Of a stretch of 64,000 nucleotides of DNA, positions 1 through 64,000 are shown one piece after another. The translations under genes were made by a program, and so were the position numbers. The DNA comes from Mobula hypostoma (taxonomy: Eukaryota): contig NC_086097.1 in assembly GCF_963921235.1 (NCBI RefSeq), positions 115,074,001 through 115,138,000 on the forward strand. Reading direction: 5' to 3'. A model generated the notes under the pieces. That model saw only the letters and a list, made by a program, of their open reading frames with translations. It made no database searches and had not been told where the DNA came from. The first letter of the stretch is position 1; every line of letters starts with the position of its first letter.

Positions 1-325
1 TGTCCCAAATAAATGAAGGGAATCCCAGCTATCCTCAACTATTTTTTGTTCCTTAATGGATGGCCCTAATAAGTGGCAACTGCAATTACCCAGAATCCAC
101 TATATATATTTATATATACAGTATACTGCACCTAACAAAGTGGCCACTGAATGTATGCTCATGGTTCTCTACTGCTGTAGCCCATCCATTTCAAGGTCCG
201 ACATGTTGTGCATTCATAGTCACTGTTCTGCACACTACTGTTGCACCACAAGGTTATCTAGAGGTACCGGTCTTCACAGCACACCAATTGCAGGAAAAAT
301 GTTGTGAACAAGGGAAACCTCTACC

Positions 326-1560
326 TGTCATGGTCCGGATCGGGGTTCCTTTAAATTTACCTTGTTTATGTTATGATCTGAACCGTTGATTCCCTGTTTT
401 ACCCGTGTCCCTCTGCTTTGGTGATTAGAGGCAATCAATGCTCGGCTGAACCAGTAGTTTATAGTCTCCGGCTTTCAGCCGTTTGGCGCGGGAGCATCTG
501 CAAAGTCATCAAAGGCATGGAGTGCCGATGTCATCTGGCCGGAGCAAGCCTAGTCTCTGCCGAAGCGAGTGCTGGTATTTCGCCCTTCCTCACCGGAGCA
601 ACCCAGTCCAGTTACCTCGACGAGGCGAGCCTGCGAGGTTTCCTCATCAAGGTGGGTCCATCAGTTAACCCGCCGGATGGAATCAAGAACCGCTGCCTAC
701 TGTTCCCGGGCCGAGTCGAGAGCTCGCCACTACCCAGAGGCTCCAAGTCAAGTCCTGGCTCTGGCAGCATTCAAGCACTAAGTCAAGTCCTGTCCCTGGC
801 AGCATTCAAGCACTAAGTCAAGTCCTGTCCCTGGCAGCATTCAAGCACCAAGTCAGGTCCTGGTCCTGGCACAGTCAAGCACCAAGTCAAGTCCTGGCCC
901 TGGCAGCATTCAAGCACTAAGTCAAGTCCTGTTCCTGGTGGCTTCCCAGTTCTGAGTCAAGTCCTGGCCCTGGCGGTCTGTGATTCCTGTCATGTTTTGA
1001 CTTGTCCTCACCTCCGTGGGGTAGGTCAGGCCATCTTGCCGTTGCCCCACAGAGGGTCATGCATCCCGGCCCTATGTCCTGTACCCAAGGAGGGGTCCCG
1101 GCTCTCTGTTCTGTGTGCGAGTCCCAGCCCTATGTCTTGTACCCAAGGAGGGATCCCGATTCTGTGTTCTGTGTATGTGTCCATGGTTCCATGTACCTGC
1201 TCTCCCGATACTGAGGCTCTGTTTTCCATGTTCCTCCTCTCCCTAGCCCATGTCATGTCCATGCCTGGTTCTGGGGTCCGAGCCCGAGGCAAGACCCAGG
1301 TACTGGGCCCTTGCCAAGTCTCGGGCTCGGAGTCCATACCCTAGCCTCTTCATGTCTCCTCTAGTTCTGGGAGCCGATTCCGAGTCCTAGCCCAGACCCT
1401 CGGTCCCAGCCTAGTCGTAGTCCTCAGTCCTTGTCCAGTTCGCTACTCCTGCTCCTGCCTAGCTCTCCTGGTATCGTAAATAAACTAAATCTAAGTAACC
1501 TCACAAGATGTGTCTTGCTTTTGGGTCCACCCTTGCTCCCAACGCCCCACCATTGTGACA
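326..1560 (+). mobile_element. Solo LTR (Gypsy-like)
   Basis: Inverted ends TGTCA...TGACA, 5-bp TSD CTACC at 321-325 and 1561-1565, AATAAA near 1478, and no coding capacity. Confidence 0.85.
744..975. repeat. Tandem repeat of about 36 bp inside the solo LTR
   Basis: The unit caagtcaagtcctgtccctggcagcattcaagcact repeats about 5-6 times head to tail with variants. Confidence 0.9.
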
Positions 1561-1974
1561 CTACCTGACTTTCATAGATTTGACAACAGCATTTGATATG
1601 GTAGAGCACCAAGCTCTCCGGCGTATACTATCAAGTACAGTATACTATACTTTGCCCTGACAAGTAATTACAAATACTGAGGCCACTGTATGATGGCATG
1701 TCAACCATTGTATTCAGCAATAGTGGTGCTGAATCAGAACCCTTCACTGTCAATACAGAGGTCAAGCAGGGCTGTATTTTTGCACCCATCCTATTTGCCA
1801 TCTTTATTGCACCATCCTTCAACTCATTGGTCAAGCCCTGCCACAGGGAATCCCAGTCGTGTATAGAATGGGCAATAGGCTTTTCAACTTTAACTGGTTC
1901 AAGTCAGCACCACCACTATTATGAAGCTTCAGTGTGCAAATGGTAATGCCTTCACAGCACACTCTGAAGTCAAA

Positions 1975-2490
1975 AGCAGAATTTCCTGGTGACCAACCAT
2001 TTTACTTCCTATCCCCACTCCCCATTCTGACATGTTGATTCATGGCCTCCTTCATTGCCACGATGAGGCCTCTTTCAGGGTGGAGGAACAACACCTCAAA
2101 TTCCATCTTGGTAACCTCCAACCTGATGGCATGAACATTGATTTCTGCTTTTGGGATTTTTCCCTCACCCTTCCCTCTTCTTCTATTCCTCACTCTGTCC
2201 TCTTACTTCTTTTCCTCACCTGCCTATCACCTCCCACTGGTACCCCTCCTTCTTCTCTTTTTCCCATGGTCCATTCTTCTCCCCTATCAGATTCCTTTTT
2301 CTCCAGCCCTTTACCTTTACCTATTCCCTTCTAGCTGGTCCTCCTTCCCTTCTCTACTGTTTCATTATTCTGGCATCTTTACCCGTCCTTCCCAGTCCTG
2401 AGGAAGTGTCTCAGCCTGAAACGTTGAGTGTCTGTTCATTTCTCTAGATGCTGCCTGACTTGCTGAGTTCTGCCTGCATTTAGTGTGCAC
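1975..2490 (+). mobile_element. Penelope-like element 3' fragment (GIY-YIG C-terminus plus pLTR)
   Basis: HGLLHCHDEASFRVEEQHLKFHLGNLQPDGMNIDF matches the end of the PLE ORF at 44013-44342. A pyrimidine-rich tail and a degenerate hammerhead motif (about 2395-2430) follow. Confidence 0.8.
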
Positions 2491-4935
2491 AACACTCTGA
2501 AGAAAATTTCCAATGTAGTACTAGTAGTGCTACTGGAACCTATGCAAGATTGAGGAAAAGAATCTTTGAAGACCACGAACTACAAATTCAAACCAATTGT
2601 CCTTCCTACATTACTGTGTAGGGCTGAATCATAGACAACTTACAGTAGGAATGTGAAAGCTCTGAAACAATATAACCAAAGAGCCTTGCAAAAGTTTTTG
2701 AGGAAAGACAGACACGTTAACATCAGCATACTGGAGAGAGTCAACATGAGCAGCATTTCCACCATGATGAAGCAACACCAACTCCAATGGATGGGCCATG
2801 TCATTCAGATGTCTTACTCCTTTACTCCCAGTTGAAGGAAGGTCAGTGAGCCCCTGGTGGGCAAAGGAAATGCTTCAAAGATTACATCAAGATCAGCCTG
2901 AAGAAATTCAACATTACAGCAAAAAACTGAGAAGACACTGCACTCAATAGATACAGCTGGAGAAAATCTGTTCAAATGGATGTTGTGCTAAAGGAGCGCG
3001 GCGTGTGCTGCAGAGAGCAAGTGGCAGCTGTGAAAGGAGAGACTGAACAACCAAAAGACCGAGCCAGCAATGACAGCCACCTCTTAGTCCTGTCCACATT
3101 GGCACTAGAACATGTGGATCCCAGATCGACCTCTACAGCCACCTGAGGGCCCACGAATAGACAAACTCTTAGGATTCTTACTTGACTCGTCTCGACTCCA
3201 GTGACAACAATATATTTGAGGTTCTGTCACCTTCCTGTTAACATAAACCATTCTGGCCAATCTTCTTTGACCTTTCTCGTTAACAAGGCAATTTCACCCG
3301 CAGAACTGCCACTCACTAGATTTTTTTTTGCACAATTCTTGGAAAGCTCTAGAGACACTTGAGCATCAAAATCCCAGGAAATCAGCAGTTTCTGAGATAC
3401 TCAAAACGCTCCCTCGGGCACCAACAATCATTCCACTGTCAGAGTCCCTTAGATCACATATCTTCCCCATTCTGATGTTTGTTCTGAACAACAACTGAAC
3501 TTCCTGACCATGGCTGCATGCTTTTATGCATTGGGTTGCTGCCACATGATTGGCTAATTATAAATTTGCATTAATGAACAGAAGTATCTAATAAAGTGGC
3601 TACTAAGTGTATTCTTATTATAATTTATAATTCTATTTTATATGGATTGCACTGTACTACTGCTATAAAATGACAAATTTCATGACATATGGAAGTGATA
3701 TTAAACCTGAATTTGATTCTGATCCTGATTCATTGCAGTGGTTGGTATGTCACTAGGTGCAGATATATCATGGGTCTACTATGAATAGTTATATTGGGCT
3801 GACTCATTTTAGTTAATGGATAGCATAGCTCACTGGTACATAAACAGAGAATATGCATACAGGGAATATTATATCATCAATGAAAAGAAAAATTGCAATA
3901 TCTACATCAATTGAATGCTCCACTGGGAATTTTGGCCTTTCCATGGATCTGTGCATCAATAATCAGTGAATCCAGGAACAAATCTCTTCCTACTGCAGGA
4001 GCTTTCCATTCTGTAATGACTGCACTGCAGTCCCTGAAAGTTATTTCAATCATTGTCCCAATTAAATACTACTATTTAAGCAGCAGTAATGAAGAAATGA
4101 ATTATATTGGCTGAATTCAGAAGTGCAGCTTGCTGATTGTACATATTTCTTTCTGCTTCATGTGAATATAGCCAGTTAAGATAAAAAGAAATCTTAAAAT
4201 GGCTTTACCCAGCAGTGTTTCTGTATGCTTACATAATAAAACATTTCAATCTGTTGTCATTTAATCTCTGGGTAATAATTACATAAAACCTGTTCTGTTC
4301 AATCAGAGCCTGCTATATATAATGAGACGTGCAGAATACAGTATTCTGCCAGACAGAAGTGGATGGAAATATGATTTGCAATTACTACCAAGATGCTAAG
4401 AACAGTTCAGGACTCTATCACTTTGTCCAGCAATATGTTAAAATAGCTCACATCTTAAAATTTGTCTCCTTCAGATTTAGAGTGTCATGCCAACACATCA
4501 CAGCAAATTCCTAATATACGTATACGGCGAATAAAATTGATCATAAATTAATATGCATTATATGTAAGAATTTCCAGCGGGTAAATAAAACAGAACAATT
4601 TCTATTTCTGCATGGGTAACAACTATACAGGGGTACAAACACGAATTGAAACAAAACTGTTGGAAACAAAACCAAGGAAAGAGATGTAATTCAACAAATT
4701 TCTTGAATCTAAATCATGAGAAAATCTGCAGATGCTGGAAATCAACAGACACAAAATGCTGGAGGAACCCAACAGGTCATACAGCACCCATGGAAGTGAA
4801 TAGACAGTTGACATTTCGGACCTAGACACTTCTTCAGAACTGTCTGAAGGTGGATTAAGGGAGGAGGATAGCTAGAAGGTGATAGGTGAAGCTAAGTGGG
4901 TTGGAAAGGTAAAGAGGCTGGAGAGAAAGGAATCT

Positions 4936-5281
4936 GATCTGGATACTATAGAGAGAGTGCAGAGGAGATTTACAAGGATGTTGCCTGGATTGGAGAGCAT
5001 GCCTTATGAGAATAGGTTGAGTGAACTTAGCCTTTTCTCCGTCGAGCGACAGAGTATGAGAGGTGACTTGATAGAGATGTATAAGATGATGAGAGGCATT
5101 GATTGTATGGATAGCCAGAGGATCTTTCCCAAGGCTTAAGTGGCTAACATGAGGAGACGTAGTTTTAAGGTGCTTGGAAGTAGGTTCAGGGGGGATGTCA
5201 GAGGTAAGGTTTTCACACAGAGAATGGTGGCTGTGTGGAATGCATTGCCAGCAAAGGTGGTAGAGCGGGATACAATAGGGT
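4936..5281 (+). mobile_element. CR1/HER1-like LINE 3' fragment inserted in a minus-strand PLE remnant (about 4715-5420)
   Basis: IERVQRRFTRMLPGLESMPYENRLSELSLFS..RGDLIEMYKMMRG is typical of the CR1 ORF2 C-terminus. Confidence 0.8.
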
Positions 5282-5469
5282 AGAGAAAGGTTCAATAGAA
5301 CGGGAATGGGAATTGGAATTAAAATGTTTGGTCACTGGGAAATTCCGCTTTTGGTGGATTGGGCAGAGGTGCTCAATGTAGTCGTCCCCCAGTTTACAAC
5401 AATTCTCACCGAATACAGGAACACTGCTGGCAATCTATCTTAATTGGCTACATTCATATGAAGAAGAAG

Positions 5470-6290
5470 GAAATATGTCCAATCAGCAAAGGAAATGATT
5501 GTGGACTTCAGGAAGGTGCAGACAAACCATCCCTCTCTGCAAATACTTGGCTCCACCGTACAGAGAGTTAAATGCACTATGTTCCTGGGAGTTCACATCA
5601 TGGATGACCTCACCTGGTCCCTTAATAAGAAAGCACAGCAGTCCCTCCACATCCGAAGAAGATTGAGGCAAGCAAGACTCCTCTCACCCTCCCCCCATCT
5701 TTGCTGCATATTACAGGAGCACCATTGAGAGCATCCTGACAAGTTGCATCTCCATCTGGCGTGGGAGTAGTCGAGCATCGGACCAGAAATCCCTACAAAG
5801 GACTGTGAGAACAGCTGAGAGGATCATAGGGACCTCTCTGCCATCCATTGGGCATGGTTATCAGGATCGCTGCGTACACAGTGCCCTTATTGTTATCAAG
5901 GATCCCACCCATCCATTCAGCATCCTCTTTGACTTTCTGCCATCAGCCAGGGGATGACATGTATAAAAACAAGAATGGTCAGGATGAGAAACAGTTTCTT
6001 CCCCCAGGGCATTAGGCTTCTGAACTCACGGCTGCATCATATTTAAAGTGTCGCTGGTTAACCTGTTCTGTATCTTACAATATTTGATATTAATGCACTT
6101 CTGTTTGTTTTTTTTATGTGTGATTCATCTGTAGATTTTATGCTTACCTTCATAAATTATTGTGTATTATGTGTACTATGCTTTACATCCTGATTCAAAG
6201 AAATGTTGTCTTGTTTCTATATGCATTATACAGTATGATTATATATATTATATACATGTATGTAGTTAAATGACAATAAACTTTACTTCT
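5470..6290 (+). mobile_element. Rex1/Babar-like LINE 3' fragment
   Basis: MIVDFRK..FLGVHIMDDLTWS..KKAQQSL and ESILTSCISIW motifs, with a tail ending aaatgacaataaac. A similar copy lies at about 18010-18740. Confidence 0.65.
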
Positions 6291-6299
6291 CCCCACTTC

Positions 6300-8410
6300 A
6301 CTTCACCGATGGAGGCTGCACCAGGAGCAACAGACACAAAACATGACACCAGCAGATTCTCAGAAGTGTTGCCTCACCAGGAAGGACAGTTTGAATCCTG
6401 AATGGAGGCAATAGAGGAGGTGAATGAGCAGGTGTAGCACTCTGGCTGCATCCTGGGATAAGTGCCGGTAGGGTGATTAGTGGGGAAGGGTGAATGGACA
6501 AGGGAATCACAGAGGGAGTGATTACTGTGGAAGGCAGAGAGAGCAGGACAGCATCTATGGTGGAGGAAGGGAAACCCGATTTTTTCAAGAAGGACAATAT
6601 CTCTGACGGCTTGGAAAGGAAAGACGCAGCCTAGGAACTGATGCGGAAGAGATGAATGAACTGAGAAAAGGGAATAGCACTTTTACAGAAGAGAATGTGG
6701 GAAGAGGTATTGTGGGAATCTGTATGTTTACAAAAGATGTCATTCAACAGTTTGTCCCCAGATATGGAGAAAGACAGATTAAGAAAAGGGAAGGAGATGT
6801 CACAAAGGGGCCAAGTGAATTTAAGGGCCGGGTGGAAGTTAGAGGCGAAGTTGATTAAATTGACGAGTTCAACAAGTGTGCATGAAGCAACATCAATGCA
6901 GTCGTCAATGTAGCGGAGGAAGAGTTGGGGAACATTACATGGGAAGGCTTGAAACATGGACTGTTCTACATAGCCAACGAAGAAGCAGTCATAGCTGGGG
7001 CCCCTCGAGTCTGGATAAAGCGGGAGGAACTGTCAGAAAAATGTTTGAGGACAAGGACCAGTTCTGTCAGAGGGAGAGTGTGATGGTGGAGGGGAACTGG
7101 TTGGTTCTTTTATAGAAAAGAAACAGAGAGCTTTAAGGCCTTCCTAATGAGGGAATAGAAATCAATAGGGACTAGATATCCATGACGAAAATGAAGTGGT
7201 CAGGACCAGGGAATTAAAAGTTACTGAGGAGATCAAGAGAAGTGTCATGGGTGTAGGAAAGGAGGGACTGAACCAAGAGGCATAGAATGGAGTTGACATA
7301 TGTGGTCACAAGGTTTGTGGGGCAGGAACAGGCAGAGACAATAGGCCTATTCAGACAGTCTGGTTTGTGGATCTTGGGTTGGAGGTAGAAGCAAGCTGTG
7401 TCGGGTAAGGGAGCTATGAGTTTTATGGTTTTGGATGGGAGTTCTCCAGAGTGATGAGGTCAGTGATTTTGTTGGAGGTGGTTTTTTGATGGTCCAGAAT
7501 TGGGTCCTTTCCAAGGGGTAGGTATGAGGAGATGTCTGAGAGTTGTTGCCCGACCTCAGCAAGGTAGATGTCAGTCCACCACACTACAAAACAACCCTCT
7601 TTGTCTGAAGTTTTGATGGTGAGGTTGGAATTGGTGCAGAGAGAGTGGAGTGCAGTGTGTTCAGAGGGAGTAGGGTTCGAGGAGGAGAGATGAATGCTGA
7701 AGTCGAGATGGTTCATGTCTTGTTGACAATTCGAGATGAAAAGATGCAGAGCAGGTGGAGAACCAGAGTGGGGTGTCCAAGAAGAGGAGGAGGGTTGGAG
7801 ACTGGAGAAAGAGTCCTCAGTGCGGGGTGTGGAGTTCTTGCCAAACAAGTGGGCTCAGAGACAGAGGTGATGGAAGCAGAGCTCGACATCATGGCAGGCA
7901 TGAAGCTCACTAAGGCGCAGGCAAAGGGGGCCAAAGGTAAGGCCCTTGCTGAGGAAAAAAACGTTCTGCTTCAGAGAGGGGAAGGCTGGAGGGAAAGGCG
8001 AAGACACAGCAGGGATTAGAGTGGGGAAGAGATTTGGTGGTGCCAGAGAAGAGAAGAGTGATGGGGTGTTCAGGGAAGGAGGGAGGCAGGAGGAAGATGG
8101 AGGCTGCGAGGACCTAATAAGTGACAGTGGAGCCAGAGAGACAAAGGATTGGAGAGTGGTGGTGAGAGAAGGGGAGCCTGGAGGCCCAGCATTAGTGAGG
8201 AAAGTCTCGTCCAGGAAATGCTGGCCGTTGAGGTCCATGCTGGAACCGAAGCCAGAGGTTGCACAATTTTCAGTCTGAAGGTGTCTGGGGTCATAGGAAC
8301 CAGCAATGGTGGTGGTGGAAACCAGGGTCTGGATCCACTCGGAGTCATTGGAACTGGAGTTGCTGACAATTGTATCACTAGTCCAGGGGCATCCTGGGCC
8401 ATCCTGGGCC
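6300..8410 (-). mobile_element. Degenerate Penelope-like element (RT)
   Basis: Minus-strand ORFs include LFLRYIDDCI..FHPALKFTW and LSKGLTF, homologous to the 41751-44734 element. It is frameshifted. Confidence 0.85.
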
Positions 8411-9388
8411 ATTGCAATGTTCTTAGATGCATTTTGTTAAATCATTGAAGATTATGGCACAGAAATCCATTCAGCCCATTATGTCTATCTAGGCCCCTCA
8501 TAGTTTGAAACACCTCAATTAGGTCACTTTTAGCCTCACTTGCTCTATAGAAAACAATATTGGCTACCCCGTCCATTCTCAAAGTGAACATTTTCCATTT
8601 AGTGTTGCAATTGCTCCATCTCCAGGGTAATCACATTTATAATAAAGTAACAATACTGTAGTTGCACTCAGAGGGGACATAATGGCCACTAGGACATTGA
8701 GGAGCAGATATGCCGGCAGATTGAGGAAAGGTATAAAAACAATCAGATTATGTCCTGCTGAAGGGTCTTGGCCCAAAACATTGACTGCAGATGCTGCCTG
8801 GCCTGCTGAGCTCCTCCAGCATTTTGTGTGTGTTGCTTGGATTTCCAGCATCTGCAGATTTTCTCTCGTTTTTGAAAACAATCAGGCTGTTGTCACTTGG
8901 GACTTCAAATTCCCTCATATAAACTGGGACCTTTTTAATGCAGGAAGTTTAGGTGGGGCAGAATTTGTTAGGTGCATCCAGGAGGATTCCTAAAATCAAT
9001 AAGTAGATAGTAGATAATATGTAGAAATTTTTAAGATATCTATACAAAAGGATAAGTATAAACCTACATTAGAGCAGGGAAAATTACAAGAGCATTAGGC
9101 AGGAACCAGAAGAGTTAATTGGGAACAGTTGTTTTTGGGCAAGTTCGCGTCTGACACGTGGAGGGTGTTTAAAGACCAACTGCACAGAGTACAGGACAGG
9201 TATGCTTTAGTCCGAAAGAAGGGAAAGGATGTCAAGGTAAGAGATCCTTGAGTGTCAAGGAAAGTAATGAATTTAGTCAAGAAGAAAAAGGAAAAGTATG
9301 TATAGCTTAGGAAGCTAGAATCAAACAGAGCCCTTGAGGATTATAAAGAAGTCAAAAAGAACTCAAGATAAGAATTAGGAAAGCCAAC

Positions 9389-10120
9389 TATGAGGGTTCT
9401 CAGTCATCCAGGTCATTGTATATCAAGCAGTAGTAAATCAAGGCCCAACTGGACTTGCTGTATTGTCTAGAAGATGCTTCACCACTCATCCAAGAGGCTT
9501 CTTCAGTTCTGATCCATGGTGGGTAGCTTTCTGGCTTATAAACTCTGAGTTGTTTCAAGGTATAGCAATCGAGTGAGTGTCGTTAAGAGTCGCAGAGGTA
9601 ATGAGAGGGACATTAGTCTTATCTTTGAATGAATGAAGGTGTGAACTACTGTGGAGACGCTGGAGTAAAAATGTTTGAGTTACATTGTAAGTAGCTGATA
9701 GGTGGTGTTGTACCTCATCCCCTCTGTTCAGGCATGGGTTTCAAGTTTAACAAAAATCGTTTCTTTAACCCGTCTTTCAAACCACCTGTCCGTCCTATCC
9801 AAAATATACACATTGTTATCATCAAAGGAGTGTCCCTTGTCTTCTAGGTGTAGATATACAGCCGAATCTTGACCTGAGGTGTTAGCCCTCATATGTTGAG
9901 TCATCCGTTTGTGAAATAGTTGTTTTGTTTCACGGGTATACAGATATATGAGGTTCTCATTGCATTGGATAGCATATACAATATTGCTCTGCTGGGCTGT
10001 TTATAGGCCAGAAAACTACTCACCATGGATTAGAACTGAAGAAGCCTCTCAGATGAGTGGTGAAACGTCTTCTAAACAACACAGCAAGTCCAGTTGCCTT
10101 GATTTATTGTTGCTTGATAT
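9389..10120 (-). mobile_element. Second Penelope-like family (Poseidon-type): GIY-YIG remnant with inverted pLTR ends
   Basis: Manual translation of the minus strand of about 9720-9992 gives QSNIVYAIQCNENLIYLYTRETKQLFHKRMTQHMRANTSGQDSAVYLHLEDKGHSFDDNNVYILD. There is an inverted repeat of about 120 bp at 9421-9543 and 10000-10120 containing CTGAAGA..GAAACGTC. Confidence 0.75.
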
Positions 10121-10350
10121 AGTCATAGTCATAGTCATACTTTATTGATCCTGAAGGAAATTGGTTTTCATTACAGTTGCACCATAAATAATTAAATAGT
10201 AATAAAACCATAAATAATTAAATAGTATTATATAAATTATGCCAGGAAATGTCCAGGACCAGCCTATTGGCTCCGGTTGTCTGACCCTCCAAAGGAGGAG
10301 TTGTAAAGCTTGATGGCCACAGGCAGGAATGACTTCCTATGACTTCCAAT
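10120..10350 (-). mobile_element. Rex1-like LINE 3' end with (TATGAC)n tail
   Basis: Reverse complement of ggatcaataaagtatgactatgactat, the same tail as the 46777-47907 element. Confidence 0.7.
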
Positions 10351-12614
10351 ATAATTGGGAAAGCCAGAATTAGGAAGGCCATGAAAAGTCTTTGGCAAGT
10401 CAGTTTAGGAGAATCCCAAGGCATTCCATCTATACGTCAAGTACAAGAGGAAAACTAGGGAGGGGACAGTCCCATTCAAGGATAAAGCGGGGAAACATTT
10501 GCTTGGAGGTGGAAGATGTGGGTGAGGTCCTAAATGAGTACATAACATCATAATTTACCATAGCGCAGGAGATGAAGAATAGGGAGATCAGTGCCAAATG
10601 TACAAATATGTTAGGGCATTCAGAGGTAAAGGAGGAGGTTAACAAATTTCATGTCACATGCCAGTGATAATAAACCTGATTCTGATTCTGATTCCGTATT
10701 GAGTCTCTTAAAGAGCATTATGGTGGATAAGTCCCCAGGGCCTAATGGGACATATGCTAGGTTTTGAGAGAGGCAAGAGAAAAGATTGCTGGGGCATCTC
10801 TAGCTCATCCTATTCTAGTCCTGAACGACTGGTGAATAACCAATGTTGTTCCATTATTCAAGAAGGGAACAAGGTGTAATCCTGGAAACTATAGACTGGT
10901 GAGTTTCACATCACTGGAGGCAGGGCTTCAGGTTCTTGGATCATTGGGATCTCCTCTGGGGAAGTATGACCTGTACGAAAGGGACGGGTTGCACTTGAAC
11001 CAGAGGTTGACCAATATTCTCGCAGACAGGTTTGTTAGAGCTGTTGGGGAGGATTTAAGCTAATTTAGCAGGGGGTTGAGTTAAGAAACTGCAAGGTAAA
11101 AGGACTCTGATGGCAGTTATATACCAGCCTCCCAACAATAGCTGGGATGTTGACCACAGTCTACAACAGGAAACAGAAAAGGCTGTGTCAAAAGACAGGT
11201 CGATTCAGATAATCATGTTGGTAATGGATCTCAAAAGGGTGAGTTTGTTGAGTGCCTACAAGATGCCATTTTAGAGCAGTTTGTCATTGAGCCAACTAGA
11301 GGATCAGCTATATTTGATTGAGTATTATGAACCAGAGGCGATTAGGGAGCTAAGATAAAAGAGCCCTTAGGAGCCAGTGATCACAATATGATTGAGTTCA
11401 ACTTGAAATCTGAGAGGGAGAAAATAAAGACTGATGTAGCAGTATTTCAGTGGAGTAAGGGAGATTACAGTGGTGTGAGAGAGGAGTTGGCCAAAGTAAA
11501 TTGGAATGAGATACTGGTAGGGATGTCGGCAGAGCAGCAATGGTGTGAGTTTCTAGGAAAAATGAGGAAGGTGCAGGATAAATCTATTCCAAAAATGAAG
11601 AAATACTCAAATGGCAAAATAGTATAACTGTGGCTGACAAGGGGAGTCAAAGCTAATGTAAAAATGAAAAGGAGGGCATACAACAAAGCAAAAATTAGCG
11701 GGAAGATAGAGGACTGGGATATTTAAAAAAAAACCTACAGAAAGATAATTAGAAGAATAAATAGAATAATTAGAAGGGAAAAGATGAAATATGAAAGCAA
11801 GCTAGCAAATAATATCAAAGTGGATGGTAAAAGCTTTTTCAAGTATGTTAAAAATTAAAAGAGGGATGAGAGTGGATATAGGACCATAAGAAAATGAGGC
11901 CTGAGAAATAATAACGAGGGACAAGGAGATGGCAGATGAACTAAATGAGTATTTTGCTTTAGTCTGCACTGTGGAAGATACTAGCAGTGTGCCAATGTTG
12001 AAGGGTGTGAGGGAAGAGAAGTGAGTGCAGTTACTATTACAAGGGAGAAGATGCTCAAAATGCTGAAAGACCTAAGGGTACTTAAGTCACCTGGACCAGA
12101 TGAACTGACCCTAGAGTTCTGAAAGAGGTAACTGTAGAGATTGTGGTGGCATTAGTCATGATCTCTCAAAAATCACTGGACTCTAGTATGGTGCCAGAGG
12201 ACTAGAAATTTGCAAATGTCATTCCTCTATTTGAGAAAGGAAGAAGCCAGCAGAAGAGGTAATATAGACCAGTTAGCCTGACCTCAGTGTTTGGGAAGAT
12301 GTTGGAGTCAACTTTAAGGATTAGATTTTGGAGTACTTGTCGACACAGGACAAGCTAGGACAAAGTCAGCATGTTTTCCTTAAAGAAAAATATTGCCTCT
12401 TGGACCTGTTGGAATTCTTTGAGGAGATTACAAGTAGGTTAGATAAAGGGGATGCAATGGATGTTGTATATTTGGACTTTTAGAAGTCCTTTGACGAGGT
12501 GCCACACATGAGGCTGCTTACCAAGATAAGAGCCCATGGTATTACAGGAAAGTTAATAATATGGTTAGAGCATTGGTTGATTGGTAGGAGGCAGTGAGTG
12601 GGAATAAAAGTGCT

Positions 12615-13690
12615 CCCCCTTTGTGTTACTACACTGCAAAGTCTCTTCGTGGGATGCCTAACCTGAAGAAGTTTAAATCTTCCCTTTGATGGGAGTTGAT
12701 TGAAACCCTCTCTCACTGCTCTCCCTCTGTGACCTCTGCAGCCCTCCGAGCTCTTCGACCACGTGCCCACCCTGTCCTGCTATCACAGCCATGTATCCTT
12801 TCTCAGACATGCCTTTGCTGCCAGCTTGTACTACACGGTTTCCAGATTCATTTTCAAGCTTCTCGATTTGGACCCTCTGAGGACCCCAGGTACTCACATT
12901 TAATCCACTGCTTCTCCCATTGTGTTCTACGCACCATGCTTTCCATCGTGAGGGGGTACCTGGTGTTCCTATCCCAGTAACTTCCACAACTTTGGAATTG
13001 TCTCTCTGCCACCCGTAGTGGACCTGTACGCTACTTTATCCTCCACTGGATCCATGCTTTCAATCGCTGGTTTTTTGACTTTCTCATGTCCTGCAAGGAT
13101 CAGAAGATCGCCCGTCTGCAGACCACAGAACCTGCTGACTCCAACGCCGGAAAGCCTGGATATCTCCAGACCATGATCCCTGCTGCCAACCTCTACGGCT
13201 CTAAAGATCAGAGCCGATTCTAAACCCAGATTCCACCAACAAAGGTGGGTTCCAATAACATTAGGCACCCCCAAAGTGTCAATTACGCAAACTCTGCCTC
13301 CAGCCTTGACCTCCAGGCTATGTCTTTACACGCTGCCGTTAGAAACCCAGTCTCCACTTCCCCAACTACCACTCCGCAATCCCGTCTCTCTCAGGTCCCA
13401 CAGCCAGCATTGGGACCTCAGAGACTCCATCTTCCTCTCACCCCACCATCCCTGAACACCCTAAACCTCCCTTCCCCTCAGACACTACCAACCCCCTTCA
13501 CCCCTCTGATCCCGGCTCTCATCCGTACCGGGTTTTCACCATTCCTTCCGACCTACCCCTCTCTGAGGCAGAACTTTTTGTCCTCAGTAAGGGCCTCATC
13601 TCTGTCCCCTTGCACCCACACCTCAGTGAGCTCCAGCACTTTGTGTGTGTTGCTTGGATTTCCAGCTTCTGCAGATTTTCTCTTGCTTGT
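12615..13690 (+). mobile_element. Penelope-like element 5'/N-terminal fragment within a CR1 copy
   Basis: Homologous to 41751-42250 (..ctctgaggcagaac..ctcagtaagggcctca..cacctcagtgag) and joined to a pLTR tail. CR1 sequence lies on both sides. Confidence 0.7.
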
Positions 13691-15020
13691 GATCCTAAAG
13701 GTTAACTTGCAGGTGGAATCAGTGGTGAGGAAGGCAAATGCAATGTTAGCATTCATTTCAAGAGGTCTAGAATACAAGAGCAGGAATGTGATGCTGAGGC
13801 TTTATAAGGCACTGGTGAGGCCTCACCTTGAGTATTGTGAAGAGTTTTGGGATCCTCATCTAAGAAAAGTTGTGCTGGCATTGGAGAGGGTCCAGAGGCG
13901 ATTCACAAGGATGAGTCTGGGAATGAAAGGGTTATCATACGAGGAATGTTTGATGGCTCTCTGTTTGTACTCGCTGGAATTTAGAAGGGTGAGGAGGAAT
14001 CTCACTGAAATCTTTCAAATATTGAAAAGCCTAGACAGAGTAGATGTGGAAAGGATGTTTCCCATGGTCAGGGAGTCTAGGACAAGAGGGCACAGACTCG
14101 GGATAGAGGGGCATCCATTTTAAACAAAGACTCAGAGAAATTTCTTTATCCAGAAGGTGGTGAATTTGTGGAATTTATTACCACAGGCAGCTGTGGAAGC
14201 CAGGTCCTTGGGTATTTAAGGCAGAGATTGCTTTGTTCTTGATTGAACACGGCATCAAACGTTATAGGGAGAAGGCTGGGGAGTGGGGTTGAAATGAGGA
14301 GAAAAGTATCAGCCATGATTGAATGGCGGAGCAGACTCGATGGGCCAATTGGCCTAATTCTGCTCCTATGTCTTATTGCCTTATAGCCTTAGTAAGGTGT
14401 TTGACAAGGCCTTTCCTGGGAGGCTCATTCAGACGATTAAGATGTATGGCATCCATGGTGAATTGCCTGTTTGGATTCAGAGCTGTCTTACCCATAGAGG
14501 ACAGAGGGTACTGCTTGAAGGGACTTAGTGTAGCTGGAGCTCTGTGCTTAGTGGTGTTCCACAGAGACTTGTACTGGGACCTCTGATGTTCGTGATGTAT
14601 ATAAATGACCTGGATAAAAATGTAGATGGGTAGGTTAGTAAGCTTGCAGATGATACAAAGGTTCGTGATGTTGTGGATAATGTAGAAGACTGACAAAGAT
14701 TACAGTGGGGTATGGATCAGTTACAGATATGGGCAGTGAAATGGCAGATGGAATTTAACCTGGCCAAAGGTGAAAGAGGGTAAATTCAGAGGAGATGTAA
14801 GGGACAGGTTTTTTACACAGATATTGGCAGATGCCTGGAATGAGCTGCCTGAGGTGGTGGTGGGGGCAGATACATTAGGGACTTTTAAGAGACATTTTGA
14901 TAGGCACATGGATGAGAGGGAAGTGGAGGAATATGGACATTGTGAAAGGGATTCGTTCAGTTTAATTGGCTTGGTACACATTGTGAACCAAAGGGCCTAA
15001 ACCTGTGCTATACTGTTCCA
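13690..15020 (+). mobile_element. CR1/HER1-like LINE 3' fragments (two copies)
   Basis: LYKALVRPHLEYC..LERVQRRFTRM..SRTRGH followed by a 3'UTR ending tcttat repeats at about 14375. A second RT fragment (INDLD..KLADDTK) follows. Confidence 0.8.
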
Positions 15021-17234
15021 TGTCACTGGAACTGTGTCCCTCAATTGCTATACTTGTAGGCCCTTGCTATAAAGGGCCTACACCTGTGCTATACTCAGAC
15101 TGTGGGCTGAAAAGTTTTGAATACATTTGCACCAAACCTCCCTCTTCATATGTTCTATAGTTTGGCGAATAAAGAAAAGCTTTTCTTCCAAGTTTAAGAC
15201 CTGGCCTATTATCTTTAAGGATGCACACAACAAAGATCCATTTGATCTTTTATTCCACTCAGTTTTATTCCTTATACCCTTAAGGCTGTCATAGCCAGAG
15301 GTGGTAGTGGGGATAAGCTCCCACTACCTATAAAGTGATCCAAATGGTGTGTGACTCCAGTAGCCTCTAACAACCAAGTCCAACTCTTGACCTTCACGTG
15401 TGGCTTAGCTACTAGGCCTGGCGGAACTGTTTCTACTGACGAGAAGGGGCAAAGGTGGACCACTGGCGCCTCAAAACCGGTTGCTTTGGGCAGGTGGGGC
15501 TCATCAGCCTTGGACGGCAGCCCACATAGGAGAAGGAAAACTCTGATTTTAAACCTCTGCTTCCTTGCGGCCATACCCACCCATGGGAAAGGCTTCAGGA
15601 GTAAACCCTGAGGAAAAAATCCGGAGCCGGGGTCCCTAAGGCAGTTTGATGCTGTTTTCAACTTCACTCTGGCAACCTCTGCAACGACACTTGTGTGAAG
15701 CCTAATCGGCGCTTGTCCTTCCCTTGGACTACATCAGTGATGTGGACAGGGGGAGCCAGCTGCATGGGCAACAGCTGGTTCTTCGAATCTTCCCACCCAG
15801 ACGTGCCCTGGAGAGGACACAGTCCACCAGAGGTGCAAACCCATGATCCCCTGGGATTGACAGCTTTCGCCAAAAATACTCTTTAATGCTTTGTCTTGTT
15901 GCATCTCCCAAAATGCATTATCTTACACTTACTGCATTAAATTTCATTAGTTTACTTTTTCCCTAACTGACCAAAGGAGCCTTAGATCCCACACCAACAG
16001 GTTCAGAAACAATTATTACTCTTCAACCATCAGGTTCCTGAACCAGCATGGATAGTGTCACTCACTTCAAATCTGAACTGATTCCACAACCTATAGACTC
16101 ACTTTCAAGGACTCTCTCCTCCTGCTCATTTCTGTTGAGGTAAAAGATGACCTGTCAATATTTCAAAGAACAGCATGACAACTGTTTCTGATGCCCCAGT
16201 CAATATTTGTCTCCTAATCCAGATCAAGAAAACAGAGTGTTTTTTCATTATTATTTCGTTGGCAGTGCAATACTACAATGTACTGTCAGCTGAAATTCCT
16301 ACAATGGCGTCAATAGTATCTTATTGGTTGTGTAGCCTTTCTTTATATTTTCACAAGGACATTGAATCAGAAAGGAACATTTCAGGGAGAGGCTCGAAGA
16401 GTAGGTTTCTGAGGAGTCTTTGTAGGGAAACAGGAGCTGGAGAGACAGATTTTGGAATGAATTTCCAAATGCTAGTACTGAAGTATGTGTGTTCTTCAGA
16501 GGAACTCTGATGAAGCAATGGAATGACTTTTAATGGGTTATTAATGGTTTATTGCTGTCACACTTAAGAAGATACAGAGAAAAGCCTTTATTAACACAGT
16601 AGTACAGAAGGAGAAAAAATCAGAATGCAGAATATAGTGTTGCAGTTACATATAAAGCCTCGTGCAGGTAGACAAGTAAAGACAAGAACCATGACTGAGA
16701 GTTCACCTTTATCATGTAAGTCGTCAATTGAAGAGACTTATAACAACAGAACCGAAGCTGTCCCTGAGCCTGCTGGTACAAGTTCTGTTGTTTCTGTATC
16801 AAGGCAAGGGAAGGATTGAGTAATGGCAACTTAATTTACTACAGGGATTGGGCATCAATTTTCTGCAAGGCACACTTGTGGCAGCTTTATACGCTTCATT
16901 GCACTGCATCACAGTCTATAAAATAAGGAAAAGGTAGAGAAAGAACAAAAAAATATTTTTTAAAATATTCAACACAGATTATGTTCTGATGCAATAAGAT
17001 TCCACTCTTGTAAATCAAAGCCTTCAGGAAAAGCGAAGTGCTGCAAATTGAGAACTATTCACTTAGCAGCTTGAAAAGAAATATATAGTCATAAACATGA
17101 CAGCTCTAACTTTCTCTATAATTTATTGGTGAATTATTGGTCAGAACCACAAGGTCATGCCAATGTACTGTTTTTAAATGTGAATATTACAATACGCCCT
17201 ACTGAGAATTGGCGTATCACCAACACTGGGAGTG

Positions 17235-17430
17235 TGGGGCAGCTATGCGGTAGTGTAGAGGTTCGTGAAATATTATTGTAGCAACAGCTGTAAGGTTGTT
17301 CAATTCCCGCCACTTTCTGAGAGGGGTTTTTAAATCTTCCCCATGACCGCGTGAGTTTCTCTGGGCACTTCGGCTTCCTCCCATGATCCAAAGGCCTATG
17401 ATTAGGGTTAGTGTTGACGCTGGAAGTTGC
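17235..17430 (+). mobile_element. tRNA-derived V-SINE/HE1-like SINE
   Basis: B-box-like gttcaattcc plus the V-domain core ccccatgaccgcgtgagtttctctgggcacttcggcttcctcccat. Related copies lie at about 45655-45880 (+) and about 58480-58730 (-). Confidence 0.65.
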
Positions 17431-19814
17431 CTTATTTCTGTATACATTATATGGTTATATACATTTTATGTATATAGTTAGATGACAATAAACTTCACTT
17501 GAGTTGACTTGACTTACAGTTGCGGGCTGCCCAGCAAAATTCTTGCTGATTTGATTTGACGCAACTTTGGAATATCTATGATGTCAGAAATTGTTTCATG
17601 TTGAATGTTAGTTTCACAGTGATTTTCATGCAAAATTGTTTAATAATAATAATTTTAAAGGAAATAGTAATTTCAAGGAATGAATTGTTCCGTTCACTTT
17701 ATTGTAATCACCCCCCCCCCCCCCATTAGCTTCACGATATTCTTCTGGAAAACTGGAAATCATGTTCAATTAGATCTCAAGTGTGTGTGTTTTTTTTTGT
17801 TCTGGAAGCGGTTTTACATTAAAACTTGATAACATTACTCTGCATGTCCCTGGGGGTCTTGGCTCAAAATGTCGACTCTTTCTTCCTTTCAATTGCTGTC
17901 TGACGAGTTGAGCCTTTCCAGCAATTTGTTAGAGTTACCTTAACATAATCTATGCTGAGGTAGCATTGCAATGCAAGAGGCACTGTCAGTTGCACTGAAA
18001 CCATTGAATAAACCATCCTCCTCTGCGAATACAAGGCTCCTCCAAAGAGAGTCCACATCACGAACAACCTCACATGGTCCCTTAATATCACCTCTCTGAA
18101 TAAGAAGGCACAGCAGTGCTTCGGCTTCCGAAGAAGATTGAGACAAGTGAGGCTCCCCCACCGTCTTCACTGAATTTTGCAGAAGCACCATTGAGTGCCC
18201 TGACAATTTGTATCTCCATCTGGTATGGGAGCAGCCGAGCATTGGACTGGAAGTCCCTACAAAGGACTGTGAGGACAGCTGAGAGGATCATAGGGGTCTC
18301 CCAACTATCCGTCGGGAGACATTTATCCGGAGTGCTGCATATGCAGGGCCTTTAGAATTATTAAGGCTCCAACCCATCCATTCAGCATCCTCTTTCACTT
18401 TCAACCATAAGGCAGGAGACTATGATGCATAAAAACAAGAAAGGTCACAATGAGAAACATTTTCTTCCCTTAGGCTATTAGGCTTCTGAACTCCCTGCCA
18501 CATTGCATTCAAAGTACTGTATCATTGTCTAATCTGTTCTGTACATTACAATATTTAATTCATGTACTTTACTTTGTTTATATATGAATAATTCATCTGT
18601 AGATTTTATCCTTACTTGCATAAGTTATTGTGTGTTATGTGTGCGTTGTGTTTTACACCCTGATTTGGAGAAAGGTTGTCTTGTTTGACTGTATACATGT
18701 ATATAGTTAAATGACAATAAACTTGGCTTGACTTGACTTGAATACTTTGTCCTGTTTCCTTATGTCTATGCATGTCACTGCCAACGTCCATAAGTATATG
18801 TCTGCAGTCTAACACGTATTCATCATCTATCATTACTTGGTTGGTTCTTCTGGGTATTTTACTCATTGTAGTTTGCAAATTTGCTGTCATGTTTGCTTAC
18901 GTTCCCTTGCTGACTTTCTCAGAAGCACTTCAAGGAAAGAGAGTGCTTTGAAATTTCCCGAGCTTGTGAACAGAACTGTATGAATGTATATTCTCCTTGA
19001 AATAAAATTGCATGAATGATTTCCCAGTAAGTATTAATCTGAGGAAACCTTCATTGCTACATAAATTGTTACACCTAGCAACCAAACCATTCCTCATTCT
19101 GTATTGGTTGAGGTGAAAGCATCAGCAAATTGTTACTGCTGGAGAATGATTAGTCGGCTCTATTGCCAAGGTTTCATTAATATGTACTGTGAAGGTCAAT
19201 GAGGCATTGAAATGTTTTGCAAAAAATAATGAAATGCTGATGTATATATTAAATTAACCGACTGCTTCATGCTTTATTCATTAAGGGATATATAACGAGT
19301 CAATTATATTATAGTCCACTTACTGTGTGAAAGAATTCAATTGGAAACAAATACTGTTTTTAATTCTTTTCATTGGAACATGAATCACAGAACCCTTTTG
19401 GATAATCTTTTTTCCTTGTCCTGTTCTTGTTTGAAGAACAGACAATGTCCTTATGGTATGGGACATTAAAATACTTTCTTCGTTGAAAATACTTCAGTCA
19501 ATGAATCTCCTGATATGATTTTAAAGCATCCATGTTGATAGATGAAGCATTACACCTGCTTGCAGTTGGCAGAGAGCCATTGAATTATGTAAGTCAGTGT
19601 CCTCCATGGGTTGTGCGAACTAGACTCTAATTTTCAGTTCTAGGAAGGAAGGTGGATATTCAATTTATGCTGGATTTTGTGCAGCCGCTCAAAGCTTAGC
19701 ATGACGATGTTTGTGTGTCCCCATGAGAAGCAGGATTGCCCTTCACAGTCTTTCAAAAAAACTTTTGGCTTTCTGTCCATGGGGACTAGAATTGAATTGA
19801 AAATACACATGGAC

Positions 19815-20465
19815 TAAGATGTTAACTGTCCTGTGCTATCACCAGTGGGATCATCAGTTGATCTGCCACCTGTCTTCAGGAGTTTCAGCCCGCTTATGAT
19901 CAAGACTCCCTCGAGGTGGTGGGCCAGCAGTGCTAAAGCACCATCTCCCACTGGTGAGCTTAAAAACTTGGCATCTGCCTCTATCAGAGTTGTTGGTCGC
20001 TTCCATCCAACAGGTAGTCTACTCTTCAGGTGTCTATGCAACTACTGAAGGGTTTGCAAGATATGTATACACTGTCTGACTATCTGCCCCTCTGGACATA
20101 CTTGGTCCACACCCATGCTGATCCTTTCTCTGCTGCCTCAGCTACAGCCCTGCTGGTTGACTTGATCTCTCTTCTAGTGAAACCAAGGTCGCGCAGCCAC
20201 TTCTGGAAAGTGAACGCAATAAACCCACGACAGCCTAATTCGAATGGATAGCATGAGACCTCCCACCCTCTGTCTCTGCACTCTGATCTTAATTCTGCAT
20301 ACTTGGTTAACTTGCGCTCATGGGCTTCATCAATGTTGTCTTCCCAGGGGACTGTGAGTTCACCAATAACCACTTCTCTACTGGTGTCAGACCATACGAT
20401 TATATATGGACGCAATGTGGTGAAAGCTATTTGCTCCGGGAAACTGCCTTTCCCATCCAGGTAAG
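19815..20465 (-). mobile_element. 5'-truncated RLE-type non-LTR retrotransposon (HERO/R2-group), restriction-like endonuclease domain plus 3'UTR
   Basis: ORF 20080-20484 reads TTLRP(Y)IIVWS..GELTVPWEDNIDEAHERKLTKY..PFELGCRGF. This matches the RPD..ELTVPWE..K..KY signature of HERO-like endonucleases. Confidence 0.8.
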
Positions 20466-20849
20466 GCCTTGACACATTAATCATTGCTTGGCATAGCTAC
20501 AGTATCTTCATATGCATCTTCAAACAGGTTAAAAAAACTTCATCACTCAACAACCAAGAATGGTATCACTTGTTTCCCTACCCCATGATGTCACCACTTT
20601 GTCCAGCTTCCACATCTGTGATTGACAGGCGTGGGAAAAATGTAAAAGCTACAGATGCTGGAAAGCTGAAATAAAAACAGAATGTCCTGAAAACCTCAGC
20701 AGGTCAGGCAGCATCTGTGGAAAGAGAAACAGTGTTAACATTTAACATTCACGATTCCGTTGTCAGAACTGGGAAGGAAAGAAAATAAGTTGCATAGGAG
20801 ATCAGCTGTAATTGAGGACATCTTGTCAAAGGTTTAATGGGGTCATTTA

Positions 20850-20885
20850 GAGAGAGAGAGAGAGAGAGAGAGGGACAGAGAGAGT
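20850..20885. repeat. (GA)n microsatellite
   Basis: Read directly from the sequence. Confidence 0.9.
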
Positions 20886-21769
20886 GGTTATTTGGTCATT
20901 GTAAAGTGTGTATGTGGAGAGTAAGAACATAGAAAAAGGAACATAAATGTTGTGATATACAAAGTTGTAGGACATGTCCAACAGGTCAGATTAGACTAAT
21001 GGACAGAGAAAAATGGAACCAAAATCATAAATGAATTATTGGCTTGTTCTGATTTAAATAGACAAAATAACCTCTCTAGAACTTGGGTGGTGGGGTAGAG
21101 ATATGTCTCTACCAAATGAGGTGTAAGGCTCTCCGTCCCTCCACTAGCCTTCAGGTCACCGTTGGGCAAGGTGCAACACCTGCTTAGACCCAAGCCCCTG
21201 CCAGTCAGGGTCATGTGAAGGTATGGGAGCAGGTGGTGGATGGTCGTATCACCAACTGGTGTGTATCACAAGTCCTGGTTACGTGAACATTGATGCCAGG
21301 CAGACAGTCTCTGAACAGTAGTGAAATGGCTGGGGTCACCTATATTGTAAAGGCATTACCCAGAAGCAGGCAATAGCAAACTGCTTCTTTAGAAAAATTT
21401 GCCAAGAACAATCATGGTCATGGACCATGATCACCTATGCCATATGACAGGGCAGATGATGATGGTGATGGACATTGTACATATCTGATATTGAGTGGTT
21501 TTTTTACGATTGAAAGGGCCCATTGTCTCATTTAATTGGAAGACATCTTGATGTTGTGCAATATTTCTCCCTCATGCTTGAGAACGACTGATAGAGTCTT
21601 AGAGCAGTACAGCTCAAGAACAGGCAATTCGGCCCGTCTAATCCATATCAAACTATTATTCTGCTGAGTCCAGCTGACTTGCACCTGGACAATAGCCCTC
21701 CATCCCGCTCCCATCCATGTACTCATCCAGACTTCTCTTAATGGAGAAGATAGGAGGCACAGCCTCTGC

Positions 21770-22335
21770 ATGGACCCGCAAGGGCAGTACAGTATTTAAC
21801 AGCAAATAGGTTCCACTGGTTGGGGGACTGCTTCATTGAGCAGCTGCCAAAAGCGGAACTTCCAAGTGGCCAAACATGGCCTCCTCTTGTGCCAAGAAGA
21901 GGCCGCCCTCAGAGTGGAGGAGCAATACTTTATCCTCCAGCCAGATGACATGAATATCGATTTCACCTTCTGATAAAAAATGTTTGCCTCCCCTTCCCCT
22001 CTTCTTCTATTTCCCACTATGGTCTCTTACCTCTTCTCACCTACCTATCATCTTCTCCTGGGTCTCCTCCTCCTTCCCTTTCTCCTGTTGTCCACTTTCC
22101 TCTCCTATCAGATTCCTTCTTCTCTAGCCCTTTATCTTTTCAGCCCACCTGGCTTGACCGATCACTTTCCAGTTATCCTCCTTCCCCTCCTCCCACCTTT
22201 TTATTCTGGCCTCTTCCCACTTCCTTTTCAGTCCTGAAGAAGGGTCTTGGCTGGAAACATCAACTGTTCATTCATTTCCATAGATGCAGCCTGACCTACT
22301 GAGTCCCTCCAGCATTTTGAATGGGTTGTTTTAGG
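21770..22335 (+). mobile_element. Penelope-like element 3' fragment/pLTR
   Basis: EEQ..QPDDMNIDF remnant, pyrimidine-rich tail, and hammerhead-like cagtcctgaagaagggtcttggctggaaacatc at about 22229-22262. Confidence 0.75.
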
Positions 22336-22676
22336 TTCCAGTGAGGTTTGAACTTGGTGAGCACTCTGGATTTTGAATCTAGCCATCTGAGTTCATGCCA
22401 TGGCCCCAATTGTCTCTTTCAATCTCCCTGTAATATCATTCCCTCACCACATTGAAGTCCTCTCAGTGTATTACATATTTGTTGGTACTGGACAGTGATT
22501 CTTTTCTTCATGAACTGTCTTCATCTGTGAAAATCTTGACAAAGGGTGCTCCATGCATTGTGGACTCTGCACTTACAGTACATTCCTTTGCTGATTGGTC
22601 AGGTGTAGGTCTGCAACTGAAGACCCAACTTTTTATATCAAACTCACAGAACTGAGAGCATGCTATGCCCATAGTA

Positions 22677-23472
22677 CAGGGGTCCCCAACCTTTTTTGCA
22701 CCGCAGACCGGTTTAATATTGACAATATTCTTGCGGACCGGCCAACCGGTTGGGGGGGAGTTGTTCAAGTAGGGTTAAACTCACCTCAACATGTCTTTTA
22801 TAGTTAGGGTTGCCAACTTTCTCACTCCCAAATAAGGGACAAAAATAGCAGTCAAATATGGGACAGTGTTTACCCCGAGAAAGACTACCATGACCATGAA
22901 GCCATGTGCAGGCACCTGTGTGCACTTGTGTGACATGCGCATATGTGACGTGCGCATCCGTGTACGTGCCGATTTTTTTTCCACTAATCGGTTTTGACTT
23001 AATCTTCCTGACTACACTGTACATACATTATTTCTACTTTATATAGGCTGTGTATTTATCATATCATTCCTGCTTTTACTATATGTTAGTGTTATTTTAG
23101 GTTTTATGTGTTATTTGGAATGATTTGGTAGGTTATTTTTTGGGTCTGGGAATGCTCAAAAATTTTTCCCATATAATTTAGTGGTAATTGCTGCTTCGCT
23201 TCACGCCAAATCAGCACGAAAGGTTTCATAGGAATGCTCTACCTTAGCGGGGGAAATACGGGACAATAGTGGTCCCGTATGGGACAAACCAATTTAGCCC
23301 AATATACAGGATGTCCCGGCAAATACCGGACAGTTGGCAACCCTATGTTCAAGTTCAACAGTGCATGACAGGGAATGAGGAAAGGTGCAGCTGATAGGAG
23401 TTTCTTTGTGGCCTGGTAGCACATGCTTTGTGGCCCGGTACTGGTCCGCGGCCTGGTGGTTGGGGACTGCTG
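22677..23472. mobile_element. hAT-type MITE
   Basis: TIRs caggggtccccaacc and ggttggggactgctg, with an 8-bp TSD CCATAGTA at 22669-22676 and 23473-23480. Confidence 0.9.
22770..23345. mobile_element. Second hAT-type MITE nested in the first
   Basis: Ends tagggtt...agttggcaacccta, with an 8-bp TSD TGTTCAAG at 22762-22769 and 23346-23353. The full TIR copy tagggttgccaact starts at 22805. Confidence 0.8.
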
Positions 23473-23489
23473 CCATAGTATATATGAGT

Positions 23490-24055
23490 CATAAGACCAT
23501 AAGGCATAGGAGCAGAACTGGGCTATTCGGCCCATCAAGTCTCGTCCAACTTTTAACCATAGTTTATTAAGCTTCCCACTCAACCCCATTCTCCCACCTT
23601 CTCACTATCACCTTTGAAATACTTACTCATCAAGAACTGGACAACCTCCACTTTAAATATAACCAATGACTTGGCCTCCACAGCCATTTGAGCCAATAAA
23701 TTCCACAAATTCCCCGTCATCTGGCTAAAAGAAAAATATCCCTCATCTCTGTTGCAAATGAATGTCCTTCTATTCTGAAGTTCTGCCCTCTGGTCCTAGA
23801 CCGTCCCACCCATTGAAAGCATCCTCTCTACGTCCACTCTCTCTCTCTCTCAGTCTTGCAACATTTAGTAGGTTGCAATGAAATACCTCCTGCCTATTCT
23901 TCTAAACTCTAGCAGGTAGCGACCTAGAGCCATCAAACACTCCTCATATGTTAAACCTTTCATTCCTGAGATCATTCTTGTGAGCCTACTCTGGACCCTC
24001 TCCAATGTCAGCACAACCTTCCTTAGATATGGGGTCCAAAACTGCTCACAATATG
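23490..24055 (-). mobile_element. CR1/HER1-like LINE 3' fragment
   Basis: Reverse complement of the CR1 3' end (ataagaccataag tail, ctctggtcctagac, ccaaaactgctcacaata). Confidence 0.7.
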
Positions 24056-25920
24056 TTAATCAACCCCTTCATAGAGCTGTTGTCATATCAATCATTTGCT
24101 TATTCATACATGGGTATGCATGTATTGTTGGAGATATAAGACATGAACTAGTCCTGGCAAGCTAAGACTGTTACATCACAGCATTACAAATACACTCAGT
24201 AGCCACTTTATTAGATACAGGAGTGGAACTCAGGGTGGCCTTCTGCTGCTGCAGAAGATAACAAACCCAGTTCAGTCCCAACTGTCTTGATAAAGGTTCT
24301 TGGTCCAAAATGTCATATCTTTATTACTCTCCATAGATGCTGCCCGACCTGCTGAGTTTCTCTGACATTTTGTATTTGTTACTCTGGATTTCCAGCATCT
24401 CTTGTGTCAAGAAATGTAATGACTTGTTTTTCTTTTCAAGGAAGAAGTGAAACCGTTTTGGTTGGCAGAGTGATAGAGTGGATCTGGAAAGGATGTTTCC
24501 GATATTGGGTAAGTCTAAGACTAGAGGACCCAGCCTCAGAATAAAGGGTTACCGTTTCAGAATGGAGCTGAGGAGGAATTTCTTTATTCGGAGGGTGGTG
24601 AATCTGTGGAATTTGTTGCCACAGGCAGTTGGAGATGCCAAGCCTTTATGTATATTTAAGGCAGAGGCTGGTTGGTCAGGGCATGAAGGGATATGGGGAG
24701 AAGGGAGGGGACTGGGCTGAGAGAAAATTGGATTAGCCGTGATGAAATGGCAGAACAAACTTGATGGACCAAATGGCCTAATTCTGTTCCTATATCTTAC
24801 AGTCTTATGGTTTTATGGCAAAGTAAAATCTTGACTGAGAAAGACTTTTGGAAACAAGCCTGACTAATTCAGTGCAAACGTAAAATCCTCCATATATATC
24901 TATCATTTAGAAATAGTTTTCGGATTGGGGGTGACTGATACGTGTGGATTAGAAATGAACCTCAGGCTTTCAAAATTATGTAAGTGTGAGCAGTGAACAA
25001 GCTTATTGGACCTCTGTCCTTGTTCTGGAATTCCAATCAATGCCAAGAACCTCTAAGAGTCTCCAGACCAGTTGTCATAAATCAAAGTCCTTGTCGAGCA
25101 GAAAGGGCATGAGACTTGCTACTGATCAATTATTCTGTAGTCTGAGACTTGTTTTGTTCATCCTTTGCATCACTTAGTAAAAGGGCATAGGGTTTGTTCT
25201 TTTATCAATTACTTCAACATTGCTTTAGACTTAGTATTTCTTTGTCCTTATCACTTAATTTATTGCTGATATTTGGATGACGATATAAGCACTGGACCAG
25301 ATTGAAAAGGTCAGGGTGTCAGGCAAGGAACGAGCCGGTTTAGCTCACTGCTCCGTGACGTTTACTCGACTCTGCGCCGAATTGTGGCTGTGGCTTCATT
25401 TCAGTGGACAGATTCTCGTTTGTGGATTTTGGTTCTAAATGCCATCTGCTTGATTTTATTGTTTACAACATTTGCTTTTTTCTCTCTCTGCACATTGGGT
25501 GAATGACAGTCTTCTTTTTTTAATGGGTTCTTTTGGTTTCTTTGTTTTGTGGCTGCCTGTAAGGAGATGAATCTCAAGGTTGTAAAATGTATACATATTT
25601 TGATAATAAATGTACTTTGAACTTTTAACTTTATTATACTCTAATAAAATACTTTGCAGCATCTATGGAGTGTTCCTTCTCCTTCATCGACCTGAATGCT
25701 CAAAAGCTGCTTATCATTCCCTTACAATTGGCTAGATAATAGGCAATAGCAACAGAACTGACAAGTTAATGGTGGTTGGATCAGAACTGTGGGCTTGCTG
25801 AGAGGAAGTAATGGCTGTATTATCCATATATGTGTACTGATTCCCTGAGGATGTACTTTAGTACTCCCACACATTTGCTGGGGGACAAATTGCTGAAGTG
25901 TCATATTGCCCAATCATATT

Positions 25921-26470
25921 TTCAGTGGCTACTTTATTAGGTACAGGAGGAGCCTAATAATGTATTTCTGTGTGTTTGTGGTCTTCTGCTGCTGTAGCCC
26001 ATCCATTTCAAGATTCAACGAGTTGTGTGTTCAGAGATGCTCTTCTGCACGCCGCCATTGTAACGCGTGGTTATTTGAGTTATAGTCGCCTTCCTGTCAG
26101 CTTGAACCAGTCTGGACATTCTTCTCTGATCTTTCTCATTAATAAGACATTTTCACCCACAGAACTGCTGTTCACTGTATGTTATTTTTTTGCCCCATTT
26201 TCTGTAAACTCTAGAGTCTGTTGTGCATGAAAGTCCCAGGAGATCAATAGTTTCTGAGATACTCAAATCACCCCTTCTGCACCAACAATCATTCCACAGT
26301 CAAAGTTACATTTCTTCCCCACTCTGGTGTTTACTCTGAATAAAAAATGAACGTCCTGACCACTTCTGCATGCTTTCATGCATGGAGTTGCTGCCACATG
26401 ATTGGCTGATTAGATATTTGCATTAATGAACAGGTATAAAGTCATATCTAATAAAGTGGCCACTGAATGT
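25921..26470. mobile_element. Tc1/mariner-like MITE
   Basis: TIRs tcagtggctactttattagg and ctaataaagtggccactgaa. Same family as 41047-41593. Confidence 0.7.
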
Positions 26471-28084
26471 AGATTTTTGATTAATGGATAATGTCAGCTC
26501 AGCATTGATGGTGGAATACTGAATTTCCACTGTAGTTTTCAGAGATTGAGGGATTTCTGCCAGTGCTGAAGCCAGTCATCAGATGCTGCATAGTTGTAGT
26601 TTCTGCCAGTGGTGTAATGGCTCCTAGTGCCATTTTGGGAGAGGATGGATTCTGGGCTTCTCTGGAGCAGATTTGTTATCAACATCACATTAAAAGACTA
26701 GGCAACTGAGCACCCCAATCCCTGGTTGCTAATTACTCTTGTTCAATGTCTCGTTGTGGACAAATGCTTCCTCTAAGGGTATCTGAGTTAGTGGCTTCAA
26801 CAAATTTGCTTGAATGACGCAGAAGAAGACTATTCAGCCCAGCAAGTCGATGCCAGATTCCAGCAGAGCAATCACAGTTCTGTTATTGTCCTCTAGTCGT
26901 GCAACATCTTTTTTTCTCAACATCTATGAACTCCATTCTCCTCTCCTTTCAGATTCCTTCTCATTCCTTATGTTTTCCACTGATCACCTCCTAGCTTCTC
27001 ACTTCACACCCCTCCCTCACTCACCCACCTACCTCTCACCTGGCTTCACCTATCACCTGTCGGCTTGTACTCCTTCCCCTCACTCCCCTTTCTTTCCAGT
27101 CCTAATGAAGGATCTCAGGCCAAAATGCTCCACAGATGCAGCCTGACCTGTTGAGGTCTTTCATGTGTGTTGATCTAGATTTCCAACGTCTGTAGAATCT
27201 CTTGTGTTTATAATTTATTTTTTCATTCTTTGTCACTTAGGTACAACAATGGGTAATTAATAGTCACTGGTTTTCTTAGCAGTATTTAATGTTATCTGGT
27301 AGTTGGCTCGGGGGCAGGTGGAGGACAAGTCTGGGGCAACAAGAAATCTGACTGAATGTTTTTAGATCAATGGACTTTTATCAGAATCGGGTAAAGCTTG
27401 AGGTAATCAGATTTTAAGATGCAGGCAAGAGAGAAAGAGGCAGAAAGAACCAGTGGAAACATTTGTATTAAGGAGGAAGACAACAAGGGATGGGTAGATT
27501 TTCCAGTGCCCAGAAGCGGTTGTGCATCTGTCGGGGTTTGGTGGGACTCAAGTGCAGAACAATGAATACTTTTTCACCAGGATTTATTAGAGAGCACAAA
27601 GGCATCAGTCTTTCAAAAACAGAAGGCAGGCACGAATCTGAAATGGCAGGCAGAGGTCTTCACCAGGAAAGGCAGTCAGGCGAGGGCAGACAATCCAGAG
27701 CGCACGGGCAAAAATCAGGTCCAAGAACGGGCAAAATCCAAAACACAGAATCAGGCAAAATCGGTTGGCAGAAGTCACAATGACAGGCTAGAACGACACA
27801 GGTCAGAACTGGGATGAACTGGTAGAGAATGCGAGTCAAGGCAGGGTTTAAGTGGACAGGGTAATGAGTGAAAATTAGAAACAGGTGGATGCAAATGAGG
27901 AGACAAGAAGGTAATTGGAGGAAGTCCAAAAAAGGAAAGGGGCTGGGCCAGAACCCACATGGCCAGGTGAAAGAAAACAGAAATTAAAGACTGTCGTGAT
28001 CCAGAGCTACCAGCAGAGGCCCTTCGACCCAGTGTTCAGGCCGGATCTTTAACAGTACCTACCCCCCGCCTCCCCCACTGGCTT

Positions 28085-31000
28085 CTCCAGACACCCTTCT
28101 TGCTGATATGGGATGGCTCCTATGAAAGTCCTTAATGAGAGAGGGATCCAGGATATCTCAAGCAGGAACCCAATACCTCTCTTCGGGGCCATAGCCCTGC
28201 CAATCAATGAGGTATTGTAGTCCACGACCTCTGCGTCGAACATCCAGTAATCGGCGCACAGTGGACGTCTCCGAGCAATCGATGAGATGGGGAGGGGGAG
28301 GGGGCTTGGGGGTGGGACAGAGGGGGCTGCAGACAAAGGGCTTAATCCTTGAAACATGGAATGTTGGATGGATTCTGCAAAGGGTAGGAGGTAGTTTTAG
28401 ATGTACCACCGAAGGGCTGATCACCTTGGTGATGAGGAAAGGTCCAATGTAGCGTGGCGCCAGCTTGCAGGAGTCCACCTTCAAGGGGACGTCACGAGAA
28501 AATAACCACACCTTCTGACCCTGGCGGTAACGGGGGGCCTCAATGTGGTGACGGCCTGCTTGCTGCTTCATTCTGGCTATAGATTGAAGCAGCATCTTTC
28601 GGGCTCGTCTCCAGGTCCATGAACACCACTGGACAAATGCTTCGGCTGAGGGAACGCCCACTTCTTCCTCCTGAGACGCGAATAAGGGGAGTTGATAGCC
28701 AAGACAGCACTGGTATGGTGATAAACCTGATGAAGTAGAAGGCAAAGGATTAATGGTGTACTCGACCCAGAGAAGTTGCTGACTCCAAGAGGATGATTCC
28801 TGAGACGTCACACAATGGAGCATCACCTCCATCTACTGATTAGCCCGCTCAGTCTGGCCATTACACTGTGGATGAATCCCAGATGAGAGGTTAACCCTGA
28901 TCCCGAGTAGTTTGCAAAAGGCCCTCCAAAAGTGGAAGGTAAATTGTGAACCTCTATCAGATACCACTTCAACGGGGAGACCATGAATGTGGAAAACATA
29001 CTGAATCACCTGGTTGGCAGTCTTCTTGGCAGAGGGCAGCTTGGGAAGGGGAACTAAGTGGACCAATTTGGAAAAACGATCCACTATGGTAAGAACGGTA
29101 GTGTTACCGTCAGATGGAGGGAGTCTGGTGACCAAGTCCAGTGCAATATGTGACCAGGGCCTTCTAGGAACAGGCAGGGGTTGCAGGAGACCAGCTGGTG
29201 GCTGGCTGGAGGTCTTGTTCTGTGCACAGACTGGGCAGGCAGAAATGAAGCTCTCAACATCCTTCTTCAGGGATGGCCACCAAAATCTTCAACTGATGAA
29301 AGCCGATGTGCGTCTGATGCCAGGGTGACTTGCCAGTCTGGACGTGTGTCCCCACTGGAGAACCTGGGAGCGGACAGACTTGGGAACATACAATAGATTA
29401 GCAGGGTAGGCACTAGGACCACACTCACCCTGCTGGGCAGACTGGACCACAGATTCAATCTCCCACTGTGTTGCGGCAACCAGACATTGCTTGGGGAGAA
29501 TGGTCGTAACCTTGGGCACCTCGTCGGTTGTTGGAAACTGCCTGGAGAGCGCGTCAGGCTTGCCATTCTTAGAGCCAGGACCATAGGCCAGGGTGAATCT
29601 AAAACAGGCAAGAAACAGGGACCACCGAGCCTAGTGGGAGTTGAGGCGTTTGGCTGAACGGATATATTCCAGGTTCTTGTGATCCGTCCAGACTAGAAAA
29701 GGAGTAGTCGTTCCCTCAAGCCAATGCCGCCATTCCTCAAAAGCAAGTTTAACAGCCAATAGCTCTCGATTGCCGATGTCATAGTTGCGTTCTGTGGGTG
29801 AAAATTTGTGGGAAAAAAAGGCGCACGGGTGTAGCTTGTCGTCCTCTGCTGAACGCTGTGACAGTATAGCCCCTACTCCTACATCAGAGGTGTCAGTCTC
29901 TACAATAAACTACCTTGTAGGATCGGGCTGAAGGAGGATAGGTGCAGTGGTGAAACGAGTCTTTACATCAGAAAAGGCTTTCTCAGCTGCTGGATTCCAG
30001 GCGAACTTCGACTTGGAGGAGGTTAGAGCAGTCAGCGGGACGGCCAGGATGCTGAAATTTCGAATGAATCGGCGATAGAAGTTGGCAAACCCAAGAAAGT
30101 GTTGGACATCTTGTCGAGAGGCGGGTTGTGGCCACTCCTCTACCACCTTGATCTTCTGAGGGTCCATCTGGATTCCTCCAGCGCTGATCACATATCCCAG
30201 AAACGAAGTTGAACTCCGGTGAAATTCACACTTTTCTGCCTTCATAAATAACTGATTTTCCAAGAGTCGTTGGAGCACCCGACGGACGTGCTGGATGTGT
30301 TCAGAGAGGGACCTAGAAAATATCAGAATGTCATCTAAGTACACAAATACAAATTGATTCAACATGTCTCTGAGGACATCATTCACCAGGGACTGGAACA
30401 CAGCAGGACCATTAGAAAGTCCGAAAGGCATTACAGATATTTGTAGTGCCCAGATGGCTTATTGAACGCAGTCTTCCACTCACCCCCCTCTCTTATGCAG
30501 ACCAGATGGTAAGCGTTGCGGAGGTCGAGCTTGGAGAAGATAGAAGCACCCTGGAGCAATTCAAATGCAGATGACATAAGAGGAAGAGGATAACGCTTCT
30601 TAATGGTGACCTCATTGAGACCGCTATAGTCCACTCAAGGACACAGGTACCTGTCCTTCTTAGCTACAAAGAAGAACCCTGCGCCTGTGGGGAGGAAGAG
30701 GGACGGATAATTCTTGCTGCCAAGGCCTCCTGGATATATTCGTCCATCGCTTCCCTTTCAGGTGGAGACAGGGAATACAGATGACCCCTCGGTGGCGAGG
30801 TTCCCAGAAGGAGATCTATAGCACAGTCATAGGGGCCATGTGGGGGTAAGGTGGTGGCCTGAGTTTTGCCGAATAGCAGCTTGAGGTCCAGATATTCAGG
30901 GGGTACAGAGGACAGATCGGGAAACTCTTCTGTAGGCAGAAGAACCGGACTTTGAGTAGCATGAGCAACGTGCAGACAATGATTTAGGCAGAAAGGACTC

Positions 31001-31400
31001 TAGCTTAACACTCTGTTATTAGACCAATCAATGTGTGGACCGTGCTGAGCTAGCCATGGGTGGCCTAACACAACATCAGCTTTGGGGGAATCTATTACAT
31101 GGAAAGCAATGCTCTCCTGGTGATTGCCAGAAATGAGGAGACTCACCGGAGCTGTAGAGTGGGTAACCATGGCAAGTTTCACTCCGGTTAAGCTGCTGGC
31201 CCCCAGGGGTTGCTTCAGACGGGAGAGTTGCATCCCAAGATTGGCCGGAAAACTGGAACTGATAAAATTTCCCTCAGCCCCAGAGTTGATAAAAACTGAA
31301 ACGGCGCGTCTCCTCCCTTCAGCCGGTATAAAAGCAGGTAGCAGGGTTCGAGTGACGGAGAACTGGGGGAAGGAAGTACTGCTCACCCGTAGTCCCCTCT
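28085..31400 (-). pseudogene. pol: Sushi-type pol (protease, RT, RNaseH, integrase, chromodomain), disrupted
   Basis: VFINSGAEGNF (PR), [16 protein letters not shown] and YLDD (RT), VVSDRGSQF and PQCNGQTER (IN), LAPRYIGPF (GPY/F module), [17 protein letters not shown] (chromodomain). It contains multiple stops and frameshifts. Confidence 0.92.
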
Positions 31401-32387
31401 TTACAAGCGAGCATTGGCTTTTACGGGACAGGTAGATACATAGTGACCAGCCTGACCACAATACAGACAGGAGTTGGTACTGAGTCTCCTCCTTCTTTCC
31501 GAAGGAGACAGACGGGTACGATCAATCTGCATGAGTTCCGTTGGGCTGGATGGGGGTGACTGAGGACTCAGGGAAGGAGATCTGGGTGCTGGCTGGGAAG
31601 AGGTCAGACGCCCCGTGGTGGTTCTTTGTGACCCCCGGACATCACGCTCCTGCTGACGCTGTTTTACGCGGCTGTCAATCTTAATGGCCAAATCGAACAG
31701 CTCTTGGAAGCCAGCAGGCAGGTCACGGGTGGCTAGTTCATCCTTAACCTCCTCGCTAAGTGCATAGAGGAACACGTCCGATTGGGCCACTGAATTCCAG
31801 TTGCTAGTGGCGACTAGTGTGCGGAACTGAATGGCGTAGTCCAAAACAGAACGGTTACCCTGACGAACTCGCAACATCTCCCTTGCTGCCTCTCGCCCCT
31901 GCTGGGAACGGTCAAAGACTCTTCTCATCTCCTCACAAAAGTCCTTAAACGTGTGGCATAAAGGGGCTCTGCTGTCCCACACAGCCGTACCCCACTCTCT
32001 TGCTCTTCCTGACAGCAGCGTGATAACACAAGCAATACCGGATCGATCTGTGGGAAAGGTAGTGGGCTGCAGCTCAAAAATCAGCGAGCATTGAGACAGG
32101 AAGGATCTGCAGGTGCCTGGTTCACCATTGTAAAGTTCAGGTGGAGGTAAACGGAGCTCTTGGGCTGGTTGGGTTGGAGTCTGTGGGACTGATGGTGCAG
32201 CAAGACAAGACGGGTTAGAGCTCAGTGCCAGCTGAATCTGCTGTAGCTGGGAGGCCATGCTGGTCAGAGTGGCAGAGAAGGCTTCCATTGACTGATTGAT
32301 AGAGGCGAACTGCGTTTCATGTCTCCCTAAAAACACACCCTGTCGGGAGAGGGCCTCACGCACCTGGCTGGGGTCCGCTGAGTCCAT
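31401..32387 (-). CDS. gag: Sushi-type Gag with CCHC zinc knuckle
   Basis: MDSADP..PELYNGEPGTCRSFLSQC..ITLLSGRAREWGTA..CLYCGQAGHYVSTC. The ATG at 32387 lies just inside the 5' LTR/PBS. Confidence 0.9.
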   Translation of the reverse strand: MDSADPSQVREALSRQGVFLGRHETQFASINQSMEAFSATLTSMASQLQQIQLALSSNPSCLAAPSVPQTPTQPAQELRLPPPELYNGEPGTCRSFLSQCSLIFELQPTTFPTDRSGIACVITLLSGRAREWGTAVWDSRAPLCHTFKDFCEEMRRVFDRSQQGREAAREMLRVRQGNRSVLDYAIQFRTLVATSNWNSVAQSDVFLYALSEEVKDELATRDLPAGFQELFDLAIKIDSRVKQRQQERDVRGSQRTTTGRLTSSQPAPRSPSLSPQSPPSSPTELMQIDRTRLSPSERRRRLSTNSCLYCGQAGHYVSTCPVKANARL

Positions 32388-33289
32388 CTTGGCCAGTTCG
32401 TTCTGTTGGGTTTCGGTGGGACTCAAGTGCAGACCAACGAAGACTTTTTCACCAGGATTTATTAGGGAGCACAAAGGCAACAGTCTTTCAAAAACAGAAG
32501 GCAGGCACGAATCCGAAATGGCAGGCAGAGGTCTTACCAAGAAAGGCAGTCAGGCGAGGGCAGACAATCCAGAGCGCACAATCAAAAATCAGGTCCAAGA
32601 ACGGGCAAAATCCAAAACACAGAATCAGGCAAAATTGGTTGGCAGAAGTCGCAACGACAGGCTAGAACGACACAGATCAGAACTGGGATGAACTGGCAGA
32701 GAACGCTAGTCAAGGCGGGGTTTAAATGGACAGGGTAATGAGTGAAAATTAGGAACAGGTGAGTGCAAATGAGGAGACAAGCAGGTAATTGGAGGAAGTC
32801 CAAAAAGGAAAGGGGCTGGGCCAGAACCCACATGGCCAAGTGAAAGAAAACAGAAATTAAAGACTGTCGTGATCCAGAGCTACCAGCAGAGGCCCTTCGA
32901 CCCAGTGTTCAGGCCGGATCTTTAACAGCATCAGCCTCAGCTCATGATATGTATTAGCAGATTGCACTTATGATGTGGGCAGGAAGCAAAACATCCAGGG
33001 TTATGTATAATAGAGAACATGCACACTCTACACCAACAGAGCTGTGGGTCAGGATCAAACCTGTGTCCTCAGAGATGTGAGGCAACAGTGCTGACAACCA
33101 TCAGTGATCAGTCCGTTTCTAAAATATGCTGTGGCAATTCGCTAATTTTGCTGAGCCAATAAGAAAGGAATAAAAGACAAGTGTAATAAATTTCATGATT
33201 TTTGAAATAGCTGCTCATTTTCTGATATCTAGTAAATGAATAAATCATAGGAAGAGTCGATATTCTTACTTCGTAAATACGTCAGTATG

Positions 33290-33800
33290 ACGCCAGATTC
33301 AAGATGCAAGATTGTTTGTTGTCATTCTTTAGTGTACAATAGGCTGATTGTATATATATAAAGTGATATGTACATAAGGCAACTCTGACAGGAAATGATA
33401 AAATAGTGGTGGTGGAGTGAGATAATGGCTGAAGGTTTTGATCAGAGTGATGGCTTGGGAGAAGTGACTGTTTTCGTGTCTGGTAGTCCTGGTGTGGAAG
33501 TTCCGTAGCCTCCTCCCTGATAGTTGAGAGGCAAACAGTCCAGGAGCAGGGTGGGTGAGATCCTTCATGCTGTTCCTGGCCTTTTTCTGGCACATTTCTA
33601 TAGATATGCTCTTAATGTGGATAGGCTGGTGTCCATATTGGGCTGTTTTATCTACCCATTGAAGAGCCCTCCTGCCCACCACAGTGCAGTTTCCAGACCA
33701 CACAGTGATGCAGCATGTTAGGGAAGCTCCTAACTGCGCATCTGTAGAAGATTGTGAGTATTGATGCGCATTGTCCAGCTCTCTTCAGCCTTCTCCAAAA
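33290..33800 (-). mobile_element. Rex1/L2-like LINE 3' fragment
   Basis: Minus strand reads ILTIFYRCAV, ITVWSGNC, KDLTHPAPGLF..SGRRLR. Confidence 0.65.
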
Positions 33801-34194
33801 GTAGATATAAACTTGTGAGAATATGACAGACAAGAATTTAATTATCTTTATTTTCTTTTGTTCTTCTCACTAGTCTTACACTGCACTGCACTTATTTCAG
33901 TCAATCTTTTTATTGAGAGAAACTTTAATGAGAGTAGTAACAAGTTATGAACTTAAAATGAATAATGATGTACACTCTTGTTTTAAGGCAGATTTCTATG
34001 ACATTAACAATTGTTTCTTCAGAGGGTGTTAAAAATATCTCAAATACTATTTCCATCTTGAGGATGCTTTTCATGATAAAGAATGTGTTTGGTAATATTG
34101 AGAAGCATAAACTTCCCAAATGTGGCTATGAATGCTCACTGGCTAGTGAATACTAGCCTCAATTAGATTTACATTGGTAAACTACAATGACATG

Positions 34195-34392
34195 TGTACC
34201 ATATAGCCTACAGTATAATAAGGGACTACTTTATGTTTTAGTAACATATCGTTGAATGCACTATTAGGCGCGTATTGATCTGTACTTGTGTGCCGAGTTC
34301 GTTTTCTGCCAGTAAAGAACCATGAACCTTAGCTCTCTTCTCCAGCATTTTTATTAATAGCATTGCTGTGTAACCAGGCCACATACACAACA
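34195..34392 (+). repeat. 5' LTR of the SUDS3-carrying element
   Basis: Direct repeat of 37273-37522 with TG..CA ends. Confidence 0.92.
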
Positions 34393-34783
34393 AATTGGCA
34401 ATGAGGATAATGAACCTACATCGTATCGGAACGCCGTGTTTTAATTGATAACGACACTTGGAAGAAGAGCGCAAGGAACAAGCCAAGGAGCGGGAGAAGG
34501 AGGCAGAGCGAGGCAGTGAGTCTGAAAGGAAGCGGGAGCACAGCCAGGGTCAGGAATGTCGGGAGACTAAGATACAAATTCGGAGCCGCAGCACGTCTAG
34601 CCAAGACCACAGCCGGCGCTGACCCCAAGGGACTGAGGGTCTGCCTGCCTCAAAAGGGAGATAAAAAGGAGCGACACACACACAATCTAGACGGAGTGTG
34701 CTCGTGGCGCTAGCAAAAAGGACACAGAGTCAAAAAGGAAAATAGGGGGAAAGCGGGGCTAAATTAACATAACAAAGAAGGCG

Positions 34784-35731
34784 ATGATTGGAACCATTAC
34801 AGCATTTGATAGTGGCATTGAAGACTGGGCAACTTACATTGAAAGAGTGGAGTTATATTGTGAGGCTAGCGGTGTTAAGGATGAAAAGAAAGCCAGCGCC
34901 TTACTCAGTATTTTGGGAGCGAAAACATACGGGCTGCTATGGAGCTTGTTAACCCCTGAAAAGCCAGCTGACAAAACATTCATGCAAATAGCAGACACTC
35001 TCCAACAGTATTTAAACCCCAAACCACTGGTCATTGCTGAAAGATTTAAATTTCACAGACGGAATCAGAGCAAAAATGAAAGTATTTCTGAATATTGTGC
35101 TGAATTGCGCAAATTATCAGAACATTGTCAATTTGGAGCTGGTCTATCGGACACATTGAAGGACAGGTTAGTGTGTGGCATGCACTGTGAAACCACACAG
35201 AAGAAGCTCCTGGGTGAAAAAGACCTTACACTAGAGAAGGCGCTGAACATTGCAATATCAACGGAAACAGCAGCACAGGGTGCTTCAGAAATACAACAAA
35301 AATCTCTGGAATATGCTATGAATAAAATGTCACTGAACAGAAATGAAGGAAAGAAATGTTACCGTTGTGGGAACACGTCACATGACCCGGAGGGTTGTTG
35401 GTTTAAATACAAAGAATGCAGAAACTGTGGCAAACAGGGCCACACTGGCAGATTATGCAAAACTAGTAAACAGCCGAAAAAGGACAAAATACAGAGAAAC
35501 AAGAAACCCTGGAAAGGAAAACACAACAATGTACACAAAATGGAAAAAAGCAGTTCTGATGAAAACGACTCAGACGAAAGTGAATTGTCTTGTCTGCAAC
35601 TTCACAGCATGAAAGAGACAGATGATCGAAGAGTAATAAGAATCACTCCACAAGTGGCAGGTGTGAGACTGAAAATGGAGTTGAACACAGGCTCAGCTTT
35701 AACAGTGATCCTTGTACACAACTACAAATGA
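34784..35731 (+). CDS. gag: Mag-like Gag (two CCHC-type knuckles) running into the protease N-terminus
   Basis: MIGTITAFDSGIEDWATYIERVELY..PKPLVIAERFKFHRRNQ..DRLVCG..CYRCGNTSHDPEGC..CRNCGKQGHTGRLC..LKMELNTGSALTVI. Confidence 0.9.
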   Translation: MIGTITAFDSGIEDWATYIERVELYCEASGVKDEKKASALLSILGAKTYGLLWSLLTPEKPADKTFMQIADTLQQYLNPKPLVIAERFKFHRRNQSKNESISEYCAELRKLSEHCQFGAGLSDTLKDRLVCGMHCETTQKKLLGEKDLTLEKALNIAISTETAAQGASEIQQKSLEYAMNKMSLNRNEGKKCYRCGNTSHDPEGCWFKYKECRNCGKQGHTGRLCKTSKQPKKDKIQRNKKPWKGKHNNVHKMEKSSSDENDSDESELSCLQLHSMKETDDRRVIRITPQVAGVRLKMELNTGSALTVILVHNYK

Positions 35732-35950
35732 CTGTTTTCTCACATACCTCTGAAACGAACTAAACTACTGCTAAAGACTTATACCGGACATAAATTGCAT
35801 CCCAAAGGTAAAATTAAAGTGACAGTGACCTACAGAGTCAAAACACAGCAGCTAAACCTCTATGTACTGAAAAATGGAGGACCACCATTGCTAGGATGAG
35901 AATAGCTCAGGAAAATCCAGTTGGATTGGCACACCATCAAGGCACTAGAT
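35640..35950 (+). pseudogene. Retropepsin protease remnant, in frame with gag and SUDS3
   Basis: MELNTGSALTVI (DTG changed to NTG)..[28 protein letters not shown], where LLG*E*L corresponds to the canonical LLGRDWL. Confidence 0.85.
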
Positions 35951-35983
35951 GTGTCGACAAAGGAGGGAAGCTCGACGGGGAAA

Positions 35984-36908
35984 ATGTCCGCAGCTCTCCT
36001 CTCACCCACTGTCGACTATTACAACGATGAGAAGGAGCAAGACAGCGTCAACAATGAGGACGAATGCAGTATCCGTGGCCGCAACTCGGATGAAGATACA
36101 GAGGACGCAAGGGAGATAGATATTGCCAATAAGCAGGATGATGAAGACTACCTGGAAGCAAAAGAGCAGATGTGCCAGGAGAAATTGACATCTTTCAAAA
36201 GACAGCTACAGCAGTTACAGGAAGGCACTTTGCAGGAGTATCAGAAAAGGATGAAGAAACTAGACCAACAATACAAGGAAAGAATACGAAATGCAGAGCT
36301 TTTACTGCAACTGGAGACAGAACAAGTGGAAAGGAATTATATTAAAGAGAAGAAAGCAGCAGTGAAGGAATTTGAAGATAAAAAGATTGAGTTAGAAGAA
36401 GAGAAAAAGATGATTGCGAATGAGAGGCTAACAATGGAACTCACAGGAGATTCTATGGAGGTAAAGCCAATAATGACTAGGAAACTAAGGAGGAGACCTA
36501 ATGACCCTGTTCCAATTACAGACAAAAGATGAAAACCTGCACTTGCGCAGTTATCTTACTTGTTAACAGATGAACAGATAACGGAAGATCTGCGAACTCT
36601 CAACAAGCTTAAATCTCCGAAAAGACCAGAATCTCCATCTTCTCCTGAGCATCTTCCCAGCACTCCTGCTGAATCACCAGAACAAAGATATGAAGCACGA
36701 ATAGAAGATGGAAAGTTATATTACAATAAGAGATGGTATCATAAAGGTCAGGCTATCTATTTGGAATCTAAGGAGAATACGAAGATTGGCTGTGTAATTA
36801 GCTCAGTTGGAACAAATAAGATATGGGTAAGGAAGACAAGTGATAACACAAAGATGCATATATCTCTAGGATAGCTGCTTCATTATACGGAGGCGATCTG
36901 CTGCCTAG
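35984..36908 (+). pseudogene. SUDS3: Intronless retrocopy of SUDS3 (Sin3 histone deacetylase corepressor complex component SDS3)
   Basis: I recognise [96 protein letters not shown] and the C-terminal FIIRRRSAA* as vertebrate SDS3. The copy runs from the start Met to the stop with no introns. It has stops at 36530 and 36872 and a small frameshifting deletion at about 36878. Confidence 0.96.
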
Positions 36909-37272
36909 AACTCTTAGCAAGCTGGAGGCGCACATCTTCTTAACTCCCTATGCTCAGAGGTCAACTTTACATGACATTTATATGGAAATCTGTATTAAAA
37001 CAAACAAGTTTATTGACAGACGTTATCCGGAGAGGCAGAGTAGACCCCCCCCCGCCCCCCGCAGAGACTTGAGTTATAAATGGGTCTTAGATCAAAAGGA
37101 AAAAAAGGCTTGTTATAATTTGATATTATTATGTTACTTTGTTATAATCTGATATTTTTAAGTTACTAAGTAAACAAATGGTAGGCATTTGTATGTTATT
37201 TGCATATTTGTTTAGCATAGTGCCCCAGTAAAACAAAACAGTTGATACACTATTAAAATAAAAGGGGAGGAG

Positions 37273-37522
37273 CGTACCATATAGGCTACAGTATTATAAG
37301 GGACTACTTTATACTGACTACTTAAAGGGACTACTTTATGTTTTAGTAACTCACCATTGAATGCACTTTTAGGTGCATATTGAGCATGAGCTATTAGGTG
37401 TGTATTGATCTGTACGTGTGTGCTGGGTTCGGTTTCTCCCAGTAAAGACCAATGAACCTTAGCACCCATCTCCAGCATTTTTATTAATAGCATTGTTGTG
37501 TAACCAGGCCACATACTCAACA
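37273..37522 (+). repeat. 3' LTR of the SUDS3-carrying element
   Basis: Follows the PPT, begins cgtacc (T>C relative to the 5' LTR), ends caaca, and is followed by the TSD ACATG. Confidence 0.92.
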
Positions 37523-37854
37523 ACATGTATCTGTAATAACCTTCATTATTTTCCCCCTCCCCCTTTCCTTTTCTTCCATTCCCCATTCTGGCTCTCCTCT
37601 TACTCTTCTCTTCTCCTCATCTGCCTATCATCTCCCCCTGGTGCCTCTCCTCCTTCTCTTTCACCCACGGTCTACTCTCTTCTCCTATCAGATTCCATCT
37701 TCTTCAGCCCTTTACTGCTGCCACCTATCACCTCCCAGCTTCTCACTTCATTCCCCACCCACCCCTGCCACCCACCAAACTACAGAGAGGGAGACAGGAT
37801 ATGTCCAAGCTCATTTGTATGTAGCCATTGATATTTTTTCACTTTACTTACAGT

Positions 37855-38530
37855 CACAGATCATAGAACATTATAGCACAGAAACAGGCCTTTCAGCCCA
37901 TCTAGTTCATGCCAAACTATTATTCTACCTAGTTCCAACAACCTACACCTGGATCATAGCCCTCCATATCCCTCCCAACTACATACTTACCCAAATTTCT
38001 TAAATATTAAAATTGAACCCACTTCCACCACTTCTGCTGGCAGCTCATTCTACAACCTCACCACCCTCTGAATGAAGAAGCTCCCCCTCATGTTCCCGTT
38101 AAATATTTCATCTTTCACCCTTAACCCATGACATCTATTTCTAGTCTCATCCAAACTCTGTGGGGGAGAAACCTACTTGCATTTATTCTAACTATACTGC
38201 TCATAATTTTGTATACGTCTAACAGATCTCCCCTCATTCTCCTATGCTTCAGGGGAAAAAAAACTCAGCCTTTCTCTATAACTCAGGTCCTCAAGTCTCA
38301 ACAGCATCCTTGTAAATCTTCTCTGCATTCTTTCAATCTTATTGATATCTTTCCTGTAGTTAGGCACACAATAATCCACATTAGGCCTCACCAATATCTT
38401 AGACAACTTCAACATAACATCCCACCCCCATGTACTCAATAATTTGAGTTACGAAGATCAATGTACCAAAAGCTCTCCTTATGATGCTATCTATGTCCCT
38501 TTGAAGGAATTCGTATGTTCTGGACTTCCT
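37855..38530 (-). mobile_element. CR1/HER1-like LINE 3' fragment
   Basis: LVRP..YRKDINKIERMQRRFTRML on the minus strand. Confidence 0.75.
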
Positions 38531-38754
38531 GACTCCCCTCCCAGTTAACTGCTGATAAGTGAGCAGTATAGAAACACAAGGAAGATAAGAACACTGAATT
38601 GCTTAGTTTTATCAGTATTAGTATTGGTATTAGCTTATTGTTATCATATGTACCGAGATACAGTGCTAATCTTTGCTTTTGCAAGCAATTATTGCAGTTC
38701 ATATCAAAGTACTTTGAGGTAGTGCAATGGGAAGGCAATACAGAATGCAGAATA

Positions 38755-40400
38755 TTGCGAACACAAGAGATTTTGCAAATGCTGGAAATCCAGAGTAACA
38801 CCCAGAAACTATTGGAGGAACTTGAAAGCTCAGGCAGCATCTACGGAGAGGAATAAATAGTCGATGTTGTTGGGCTGAGGAAGGGGGGAGAAGCCAGAAT
38901 AGGAAGGTGGGTGGAGGGGAAGAAGTACATGCTAGAAGGTGATGGGTGAAGTTTGGTGGGTGGTGGGGTGGGGTGGGAAGTGAGAAGCTGGGAGGTGATA
39001 GGCGAAAACAGTAATGGGCTGAAGAATGCAAACACAAGGAAATCTGCAGATGCTGGAATTTCAAGCAACACACATAAAAGTTGCTGGTGAACGCAGCAGG
39101 CCAGGCAGCAACTCTAGGAAGAGGTATTGTCGACATTTTGGGCTGAGACCCTTCGTCAGGACTAACTGAAAGAAGATCTAGTAAGAGATTTGAAAATGGG
39201 AGAGGGAGGGAGCGATCCGAAATGATATGAGAAGACAGGAGGGGGAGGGATGGAGCCAAGAGCTGAACAGTTGATTGGCAAAAGGGATATGAGAGGATCA
39301 TGGGACAGGAGGCCGAGGGAGAAAGAAAAGAAGGAGGGTGAGCCCAGAGGATGGGCAAGGGGTATAGTCAGAGGGACAGAGGGAGAAAACCTGATGGCAT
39401 GAATATTGACTTCTCAAACTTCTGCTAATGCCCCACTTCCCCCTTGTACCCCATCCGTTATGTATTTATATACACATATCCTTTTTCTCTCTCTCCTTTT
39501 TCTCCCTCTGTCGCTCTCACTATACCCCTTGCCCATCCTCTGGGCTTTTTCTCCCCCTTTCCCTTTTCTTTCCTCCTAGGCCTCCTGTCCCATGATCCTC
39601 TCATATCACTTTTGCCAGTCAACTGTCCAGCTCTTGGCTCCATCCCTCCCCCTCCTGTCTTCTCCTATCATTTCAGATCTCCCCCTCCCCCTCCCACTTT
39701 CAAATCTCTTACTAGCTCTTCTTTCAGTTCGTCCTGACAAAGGGTCTCAGCCTGAAATGTCGACTGGACCTCTTCCTCGAGATGCTGCCTGGCCTGCTGC
39801 GTTCACCAGCAACTTTTATAAGGGCTGAAGAAGGTGGAATCTGATAGGAGAAGACAGTAGACCATGGGCGAAAGAGAAGGAGGAAAGGTACCAGGGGGAG
39901 ATGATCGGCAGATGAGAGGAGAAGAGAAGAGTAAGAGGGAAGCCAGAATGGGGAATGGAAGAAAAGGAAAGTGGGAGGGGGAAAATGACTAGAAAGTAGT
40001 GAAATCGATGTTCATGCCATCAGGTATGAAGATGAGATGTCGCTTCTCCAGCCTGAAAATGGCTTTGTTATAGTCATATAGGAGATCATAGACCAACATG
40101 TTGGAATGGGAATGGGGATTGGCCAACAGCAAATCCTGCATGTTGCAGATGGAGTGAAGGTGCTTGACAAAGCGGTTCCCCAATCCATGTCAGGTCTTAC
40201 CAACATAGAGGAGGCTGCGTCGGGAGCAACGGATAGTGTAGATGACCCCCAACAGATTTGCAGGTGAAATGTTGCCTAACCTGGAAAGACTGTTTGGGGC
40301 CCTGAATGGAGGCTGGGGAGGAGGTGAATGGGCAGGTGTAGCATTTCTTCCACTTGCAGGGATAAGTGCCAGGAGTGGTATCTTTTGTGGTACCTTCTGT
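38755..40400 (-). mobile_element. Old Penelope-like 3' fragment containing a younger inverted pLTR insertion (39027-39821)
   Basis: PGTYPCKWKKCYTCP..QGPKQSFQVRQHFTC and PDGMNIDF on the minus strand. The inner insertion is flanked by an 11-bp duplication GGGCTGAAGAA at 39016-39026 and 39822-39832. Confidence 0.8.
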
Positions 40401-41046
40401 CTGATGATGGGGAGGAGAGAAAATGTTCAGGGTTCTGGCTGCTTTAAACCATAAGACATAGGAGCAGAATTTGGCCATTTGACCCATTGAGCCAGCTCCA
40501 CCATTACATGGCTGACTTATTATCCCTCCCCACTCCATTCGCCTACCTTCTCCCTGGAACTTTTGACACCCTTACTAATCAAGAATCACTCAGATTCTGC
40601 TTTAAATATTCCCAATAACTCCTCACTCATCTTTGGAAATGAATTCCACCCCTTGTGCTTTACTAAGGCAGCAAGAAGAGTAGACAGGTTTCATGGAGGG
40701 GAGGCAGGTTTCCATGAAGCACTGAGCTGCGTCTACAGCTCTGTGCAATTTCTTGCAGTTCTGTGCAGAGCAGATGCCATACCAAGCTGTGATCCATCTG
40801 GATAGGATGCTTTCTAAAGTGCATCTATAAAAAATGTCAACACTATTACATCTAGGTATCAAACGATGTGTGAAACGAAGTGACTCTCAATCAATGTTTA
40901 GCACAACTTAATTAATCTTTATTAGTGCTTGAGTTGCATAAACATGCATGTATACTACTGACTGTTAATAACTTCATATTTACTTACAGTTCCAACTTAT
41001 CACTTCTTACTCTAAATTACAAGACTCAAAGCTTAGACTCAAAAAC

Positions 41047-41593
41047 ACTCAGTGGCCACGTCATTGGATACTTCCTGTACTTAATAACATGGCTACTGAG
41101 TGTACGTTCCTGGTTTTCTGCCGCTGTAGTCCACTCAATTCAAGGTTCAATGTGTTGTGAGTTCAGCGATGTTCTTCAGCACATCATTGTTGTAACATGT
41201 GGTTATTTAATTTGCTATCCCTTTCCTGTCAACTTGAACCAGTTTGCTCAATTTCCTCTGATCTCTCTTATTGACAAGGCATTTTCACCCACAGAACTGC
41301 TGCTCACTGAACATTTTTTTTTTGTTTTTTGAACCATTCTCTGTCAACTCTGTTTTGTGTGAAAATCCCAGGAGATCAGAAGTTTCTGAGATAGTCTAAC
41401 CACCCGGTCTGGCACCAACAATCATTCCATGGTCGAAGTCACTGAGATCACATTTCTTCCCCATTCTAATGTTTCGTCTGAAACACAACTGAACCTGCTT
41501 TTATGCATTGAGCGAGTGCCACATGATTGGCTGATGCGATATTTGCATTAACGAGCAGGTGTACGGTGTACTTAATGAAGTGGCCACTGGGTG
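41047..41593. mobile_element. Tc1/mariner-like MITE
   Basis: TIRs cactcagtggccac and gtggccactgggtg. Confidence 0.7.
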
Positions 41594-41750
41594 TGAAATG
41601 TACTTGCCAGGTTGCTGTCACCAGAGTTGAGCTGGTGGTGTAATCTGAGTTCCAAGCTCAGGGTCTTCCTTCTGCGATGGTCATTCCCCAAGTTCAAGAT
41701 TCAAGTTCATTTATTACATGCACACTGAAACATACAGTGAAATGTGTCAT

Positions 41751-44342
41751 CGCAAGATCCTACGTCTACGGACTCCAGAGCCTGCCGGCCCCGACGCTAG
41801 CAGGCATGAACTTCAGATTGCGGCCCCTGCCATTGATCTCGGCGGCTCCAACACCTCAGGGCATATTCAAAACCCGGACTCCAGCAACGACCATGGACAC
41901 ATTCACAGCGATTGCGCAACCACCAACTGCGACTCCAACCTTGAACTCCAGGCCGGGTCTTTATGTGCTGCTGTTGTGACTCCCGTCTCCCCTTCCCCCA
42001 CCACCACTCTGCAACCCCGTCTCCGTCAGATCCCACTGTCAACTCCTGGGCCCTCAGAGGCTCCATCTTCCTCTCACCCCAACCCTCCCCTTTCCATTGA
42101 CACCCCCAGCCTCCCCCCTCCCCCCTCTGATCCCAGCTCTCATCCATGCCGGGTCTTTACCATCCCCTCCGACCTTCAACTGTCGGAGGCAGAACGCTCT
42201 GTTCTCAGTAAGGGCCTCACCTTTGTCCCCCTTCGCCCACACCTCAGCGAGTTCCGTGTTCGCCACGATGCGGAACTTTTCTTCCACCGTCTCCGTCTCC
42301 GAGCCTACTTCTTCGGCAAGGACTCTTCCACCCCCACCGATGACCCCTTCTCCCATCTTCAACCCTCCTCTTCTTCATGGACACCTCGCTCTGATCTTCT
42401 GCCTGCTTTGGATCTCTTTATTGCCAACTGCCGACGGGACATCAACCGTCTCGACTTTACCGCACCTTGTCCCCATTCCAACCTCACTCCTTCGGAACGC
42501 TCTGCTCTCCACTCCCTCTGCACTAATCCTAACCTTATTATTAAACCCACCGATAAGAGGGGTGCTGTTGTAGTCTGGCGTACTGACCTCTACCTTGCCG
42601 AGGCACAGCGACAACTCACGGATACCTCCTCTTATTTACCCCTCGATCGTGACCCCATTAAGGAGCACCAGGCCATTGTCTCCCACACCATCACTGACTT
42701 TATCCGCTCAGGGGATCTCCCATCCACTGCTACCAACCTTATAGTTCCCACAGCCCGCACTCCCCGTTTCTACCTCCTACCCAAGATCCACAAACCTGCC
42801 TGTCCTGGCCGACCTATTGTCTCAGCTTGCTCCTGCCCCACCGAACTCATTTCTGCATACCTCGACACTGTTTTATCACCCCTTGTTCAATCCCTTCCGA
42901 CCTATGTTCGTGACACTTCTCACGCTCTTAAACTTTTCGATGATTTTAAGTTCCCTGGCCCCCACCGCTTTATTTTCACCATGGATGTCCAGTCCTTATA
43001 TACTTCCATCCCCCATCAGGAAGGTCTCAAAGCTCTACGCTTCTTTTTGGATTCCAGACCTAATCAGTTCCCCTCTAACACCACTCTGCTCTGTCTAGCA
43101 GAATTAGTCCTTACTCTTAATAATTTCTCCTTTGGCTCCTCCCACTTCCTCCAAACTAAAGGTGTAGCTATGAGCACCCGTATGGGTCCTAGCTATGCCT
43201 GCCTTTTTGTTGGGTTTGTGGAACAATCTATGTTCCGTGCCTATTCTGGTATCTGTCCCCCACTTTTCCTTCGCTACATCGACGACTGCATTGGCGCTGC
43301 TTCTTGCACGCATGCAGAACTCGTTGACTTTATTAACTTTGCCTCCAACTTTCACCCTGCCCTCAAGTTTACCTGGTCCATTTCTGACACCTCCCTCCCC
43401 TTTCTAGATCTTTCTGTCTCTGTCTCTGGAGACAGCTTATCCACTCATGTCTACTATAAGCCTACTGACTCTCACAGCTATCTGGACTATTCCTCTTCTC
43501 ACCCTGTCTCTTGCAAAAACGCCATCCCCTTCTCGCAATTCCTCCGTCTCCGCTGCATCTGCTCTCAGGATGAGGCTTTTCATTCTAGGACGAGGGAGAT
43601 GTCTTCCTTTTTTAAAGAAAGGGGCTTCCCTTCCTCCACTATCAACTCTGCTCTTAAACGCATCTCCCCCATTTCACGTACATCTGCTCTCACTCCATCC
43701 TCCCGCCACCCCACTAGGAATAGGGTTCCCCTGGTCCTCACCTACCACCCCACCAGCCTCCGGGTCCAACATATTATTCTCCGTAACTTCCGCCATCTCC
43801 AACGGGATCCCACCACTAAGCACATCTTTCCCTCCCCCCCTCTCTCTGCATTCCGCAGGGATCGCTCCCTACACAACTCCCTTGTCCATTCGTCCCCCCC
43901 ATCCCTCCCCACTGATCTCCCTCCTGGCACTTATCCGTGTAAACGGAACAAGTGCTACACATGCCCTTACACTTCCTCCCTTACCACCATTCAGGGCCCC
44001 GAATAGTCCTTCTTGGTGAGGCAACACTTCACCTGTGAGTCGACTGGTGTGATATACTGCGTCCGGTGCTCCCGATGTGGCCTTTTATATATTGGCGAGA
44101 CCCGACGCAGACTGGGAGACTGCTTTGCTGAACATCTACGCTCTGTCCGCCAGAGAAAGCAGGATCTCCCAGTGGCCACACATTTTAATTCCACATCCCA
44201 TTCCCATTCTGACATGTCTATCCATGGCCTCCTCTACTGTAAAGATGAAGCCACACTCAGGTTGGAGGAACAACACCTTATATTCCGTCTGGGTAGCCTC
44301 CAACCTGATGGCATGAACATCGACTTCTCTAACTTCCGCTAG
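41751..44342 (+). pseudogene. PLE RT-GIY-YIG polyprotein with a single in-frame stop at 44004-44006
   Basis: ORFs 41718-44006 and 44013-44342 are in the same frame. QGPE*SF corresponds to QGPKQSF in the copy at about 40300. Confidence 0.9.
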
Positions 44343-44636
44343 GCCCCACCTCCCCCTCGTACCCCATCTGTTACTTATTTTTATGCACACATTCTTTCTC
44401 TCACTCTCCTTTTTCTCCCTCTGTCCCTCTGACTATACCTCTTGCCCATCCTCTGGGTCACCCCCAGCCTTGTCTTTCTTCCCGGACCTCCTGTCCCATG
44501 ATCTTCACGTATCCCCTTTTGCCTATCACCTGTCCAGCTCTTGGCTCCATCCCTCCCCCTCCTGTCTTCTCCTATCATTTTGGATCTCCCCCTCCCCCTC
44601 CAACTTTCAAATCCCTTACTCACTCTTCCTTCAGTT

Positions 44637-44672
44637 AGTCCTGACGAAGGGTCTAGGCCTGAAACGTCGACT
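44637..44672 (+). ncRNA. Minimal type I hammerhead ribozyme in the PLE pLTR
   Basis: agtc-CTGACGA-agggtctaggcct-GAAA-cGTC-gact: stem I agtc/gact, conserved core, short stem II, palindromic ACGT stem III and a GUC cleavage triplet. Confidence 0.85.
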
Positions 44673-46776
44673 GCGCCTCTTCCTATAGATGCTGCTTGGC
44701 CTGCTGCGTTCACCAGCAACTTTGATGTCTGTTGAGTGAAATGTGTCATTTATGTTAACAAGCAACATGCCCTTGGGTGTGTTGGGAGCAGCCTGCAAGT
44801 GTTGTCACACATGTTAGCGCCAGTGCTCGGCAAGAAAACACACACTGTAACAGAACAGAACATAGCAAACAACAAAACAACAAGAAGATCCATACCGTCC
44901 TCACACCCATGAACATACTCCATCCTCCATTCCCAGGACGGGCCATCTTTGGCTTCCATCCTCCGGTCGACTCAGATTTGGAATGAGGCTTGCAGACATT
45001 GGGTTTTGACCTCCCTAGTAGACTCACAGAGATTCGCAGACTCCGGACAATGGGCCTTGACTTCCAGTCTTCCCATCCGACCCCTGAGCCCTGATTCTCA
45101 ATCTTCAGTTGTGGCTACTGATGTTGCTCCAGATTCCAGCAACTGCAATCTTGTGCATCTACAAACCCGGAACACTGTTTACAATAATATAAAGACACAA
45201 TAAAGGCAAGAAAGTGTTCGCTGCTATGCTAATATATGAGTGCAAATGAGGAATAGATTCAACATTTCAGAAGATTTGAATCAAATTATCATAGCTTTGT
45301 CTTTTGTGCATTCGCATACTTCCCTAATTTTTCAGGTTTTACTTGAAATCATTTGCTTGTTTTATCATCCTTCTTCCTGGTCAATTGACTCCATGGTAGA
45401 ACAGAATGGCTTCTGTAAACCAACTCTGGAACAGTTTTTACGTATTCATGGTGGATAAAGTTAATTCAGCTGCTTCACTGTATTTCTACATGGTGGGTTT
45501 GACATTTTCCTGATCAATGAAAAAGATGATTTTATTTAACTGGTTAACATTTCATTTTTTGTGGCTGCAGCTGAAGGCTTTAGAGTGAGTACACCAGCTA
45601 ATCTGGTTAAAGAAAAAGTATCTCAGTACAAACAGACAGCACAGAAGTGCAATTACCACGCCAGTGACCCAGGTCCATTTCCGTCGTTGTCTGTAAGAAG
45701 TTTGTACATTCTCCCCATGACCGCATAGGTTTCCACCAGGTGCTCCGGTTTCCTCGCACTTTCCAAAGGTGTACAGGTTAGTAGGTTAATTGGTGACATT
45801 GGTGTAACTGGGTGGTGTGAGCTTGTTGGCCCAGAAGGCCATGTTACTGTGTTGTATCTCTAAATAAGTATAAATAAAAATAAACAAACAAATACTGTTA
45901 AGTATGATGCAAAGTTATTTAACAGGAACATGAGGGGGATCTTCCTCACAGAAAGGGTAGTGAGAGTGTGGAAGGAGCTGTCAGTGGAAGTGATGGTTGT
46001 GAGATTGATTTCTACATTTAAGAGAGATTTAGACAAATGCACGGATGTCAGGCGTATGGAGGGATATGGTCCTGATGAAGCTCAATGGGACTAGGCAGAA
46101 TCATAGTTTGCCATAGATTAGATGGGCTGAAGGGCCTGCTTCTATGACTCTATGGCTCTACAGGAAACAATCTCAAAATGAATGTAAGAAAATATTGGTA
46201 TATGGAGAATTGACCGTGTATCAGGGTCCAATTATACAAAAGTGAAGGTACAATATTTGTAACCTGTGTTTGTAAACTAGGGGACTTATAAACCAGTAGA
46301 AAATAAAAGAAATAGAGTAAATATTGACATCCTCAATGTTAAAGTTCTTGATATTGCTCAGTCAAGCTCATCCTGAATTTAAGAAGGCAAGTGCAGAATA
46401 TCAATAAAACACACTCAATTGACATTAATTGTACCAGCAGTCAGAGTAAACTCATTTTTTATTTAACTCTCTGGAGATTTCTTACAAATCCTCCTTCAGG
46501 AATACTGGAACTACAGTTAACACACCACACCATTGTTAAGGAATAGCCCTGGGGCATACAAACTGCTCACCAAATCGGACTGAATTGAATTGGATATTCC
46601 TGGAGAAGTTCGGCAGATTATCATCCATGTGAAACATCTCTCAGCGTAGTTTGTAGGAATCACTAAAAGATCATTTGAAAACTCTCAGAACCCAAATAAT
46701 TTATTCATGTTATTCAGGTCAGACAAAAATGTGACTTAAGTACCTTCAGTTGCTCAGAGTACCAATGCTTCCTGTG

Positions 46777-47907
46777 GTGCATTCAACACCATCCGCCCTG
46801 CTCTGCTGGGGGAGAAGCTGACAGCGATGCAGGTGGATGCTTTCCTGGTGTCATAGATTATTGATTACCTGACTGGCAGACCACAGTATGTGTGCTTGCA
46901 ACACTGTGTGTCAGACAGAGTGATCAGCAGCACTGAGGCTTCACAGGGGACTGTCTTGTCTCCCTTTCTCTTCACCATTTACACCTCAGACTTCAGCTAC
47001 TGCACAGAGTCTTGTCATCTTCAGAAGTTTTCGGATGACTCTGCCATAGTTGGATGCATCAGCAAGGGAGATGAGGCTGAGTACAGGGCTATGGTAGGAA
47101 ACTTTGTCACATGGTGTGAGCAAAATTATCTACAGCTTAATGTGAAAAAGACTAAGGAGCTGGTGGTGGACCTGAGGAGGGCTAAGGCACTGGTGACCCC
47201 TGTTTCCATCCAGGGGGTCAGTGTGGACATGGTGGAGGATTACAAATACCTGGGGATATGAATTGACAATAAACTGAACTGGTCAAAGAACACTGAGGCT
47301 GTCTACAAGAAGGGTCAGAGCCATCTCTATTTCCTGAGGAGACTGTGGTCCTTTAACATCTGTCGGACGATGCTGAGGATGTTCTATGAGTCTATGGTGG
47401 CCAGTGCTATCATGTTTGCTGTTGTGTGCTGGGGCTGCAGGCTAAGGGTAGCAGGCACCAACAGAATCAACAAAATAATTCGTAAGGCCAGTGATGTTGT
47501 GGGGATGGAACTGGACTCTCTGATGTTGGTGTCTGAAAAGAGGATGCTATCCAAGTTGCATGCCATCTTGGACAATGTCTCCCATCCACTACATAATGTA
47601 CTGGTTGGGCACAAGAGTACATTCAGACAGAGATTCATTCCGCTGAGATGCAACACTGAGCGTCATAGGAAGTCATTCCTGCCTGTGGCCATCAAACTTT
47701 ACAACTCCTGCCTTGGAGAGTCAGACACCCTGAGCCAATAGGCTGGTCCTGGATTTATGTCCATCTGGCATAATTTACATATTATTATTTAATTATTTAT
47801 GGTTTTATATTGCTATATTTATACTCTATTCTTGGTTGGTACAACTGTAATGAATCCCAGTTTCCCTCGGGATCAATAAAGTATGACTATGACTATGACT
47901 ATGACTA
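46777..47907 (+). mobile_element. 5'-truncated Rex1/Babar LINE (RT) with (TATGAC)n tail
   Basis: AFNTI, QGTVLSPFLFTIYTSD, KFSDDSAIVG, LNVKKTKELVVD and YKYLG motifs, with tail aataaagtatgactatgactatgac. Confidence 0.88.
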
Positions 47908-48029
47908 GTAAATGAAATCAATTGTTTACATAGAAATGTGAACCTGTACTGGATTTTACAAGGTGGGGAAGGGGGAGATCGCATTGAAACCTTTTGAATA
48001 TTCAAAGACCTAGATAAAATGGATATGGA

Positions 48030-50100
48030 GAGGTGAAATTTTGAGAGTACAGAATCTTTATGTTCCTGTTAGGTTGAAAGGAAAGGTTAAAAGTTTGAGA
48101 CAGCCATGGTTTTCAAGGGATATTGGAAACTTGGTTTGAAAAAAGAGAGATATCTACAATAAATATAGGCAGCATGGAGTAAATGAGGTGCTCGAGGAAT
48201 ATAAAGAATGTAAAAAGAATCTTAAGAAAGAAATTAGAAAAGCTGAAAGAAGATATGAAGTTGCTTTGGCAAGTCAGGTGAAAATAAATCCAAAGGGTTT
48301 CTACCATTATATTAATAGCAAAAGGATAGTGAGGGGTAAAATTGGTCCCTTAGAGAATCAGAGTGGACAGCTATGTGTGGAACCAAAAGAGATGGGGGAG
48401 ATTCTGAACAATTTCTTTTCTTTGGTATTCACTAAGGAGAAGGATATTGAATTGTGTAAGCTAAGGGAAACAGATAGGGAAGTTATGGAAACTATGATGA
48501 TTAAAGAAGAATAAGTACTGGAGCTTTTAAGGAATATAAAAGTGGATAAGTCTCCGGGTCCTTACAGGATATTCCCTAGGACCTTGAGGCAAGTTAGTGT
48601 GGAAATAGCAGGGGCTTTGACAGAAATATTTCAAATGTCATCAGAAATGGGGATGGTTCCAGAAGATTGGTGTATTGCTCATGTTGTTCCATTGTTTAAA
48701 AAGTGTTCTAAGAGTAAACCTAGCAATTATTGGCCTGTGAGTTTGACGTCAGTGGTGGTTAAATTGATGGAAAGTATTCTTAGAGATGGTATATATAATT
48801 ATCTGGATAGACAGGGTCTGATTAGGAACAGTCAACATGGATTTGTGCATGGAAGGTCATGTTTGACAAATCTGTTTGAATTTTTTGAAGAGGTTAGCAG
48901 AAAAGTTGACGAGGGTAAAGCGGTGGATGTTATCCATATGGACTTCAGTAAGGCCTTTGACAAGGTCCCACACGGAAGGTTAGTTAGGAAGGTTCAATCG
49001 TTAGGTATTAATATTGAAGTAATAAAATGAATTCAGCAGTGGCTGGATAGGAGATGCTAGAGAGTGGTGATGGATGACTGTTTGTCAGATAGGAGGTCGG
49101 TGTCTAGTGGTGTGCCTCAGGGATCTGTACTGGGTCCAATGTTATTTGTCATATACATTAATGATCTGGATGAAGGGGTGGTAAATTGGATAAGTATGCA
49201 GATGATACTAAGATAGGTGGAGTTGTGGATAATGAAATAGGTTTTCAAAGCTTGCAGAGAAATTTAGGCCAATTAGGAGAGTGGGCTGAAAGATGGCAGA
49301 TGGAGTTTAATGCTGGTAAATGTGAGGTGCTGCATTTTGGTAGGACTAATGAAAATAGGATATACGTGGTAAATGGTAGGGCATTGAAGAATGCAGTAGA
49401 ACAGAGAGATCTAGGAATAATGGTACATAGTTCCCTGAAGGTGGAAACTCATGTGGATTGGGTGGTGAAGAAAGCTTTTGGTATGGTGGCCTTTATAAAT
49501 CAGAGCATTGAGTATAGGAGTCGGCATGTAATGTTGAAATTGTACAATGCATTGGTGAGGCCTATTTTGGAGTATTGTGTACAGTTTTGGTCACCGAATT
49601 ATAGGAAAGATGTCAACAAAATTGAGAGAGTACAGAGAAGATTTACTGGAATATTACCTGGGTTTCATTACCTAAGTTACAGAGAAAGGTTGAACAAGTT
49701 GGGTCTTTATTCTTTGGAACGTAGAAGGTTGAGGGGGGACTTGGTAGAGCTATTTAAAATTATGAGAGGGATAGATAGAGTTGACATGGATAGGCTTTTT
49801 CCATTGAGAGTGGGGGAGTTTCAAACAGAGGACGTGAGTTGAGAGTTAAAGGGCAAAAGTTTAGGGGTAACATGAGGGGGAACTTCTTTACTCAGAGTGG
49901 TAGCTGTGTGGAACCAGCTTCCAGCAGAAGTGGTTGAGGTAGGTCCGATGTTAAATTGGATAGCTATACGGACAAGAAAGGAATGGAAGGTTATGGGTTG
50001 AGTGCAGGTCAGTGGGACTAGGTGAGAGTAAGAGTTCGGCATGGACCAGAAGGGCTGACATGGCCTGTTTCTGTGCTGTAATTGTTATATGGTCATATGG
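48030..50100 (+). mobile_element. CR1/HER1-like LINE ORF2 (RT), few stops
   Basis: [52 protein letters not shown] and ERVQRRFT motifs. Confidence 0.92.
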
Positions 50101-50844
50101 TTTCCAATAGTAGGAGAGTCTAGGACCAGGAGGCACAGCCTCAGAATACAAGGATGTCCCTTTAGAACAGAGATGAGGAGGAATTTAGTTAGCTAGAGGG
50201 TGGTGAATCTGTGGAATTCAGTCTGACAGTTAGCTGATAGGTTCGTGATTAAGTAAGTGTGTCAAAGGTTACAGGGAGAAGGCACAGAATAGGGTTGAGA
50301 GGGATAATAAATCAGCCAAGATGGAATTGCAGAACAGATTCAATGGACAACGAGCCTAATTCTTTTCTGATGTCTTATAGAGACGGTTTGACCCTGAACT
50401 AGAGGGGGACTAATAACCTAGTGGGAAGTTTGGTTAATGCTGCACAGTGGGGTTAAAACTAAAGTTTCAGGGGAATGCGAATTAGAGTGCCCGAACAGTT
50501 GTTGGAGAGGTTGTGGAGGCTGATGTTGATAAGACCTCAGACAAAGTCAGGAATCTAAAGGTTGAGGATGGTGTGACTGGTGTTCTGAGCTGTGTATATT
50601 TCAATGCAAGAAGAATCGTAGGAAAAGTGGATGACAATGCTGAAGATGAGGTAGTTCGTTTACAAACAGAGGCAATATGTAATGAGGAGAGGCTGTTGAT
50701 AGGGCAAAATTGCAGTCAGCAGGGTGAGTTGCAATGTAAAAGGTGGACAAAATCGAAAAAGGTGAATACAGGGCTGAAGGTGTTATATTTGAAAGTGCCC
50801 GTATACGGAATAAGGTAGATGAACTTGTAGCACAGTTGCAGATT

Positions 50845-51497
50845 GGAATGTATGATAAAGAAGGCATACAGTGTATTGGCCTTCATCAATCGTGGAATTG
50901 AGTTTAGGAGCCGAGAGGTAATGTTGCAGCTATTTAGGACCCAGGTCAGACCCCACTTGGAGTACTGTGCTCAGTTATGGTCGCCTCACTACAGGAAGGA
51001 TGTGGAAGCCATAGAAAGGGAGCAGAGGAGATTTATAAAGATGTTGCCTGGATTGGGGAGGATGCCTTATGAGAATAGGTTGAGTGAACTTGGCCTTTTT
51101 TCCTTGGAGTGACGGAGGATGAGAGGTGACCTGGTAGAGGTGTATAAGATGATGAGAGGCATTGATTGTGTGGACAGTCAGAGGCTTTTTCCCAGGGTTG
51201 AAATGGTTGCCACAAGAGGACACAGGTTTAAGGTGCTGGGGAATAGGTACAGAGGAGAAGTCAGGGGTAAGTTTTTTACTCAGAGAGTGGTGAGTGCGTG
51301 GAATGGGCTGCCAACAACGGTGGTGGAGGCGGATACGATAGGGTCTTTTAAGAGACTTTTGGATAGGTACATGGAGCTTCGAAAAATAGAGGGCTATGGG
51401 TAAGCCTAGTAATTTCTAAGGTAGGGACATGTTCGGCACAACTTTGTGGGCCAAAGGGCCTGTATTGTGCTGTAGGTTTTCTATGTTTTCTCTATGT
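50845..51497 (+). mobile_element. CR1/HER1-like LINE 3' end
   Basis: VRPHLEYCAQLWSPHYRKD..TRGHRFKV..FFTQRVV with a tttctatg tail. Confidence 0.85.
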
Positions 51498-51792
51498 TGT
51501 AGGCATCACTGAATGATGGCTGAAAGAAGATTATAGCTAGAAGCTTAATGTCCAAAGATACACGTGGTATTAAAGGACAGGCAGGAAGGCGGGGGGTGGG
51601 GGGCTGTGGGTGGTGTTACTCTGTAGGTAAAAAGTGAATTTAGAAAGTGTTGAACCATTGTGGATAGAGCTAAGGAACTGCAAAGTTAAAGAGAGCTGAT
51701 TGAGAGTTGTATACAGACCTCCAAACATTAGTAAGGATGTGGTCTGCACATTACAACAGAGATTGAAAGTGCATGTCAAAAGGGTAATGTTA

Positions 51793-52860
51793 TGTAATGT
51801 CCTGGTTAAAATCTTTACTGCTATGCTATAGGTATTTCATTTTAGCCGTCTGTCAGAGAAGTCTGTTCTGCTTTCAGCCTGCTTGGGTTTGAGCTGAGAT
51901 AAGAGGCTTTGTTGTTCAATTTAGGAATGTGGTGTCAGCCAATCAGGACAGTAGAATTGGGAGAAGGTTCCAGAGAATGCTGGAAGAAGTGGTTTTGTGA
52001 GGGACACTACTGTGGGTCGAGGTCTTTTTTGGCGGGAGCTGGGAGAAGACAGGAGGGAAGATGGCTGAGGAGGCCATCCCTGTTGCACAAGGTACTTTGT
52101 GCAGATAAATGGCTTCAAGGAGGAAGGACCAATACTCATGTGGGAGACCCGTTTGTTCGAGATGGATTTTGAGTGTTATTCGGAAACTGGTGTGTGCTCT
52201 CACACATTCCAAGGGTCCAGCATGTGAGTTACAGACAAGTTCAAGATGAGCTCCAACTTATGTGCACACTTGACTTTTTAATTATGATGGACTCTTTTTC
52301 TTTTTTTCTTTAGTAACTCTTTGGTTAAGTTAACATTTCTAAGCGTGTCTTCTTTATAATTGCATACTGTTTATGATTTGTTATTTTTGCTGATGGCCAA
52401 TTGCAAGCGGGCAGTTACTCACACAGTATTCACACAAATCGGGGTTTGGGTGGATGAGACATGCCAACCTCATGGGTTTAAAAAGGTAACATGAGGAATT
52501 CTGCAGATGCTGAAAATTCAAGCAACACACATCAAAGTTGCTGGTGAATGCAGCAGGCAAGGCAGCATCTCTAGGAAGAGGTACAGTCGACGTTTCGGGC
52601 CGAGACCATTCGTCTAGTCCTGACGAAGGGTCTCGGCCCGAAACATCGACTGTACCTCTTCCTAGAGATGCTGCCTGGCCTGCTGCGTTCACCAGCAACT
52701 TTGATGTGTGTAACCTCATGGGTTTGGTGGGACCAAAGTTGTATACACCACAGATGTATGAAGCCTGTAAAAGGTGGGTTTCTCGCCACGGAATCCAGTG
52801 GCTGTTAGCGAGGAGAAAACGAGCTGAATTTCCAGAGAGGCACAGTAAAAAAGGGTTTCA
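51793..52860. mobile_element. Probable solo LTR
   Basis: TG..CA ends and a 4-bp TSD GTTA at 51789-51792 and 52861-52864. CR1 sequence reads through when the insertion is removed. Confidence 0.7.
52480..52711. mobile_element. Palindromic mini-PLE insertion (inverted pLTR pair with hammerhead)
   Basis: Near-perfect inverted repeat 52526-52614 / 52622-52711, with a 14-bp TSD AACCTCATGGGTTT at 52466-52479 and 52712-52725. Confidence 0.88.
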
Positions 52861-53709
52861 GTTACAATAGTCATGAGGGACTTCAATATGCAGGTAGATT
52901 GGGAAAATCATGTTGGTGCTGGATTTAAAGAGGGGGATTTCTAGAATGCCTACAAGGTGACTTTTTTGCTTATGGTTGATCCCACTAGGGAATCAACTAT
53001 TCTGAATTGGATATTCTGCAATGAAACAGAATTGATTAGAGAGCATAAGGTAAAAGAATCCTTAGGGATAGTGATCATAATATGATTGAATTCACCCTGA
53101 AATTTGAGAAGGAGAAGCTGAAGTCGGAAGTATCAGTTTTATAGTGGAGTAAAGGGAATTACAGAGGCATGAGAAAGGAGTTGGCCAGAATTGATTGGAA
53201 GAGAACACAAAATACTCTGCAGATGCTGGGGTCAAAGCAACAGTCTCGACACGCTGGAGGAACTCAGCAGGTCGGGCAGCATCCATGGAAACAATCAGTC
53301 ACACTGGAGAGGGATGAAGGCAGAGCAGCAATGGCTGGAATTTTTGGAAGCTACAGGATATATATATCCCACAGAGGAAGAAGTATTCTAAAGGAAAGAT
53401 GACACAACAATGGCTAACAGGAGACATCAAAGCTAACATAAAGGCCAAATAAAGGACATAATAGAGCAAAAATTAGAGGATTGGGAAGCTTTTTAAAAAT
53501 GAACAGAAGGCAACTAAAATGTCATTAAGAATGTTAAGATGGAATATGAAAGTAAGCTAGCCAATAATATTAAAAAGGATACCAAAAGATTCTTCAGATA
53601 CATAAAGTGTAAAAGAGAGGTGAGAGTGGATATTGGATCTTTGGAACAGAATGCTGGAGAGATAGTGGTGGGGAACAAGGAAATGGCGGACCAGCTAAGT
53701 GAGTATTTT

Positions 53710-54070
53710 AGAACATAGAACATAGAATAGTACAGCACAGTACAGGCCCTTCGGCCCACAATGTTGTGCCGACCCTCAAACCCTGCCTCCCATATAAGCC
53801 CCCACCTTAGATTCCTCCATATACCTGTCTAGTAGTCTCTTAAACTTCACTAGTGTATTTGCCTCCACCACTGACTCAGGCAGTGCATTCCATGCACCAA
53901 CCACTCTCTGAGTGAAAAACCTTCCTCTAATATCCCCCTTGAACTTCCCACCCCTTACCTTAAAGCCATGTCCTCTTGTATTGAGCAGTGGTGCCCTGGG
54001 GAAGAGGCGCTGGCTATCCACTCTATCTATTCCTCTTATTATCTTGTACACCTCTATCATGTCTCCTTTT
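53710..54070 (-). mobile_element. Young CR1/HER1 3' end inserted antisense into CR1
   Basis: GDMIEVYKIIRGIDRVDSQRLFP..TRGHGFKV..FFTQRVV with a (ttctatg)n tail. Confidence 0.85.
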
Positions 54071-56219
54071 TGCATCAGTCTTCTCTGTGGAAGACACTAG
54101 CAGTATGGTGGAAGTTCCAGGTGTCAGGGGGCATGAAGAGTGTGAAGTTACTGTTAATAGAGAGAAGGTTCTTGGGAAACTGAAAGGTCTGAAGGTAGAT
54201 AAGTCACCTGGAACAGATGGTGTACACCCCCGAGTTCTGAAAGAGGTGGCTGAAAGGATTGTGGAGGCATTAGTAATGATCTTTCAAGAATCACTAGATT
54301 CTGAAATGGTTCCAGAAGACTGGAAAATTGCAAATGTCACTCTATTCTTCAAGAGGGGAGAGAGGCTGAAGAAAGGACACTATAGGTCAGTTAGTCTGAC
54401 CTCAGTGGTTGGGAAGATGTTGCAGTTGATTACTAAAGATGAGGTCTCAGGGTATTTGGAGGCACATGATAAAATAGACTGTAGTCAGCATGGTTTCCTC
54501 AAGGGAAAATCTTGCCTGATAAATCTGTTGGAATTCTTTGAAGAAATAACAAGTGGGATAGACAAAGAAGAATCAGTTGATGCTGTGCACTTGGAATTTC
54601 AGACGGCCTTTGACAAGGTGCCACAGATGAGGATACATAACAAGCTATGTGCCCATGGCATTACAGGAAAGATTCTAGCATGGATAAAGCATGTGGCTAA
54701 TTAGCTGGATGCAAAGAGTGGGAATAAAAGGAACCTCTTTTGGTTGGCTGCTGGTGACTAGTGGTGTTCCACAGGGGTTTGTGTTGGGACTTGGTCTTTT
54801 TACATTATACGCCAATGAATTGGATGATGGAATTGATGGCTTTATTACCAGGTTTGCAGACGATATGAAATAGGTGGCAGGGCTGGTAACTTTGAGGAAG
54901 TAGAGAGGCTACAGAATAACTTAGGTAGATTAGGAGAATGGGCAAAGACATGGCAGATGGAATAGAGTCTCGGAAAGTGTATGGACTTTGGTAGAAGAAA
55001 TGAATGGGTTGATAATTTCCTAAATAGAAAGAAAATACAAAAAAAAACTGAGGTGCAAAGGGACTTGAGAGTTCTTGTGCAGGATTCCCTAAAGGTTAAT
55101 TTGCAGGCAGACTCTGTGGTGAGGAAGGCAAATGCAAGGTTAGCATTCATTCCAGAGGACTAGAATATAAAAGCAAGGATGTACTGTTGAGACTTTATAA
55201 AGCACTCACTTGGAGCGTTGGGAGCAGTATGGAGCCCCTTATCTTAGAAAGGATGTGCTGAAACTGGAGAGGGTTCAAAGGAGATTGATGAAAGTGATTC
55301 CAGGATTGAATGGTGTGTCGTATGAAAAGCGTTTGATGGCTCTGGGCCTGTATTCACTAGAATTCAGACAAATGAGGGGTGACCTCATTAAACCTATCAA
55401 AAGGTGAAAAGCCTTGAAAGAGTGGATGTGGAGAGGACGTGGGGGGTCCAAGACCAGAGGCCACAGGCTCAGAATAGAGGGGCATCCTTTTAGGACAGAG
55501 ATGAAGAGGAATTTCTTAAGCCAAAGAGTGGTGAATCTGTGGAATTCTTTGCCATAGGCAGCTGTGAAGGCCCAGTCTTATTGTATATTTAAGGCAGAGG
55601 TTGACAGATTTTTGATTGGTCAGGGCATGAAGGGATATGGGGAGAAGGCAGGAGATTGGAGCTGGGAGGAAAATAGGATCAGCCATTCTCCTATGGTGGA
55701 GCAGACTTAATGGGCCAAATGGCCTTGCTGCTATATCTTATGGTCTTATTGTCTTATGGTGAGTCTAGGCTGTTAGATAATACTGAATATATACTGCATT
55801 ATTGCACCAATGGACGTATACCAGCTGAAACTGAAGCTGAGACTCTGGGGTCTGCAGGGTAGTCATGTCGGCTGGACCATCGGAAAGATCTAGCAGTCAT
55901 TGGCCCGATCAGAGTCTAGAGTTGGGTTTTGTCTGCGACTAGTGGTGTGGAAACCAGGTTGCTGAGATCGGGGACTTCAAGGGGACCTCAGGACATCAGG
56001 TGGCGTGGGGAAATCAATGGGTTGTTGGTCCCCTAGGGATCAGAAGATCATCAGGTAGATTGCTGGATGATGGCGGCTATTAGAGTGGATCAAAAACCGA
56101 AATCGGTAGAAATTGTCGAGACTCAAAACCAGAATCAGGTTTCGTATCACTGGATGTGTCATGAAATTTGTTGTTTTGCGACAGCAGTACAATCCAATAC
56201 ATAAGAAACTAAAAATTAC

Positions 56220-56227
56220 CATATATA

Positions 56228-56266
<39 letters not shown>
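56220..56266. repeat. Compound (AT)(GT)(GA) microsatellite
   Basis: Read directly from the sequence. Confidence 0.9.
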
Positions 56267-56269
<3 letters not shown>

Positions 56270-57862
56270 AAATTACTGTAAATAAGTAATACAGTGCAAA
56301 AAGAGAGTCAAAAAGTAGTGAGGTAGTGTTCATGAGTTGAATTATTATCCATTCAGTAATCTGATGATGGAGGAGAAGAAGCTTGAAGGTTGAATATGTG
56401 TCTTCAAGCTCCAGTTCCTACTCTCTGACAGTAGAAATGAGAAGAGGGCATGTCCTTGGTGATGGGGATGCTTAATGATAGGTTCAAAAGGTGAAAGATA
56501 AATATCATAGAGGTGATGCAGTTTGAAACTACACTAAAAAAGACCTCAGATTGATGTCGTCCCGGGTAAACATGATCGATTGTTCCAAATGAAACCTTGC
56601 ACTAGAAGCAGCAGAGTGTGTTGCTTGCATGGTTTGGAAATCATAAATCATGCAAGGTAGTGTTCAGTCAAGATGTTGGGATATCTCAAAAGAACCCAAC
56701 TGTGGTACAACTGGAAATTCGTGTCAAGGGTGAAGGAAGAAGAGGGAAGTCCTGTCCCCCATAATCTGTACCACCAAGGGGTGCTGACTGCAGAACGTGC
56801 CTTGCAATTCTGTCTCCGTGGGGATTAAAACCTGACGTGTGATCCCCAGATGAGTGGCCCTCACCATCAAGTAATATGTTGATGACCCAAAACCACCTGG
56901 GAACATTGTAAAAGTGTTTAGCAGTATATATGTATTGATATGAAGTGTAAGTGTTACTTTAAGAGCTCTGTGATTTGGTGAACTATTGCAATATTGTGTG
57001 CACCGTGTTTCACGTGTGATTGCATACTGACTGTAGCAATGAAATGCCATGTTTTCCTTCAGAGGCCTAGACTAAGAGTGTTGTTAATACACCTCAAGAA
57101 GAACCAGAAGACATGACAGGAATGGAAACATCTTTTGGTGAATGGAATTGGTTTAAATGGGAGTCTTTATAGAGCACAGAACATTACAGCACAATACAGG
57201 CCCATAATGCTATACTAACCTTTTAACCTACTCGAAAGTCAATCTGACACTTTCCTCCCATCTTGCCCTCATTCAATTGCCTGTCTGATGTATCTATGTC
57301 CCTAATATATCTGCCTCCACCACCACCCCTGGCAGCTTATTCCATGCACTCACCACTCACTGTGTAAAAAAAAAACTTGCTTCTGACATTCCCCCTATAC
57401 TTCCCTCCAATCACTTTAAAATTATGCCCCCTCCTATTATCCAAGTGGGTGGATTCTGGGCATGGCTGCAGTAAATTCCTGTTGCACTTGTAGAAATCGT
57501 CAATACTGGAAAGTGCTGTGCCCGAGATGCCATCTGGTTGTAACTGAGATCAGAGCAAGTGATATCACTTGTTTAAGGATATAGTGCTTTGGTGAACTCT
57601 GTGATTTGGCTGTTAATTGGAGGAATAGCATCAGCTGTTGATGTGTTGCCTGTGAAAACTGAAGACTGGTGGGTATGTTTTATTCTCCATCACTGAACAG
57701 ATCCTAAACCCCCAGACATTGTCTTCTCCACTGCTGCAGGTGAGGCTCCTACCAGCCCAGTCGACACCATTGAATAAATGTGTCAGAATCTAAAGGCTGG
57801 AAGAAAAACACTGTGAACTTGAAGATGTTGGAACAGCTCGTACTCACTTCTAAAGCTGCTCA

Positions 57863-58295
57863 AGCAACACACATCAAATTTGCTGGTGAACGCAGCAGGC
57901 CAGGCAGCATCTCTAGGAAGAGGTACAGTCGACGTTTTGGGCTGAGACCCTTCGTCAGGACTAATGGAAGGAAGAGCTAGTAAGAGATTTGAAAGTGGGA
58001 GGGGGAGGGGGAGATCCAAAATGATAGGAGAAGACAGGAGGGGGAGGGATGGAGCCAAGAGCTGGACAGGTGATTGGCAAAGGGGATATGGGAGGATCAT
58101 GGGACAGGAAGCCCAGGGAGAAGGAAAAGGGGGAGGGGGAGGAAAAAACCCAGAGGATGGGCAAGGGGTATAGTCAGAGGGACAGAGGGAGAAAAAGGAG
58201 AGAGAGAGAAAGAATGTGTGTATATAAATAAATAACGGATGGGGTACGAAGGGGAGGTGGGACATTACCGGAAGTTAGAGAAGTCAAATATTGAC
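57863..58295 (-). mobile_element. PLE pLTR insertion with hammerhead
   Basis: Reverse complement of 44330-44734, with a 14-bp TSD TCTAAAGCTGCTCA at 57849-57862 and 58296-58309. Confidence 0.88.
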
Positions 58296-60544
58296 TCTAA
58301 AGCTGCTCAGTTAGGTCTCCCACTGTCAGCAGGGTGCCTTTTTAAATATACATACGGTAAATACAATCAAAAAGTATAATGTACTCCCAGTTCCACTATG
58401 ACTGTTTAAGCATTATCAAGGGTTACATGCAAAAGCTCTATTTGTTTGTTTGTTTGTTTATTTATTTATTTAGTAGAACAGGCTCAACAAGCCACACCAC
58501 CCAGCAACCCACCTATTTTAACCCTAGCCTAACCACAGGACAATTTATGATGGACAATTAACCTACCCACCGGTTCATCTTTGGAATGTGAGAGGAAATC
58601 GGAGCACCTGGAGGAAATCAACACGGGAACGAAAATACTCCCTATGGAAGGTGCCGAAATTGAACTCCAAACTCAGGATATAAACCCCAAGATATAATAG
58701 CATCACGCTAACCGCTACACTGCCCTGACACCCAGCACGGGAGAAAATGCATTGCGCGCAGCTGGTAGGGTCAGCAGGTACATGTTTAACAATAAAATCC
58801 TCACGTGGAAGATATAAAATGCATTTGAATTTCCCAGTGGACCTGCTTTCACCCAGAAATAATTGCTAGCACAACATAACTTCAGTTAAATTGTTTTGAA
58901 GTGCAATTTGCAAACCACAAATGGTTGCTAAAGTATCCAATTTTCAGGCATCTACATTTTAGTATATGCAAGGGAGAACAGTGGAAAAGCTCTTTTATTT
59001 CGATCAATATGTCTCATTCTTTTATAAATCAAAACAATAAATGATTTACCAGGTTTTTCCATTAAGGAATGTTCTTTTGAGTCCAATTATTCCATATATA
59101 ACGCATGGTTAAAAACCATTCGATTTTACCTGATGTCTTACATTCATATTTTGAGCTATCTTTAAAATACTTTTGATTATTTTTTTGGCTTGTTGTTAAC
59201 TGTTTTGGCTGCAATGCAAATAAACTTCCACTGATCAATTTGCTGATGTAGTGCAATTTGAGAACTAGGAATTGTCCCATGATTAATTAAAAATACAGGA
59301 CAGATACAGATCAAAGATAAGAAATTTACATTAGTCTGTCAGATATAATTCTTCTAGTCTAACTGGTCAATTTAAAATTGCATGGCAAGGTTTTTGTTTG
59401 CGAGTCTTTAAAAGAAATGCATTTTCCAAATGATGCTGATTTTACTTTATTTATACTTTATTGTCGCCAAACAATTGGTACTAGAACGTACAATCATCAC
59501 AGCAATATTTGATTCTGTGCTTCCCACTCCCTGGATTACAAATAATAAATACTAAAAATAGTAAAAATTTAAAATTATAAATCATAAATAGAAAATAGAA
59601 AAATGGAAAGTAAGGTAGTGCAAAAAAACTAAGAGGCAGGTCCGGATATTTGGAGGTTATGGCCCAGATCCAGGTCGGGATCCGTTCAACAGTCTTATCA
59701 CATTTGGAAATGAAAGAAACTTTTTGGTCTTTTTCTATAGTCAATCAAATAACACCAGAATAATAATGCTACCTTGATTTATCATAAAGATTATGCCGGA
59801 CAATAATGCCCTTATGAATTTGCTTCTTTGCATTCTTTTCTAAATGAACAGTGAAGCTTTGTCTTATTTTTTATAATGAGGAACACCAGGAGAGCTGACA
59901 CTGCACAGGAAATTTCAGGTAAATCATTAAAGTAAGGAATTTCATTTTCAAATGCCATTTTCCCAATAACTGTTATACTCAGTTATCACTTAGTTTTCTA
60001 CACAAGTTCTTGTTGGAAGATTTGAGCAACAAACATATATTAATTCCCCTTCCATCTCAGCATTTTTGAATGGATTGCTCCTTTCAAGAGTTGCTGGTCA
60101 ATGATCACATTCCCACTTACTGCTCTCCACTGTATGGCACTTTCCCAAGTAAACATCAGGGGTGCCTTTCCAAGATTTTAATCTCTTCACTTTCCATAAT
60201 CCAAGGACCCAAATTGTCTTTCCAGATAAGGCAATGATTCACTTGCACTTTTCAAATCCAGTGCATTGATTACGGTAGGTATTCACAATGTCAAAAATAT
60301 CCGAGTTCCTTTTAAACCCCACCAATGAATGACTTTTCCAGTTGATTGCCCCTGCCAAGACTATTTTGCCAATGGATATTTAATGGTACATTACTTCCCC
60401 CGTTGCAGAAGTTCCTTTTATTACCCTCCTTCACCTTTTCTGTGATCTGGACTAACATAATGGCAGCAGATGGGAGATGCCAGCAGCAATTTTTATTAAG
60501 TTGTTTCTGATTGGCTAAATTTGTAGCAACTCAGCCAATAAAAG

Positions 60545-60887
60545 GAAGATTGTTCCCGATGTTGGGGAAGTCCAGAACGAGGGGTCACAGTTTGAGGATA
60601 AAGGGGAAGCCTTTTAGGACCGAGATTAGGAAAAACTTCTTCACACAGAGAGTGGTGAATCTGTGGAATTCTCTGCCACAGGAAACAGTTGAGGCCAGTT
60701 CACTGGCTATATATAAGAGGGAGTTAGATATGGCCCTTGTGGCTAGGGGGAGCAGGGGGTATGGAGGGAAGGCTGGGGCGGGGTTCTGAGTTGGATGATC
60801 AGCCATGATCATAATAAATGGCGGTGCAGGCTCGAAGGGCCGAATGGCCTTCTCCTGCACCTATTTTCTATGTTTCTATGTTTCTAT
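60545..60887 (+). mobile_element. CR1/HER1-like LINE 3' end
   Basis: LFPMLGKSRTRGHSLRIKG..FFTQRVVNLWNSLP with a (tttctatg)n tail. Confidence 0.85.
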
Positions 60888-61549
60888 ATAAAAGGAGCAG
60901 CAACCATTGTGAAAGTGAGCCTGTGTAGGAGTCGTAGCTGAGGCTTTGGCGAGGAGGCAAAAGTGAGTAACAGGTTAGAATCAGGTAAGGTTTTTTTTCC
61001 CTGTTGATCTGAGTCCTTGGATTTAACGGTAGACAAAATGGGAGTTAGGGCAGTGGAACGCTCCTCCTACAAGATGTGGAAAGTCAAGGAACTTTCTGGT
61101 CTCCCTGATGACTTACATCTGAGGGAAGTGCACCCAGCTGCAACTCCTGACAGACTCAGTCAAAGAACTGAAGATGCTGGTGGATGTGCTCAGAACCATC
61201 TAGAAAGCTGAGGAGATCACAGATGAGAGTTTTAGTGAGGTGGTCACACCTCATGTGCTCGCTAAAGATAAATGGGTGACCACCAAGAGCAGTAAGGTCT
61301 AAACACAAGGCCTTTTTACTTATATTGAGAAAGAGGATAACTAAGGAGAGGCTAAGTGGACTCAAGGATAAAGGATGGAATTTGTGCTTGGATTCAGACC
61401 AAGATAGTTCTGGGTCTTCTGAAAGGCATTAACATGGATAAGACCCCAGAGCCTGATGCATATATCCCAGAATATTAAAAGAACTACAGAAAAGGAGATT
61501 AGAATTTTAAATGCACAATATGTCCCTGAATAATGAAAAAAGCCAAAAA

Positions 61550-63070
61550 TGTTACCAATGTGGCAAATCCTCTCATGATGCAAATGACAGTTGGTTCAAG
61601 GAAAAAGTGTGCTCAATGTGTCACCGACAAGGTCACACAGAGAGAGTGTGCAAGGCAGACAAAAAGCACAACTGAGTGAAAATACAAAACTAAGCAAATG
61701 CATGAAGTTACCAAATGTAAAACAGAATCAGACAACGTAGAGTATGAAAAAGGTGAACTGTCATGCCTAGGACTGCATAGTATTACTGAAGCAGATCACA
61801 ATATAACATGGATCACAATAGATGTGTCCAGTGTAAAACTGAAAATGGAGCTGGATACACGGTCAGTTTTGTCTATAATTCCAGAGGCTGACTAAAACTG
61901 ATTGCTTTCTAAGTTACCATTACAGTGATGCTAGGGAGTGTCTCCCAAAGGCAAACTGAAAGAGAATGTGACGTATGGAGGCCAAACATAGCAGTAAGAT
62001 ATTTATCTATTGAAAAGTGGAGGGCCAGCACATTTCAGGCGTAAATGGTTGAGAAAAATCCAACTGGACTGGCACTCAATCAAAGCTCTCAGTGTGACAT
62101 CAACAGACCAAATAGTAGCACTAACCAGATACTGGCAGAGCTGCTTACTGCTAATGAGAAGTTGTTAGAGAAAGGAATAGATAAACAGATTGAAGACTTG
62201 CCCAAAAAGCTGTTTGGGATGCCAAAATGTTTGAAATGCACCTCCACAGGCACCGTTGCACCCATGGGAGTGACTGACTTTACCATGGCAACGAGAACAT
62301 ATTGACTTTGCCAGGCCATTCATGGACTCCATGTTCCTGATTGCTGTGGATGCTCAGTCAAAGTGGCCGGAGGCTATATAATGACATCAACCACTCAGCA
62401 AAGACTGGCTCTGCCCTGAGGAGTATCTTCACCAGAAAAGGTTTACCAGAACAAATTGTGAGTGACAATGGACCACAATACACATCAGAAGTATTCCGAC
62501 TGTTCATGAAGAAAAATGGCATCAGACATTTCAAGCCAGCTCCTCACCACCCAGCAGCAAATGGGTTAGCTGAAGGGTTTGTCCAAAAATTCAAGAAGCC
62601 CATTAAAGTGATGGACATGGAGGACATTTCTCTCCAGCACAAGGTGGACAACTTCCTTTTTGTATATTAGAATTCTGTTTATGCGACAACAGATCAAACA
62701 CCTGCAATGCTGTTCTTGAGCAGAAATCTGAGATCTCACATAGACCTTCTGAAACCAGACCTCCAGAGGGAAGTACAGAATAAACAGTTCAGCCAGTTGT
62801 CAAGTGAAGCAGGAACCAATGAACACAGTGAATGTTGGATATCAGACATGGAGACATCATGTGGACCAGATACTGGATGCTCAACCAAAGAATATACCTG
62901 AATCAACTGCATCCAACAATATGGACACATTACAGTCACCAGACTTGCCTCTCAAGAATAATGTCACTGACAGCAACGTGACACCGGAAACTGAGAATGT
63001 TGTCTTAGACAAGATACCTACCAAACCTGATAAACCTAGCTGCAAATATGATTTGGTACACATGTGATTT
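61550..63070 (+). mobile_element. Degenerate Mag-like Gypsy internal fragment (gag knuckles, protease, integrase; RT deleted)
   Basis: CHRQGHTERVC, ELSCLGLHS..KLKMELDTRSVLSII, IQLDWHSIKAL, and GLPEQIVSDNGPQY..APHHPAANGLAE (integrase). I did not identify LTRs. Confidence 0.85.
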
Positions 63071-64000
63071 GCCTGTACCTTTGAGATAGAGGTTCCAAGA
63101 TGGCGCCAAGCTGTGACGCCCATTAAGGTCATGGTTTGGTTTCAGTTGTTTATATGTGCTTTTCTGGGATTGGTAGGGATGGATTTGTGGATAGAGTGGG
63201 TAGGTAGGTCTCAGATTAGCCTCTTTAGGGGCAGGAATATGGGTGAAGTAGAGGACAAGCTTCTCTGCACTATGTTCGAAGGACAGTAGGAGATTTGCAG
63301 GTTGGGCTGGGATATCCGGCTGACAGAGCAGCATTGATGAAAAGGCTTCATCAATGAGGCATTCAGATTTCCCCAGGATCAGGAAGTTGCCAGCAGGATT
63401 CGGAGTTAAAGCTCCAAGCAGGCCAGAGGAATGAGTTCCGATCACCCACTGGGTTCATGAATCAGTGAAGCCTGAGTTCAAGGCCTAGTTTTTGGCGTCC
63501 CGTCATTGGCAAGTCTGGAGCTAAGGCCTGCTGTTAAGTGATCCATGGGTCCTGTGGTCAATGCCAATGATGGAGACCGGAGGGCTGAATAAGAAATCAG
63601 GAAGTTGAGGCCTGTTGGCTGGAGTCCCGGGTTTGCAAATTTCTGCAAGTTGCTAGGGTAGTCCAAAACCCTTGTCTGCATGTCCAAGTCTGTTGGAGGC
63701 TGAAGAATGCGGGGTTTCTTGTGGTTAGAGGACGGTGTATGTATGAGATTGGGAGGACAGAATGAGGTTTGTTTCTCTGCTGTTTTTTGGTGTGTGTTGT
63801 GTAAAGGACAAAGCTGAAGGTTAAAGTTCAGGGCTCAGCAAGTCCAGAGGTTGAGGCCCGAAAGTTGATTCTGTAATTCTGATGGAAGGTTGGAGGCTTG
63901 ATGTCAGAGAGTCTGGGGCCAAGGTGGTGGCTTGTCCTGGTGATGGAGGTCTGTCTGTGGGAAATGGGCTATTGACATCTTGTTTTGTTCTGTTTTTGCT

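Follow-up and report, generated by a model that had tools for sequence, protein, structure and literature searches.

The window analyzed here, a 64,000-nt stretch of the Mobula hypostoma genome (GCF_963921235.1, NC_086097.1, positions 115,074,001-115,138,000, forward strand; window coordinates are used throughout), contains a complete LTR element at positions 34195-37522. Framed by a target-site duplication (TSD), the element comprises two LTRs, a gag-protease region (gag-PR), an intronless cDNA of the host gene SUDS3 and a polypurine tract (PPT). RT, RNaseH and IN are missing, and the SUDS3 cDNA occupies the position of pol (Table 1). A complete element with two LTRs, PPT and the TSD ACATG had been proposed in a first-pass annotation, and the direct repeats, the conserved PPT and the flanking 5-mers bear this out. 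Reading frame, homology and the alignment to autonomous relatives likewise confirm its order of gag and protease followed by intronless SUDS3 in place of RT, RNaseH and IN. The LTRs begin with TG (CG in the 3' LTR), end with CA and differ from each other by 10.2% across 197 aligned bases (K2P 0.109).

Table 1. Features of the SUDS3-carrying LTR element in window coordinates
Feature	Position	Strand	Basis and remarks
5' TSD, ACATG	34190..34194	+	Identical 5-mer at 37523-37527; other copies carry other 5-mers
5' LTR, TG...CA	34195..34392	+	Direct repeat with 3' LTR; similarity to 20 other copies ends here; 76-84% identity to LTRs of autonomous relatives
Leader, putative PBS (TGG at 34397) and untranslated region	34393..34783	+	Common to family copies and autonomous relatives
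gag (CCHC knuckles) and aspartic protease, single frame	34784..35961	+	Homology to Gypsy polyproteins; 85-91% nucleotide identity to autonomous loci L058-L063
5' fusion point, microhomology GG(A/C)GGGCAGC	35962..35971	+	Similarity to host exon 1 begins at 35962; similarity to autonomous elements stops at 35971
Captured SUDS3 5'UTR, 21 nt, in frame with protease	35963..35983	+	Frame reading and host alignment
Intronless SUDS3 CDS, ATG at 35984	35984..36908	+	24-nt family-wide deletion behind 36387; compared with 12-exon host gene
Captured part of SUDS3 3'UTR, short variant, 113 nt	36909..37021	+	Similarity to last host exon reaches 37021
3' fusion point of short variant, microhomology GACAGAC	37015..37021	+	Host 3'UTR aligned with short and long copies and with autonomous elements
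Element's own 3' untranslated tail (GTTAYCCGGAGAGGCAGAG..., C-run, 29-nt tandem pair)	37022..37259	+	Common to autonomous relatives
PPT, AAAAGGGGAGGAG	37260..37272	+	Immediately precedes 3' LTR; present in every aligned copy and autonomous element
3' LTR, with about 50 nt in its interior that the 5' LTR lacks	37273..37522	+	Direct repeat with 5' LTR
3' TSD, ACATG	37523..37527	+	Matches 34190-34194

A single reading frame leads from gag, with two CCHC knuckles, through the protease and 21 nt of SUDS3 5'UTR into the SUDS3 CDS. Three stops (35729, 35897 and 35903) interrupt gag-PR in the window copy. Here alone, the codon for the catalytic Asp is replaced by one for Asn (AAC, 35684-35686); nearly all public-run contigs compared show G instead of the window's A at 35684. 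Along 100% of its 371 amino acids, gag-PR shares 54-64% amino acid identity with the best eight "K02A2.6-like" Gypsy polyproteins, which carry PF13975/PF13650, PF00078 and PF00665; the closest annotated proteins come from Mobula. Pfam searches with the broken pieces gave weak hits to zf-CCHC (E 0.012) and Sds3 (E 1.2e-4), and no protease match was obtained with the broken window frames. Since pol is absent from the window element but present in its relatives L058-L063, the element is a non-autonomous, pol-less derivative of a Ty3/Gypsy element with Gypsy-homologous gag-PR, rather than an autonomous member of the group. No fused gag-PR-SDS3 protein of at least 651 amino acids was seen among the best 120 protein matches, an absence that carries little weight.

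The host SUDS3 gene lies on another contig, has 12 exons and encodes 319 amino acids. All 11 of its introns, one AT-AC intron included, are precisely absent from the element, whose SUDS3 part is 94.9% identical at the DNA level to the spliced CDS of the same genome and 86% identical to the SDS3 protein of Mobula birostris. The first-pass annotation had called this CDS full-length. It is indeed intronless and was captured as a spliced cDNA, but it lacks 24 nt (8 amino acids) of the coiled coil, within the segment crystallized as 4zqa, and this deletion recurs in every other copy covering that place. The window copy is left without an intact SDS3 frame by two premature stops (TGA at 36530, TAG at 36872) and by the frameshift from an 11-nt deletion behind 36877 that is private to it. 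None of the 29 copies examined, out of at least 298 in the genome, has an open SUDS3 frame; the same 29 served for the frame and variant comparisons below.

Family size, autonomous relatives and age

A 32-mer spanning the protease-SUDS3 junction, searched with up to three mismatches, found 298 matches in the genome and none in a reversed control. With a 251-nt junction probe, 40 of 40 scored matches spanned the junction whole, at 89-91% identity. The copies lie on many contigs in unrelated flanks, and their mutual similarity ends at the LTR edges. Target-site duplications differ from locus to locus, with a perfect 5-bp repeat in 8 of 11 scorable copies and one mismatch in the remaining 3. Each unit thus integrated as an LTR element, as had been proposed from the window copy, and a one-off event is ruled out by the number of junction matches and the distinct TSDs.

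The autonomous loci L058-L063 carry gag-pol and align to a 1315-aa polyprotein (P0124) with the Pfam domains PF00078, PF17917/17919 and PF00665. They are 4.8-5.4 kb long and filled by this one polyprotein, no env-like frame being apparent in them. They match the window element from the LTR through the protease to position 35971, at 85-91% identity, and again from about position 36997 onward in the tail. The uninterrupted PR-to-RT 32-mer of the autonomous form has 204 matches in the genome; by junction matches, the SUDS3 chimera is therefore commoner than its parent (298 versus 204). At least 298 junction copies with their own TSDs, together with autonomous relatives sharing LTRs, gag-PR and tail, support the earlier proposal of a non-autonomous, gene-transducing LTR family mobilized in trans.

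The LTR pairs of 11 copies differ by K2P distances of 0.057-0.123. The gag-PR tree is a star with a median tip length of 0.046, in which autonomous copies are interleaved and subfamily clades are not resolved. The range of LTR distances and the star-like tree show a single amplification burst, and at least five structural variants of the chimera exist.

Fusion junctions, capture mechanism and a second cargo

At the 5' junction, the post-protease sequence of the element and the SUDS3 5'UTR share a microhomology of 7-10 nt. The captured sequence starts at position -21 of the host mRNA in 28 of 29 copies, and this common start, together with the shared 24-nt deletion, shows that SUDS3 was captured once. 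There are two distinct 3' junctions, that of the short variant (116 matches, microhomology of 7 nt) and another with 114 matches. Within the host 3'UTR, the cDNA breaks off at host position 49476 or 49705, so that 113 nt of 3'UTR are retained in the short variant and 342 nt in the long variants, and in either case it is joined directly to element sequence. The junction alignments show neither a poly(A) tract nor a TSD around the SUDS3 insert. Derivation of one 3' junction from the other by simple deletion is excluded in either direction by their structure.

These features are very probably explained by LTR-mediated retroposition involving two template switches, which we infer, followed by amplification in trans of a chimera whose cargo was a passenger. 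Host SUDS3 mRNA would have entered the virus-like particle of a small Ty3/Gypsy element with a single ORF by co-packaging, and reverse transcriptase would have changed templates twice at short microhomologies. The resulting cDNA would have consisted of LTR, leader, gag, PR, SUDS3 (21 nt of 5'UTR, CDS and part of the 3'UTR), tail, PPT and LTR, with the loss of RT, RNaseH and IN. Having kept every cis signal, the chimera could have been transcribed, packaged, reverse-transcribed and integrated by the proteins of its autonomous sisters, and it would in this way have multiplied, in a single old burst, to at least about 300 copies. Later template switches during the period of activity would account for the second 3' junction, for a subfamily with a second cargo and for recombinants between forms. 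Under this scenario, the SUDS3 cargo would be a neutral passenger; all copies examined are now dead. A microhomology at the 5' junction would also be produced if an element had inserted beside SUDS3 and a DNA-level deletion had followed, the course that the Swain-Coffin model describes for retroviral oncogenes.

The two 3' junctions and the subfamily that took up a second host cDNA are new here. In about 28 copies, counted by their SUDS3-to-YBX junction, a captured cDNA of a Y-box-binding protein lies inside SUDS3 as well. The microhomology at this junction is 14 nt with one mismatch, a pattern that the host YBX 5'UTR itself matches, and of 148 candidates for the segment behind the junction, 40 of the 40 that were scored were positive. 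In copy L022, the SUDS3-YBX fusion is in frame. Outside the cold-shock domain, the second cargo matches only a Mobula model named "YBX1-like", a name that is the sole reason for calling it YBX1-like. For its last 510 nt, no match was obtained in the 10 kb that follow host YBX exon 7; a genome search with this piece was swamped by element copies. Among the structural variants, variant C retains only amino acids 1-127 of SUDS3 and variant D lacks the C-terminal domain, and both were amplified.

Passenger or selected cargo

In the SUDS3 part, the ratio of nonsynonymous plus stop to synonymous changes is the same for private variants (singletons; 312:118, ratio 2.6) and for shared variants (116:43, ratio 2.7), with the reservation that recurrent mutations may be counted among the shared variants and would draw their N:S towards the neutral value. 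Restriction to non-CpG changes gave 310:118 private and 84:30 shared (Fisher p 0.91). In gag-PR of the same copies, singletons (418:126) and shared variants (133:89) differ clearly (OR 2.2, p 3.7e-6). These tests show constraint on gag-PR, and from them we infer that the SUDS3 cargo was a neutral passenger. A ratio of 0.59 from NG86 comparisons between copies was set aside as evidence of constraint, because it is biased by an excess of transitions and CpG changes, and was replaced by the contrast of singletons with shared variants. On the stem from the host gene to the family, 2 nonsynonymous and 11 synonymous near-fixed differences were counted, which taken alone look like constraint. Most of the synonymous ones probably arose in the host lineage once the capture had taken place (stem dS 0.069, tip dS about 0.05).

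The first-pass annotation had suggested that the cargo may have modulated host silencing as a decoy or dominant negative, or may have tethered particles to Sin3-bound chromatin. In a broader form, this would mean that the cargo was selected for the benefit of the element, with Gag-PR-SDS3 acting as a Sin3-HDAC decoy, dominant negative or chromatin tether and YB-1 being added later for RNA stability or packaging. Several observations agree with this. Gag-PR and SUDS3 are fused in frame, as is YBX in L022, and a working fusion protein would require such a frame, although each such fusion would arise by accident about one time in four. The CDS of the long and short variants is complete and includes the coiled coil, the Sin3-interaction stretch and the C-terminal domain (located with PDB 4zqa, 2n2h, 7sxi), yet the dimerization coiled coil lacks 8 amino acids in every covering copy. 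The 2:11 stem ratio would fit as well, and an advantage conferred by the cargo would explain how the chimera outgrew its parent (298 versus 204 junction matches). However, non-autonomous elements often outnumber their parents even without any cargo. Both cargoes regulate chromatin or RNA, and YB-1 has a role in retroviral RNA handling, but SUDS3 and YBX are also broadly expressed housekeeping genes, for which chance co-packaging is likely. The idea is contradicted more directly by the equal N:S of shared and private SUDS3 variants in copies whose gag-PR was constrained, by the absence of an open SUDS3 frame from all examined copies and by the amplification of variants C and D, in which the Sin3-interaction stretch or the C-terminal domain is lacking. 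We thus regard selection of the cargo as improbable, and the silencing-modulating role is not upheld. It is tempting to speculate that Gag-PR-SDS3, and later SDS3(1-127)-YB-1, blunted Sin3-HDAC silencing or improved germ-line RNA packaging and that the chimera spread for this reason, unlikely as we consider it. A pol-less element would then have outcompeted its own helper, as the first vertebrate retrotransposon armed with host chromatin and RNA regulators, and the neutral N:S would reflect only decay after insertion, the burst having been too fast to leave informative internal branches.

That the host domesticated a single copy, or a handful of them, as SUDS3-like retrogenes and that the others are by-products seems less probable still, and we give it very little credence. 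It would account for the SDS3-like proteins of 292-480 amino acids listed by NCBI in two Mobula species, among them two full 311-aa frames in M. birostris (P0003, P0005), and for contigs bridging the PR-SUDS3 junction in two of four public runs guessed to be RNA (X16 record 10, X18 record 17). The annotated frames, however, show replacements at many scattered sites, as neutral decay predicts; they are 83-85% identical to the window copy and have numerous mismatches to the genuine SDS3 protein. In a family of about 300, chance would be expected to leave some frames open, a figure estimated rather than computed. That the runs are RNA is itself a guess, and X18 also contains intron sequence. Spliced host SUDS3 mRNA with the 24 nt that the element lacks occurs in X18 and X19, again with guessed RNA status. 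It is barely credible that LINE activity produced the SUDS3 block as a processed pseudogene inside an LTR element, or that the structure arose in assembly as an artefact, with segmental duplication responsible for its spread. Processed SUDS3 pseudogenes are abundant in cartilaginous fishes according to a preprint whose available text gives no mechanism (bioRxiv 10.64898/2026.06.26.734816). Yet the poly(A) tract and TSD that flank a LINE-made retrocopy are lacking around the block, and pol is replaced rather than interrupted. Segmental duplication is at odds with a separate 5-bp TSD outside the LTRs of each copy, with the unrelated flanks and with the spread across many contigs, and an artefact is at odds with the same junctions in contigs of independent public runs from four organisms.

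Relation to known gene-capturing elements

No SUDS3-carrying Gypsy element was found in the published literature searched, and the earlier statement that none had been described holds to that extent. LTR-mediated capture of spliced host cDNA is already known in animals (Tan et al. 2016, Genome Res, PMC5131818). As in the retrocopies described there, a spliced host cDNA between two LTRs replaces internal sequence, with microsimilarity at both switch points, no poly(A) tract and several genes chimerized; the "pseudo-LTR retrotransposon" of that study was likewise able to retropose again. The SUDS3 family shares all of these properties, its intronless cDNA replacing pol between microsimilar junctions and its copies having been retroposed secondarily as a unit. 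The Drosophila cases, as presented in that paper, occupy more than one insertion site but few, whereas the SUDS3 chimera reached at least 298 copies, exceeding the 204 of its parent, kept gag-PR in frame with the cargo and diversified into at least five structural variants. The family thus extends LTR-mediated capture beyond one-off retrocopies, to a vertebrate chimera that rose to at least about 300 copies, recombined again with its helper and gained a second host cDNA.

High-copy non-autonomous LTR elements that outnumber their helpers are represented in the mouse by ETn (with MusD as helper), VL30 and MaLR, the interiors of which are not known to have a recognizable host-gene origin. The SUDS3 family resembles them in that LTRs and cis signals like those of the helper enclose an interior without pol, but its interior matches the spliced mRNA of the host at 95% identity. 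Maize Bs1 and the gene-capturing LTR elements of rice have low copy numbers. The SUDS3 family differs from these plant elements in residing in a vertebrate, in carrying a complete CDS and in its hundreds of copies. Like the plant elements, it is non-autonomous, contains fragments from at least two cellular genes and depends on mobilization in trans (cited in PMC5131818; PMC13317346).

With acutely transforming retroviruses (Swain and Coffin 1992; Goodrich and Duesberg 1990, as cited in PMC5131818), the family shares its defective nature, the replacement of pol by a gag-fused, spliced host cDNA and the dependence on a helper in trans. Junctions with microhomology, and independent 3' junctions on one 5' junction, are also features of v-onc transduction, as the read-through-plus-recombination model predicts (summarized in PMC5131818). 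In contrast to these viruses, no env or sign of infection is apparent in the SUDS3 family, which was spread through the germ line, and neither the N:S pattern nor the amplification of reduced-cargo variants gives any sign of a selectable cargo phenotype. The capture of FAM8A1 by HERV-K (Jamain et al. 2001, as cited in PMC5131818) similarly joined a vertebrate LTR element to a processed host gene with microsimilarity at the fusion points, but that account concerns a single captured pseudogene and not a family.

The junctions provide a natural record of template switching, including microhomology lengths and alternative 3' junctions on one 5' junction. A 2026 preprint ranks SUDS3, alongside MIPOL1, SDF2L1, SLU7 and ZNF276, among the top retrocopy parents in cartilaginous fishes and, in its available text, reads such lists as lineage-specific retention (bioRxiv 10.64898/2026.06.26.734816). 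The SUDS3 count in Mobula hypostoma hitchhikes on a retrotransposon, so a single capture can inflate the number of retrocopies credited to a parent gene. The same holds for gene annotation: NCBI names several of the copies "SDS3-like" and one "Y-box-binding protein 1-like".

Structure and origin of the SUDS3-carrying element

We found a complete LTR element at window positions 34195-37522, and both LTRs, the polypurine tract, and the ACATG target-site duplication that the first-pass annotation had described were all seen (see table). As it had also proposed, gag and protease (PR) precede SUDS3: a single frame leads from gag, with two CCHC knuckles, through the aspartic protease and 21 nt of SUDS3 5'UTR into the SUDS3 coding sequence (CDS). 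In the window copy, gag-PR is interrupted by stops at 35729, 35897, and 35903, and the two LTRs differ by 10% over 197 aligned bases. The codon of the catalytic Asp of the protease (35684-35686) specifies Asn in this copy and Asp (G at 35684) in nearly all contigs of other copies compared. A CT-rich low-complexity stretch adjoins the element on its 3' side (37530-37800), and inverted repeats of 35-37 nt, 1.2 kb apart (around 37530-37800 and 38947-39000), are possibly the ends of another element.

Features of the window element, the second cargo, and its host source
Feature	Position	Strand	Remark
5' LTR	34195-34392	+	starts TG, ends CA
SUDS3 CDS start ATG	35984	+	in frame with gag-PR
Polypurine tract	37260-37272	+	immediately 5' of 3' LTR
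3' LTR	37273-37522	+	starts CG, ends CA
Target-site duplication ACATG			on each side of element, window copy
YBX-bearing block	L022:814-2040	-	also in L025, L052
Host YBX gene	G000:C75:3285083-3305326	-	source of first 717 nt
Distal-block variants	L024, L054; L029, L034, L048, L055; L028		SUDS3 to CDS 699 or 677

The SUDS3 cargo derives from the spliced transcript of the host's SUDS3 gene. The host gene, with 12 exons across ~60 kb of contig G000:C78, encodes an intact 319-aa protein that equals M. birostris SDS3 save an insertion in the M. birostris annotation. The description of the cargo as full-length and intronless holds for the introns, 11 of 11 being precisely removed, but not for its completeness, as 8 amino acids are missing and the window copy carries a premature TGA at 36530, a TAG at 36872, and an 11-nt deletion behind 36877. 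The missing residues, ELKENLIA in real SDS3 proteins, are lacking from all element copies compared; a degenerate pattern for them had two genome matches, one of which is a SUDS3 exon on G000:C78. Since the missing 24 nt fall within exon 6, between GAGTT direct repeats, they were lost by deletion, and alternative splicing is ruled out as their source. Host intron 7 (exons 7/8, L044-L045 region) is of the U12 type AT-AC, ATATCCTTTT...AC. At locus L037, a 795-nt stretch downstream of SUDS3 CDS position 461 shows 96% identity to part of host intron 11; 70 nt of it also occur in L052, and it is probably a younger repeat.

The gag-PR region is up to 64% identical to "K02A2.6-like" Gypsy polyproteins, and a genome search with one such polyprotein of 1315 aa found gag-pol elements, with stops in every full-length one. 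Six of these autonomous relatives (L058-L063; 4.8-5.4 kb; LTR divergence, 0.084-0.185) match the window element from the LTR through leader, gag, and PR as far as 35971 (85-91% nucleotide identity) and again in the 3' tail, beginning near 36997. Where the window element passes into SUDS3, theirs runs on unbroken from PR to RT, and this uninterrupted site had 204 genome matches.

The crossover of the chimera falls inside a 7-10-nt microhomology at the 5' junction (element side, ...GGAGGGCAGC-AAGG...; host SUDS3 5'UTR side, ...GGCGGGCAGC-TCGG...), and host similarity starts at mRNA position -21 in 28 of 29 copies and at -17 in one. Two 3' junctions exist, both devoid of poly(A). In the long form, 342 nt of host 3'UTR are followed by GAAGACCC... 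(114 matches); in the short form, represented by the window copy, 113 nt of host 3'UTR ending in GACAGAC are followed by GTTACCCGGAGAGGCAGA-GAAGACCC... (116 matches). The short form has element sequence absent from the long form, and the long form has host sequence absent from the short form, which excludes either being a simple deletion of the other. Another recombination event, with either helper RNA or host mRNA, then produced the second 3' form on the same 5' junction.

Mobility of the family and a second cargo

The family moved as a unit. A 32-nt pattern for the PR-SUDS3 junction (up to 3 mismatches) had 298 genome matches, versus none for the reversed pattern, and a 251-nt probe over this junction gave 621 candidates, with all 40 scored covering the whole probe at 89-91% identity. 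Most of 20 copies retrieved with flanking DNA aligned from LTR to LTR, similarity breaking off at the LTR edges. Among 11 copies with both ends located, including that in the window, the 5-bp target-site duplication was perfect in 8 and had one mismatch in 3; four rows with poorly placed ends and six loci lacking an LTR in the retrieved span were left out of this scoring. A different 5-mer flanked the element at each locus, so that, together with the junction count, the single copy that would have marked a one-off event gives way to a dispersed family.

Copies in which SUDS3 similarity ends early have another sequence in common. In L022, L025, and L052, SUDS3 CDS position 382 is followed by ~1.2 kb that opens with the 5'UTR and then the beginning of a Y-box-binding protein (YBX), and the fusion is in frame in L022. 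This second cargo matched the Pfam domain CSD (E 1e-19), YB-1 in the PDB (E 2e-37), and a Mobula protein model named YBX1-like (71% identity). Its first 717 nt correspond to seven exons of the host YBX gene at 92-100% identity, implying that it was processed too. The host YBX 5'UTR itself fits the SUDS3-YBX junction pattern, giving a 14-nt microhomology with one mismatch; the junction was found at 28 other loci. At window position 36942, the block leads back into SUDS3 3'UTR sequence (25 matches), and further variants, listed in the table, combine longer SUDS3 portions with only its distal part. The distal 510 nt (L022:814-1323, minus strand) gave 148 candidates, 40 of 40 scored being full length. 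This segment contains no YBX-like frame, and 10 kb of host sequence 3' of YBX exon 7 had no match to it; it may represent a far-off final exon or another captured RNA, which would be the third. The proposed gene-transducing LTR family is confirmed, and extended by a second 3' junction and a second cargo.

"SDS3-like" models of Mobula birostris and M. hypostoma were among the best protein matches, and several carry the same 8-aa deletion, which places the family in both species. The models P0003-P0007 and P0243 ("SDS3-like" and "Y-box-binding protein 1-like", from two Mobula species) in all likelihood represent cargo of the retrotransposon. Contigs from public sequencing runs of four organisms also contain the PR-SUDS3, SUDS3-YBX, variant-D, and YBX-SUDS3 junctions, as bridging pieces or loose ends, the RNA origin of these runs being only a guess.

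Age and selective constraint

LTR pairs of 11 copies diverge by a K2P of 0.057-0.123, and the gag-PR tree (23 family and 6 autonomous copies, after removal of 6 rows that were thinly covered or badly aligned) is a star with a median tip length of 0.046 and autonomous copies interleaved. Identity to the host CDS is 88-95.5% across copies, and that between copies is ~90%. These data fit a single old burst that closely followed the capture. CpG decay is indicated by CGA>TGA stops that recur at SUDS3 codons 102, 191, 212, 247, and 316.

With the host SUDS3 CDS as frame reference, NG86 estimates were dN 0.035 and dS 0.119 for host versus copy and dN 0.059 and dS 0.101 for copy versus copy, leaving by arithmetic a stem of dN 0.005 and dS 0.069; this stem is unpolarised and also counts changes that the host gene underwent, under constraint, after the capture. 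As a cleaner test, variants of single copies, representing post-insertion decay, were contrasted with variants common to several copies. For SUDS3, the ratio of nonsynonymous plus stop to synonymous changes was 312:118 among singletons and 116:43 among shared variants (Fisher p 0.91, computed on the non-CpG subset, 310:118 versus 84:30). For gag-PR, in the same copies minus one badly aligned row, it was 418:126 versus 133:89 (Fisher OR 2.2, p 3.7e-6), a signal present in gag alone and in PR alone, to which sequence exchange between the family and its helper lineage may have contributed. The contrast is thus able to detect constraint, and it found none on SUDS3.

Speculation that the cargo modulated host silencing is not supported, given this equality of shared and private ratios, the lack of an open SUDS3 frame in all 29 copies and of an unbroken gag-PR frame in all 28 other copies examined, the location of the family-wide 8-aa deletion within the coiled coil of structure 4zqa, and the loss of the Sin3-interaction stretch (2n2h) from variant C and of the C-terminal domain (7sxi) from variant D.

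Relation to known retrocopies

No description of a SUDS3-carrying element turned up in literature searches on SUDS3 and LTR retrotransposons, Gypsy gene transduction in cartilaginous fishes, Mobula retrotransposons, and gene-capturing non-autonomous LTR elements. The capture mechanism is already known: the pertinent passages of Tan et al. 2016 (PMC5131818) report exactly this route for LTR-mediated retrocopies in flies, mosquito, zebrafish, chicken, and mammals, and also cover secondary retroposition and multi-gene chimeras. The SUDS3 family is a new and unusually successful example. Passages of a 2026 preprint (bioRxiv 10.64898/2026.06.26.734816) count SUDS3, together with MIPOL1, SDF2L1, SLU7, and ZNF276, as leading parents of retrocopies in cartilaginous fishes; these passages name no mechanism, and the other four genes may be transposon cargo too.

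Follow-up and report, generated by a model that had tools for sequence, protein, structure and literature searches.

The window analyzed here is a stretch of 64,000 nucleotides of the Mobula hypostoma genome (NC_086097.1, positions 115,074,001 to 115,138,000), and it contains a 3.3 kb non-autonomous Ty3/Gypsy element in which the region for reverse transcriptase (RT), RNase H, and integrase has been replaced by a spliced mRNA of the host gene SUDS3. All parts of the element lie on the forward strand. It is bounded by two identical 5-bp target-site duplications (34190..34194 and 37523..37527), inside which a 5' long terminal repeat (LTR) of 198 bp with TG...CA ends (34195..34392) forms a direct repeat with a 3' LTR of 250 bp (37273..37522) that has two short internal duplications and a decayed first base. 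The primer-binding site (34396..34408) is complementary, with two mismatches, to the 3' end of tRNA-Ser(GCT); matching tRNA-Ser(gct) genes are present in the genome, and no tRNA gene was found within the window. A polypurine tract (37254..37272) is read directly upstream of the 3' LTR. The two LTRs differ by 10.3% mismatch and the median over copies is 8.3% (47/81 loci), which at slow elasmobranch rates would presumably correspond to tens of millions of years.

Between the LTRs, Gag (34784 to approximately 35635) comprises a capsid-like region and two CCHC zinc knuckles (around 35360-35458) and is 58 to 64% identical to intact K02A2.6-like Gag-Pol proteins, with zf-CCHC and PNMA matches that fall below the Pfam cut-off. 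The aspartic protease and the start of the protease-RT linker follow in the Gag frame (35636..35964), interrupted by stops at 35729, 35897, and 35903. The 5' joint, a putative template-switch point (35965..35971), is a 7-nt microhomology between RT-bearing copies of the element and the host SUDS3 5' untranslated region (UTR). The 22 nt that match this UTR (35962..35983) are read through in frame and free of stops, and they lead into the SUDS3 coding sequence with all 12 exons (35984..36908, stops 36530 and 36872) and about 112 nt of host 3' UTR (36909..37021). The 3' joint is again a 7-nt microhomology (37015-37021), at which the element resumes with a remnant of the last pol codons (37015..37079). 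No env is present: the element is wholly accounted for without one, and the RT-bearing partners match it again from the end of pol onward. Database names call the closest relatives K02A2.6-like, and we take them to be the Mag clade of Ty3/Gypsy elements.

The window holds further elements. At 61481-62911 lies a second decayed member of the same Gag-Pol kin, with late Gag, protease, and integrase and with RT and RNase H missing, and at 28158-32549 on the minus strand lies a more distant Gypsy-type element (Gag, protease, RT, and integrase, 29 to 34% identity to the intact fish Gag-Pol protein P0124) whose tail we take to be a chromodomain. An open frame of 785 codons at 41649-44006, with a nuclease-like tail beyond its stop, is presumably a Penelope-type reverse transcriptase.

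The initial annotation had proposed that the open reading frames 34784-35731, 35921-36532, and 36560-36874 share one frame, and translation of 34784-36910 bears this out, recovers the linker it had quoted, and places the frame's stops at 35729, 35897, 35903, 36530, and 36872. Its further statement that no frameshift intervenes holds through codon 697; just beyond, the frame of the final SUDS3 codons is lost through a private 11-nt deletion near 36878. The first 397 codons or so are Gag-protease and align to P0124 residues 1-404 in a single high-scoring segment without frame change (58% identity), the SUDS3 ATG is codon 401, and the SDS3 part has Mobula SDS3 as its best protein match (87% identity). 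On P0124 coordinates the protease domain occupies residues 294-384, the joint falls at about 404, and the RT match begins at 509, so that SDS3 indeed sits past the protease domain and ahead of RT, as had been suggested. P0124 matches the window element at residues 1-404 only, and the element has no RT, RNase H, or integrase of its own.

The host SUDS3 gene (contig C78) has 12 coding exons spread over about 59 kb, and all 11 of its introns are absent from the element. Intron 7, of 3117 nt, is of the AT-AC type (minor spliceosome) and is correctly missing. Copies that retain RT show the order Gag, protease, RT-RNase H-integrase (P0124 domains aligned along L183-L197) and have the LTR, leader, gag, and protease in common with the element at about 82 to 91% identity; they diverge from it at 35971 and rejoin it at 37015-37017, in the last pol codons. 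At both joints host mRNA and RT-bearing copies agree exactly over the 7 nt of microhomology, and the first host-matched position is -21 in 111 of 138 sequences.

An in-frame junction had been credited with a chance of one in three, and this figure understates how unusual the full configuration is. When a single natural RT-bearing copy was compared with the host mRNA (taken as the coding sequence plus a 5' UTR assumed to be 300 nt) for exact matches of at least 7 nt, 150 of 345 candidate microhomologies were in frame and 34 lay in the 5' UTR. Only 5 of the 345 combined a UTR position with an in-frame and open junction, 2 of those 5 in the linker, which corresponds to about 1.4% overall or 15% given a UTR joint. 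This rarity, calculated post hoc for a single event, is the strongest argument for an initial benefit of the fusion.

A junction query of the genome gave 639 first-look candidates, and the 40 that were scored were all 91 to 93% identical except for the window itself. With an SDS3 protein query, 150 of 408 matches were scored; one was a host exon, and the shortened form of SDS3 described below was present in 148 of the 149 others. We analyzed 137 copies besides the window (29 from the junction search and 108 from the protein search), having dropped one duplicate place and left out about 30 listed matches; the protein-search copies had been selected for their similarity to a stretch of 46 SDS3 residues, and this stretch was removed from the 0-fold/4-fold analysis. 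The copies lie on many contigs, have the joint and a 24-nt deletion in common, and in several cases show their own target duplications; the element has transposed secondarily to independent sites. Two Mobula gene models named 'SDS3-like' (P0002 and P0003) show the same 8-residue gap and the same two family-wide replacements as the element, so that annotation has probably taken element copies for genes. In a third model, P0001, extra residues match intron sequence around exons 9-10.

None of the window's five stops is fixed among the other copies, in keeping with their earlier interpretation as decay after insertion: in order along the frame, they are found in 57/118, 0/127, 9/128, 34/131, and 0/89 copies. 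The proposal that the TGA stops arose by CpG deamination fits 35729 and 36530, which lie in CpG-prone columns; the stop at 35897 is not a plain single CpG step, because it is found in no other copy although its column is CpG-prone. Stop 35729, the commonest, is spread over both structural groups of copies (39/77 and 16/37) and the RT-bearing copies (12/29), as recurrent CpG decay predicts. The initial annotation had pointed out that stops upstream of SUDS3 common to all copies would mean that the fusion had gone untranslated while the family amplified; no lesion near fixation was found upstream of SUDS3 in the copies examined. The departure of the window at the protease active-site codon (35684), also singled out for a check, is private, being common to 3 of 120 copies.

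The spacing from the protease to the SUDS3 ATG is constant in 108 of the 126 other copies that cover the region (of 137), and the Gag-protease-SDS3 frame is a family-wide property beyond chance. The window is a lucky copy in this respect, as a frameshifting indel is absent from just 5 of the 66 others that span the region. Starting at the Gag ATG, a single copy of 83 stays open beyond codon 401, the longest frame being 483 codons, and decay is now seen in every copy examined. The active progenitors very probably encoded an open Gag-protease-SDS3 frame, given the constant spacing and the absence of a fixed stop. The polyprotein that had been ascribed to them was in our view probably made, given that the leader and the start of Gag were kept, and this part of the claim is less firm than the open frame. 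Contigs from four sequencing runs that we guess to be RNA cover both sides of the joint, and none among the pieces listed bridges it with 31 letters on each side. No Sds3 Pfam tag was found among the 120 listed of 128 long-protein matches with this Gag, which is weak evidence.

To look for selection on SDS3 while the family spread, we compared non-CpG variants common to at least 9 copies with rare variants. In SDS3 the shared variants comprise 10 nonsynonymous (N) and 2 synonymous (S) changes against 610 N and 186 S among rare ones (P=0.74), and in Gag-protease 26 N and 27 S against 1051 and 312 (P=2e-5), the direct contrast between the shared variants of the two regions giving P=0.051. There is no stop among the 12 shared SDS3 variants, part of which may be recurrent changes and not shared descent. 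The ratio of 0-fold to 4-fold pairwise divergence points the same way: 0.86 (0.71-1.07) for SDS3, with controls at 0.86 and 1.05 (SDS3 read off frame) and 1.10 (an antisense RNF213 insert), and 0.63 (0.51-0.79) for Gag-protease. For the N-terminal 217 SDS3 codons the ratio leans below 1 (0.82, 0.66-1.04), and it was 0.74 (0.59-0.96) in group A before the copy-picking stretch was removed. Neither test gave a signal of purifying selection on SDS3 during spread; both have low power, because the SDS3 cassette is nearly star-shaped and few changes fell on active lineages.

Differences from host SUDS3 that are common to the whole family comprise 10 S and 2 N changes in the coding sequence, and 4 of 134 UTR columns differ as well. 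Most of the synonymous ones could stem from the host's own drift after capture. Polarizing them by the direction of CpG change would give 3 S and 0 N, a favorable result at first sight. In another organism's contigs, however, the counts among the rows listed were 21 versus 23, 4 versus 5, and 8 versus 11, which suggests that several of the synonymous differences are missing there and are host-side changes. Lesion-free SUDS3 cassettes number 4 of 76, versus 2.1 expected. We show no intact domesticated copy among those examined, the window itself having five stops and a frameshift. The initial annotation had regarded the in-frame junction as suggestive of selection and short of proof; with no purifying signal, a selected role of any kind for SDS3 is not supported.

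The constraint on Gag-protease is real, but its signal is common to the RT-bearing helpers by recombination. SDS3-bearing and RT-bearing copies are equally divergent within and between groups, 45 of 54 Gag-protease shared variants also segregate in RT-bearing copies, linkage falls with distance (p=0.001), and an AU test rejects one clade (p=1e-4; 22 of 96 SDS3-bearing versus 18 of 24 RT-bearing well-covered rows). Because the capture happened once and yet the variants are mixed, the 5' half must have been swapped repeatedly with helpers, which would most simply have occurred in co-packaged RNA pairs, and later gene conversion probably also contributed some of the exchange. The Gag-protease signal is not independent evidence for a function of the fusion, and it shows more generally that recombination with helpers can bring signs of purifying selection into the Gag of an element that is itself non-autonomous.

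Five sister pairs of copies have 6 to 11 rare variants in common (N:S 34:8), and L009 and L120 also have a single-base protease deletion in common. We considered such pairs as proof that frameshifted RNA had transposed and rejected this, since ectopic gene conversion fits equally well. The members of four pairs (L112/L119, L074/L097, L005/L021, and L009/L120) lie on the same contig, 0.4 to 2.3 Mb apart. In the comparisons made, their flanks are not similar, and together these features suggest that neighboring copies have undergone ectopic gene conversion.

Taken together, our results lead us to favor, with reasonable confidence, the reading that SDS3 rode as a passenger in a family that encoded the fusion. 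The structure of the cassette, altered several times, is in line with this reading. An in-frame deletion of 24 nt near 36387 takes out host residues 135-142 or thereabouts, inside the solved SDS3 coiled coil (host 80-163), and was scored in 126 of 138 sequences. This 8-residue gap and two family-wide replacements fall at positions at which the named vertebrate orthologues compared have the residues of host SDS3. Copy L032 lacks 6 nt where others lack 24. A second in-frame deletion, of 57 nt near the SDS3 N terminus, is common to 10 copies, and an in-frame insertion of 15 nt in Gag is shared by 7 copies, one of them RT-bearing. In another organism (D), a contig from run X9 skips 57 nt at window 36052-36110, the site of this subfamily deletion (one contig, depth 3.8), hinting that the subfamily with the deletion is older than the split from organism D.

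The largest alteration is an antisense piece of RNF213 mRNA (RING region) in SUDS3, present in 46 of 132 copies (for example L123:3000-3958). It was inserted at the equivalent of window 36627-36657, after SDS3 residue 226-233 or so, and exists in at least two structural forms; 11 copies resume the C-terminal part of SUDS3 within the fetched stretch. In this group the frame ends early, with modes at 19 and 48 codons past 36608. By the SDS3 domain order given in the part of PMC8800102 consulted, the insert drops the capped Tudor domain from the frame and leaves the Sin3-interaction segment (host 195-219) intact.

One alternative is that the frame and not the protein was selected, translation to a late stop having kept the RNA stable or favored its packaging in cis, so that frameshifts were purged while amino acid changes were free. 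The joint is in frame and open, the shared SDS3 variants include no stop, and both shared deletions and the shared Gag insertion are in frame versus 50 of 159 private SDS3 indels, all of which this idea would accommodate. The two deletions, however, each lie between direct repeats of 6 to 7 nt, and pairs of this kind within the SUDS3 coding sequence keep the frame in 54 to 60% of cases (distances up to 100 nt), against which two of two is a weak result. In-frame shared deletions as proof of selection were rejected against this repeat-guided null of 0.54-0.60. Moreover, the RNF213 group ends the frame early and yet makes up more than a third of the copies in which the insert was scored. We regard selection on the frame as unlikely, though the foremost of the alternatives.

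Somewhat less likely again, and a speculative idea at best, is that the LTR retrotransposon kept the coiled coil and Sin3-interaction segment of SDS3 as a selected weapon, which, fused to Gag or released by the protease, would have acted against the Sin3-HDAC complex as a decoy or dominant-negative and relieved the element from silencing. A full coding sequence was captured in frame at the protease-RT boundary, the Sin3-interaction segment is spared by every shared lesion, with the RNF213 insert falling just beyond it, a dominant-negative form would be compatible with a missing Tudor domain or a distorted coiled coil, and the copy number is large, as the first-look candidates indicate. Against this stand the missing purifying signal on SDS3, the location of both family-wide replacements and the 8-residue gap in the solved coiled coil, and the lack of an excess of lesion-free cassettes. 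The second cargo, RNF213, is antisense, so that the lineage evidently carries cargo without protein value, and our literature search gave no support for Sin3-HDAC silencing of these elements in rays. Were the decoy reading true, the element would be a transposon that turned a captured piece of the silencing machinery into a counter-defence and a retrotransposon counterpart of a Gag-oncogene retrovirus. A last alternative, that no fusion protein was made while the family amplified and that masters broken upstream of SUDS3 moved as RNA, could draw on the frequency of stop 35729, which is high among CpG-type frequencies (median 0.21, top 0.47) and some of which may be common by descent, and on the lack of a listed contig bridging the joint, but it is largely refuted and highly improbable, as 61 of 118 copies are without that stop, which is equally common in RT-bearing copies and in both groups, and no other near-fixed lesion lies upstream of SUDS3.

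Under the passenger reading, the family would have arisen in a particle formed by a single-ORF Ty3/Gypsy element, where RT may have switched templates from the protease-RT linker to a co-packaged SUDS3 mRNA, landing 22 nt ahead of the SUDS3 ATG and returning at the end of pol. We infer this switch from the joints, microhomologies, and lost introns that are observed in the copies. The two frames would have been joined through the microhomology by luck, and the product would have retained the LTRs, primer site, leader, Gag, and protease. Hundreds of copies were presumably then made with the RT and integrase of intact relatives, with which the 5' half was exchanged. Active copies are very likely to have had a single open frame from the Gag ATG to the end of SDS3, as the lack of a fixed break indicates, and the Gag-protease-SDS3 protein that was probably made could have co-assembled into particles. 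SDS3 itself would have been a passenger that could be shortened, truncated, or altered without detectable cost. Weighing against this reading are the low power of the tests, the N-terminal ratio leaning below 1, a direct contrast of no more than P=0.051, the excess of synonymous over nonsynonymous family-wide differences, the in-frame state of both large shared deletions, the rarity of a joint like this one, and an RNF213 insert that leaves the Sin3-interaction segment alone.

These observations bear on how the element relates to known systems. It resembles the K02A2.6-like single-ORF Ty3/Gypsy elements of fish (P0121-P0124) in a Gag with two CCHC knuckles followed by a protease, 58 to 64% identical, and differs from them in that SUDS3 replaces RT, RNase H, and integrase. 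Acutely transforming retroviruses carry fusions of Gag to host proteins, such as v-ErbA, v-Myc, and v-Abl. Like them, the element depends on helpers and has a spliced host regulator that replaces pol in frame with gag; unlike them, it is a Ty3/Gypsy element with no env, has kept its protease, and carries a host part in which no selected function is seen.

In the sections consulted of Tan et al. (2016; PMC5131818), LTR-mediated retrocopies of animals are described in which host mRNA takes the place of part of the internal ORF, with a microsimilarity of median 6 bp at both joints, several host genes per element in some cases, and later rounds of transposition as non-autonomous elements. Our element is a member of this kind, alike in intronless mRNA capture and in joint microhomology (7 nt here), and it differs from what those sections describe in that a whole SUDS3 coding sequence lies in frame with Gag-protease in a family of no fewer than 138 examined loci. 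The proposed route of capture corresponds to the double template switch that they set out. According to the part consulted of a review (PMC13317346), maize Bs1 carries pieces of three genes, and both its transcription and its translation are described. The element is similarly a defective LTR element with sequential host mRNA captures (PMC13317346; see also PMC5131818), and unlike Bs1 it holds one gene at full length and has no intact domesticated copy shown. In the portion consulted of a study of cartilaginous fishes (bioRxiv 10.64898/2026.06.26.734816), SUDS3 is a top retrocopy parent and retrocopy abundance is tied to non-LTR elements. That study and ours deal with many intronless copies of one gene in one lineage. 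The SUDS3 copies analyzed here, in contrast, descend from one LTR capture, and their count reflects amplification of the element, which probably explains the rank of SUDS3 in these fishes and probably also the 8-residue gap in some 'SDS3-like' ray gene models. Neither that portion nor the other literature searched, as far as it was consulted, yielded a description of a Gag-protease-SDS3 element. The mechanism of capture is known; a full-length host gene in frame with Gag-protease and multiplied to hundreds of copies in a vertebrate is a rare and well-preserved outcome of it.

Follow-up and report, generated by a model that had tools for sequence, protein, structure and literature searches.

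How did the spliced message of a host gene come to lie between the two long terminal repeats (LTRs) of a retrotransposon, with no poly(A) tail behind it? The question is raised by an element in the window, i.e., the 64,000-nt stretch of Mobula hypostoma DNA analysed here (NC_086097.1, positions 115,074,001 to 115,138,000, forward strand). The original prediction, made from the letters of this stretch, held that reverse transcriptase (RT) had switched template twice, onto and off a co-packaged SUDS3 mRNA, thereby replacing several kb of pol, and that the structure is not a LINE-made retrocopy which happened to land in an LTR element. The alignments that it called for, to the parental SUDS3 gene and to a pol-bearing partner element, were run and mapped both breakpoints, each with a 7-nt microhomology.

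The element in the window

The window element is a Gypsy-type LTR retrotransposon (34195-37522) with the target-site duplication (TSD) ACATG at both ends (Table 1). Both LTRs are present, the TSD lies outside them, and none surrounds the SUDS3 cDNA. Gag, protease and SUDS3 share one frame, which is now broken; the SUDS3 stop TAG lies at 36906-36908, the stop TAA of the integrase tail at 37077-37079, and one letter of the 5′ seam word is changed in this copy. The partner stretch that matches the window's gag-protease gives matches to aspartyl-protease families (Pfam), and the window's gag alone gives no Pfam match. The primer-binding-site-like stretch is a putative tRNA-Ser match. The named proteins closest to the element are those of Mobula and Hemitrygon rays.

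Table 1. Features of the SUDS3-bearing element, in window positions
Feature	Positions	Strand	Basis or remark
5′ target-site duplication ACATG	34190..34194	+	same 5 letters at 37523-37527
5′ LTR, 198 nt, TG...CA	34195..34392	+	177/198 aligned letters identical to 3′ LTR
Primer-binding-site-like stretch	34396..34406	+	also behind the 5′ LTR of complete copies and of partner L087
Gag and protease, decayed, single frame continuing into SUDS3	34784..35961	+	translation
5′ seam, 7-nt word common to partner (just behind protease) and SUDS3 5′UTR	35965..35971	+	
Spliced SUDS3 coding sequence, broken	35984..36908	+	exon map on parent; Sds3 domain
SUDS3 3′UTR, first 113 nt, ATTAAA at 36994-36999	36909..37021	+	parent last exon (L061)
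3′ seam, short type, GACAGAC, in SUDS3 UTR and integrase tail	37015..37021	+	
Integrase last codons and stop	37022..37079	+	partner copies; first 15 nt absent from long type
3′ non-coding stretch of element	37080..37259	+	alignable to partner copies
Polypurine tract	37260..37272	+	sequence; partners have one in the same place
3′ LTR, 250 nt, two internal insertions	37273..37522	+	
3′ target-site duplication ACATG	37523..37527	+	pairs with 34190..34194

Other repeats share the window. A decayed, distant Gypsy relative whose RT is missing lies at 61500-63050 and matches partner L108 at 68-69% over protease and integrase. A further Gypsy-like element on the minus strand (27527-32928), its long terminal repeats separated by about 4.87 kb, has gag, RT and integrase-like frames. 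A 762-aa open frame at 41718-44006 looks, by eye, like a non-LTR reverse transcriptase, with related pieces elsewhere in the window, and a 35-nt unit is arrayed in tandem at 733-1009.

Parent gene, partner copies and the two seams

The parent SUDS3 gene lies in the same genome (G000:C78:8439661-8380525), has 12 exons and encodes 319 aa. It was located by an acceptor-site pattern whose one match is the last exon; the exon border used for this pattern was assumed from human SUDS3 and later confirmed on the parent. DNA likeness to the last exon had missed the gene: of 40 scored matches, 30 loci were fetched, and the parent was not among them. The window copy has lost all 11 introns, including one of the AT-AC kind, and 1001 of the 1057 aligned letters of the captured stretch are identical to the parent. 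The AT-AC intron is intron 7 (G000:C78:8398853-8395737), with AT...AC ends and what we take to be a minor-spliceosome-like motif at its 5′ site; it is cleanly removed in the copies. Relative to the parent, the family has lost 24 nt near 36387, flanked by TGAGTT repeats, and 11 nt are lost near 36877; reading the 24-nt loss as a GT-AG intron was ruled out by sequence in every register. Two annotated Mobula ‘SDS3-like’ proteins (P0002 and P0003) are without the same 8 residues as the element copies, and P0003 resembles the 5′ seam read in a shifted frame; judged by these sequence likenesses, both are probably element copies annotated as genes.

The ATTAAA in the captured UTR is present in the parent too, 22 nt ahead of the window's 3′ seam, and the parent 3′UTR has further hexamers at +413, +547, +850 and +1101. 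Spliced parent contigs from two other organisms (C and D) extend past both 3′ seams described below, and a short SUDS3 mRNA isoform ending at UTR +113 is possible. No LTR, gag or tail remnant was found in the 170 kb around the parent (G000:C78:8370001-8540000); an element allele beside the parent, absent today, could have been lost later.

Partner copies carry the same LTRs together with pol, and their integrase ends in RRYPERQRRPP. In L082 and L083, the integrase frame ends ...KQTSQ(D/G)RRYPERQRRPP(Q)RLE(L/F) followed by the stop. L087 has both LTRs (TG...CA), a TSD, a primer-binding site and a polypurine tract, and what looks by eye like an RT; in L108, Pfam places protease before RNase H and integrase, as in Gypsy elements, with no match to RVT_1 in its partner stretch. 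The clade may be Mag-like. With L087 pol as the query, 40 scored candidates yielded 49 matches, of which 30 loci were fetched. One partner pattern returned 3 partners only and missed others, so no count is drawn from it, and a partner pattern at the 5′ seam yielded just one indel copy. SUDS3 is absent from all 33 partner loci examined, and among 129 SUDS3 loci (repeats included) pol appears in two rows, which are one copy, at the 5′ side. The partners are as decayed as the cargo copies, i.e., the SUDS3-bearing ones (median identity to the window's gag-protease 0.905 vs. 0.912 and 0.914).

At the window's 3′ seam, GACAGAC stands between TTTATT and TGAAG in the parent, and between TTTCAG and GTTACC in the partner. 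The word has an exact match in 8 of 30 partner loci, one of which is preceded by foreign sequence; 17 loci differ from it by one letter and 3 by two or three, and in the other 2 it could not be placed. L082 has the exact word. At the 5′ seam, 19 of the 30 partner loci have GGGCAGC unchanged, one of these being read from a shifted row. Two partners, L112 and L125, equal the parent at this word over 10 of 10 letters, and from this sequence likeness a partner sub-lineage like theirs may be the capturing one. An exact overlap of at least 7 nt, as found at both seams of the window copy, is expected by chance at 6.4e-4 per seam (0.064% of 200,000 random parent × partner joints), whereas wider likeness around the seams was not clearly above chance (P = 0.049, 0.13 and 0.91; the 0.13 belongs to the window's 3′ seam). 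Shared letters alone cannot separate the models, because a deletion between short repeats after an insertion leaves the same letters. The window's 3′ seam is very probably a product of RT template switching of some kind.

Much of the original prediction survives this mapping. Behind the SUDS3 stop, the ATTAAA, the integrase-like tail and the lack of an A-run were all found. The SUDS3 UTR, put at about 105 nt, is present, but its length is 113 nt, since GACAGAC also belongs to the parent UTR. The tail does match the integrase ends of L082 and L083, but the two pieces quoted for it, DRRYPERQSRP and QRLEL with its stop, lie in different frames, and the C-run between them changed length in the window copy. 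Pol was indeed replaced; however, the ‘several kb’ amount to the 2,712 nt that lie between the seams in partner L108, where the RNase H and integrase domains are found.

A family with two 3′ seam types

The SUDS3 stretch gave 504 first-look candidates, of which the 40 scored are 91-93% identical, the window's own match aside; a shared-UTR query gave 323 candidates in the window's genome, and a query from UTR kept in one seam type only gave 143, parent included. These are numbers of candidates, not of copies. Full-length copies were examined in 41 cases, 26 with both LTRs readable, and in 20 of these 26 complete copies the two halves of the TSD agree or differ by one letter, almost all of these TSDs being different. 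Among 56 copies (4 repeated loci dropped) chosen by likeness to the window copy, 39 are of a short type and 17 of a long type, one short copy with a small deletion being classed by eye. The short type, which is the window's own, ends SUDS3 at UTR +113. The long type keeps the UTR to +339 (226 nt more), has 15 nt less of integrase and shows no shared letters at its seam. A further 29 long-type loci were put to the seam test; 28 agree with it, and the remaining one has AGAGCAG in that position. The two types have an identical 5′ seam, and neither is a deletion of the other.

Both types derive from one founder, because they have in common the 24-nt loss (48 of 48 scoreable copies; 8 not covered) and changes at c.559 and c.787, which are absent from the parent and from Hemitrygon P0004. 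Three UTR letters common to all copies were rejected as founder marks, as they equal the outgroup parents. Outside this genome, the short seam occurs in organisms A and D and the long one in B, each on a single contig from runs guessed to be RNA. The copies read show no poly(A) behind the captured UTR, and no copy was found to reach UTR past +339: a first search for longer UTR drew 2,208 candidates through a common repeat, and the rerun without the repeat, with 817 nt of parent UTR beyond the longest captured end, matched the parent alone (1/1 candidate).

The two types are similar in age and sequence. LTR divergence has a median of 0.100 in short copies (n = 17) vs. 0.099 in long copies (n = 9; p = 0.36). 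Columns separating the types number 1 of 1,095 in SUDS3 and 3 of 217 in the tail, and they mark a sub-lineage within the long type. The partners' state at these three tail sites is found in 28 of 39 short copies, and 13 of 42 long copies are also partner-like.

Within the cargo, any one frameshift is shared by at most 3 of 41 copies, and the stops that recur among copies sit at CpG-prone codons; the frame was therefore likely open in the multiplying lineage. A raw pN/pS of 0.6 was rejected as a sign of selection, being an effect of the mutation spectrum, and private SUDS3 changes (silent/missense/stop 279/678/41 observed vs. 242/628/48 expected) fit neutral decay. It would be a long shot that protease-released SUDS3, minus 8 coiled-coil residues, dampened Sin3/HDAC silencing, with the frame kept for this reason while the seams were re-cut again and again, and UTR trimming as a further gain. 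If true, the cargo was not a passenger but helped the family outnumber its own partner.

Several observations point to recombination among the RNAs of the family. The gag region is a mosaic, its haplotypes occurring alike in both cargo types and in partners, and linkage within gag declines with distance (mean r2 from 0.29 to 0.03, rho -0.34, 463 pairs). An insert nested near SUDS3 c.668-677, about 950 nt long where both sides are seen and with a 10-nt overlap, occurs with both 3′ ends, i.e., in 7 of 39 short and 2 of 42 long copies (L032, L037, L046, L049, L056, L059, L060, L182 and L187); two of the short rows show its 3′ side alone and one long row is shorter. One further copy, L146 (G000:C62:66707700-66714200), combines the standard long 3′ seam with a new partner-to-SUDS3 5′ seam at about 4271-4280, where partner RT continues for 275 nt more and then passes into SUDS3 c.728 through the 10-nt word CCAGCACAAA; the copy has one letter of this word changed. 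L146 has its own TSD. Its seam was found in this single copy; a second match to the seam search is an ordinary SUDS3 stretch. Because the standard long seam is common to it, L146 is best read, from its sequence, as a recombinant between partner and cargo.

Origin of the short seam and comparison with known systems

Against this background, we give even chances to the reading that the window's short seam is a second-generation template switch, made between a partner RNA and a cargo RNA with a longer SUDS3 UTR. A single capture of spliced SUDS3 mRNA in a particle would have made the 5′ seam, in frame with gag-protease, together with the long 3′ seam. In the founder, the 24 nt would then have been lost between TGAGTT repeats, and two or three amino acids would have been changed, a state that both types share. 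Cargo and partner RNA would later have been co-packaged, and RT, having read 15 nt past their common tail, would have landed on GACAGAC, so that 226 nt of UTR were omitted and the short type resulted. The 15-nt spacing of the seams would follow from base pairing of the new DNA with cargo RNA along the common tail, an idea based on acceptor-invasion models. What is seen directly is that insertions of both types were numerous and of similar age, every copy having a 5-nt TSD of its own, and that neutral decay followed.

This long-first order needs just one meeting with the host mRNA, plus an event of a kind that is seen in L146, whose re-cut 5′ end mirrors the proposed step at the opposite seam; in addition, the tails of the short type are mostly partner-like. 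However, LTR divergence, being equal, favours neither order, and the tail differences, marking a sub-lineage inside the long type, are compatible with either order. The short type also looks like a textbook first capture, with shared letters at both seams and a 3′ seam 22 nt behind ATTAAA, a usual cleavage distance. Moreover, the most distant organism compared (D) showed the short-type end and no long one, in one contig that speaks to presence only, L146 is one copy, and the wider likeness at the short seam is at chance level.

The shared letters at both seams, the distance to ATTAAA and the short-type end in organism D favour a reversed order, in which the short type is the direct product of two switches, onto co-packaged SUDS3 mRNA and off it again, and the long type arose later by a second, non-homologous jump onto the mRNA and a homologous return; the short type is also the commoner one (39 of 56, in a sample chosen by window likeness). 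We consider this order rather unlikely, though a real contender. It calls for a renewed encounter with that mRNA and for a jump made without shared letters when 1 kb of perfect match was available, and it confines the return jump to the 286 nt after c.787, given the founder changes common to both types. It is more doubtful still that a lost precursor with more UTR and more pol was trimmed by two deletions, or arose by read-through from an element upstream of SUDS3, in which case the 5′ seam would have been formed in DNA and one transcript would have yielded several 3′ seams, in the manner of oncogene capture. Such a precursor would account for one 5′ seam with two 3′ seams, the 24-nt loss shows that short-repeat deletions occur in the family, and read-through capture is the classic retroviral route as far as described in PMC4997597. 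However, the UTR beyond +339 is found in the parent alone, pol in SUDS3 loci is confined to the one copy, at its 5′ side, the parent's 170-kb surroundings hold no LTR or gag remnant, and a read-through origin requires a sweep of the shared founder changes through both types.

A full SUDS3 retrocopy placed by a LINE in a partner's pol, with later deletions removing pol, poly(A) and TSD on both sides, is the least likely of these accounts. Deletions leave the same shared letters and the window is rich in LINE-like frames; but the poly(A), the longer-UTR copies and the SUDS3-holding partner loci expected of it were not seen in the copies and loci read, and an insertion and three deletions are needed, two of them ending 15 nt apart, with all intermediates lost. 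The original prediction is supported in holding that LTR machinery made the chimera: SUDS3 stands in place of pol instead of breaking it, each seam has 7 nt in common, no partner locus holds SUDS3, and the distal 817 nt of UTR match the parent alone. SUDS3 with poly(A) and a TSD inside pol, named there as the contrary case, was not found among the copies. Its two-switch model is supported as to template-switch seams, but the window's 3′ seam is less probably the record of the jump on SUDS3 mRNA, since copies with the other 3′ seam have more UTR and less integrase and L146 shows that seams with shared letters were also made later.

A literature search, which left most subscription papers unsearched, found no paper on this SUDS3-Gypsy element. 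A preprint on cartilaginous fishes (bioRxiv 10.64898/2026.06.26.734816) names SUDS3 among five leading retrocopy parents and ties retrocopy numbers to non-LTR elements and selective filtering. The word Gypsy is absent from its main text, whereas the copies described here descend from one founder multiplied by LTRs, which offers a mechanical cause for SUDS3's top rank: one multiplied founder, not many events or selection.

Host mRNA inside LTR elements is also known from maize Bs1, which carries pieces of several genes, and human FAM8A1/HERV-K (both per the account in PMC5131818); by comparison, the present case involves a vertebrate Gypsy element whose parent and partner are both readable in the genome. 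Capture of host RNA by retroviruses is alike in resting on template switching between co-packaged RNAs at fortuitous microhomology (PMC4997597, in its relevant passages), but differs in that the cargo family is germ-line and decayed and has no element trace by the parent. The closest likeness is to LTR-mediated retrocopies in animals, in which spliced mRNA partly replaces the internal ORF and seams show a median microhomology of 6 bp (25 of 29 junctions; Tan 2016, PMC5131818). As the sections of that paper on these retrocopies describe, the cDNA is flanked by neither poly(A) nor TSD, both LTRs are kept and later non-autonomous cycles follow. Multi-copy cases are treated there as products of one switch, whereas the window family shows evidence of re-cut seams. 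This serves as a warning, as shared seam letters are usually taken as proof of mRNA capture, yet they are also made later between family RNAs. The mechanism is thus known from Tan 2016, and the novelty of the window family is its mapped seams and the evidence of re-cutting, in a vertebrate LTR capture where donor gene, partner element and dozens of copies stand side by side and the seams are mapped to the letter.
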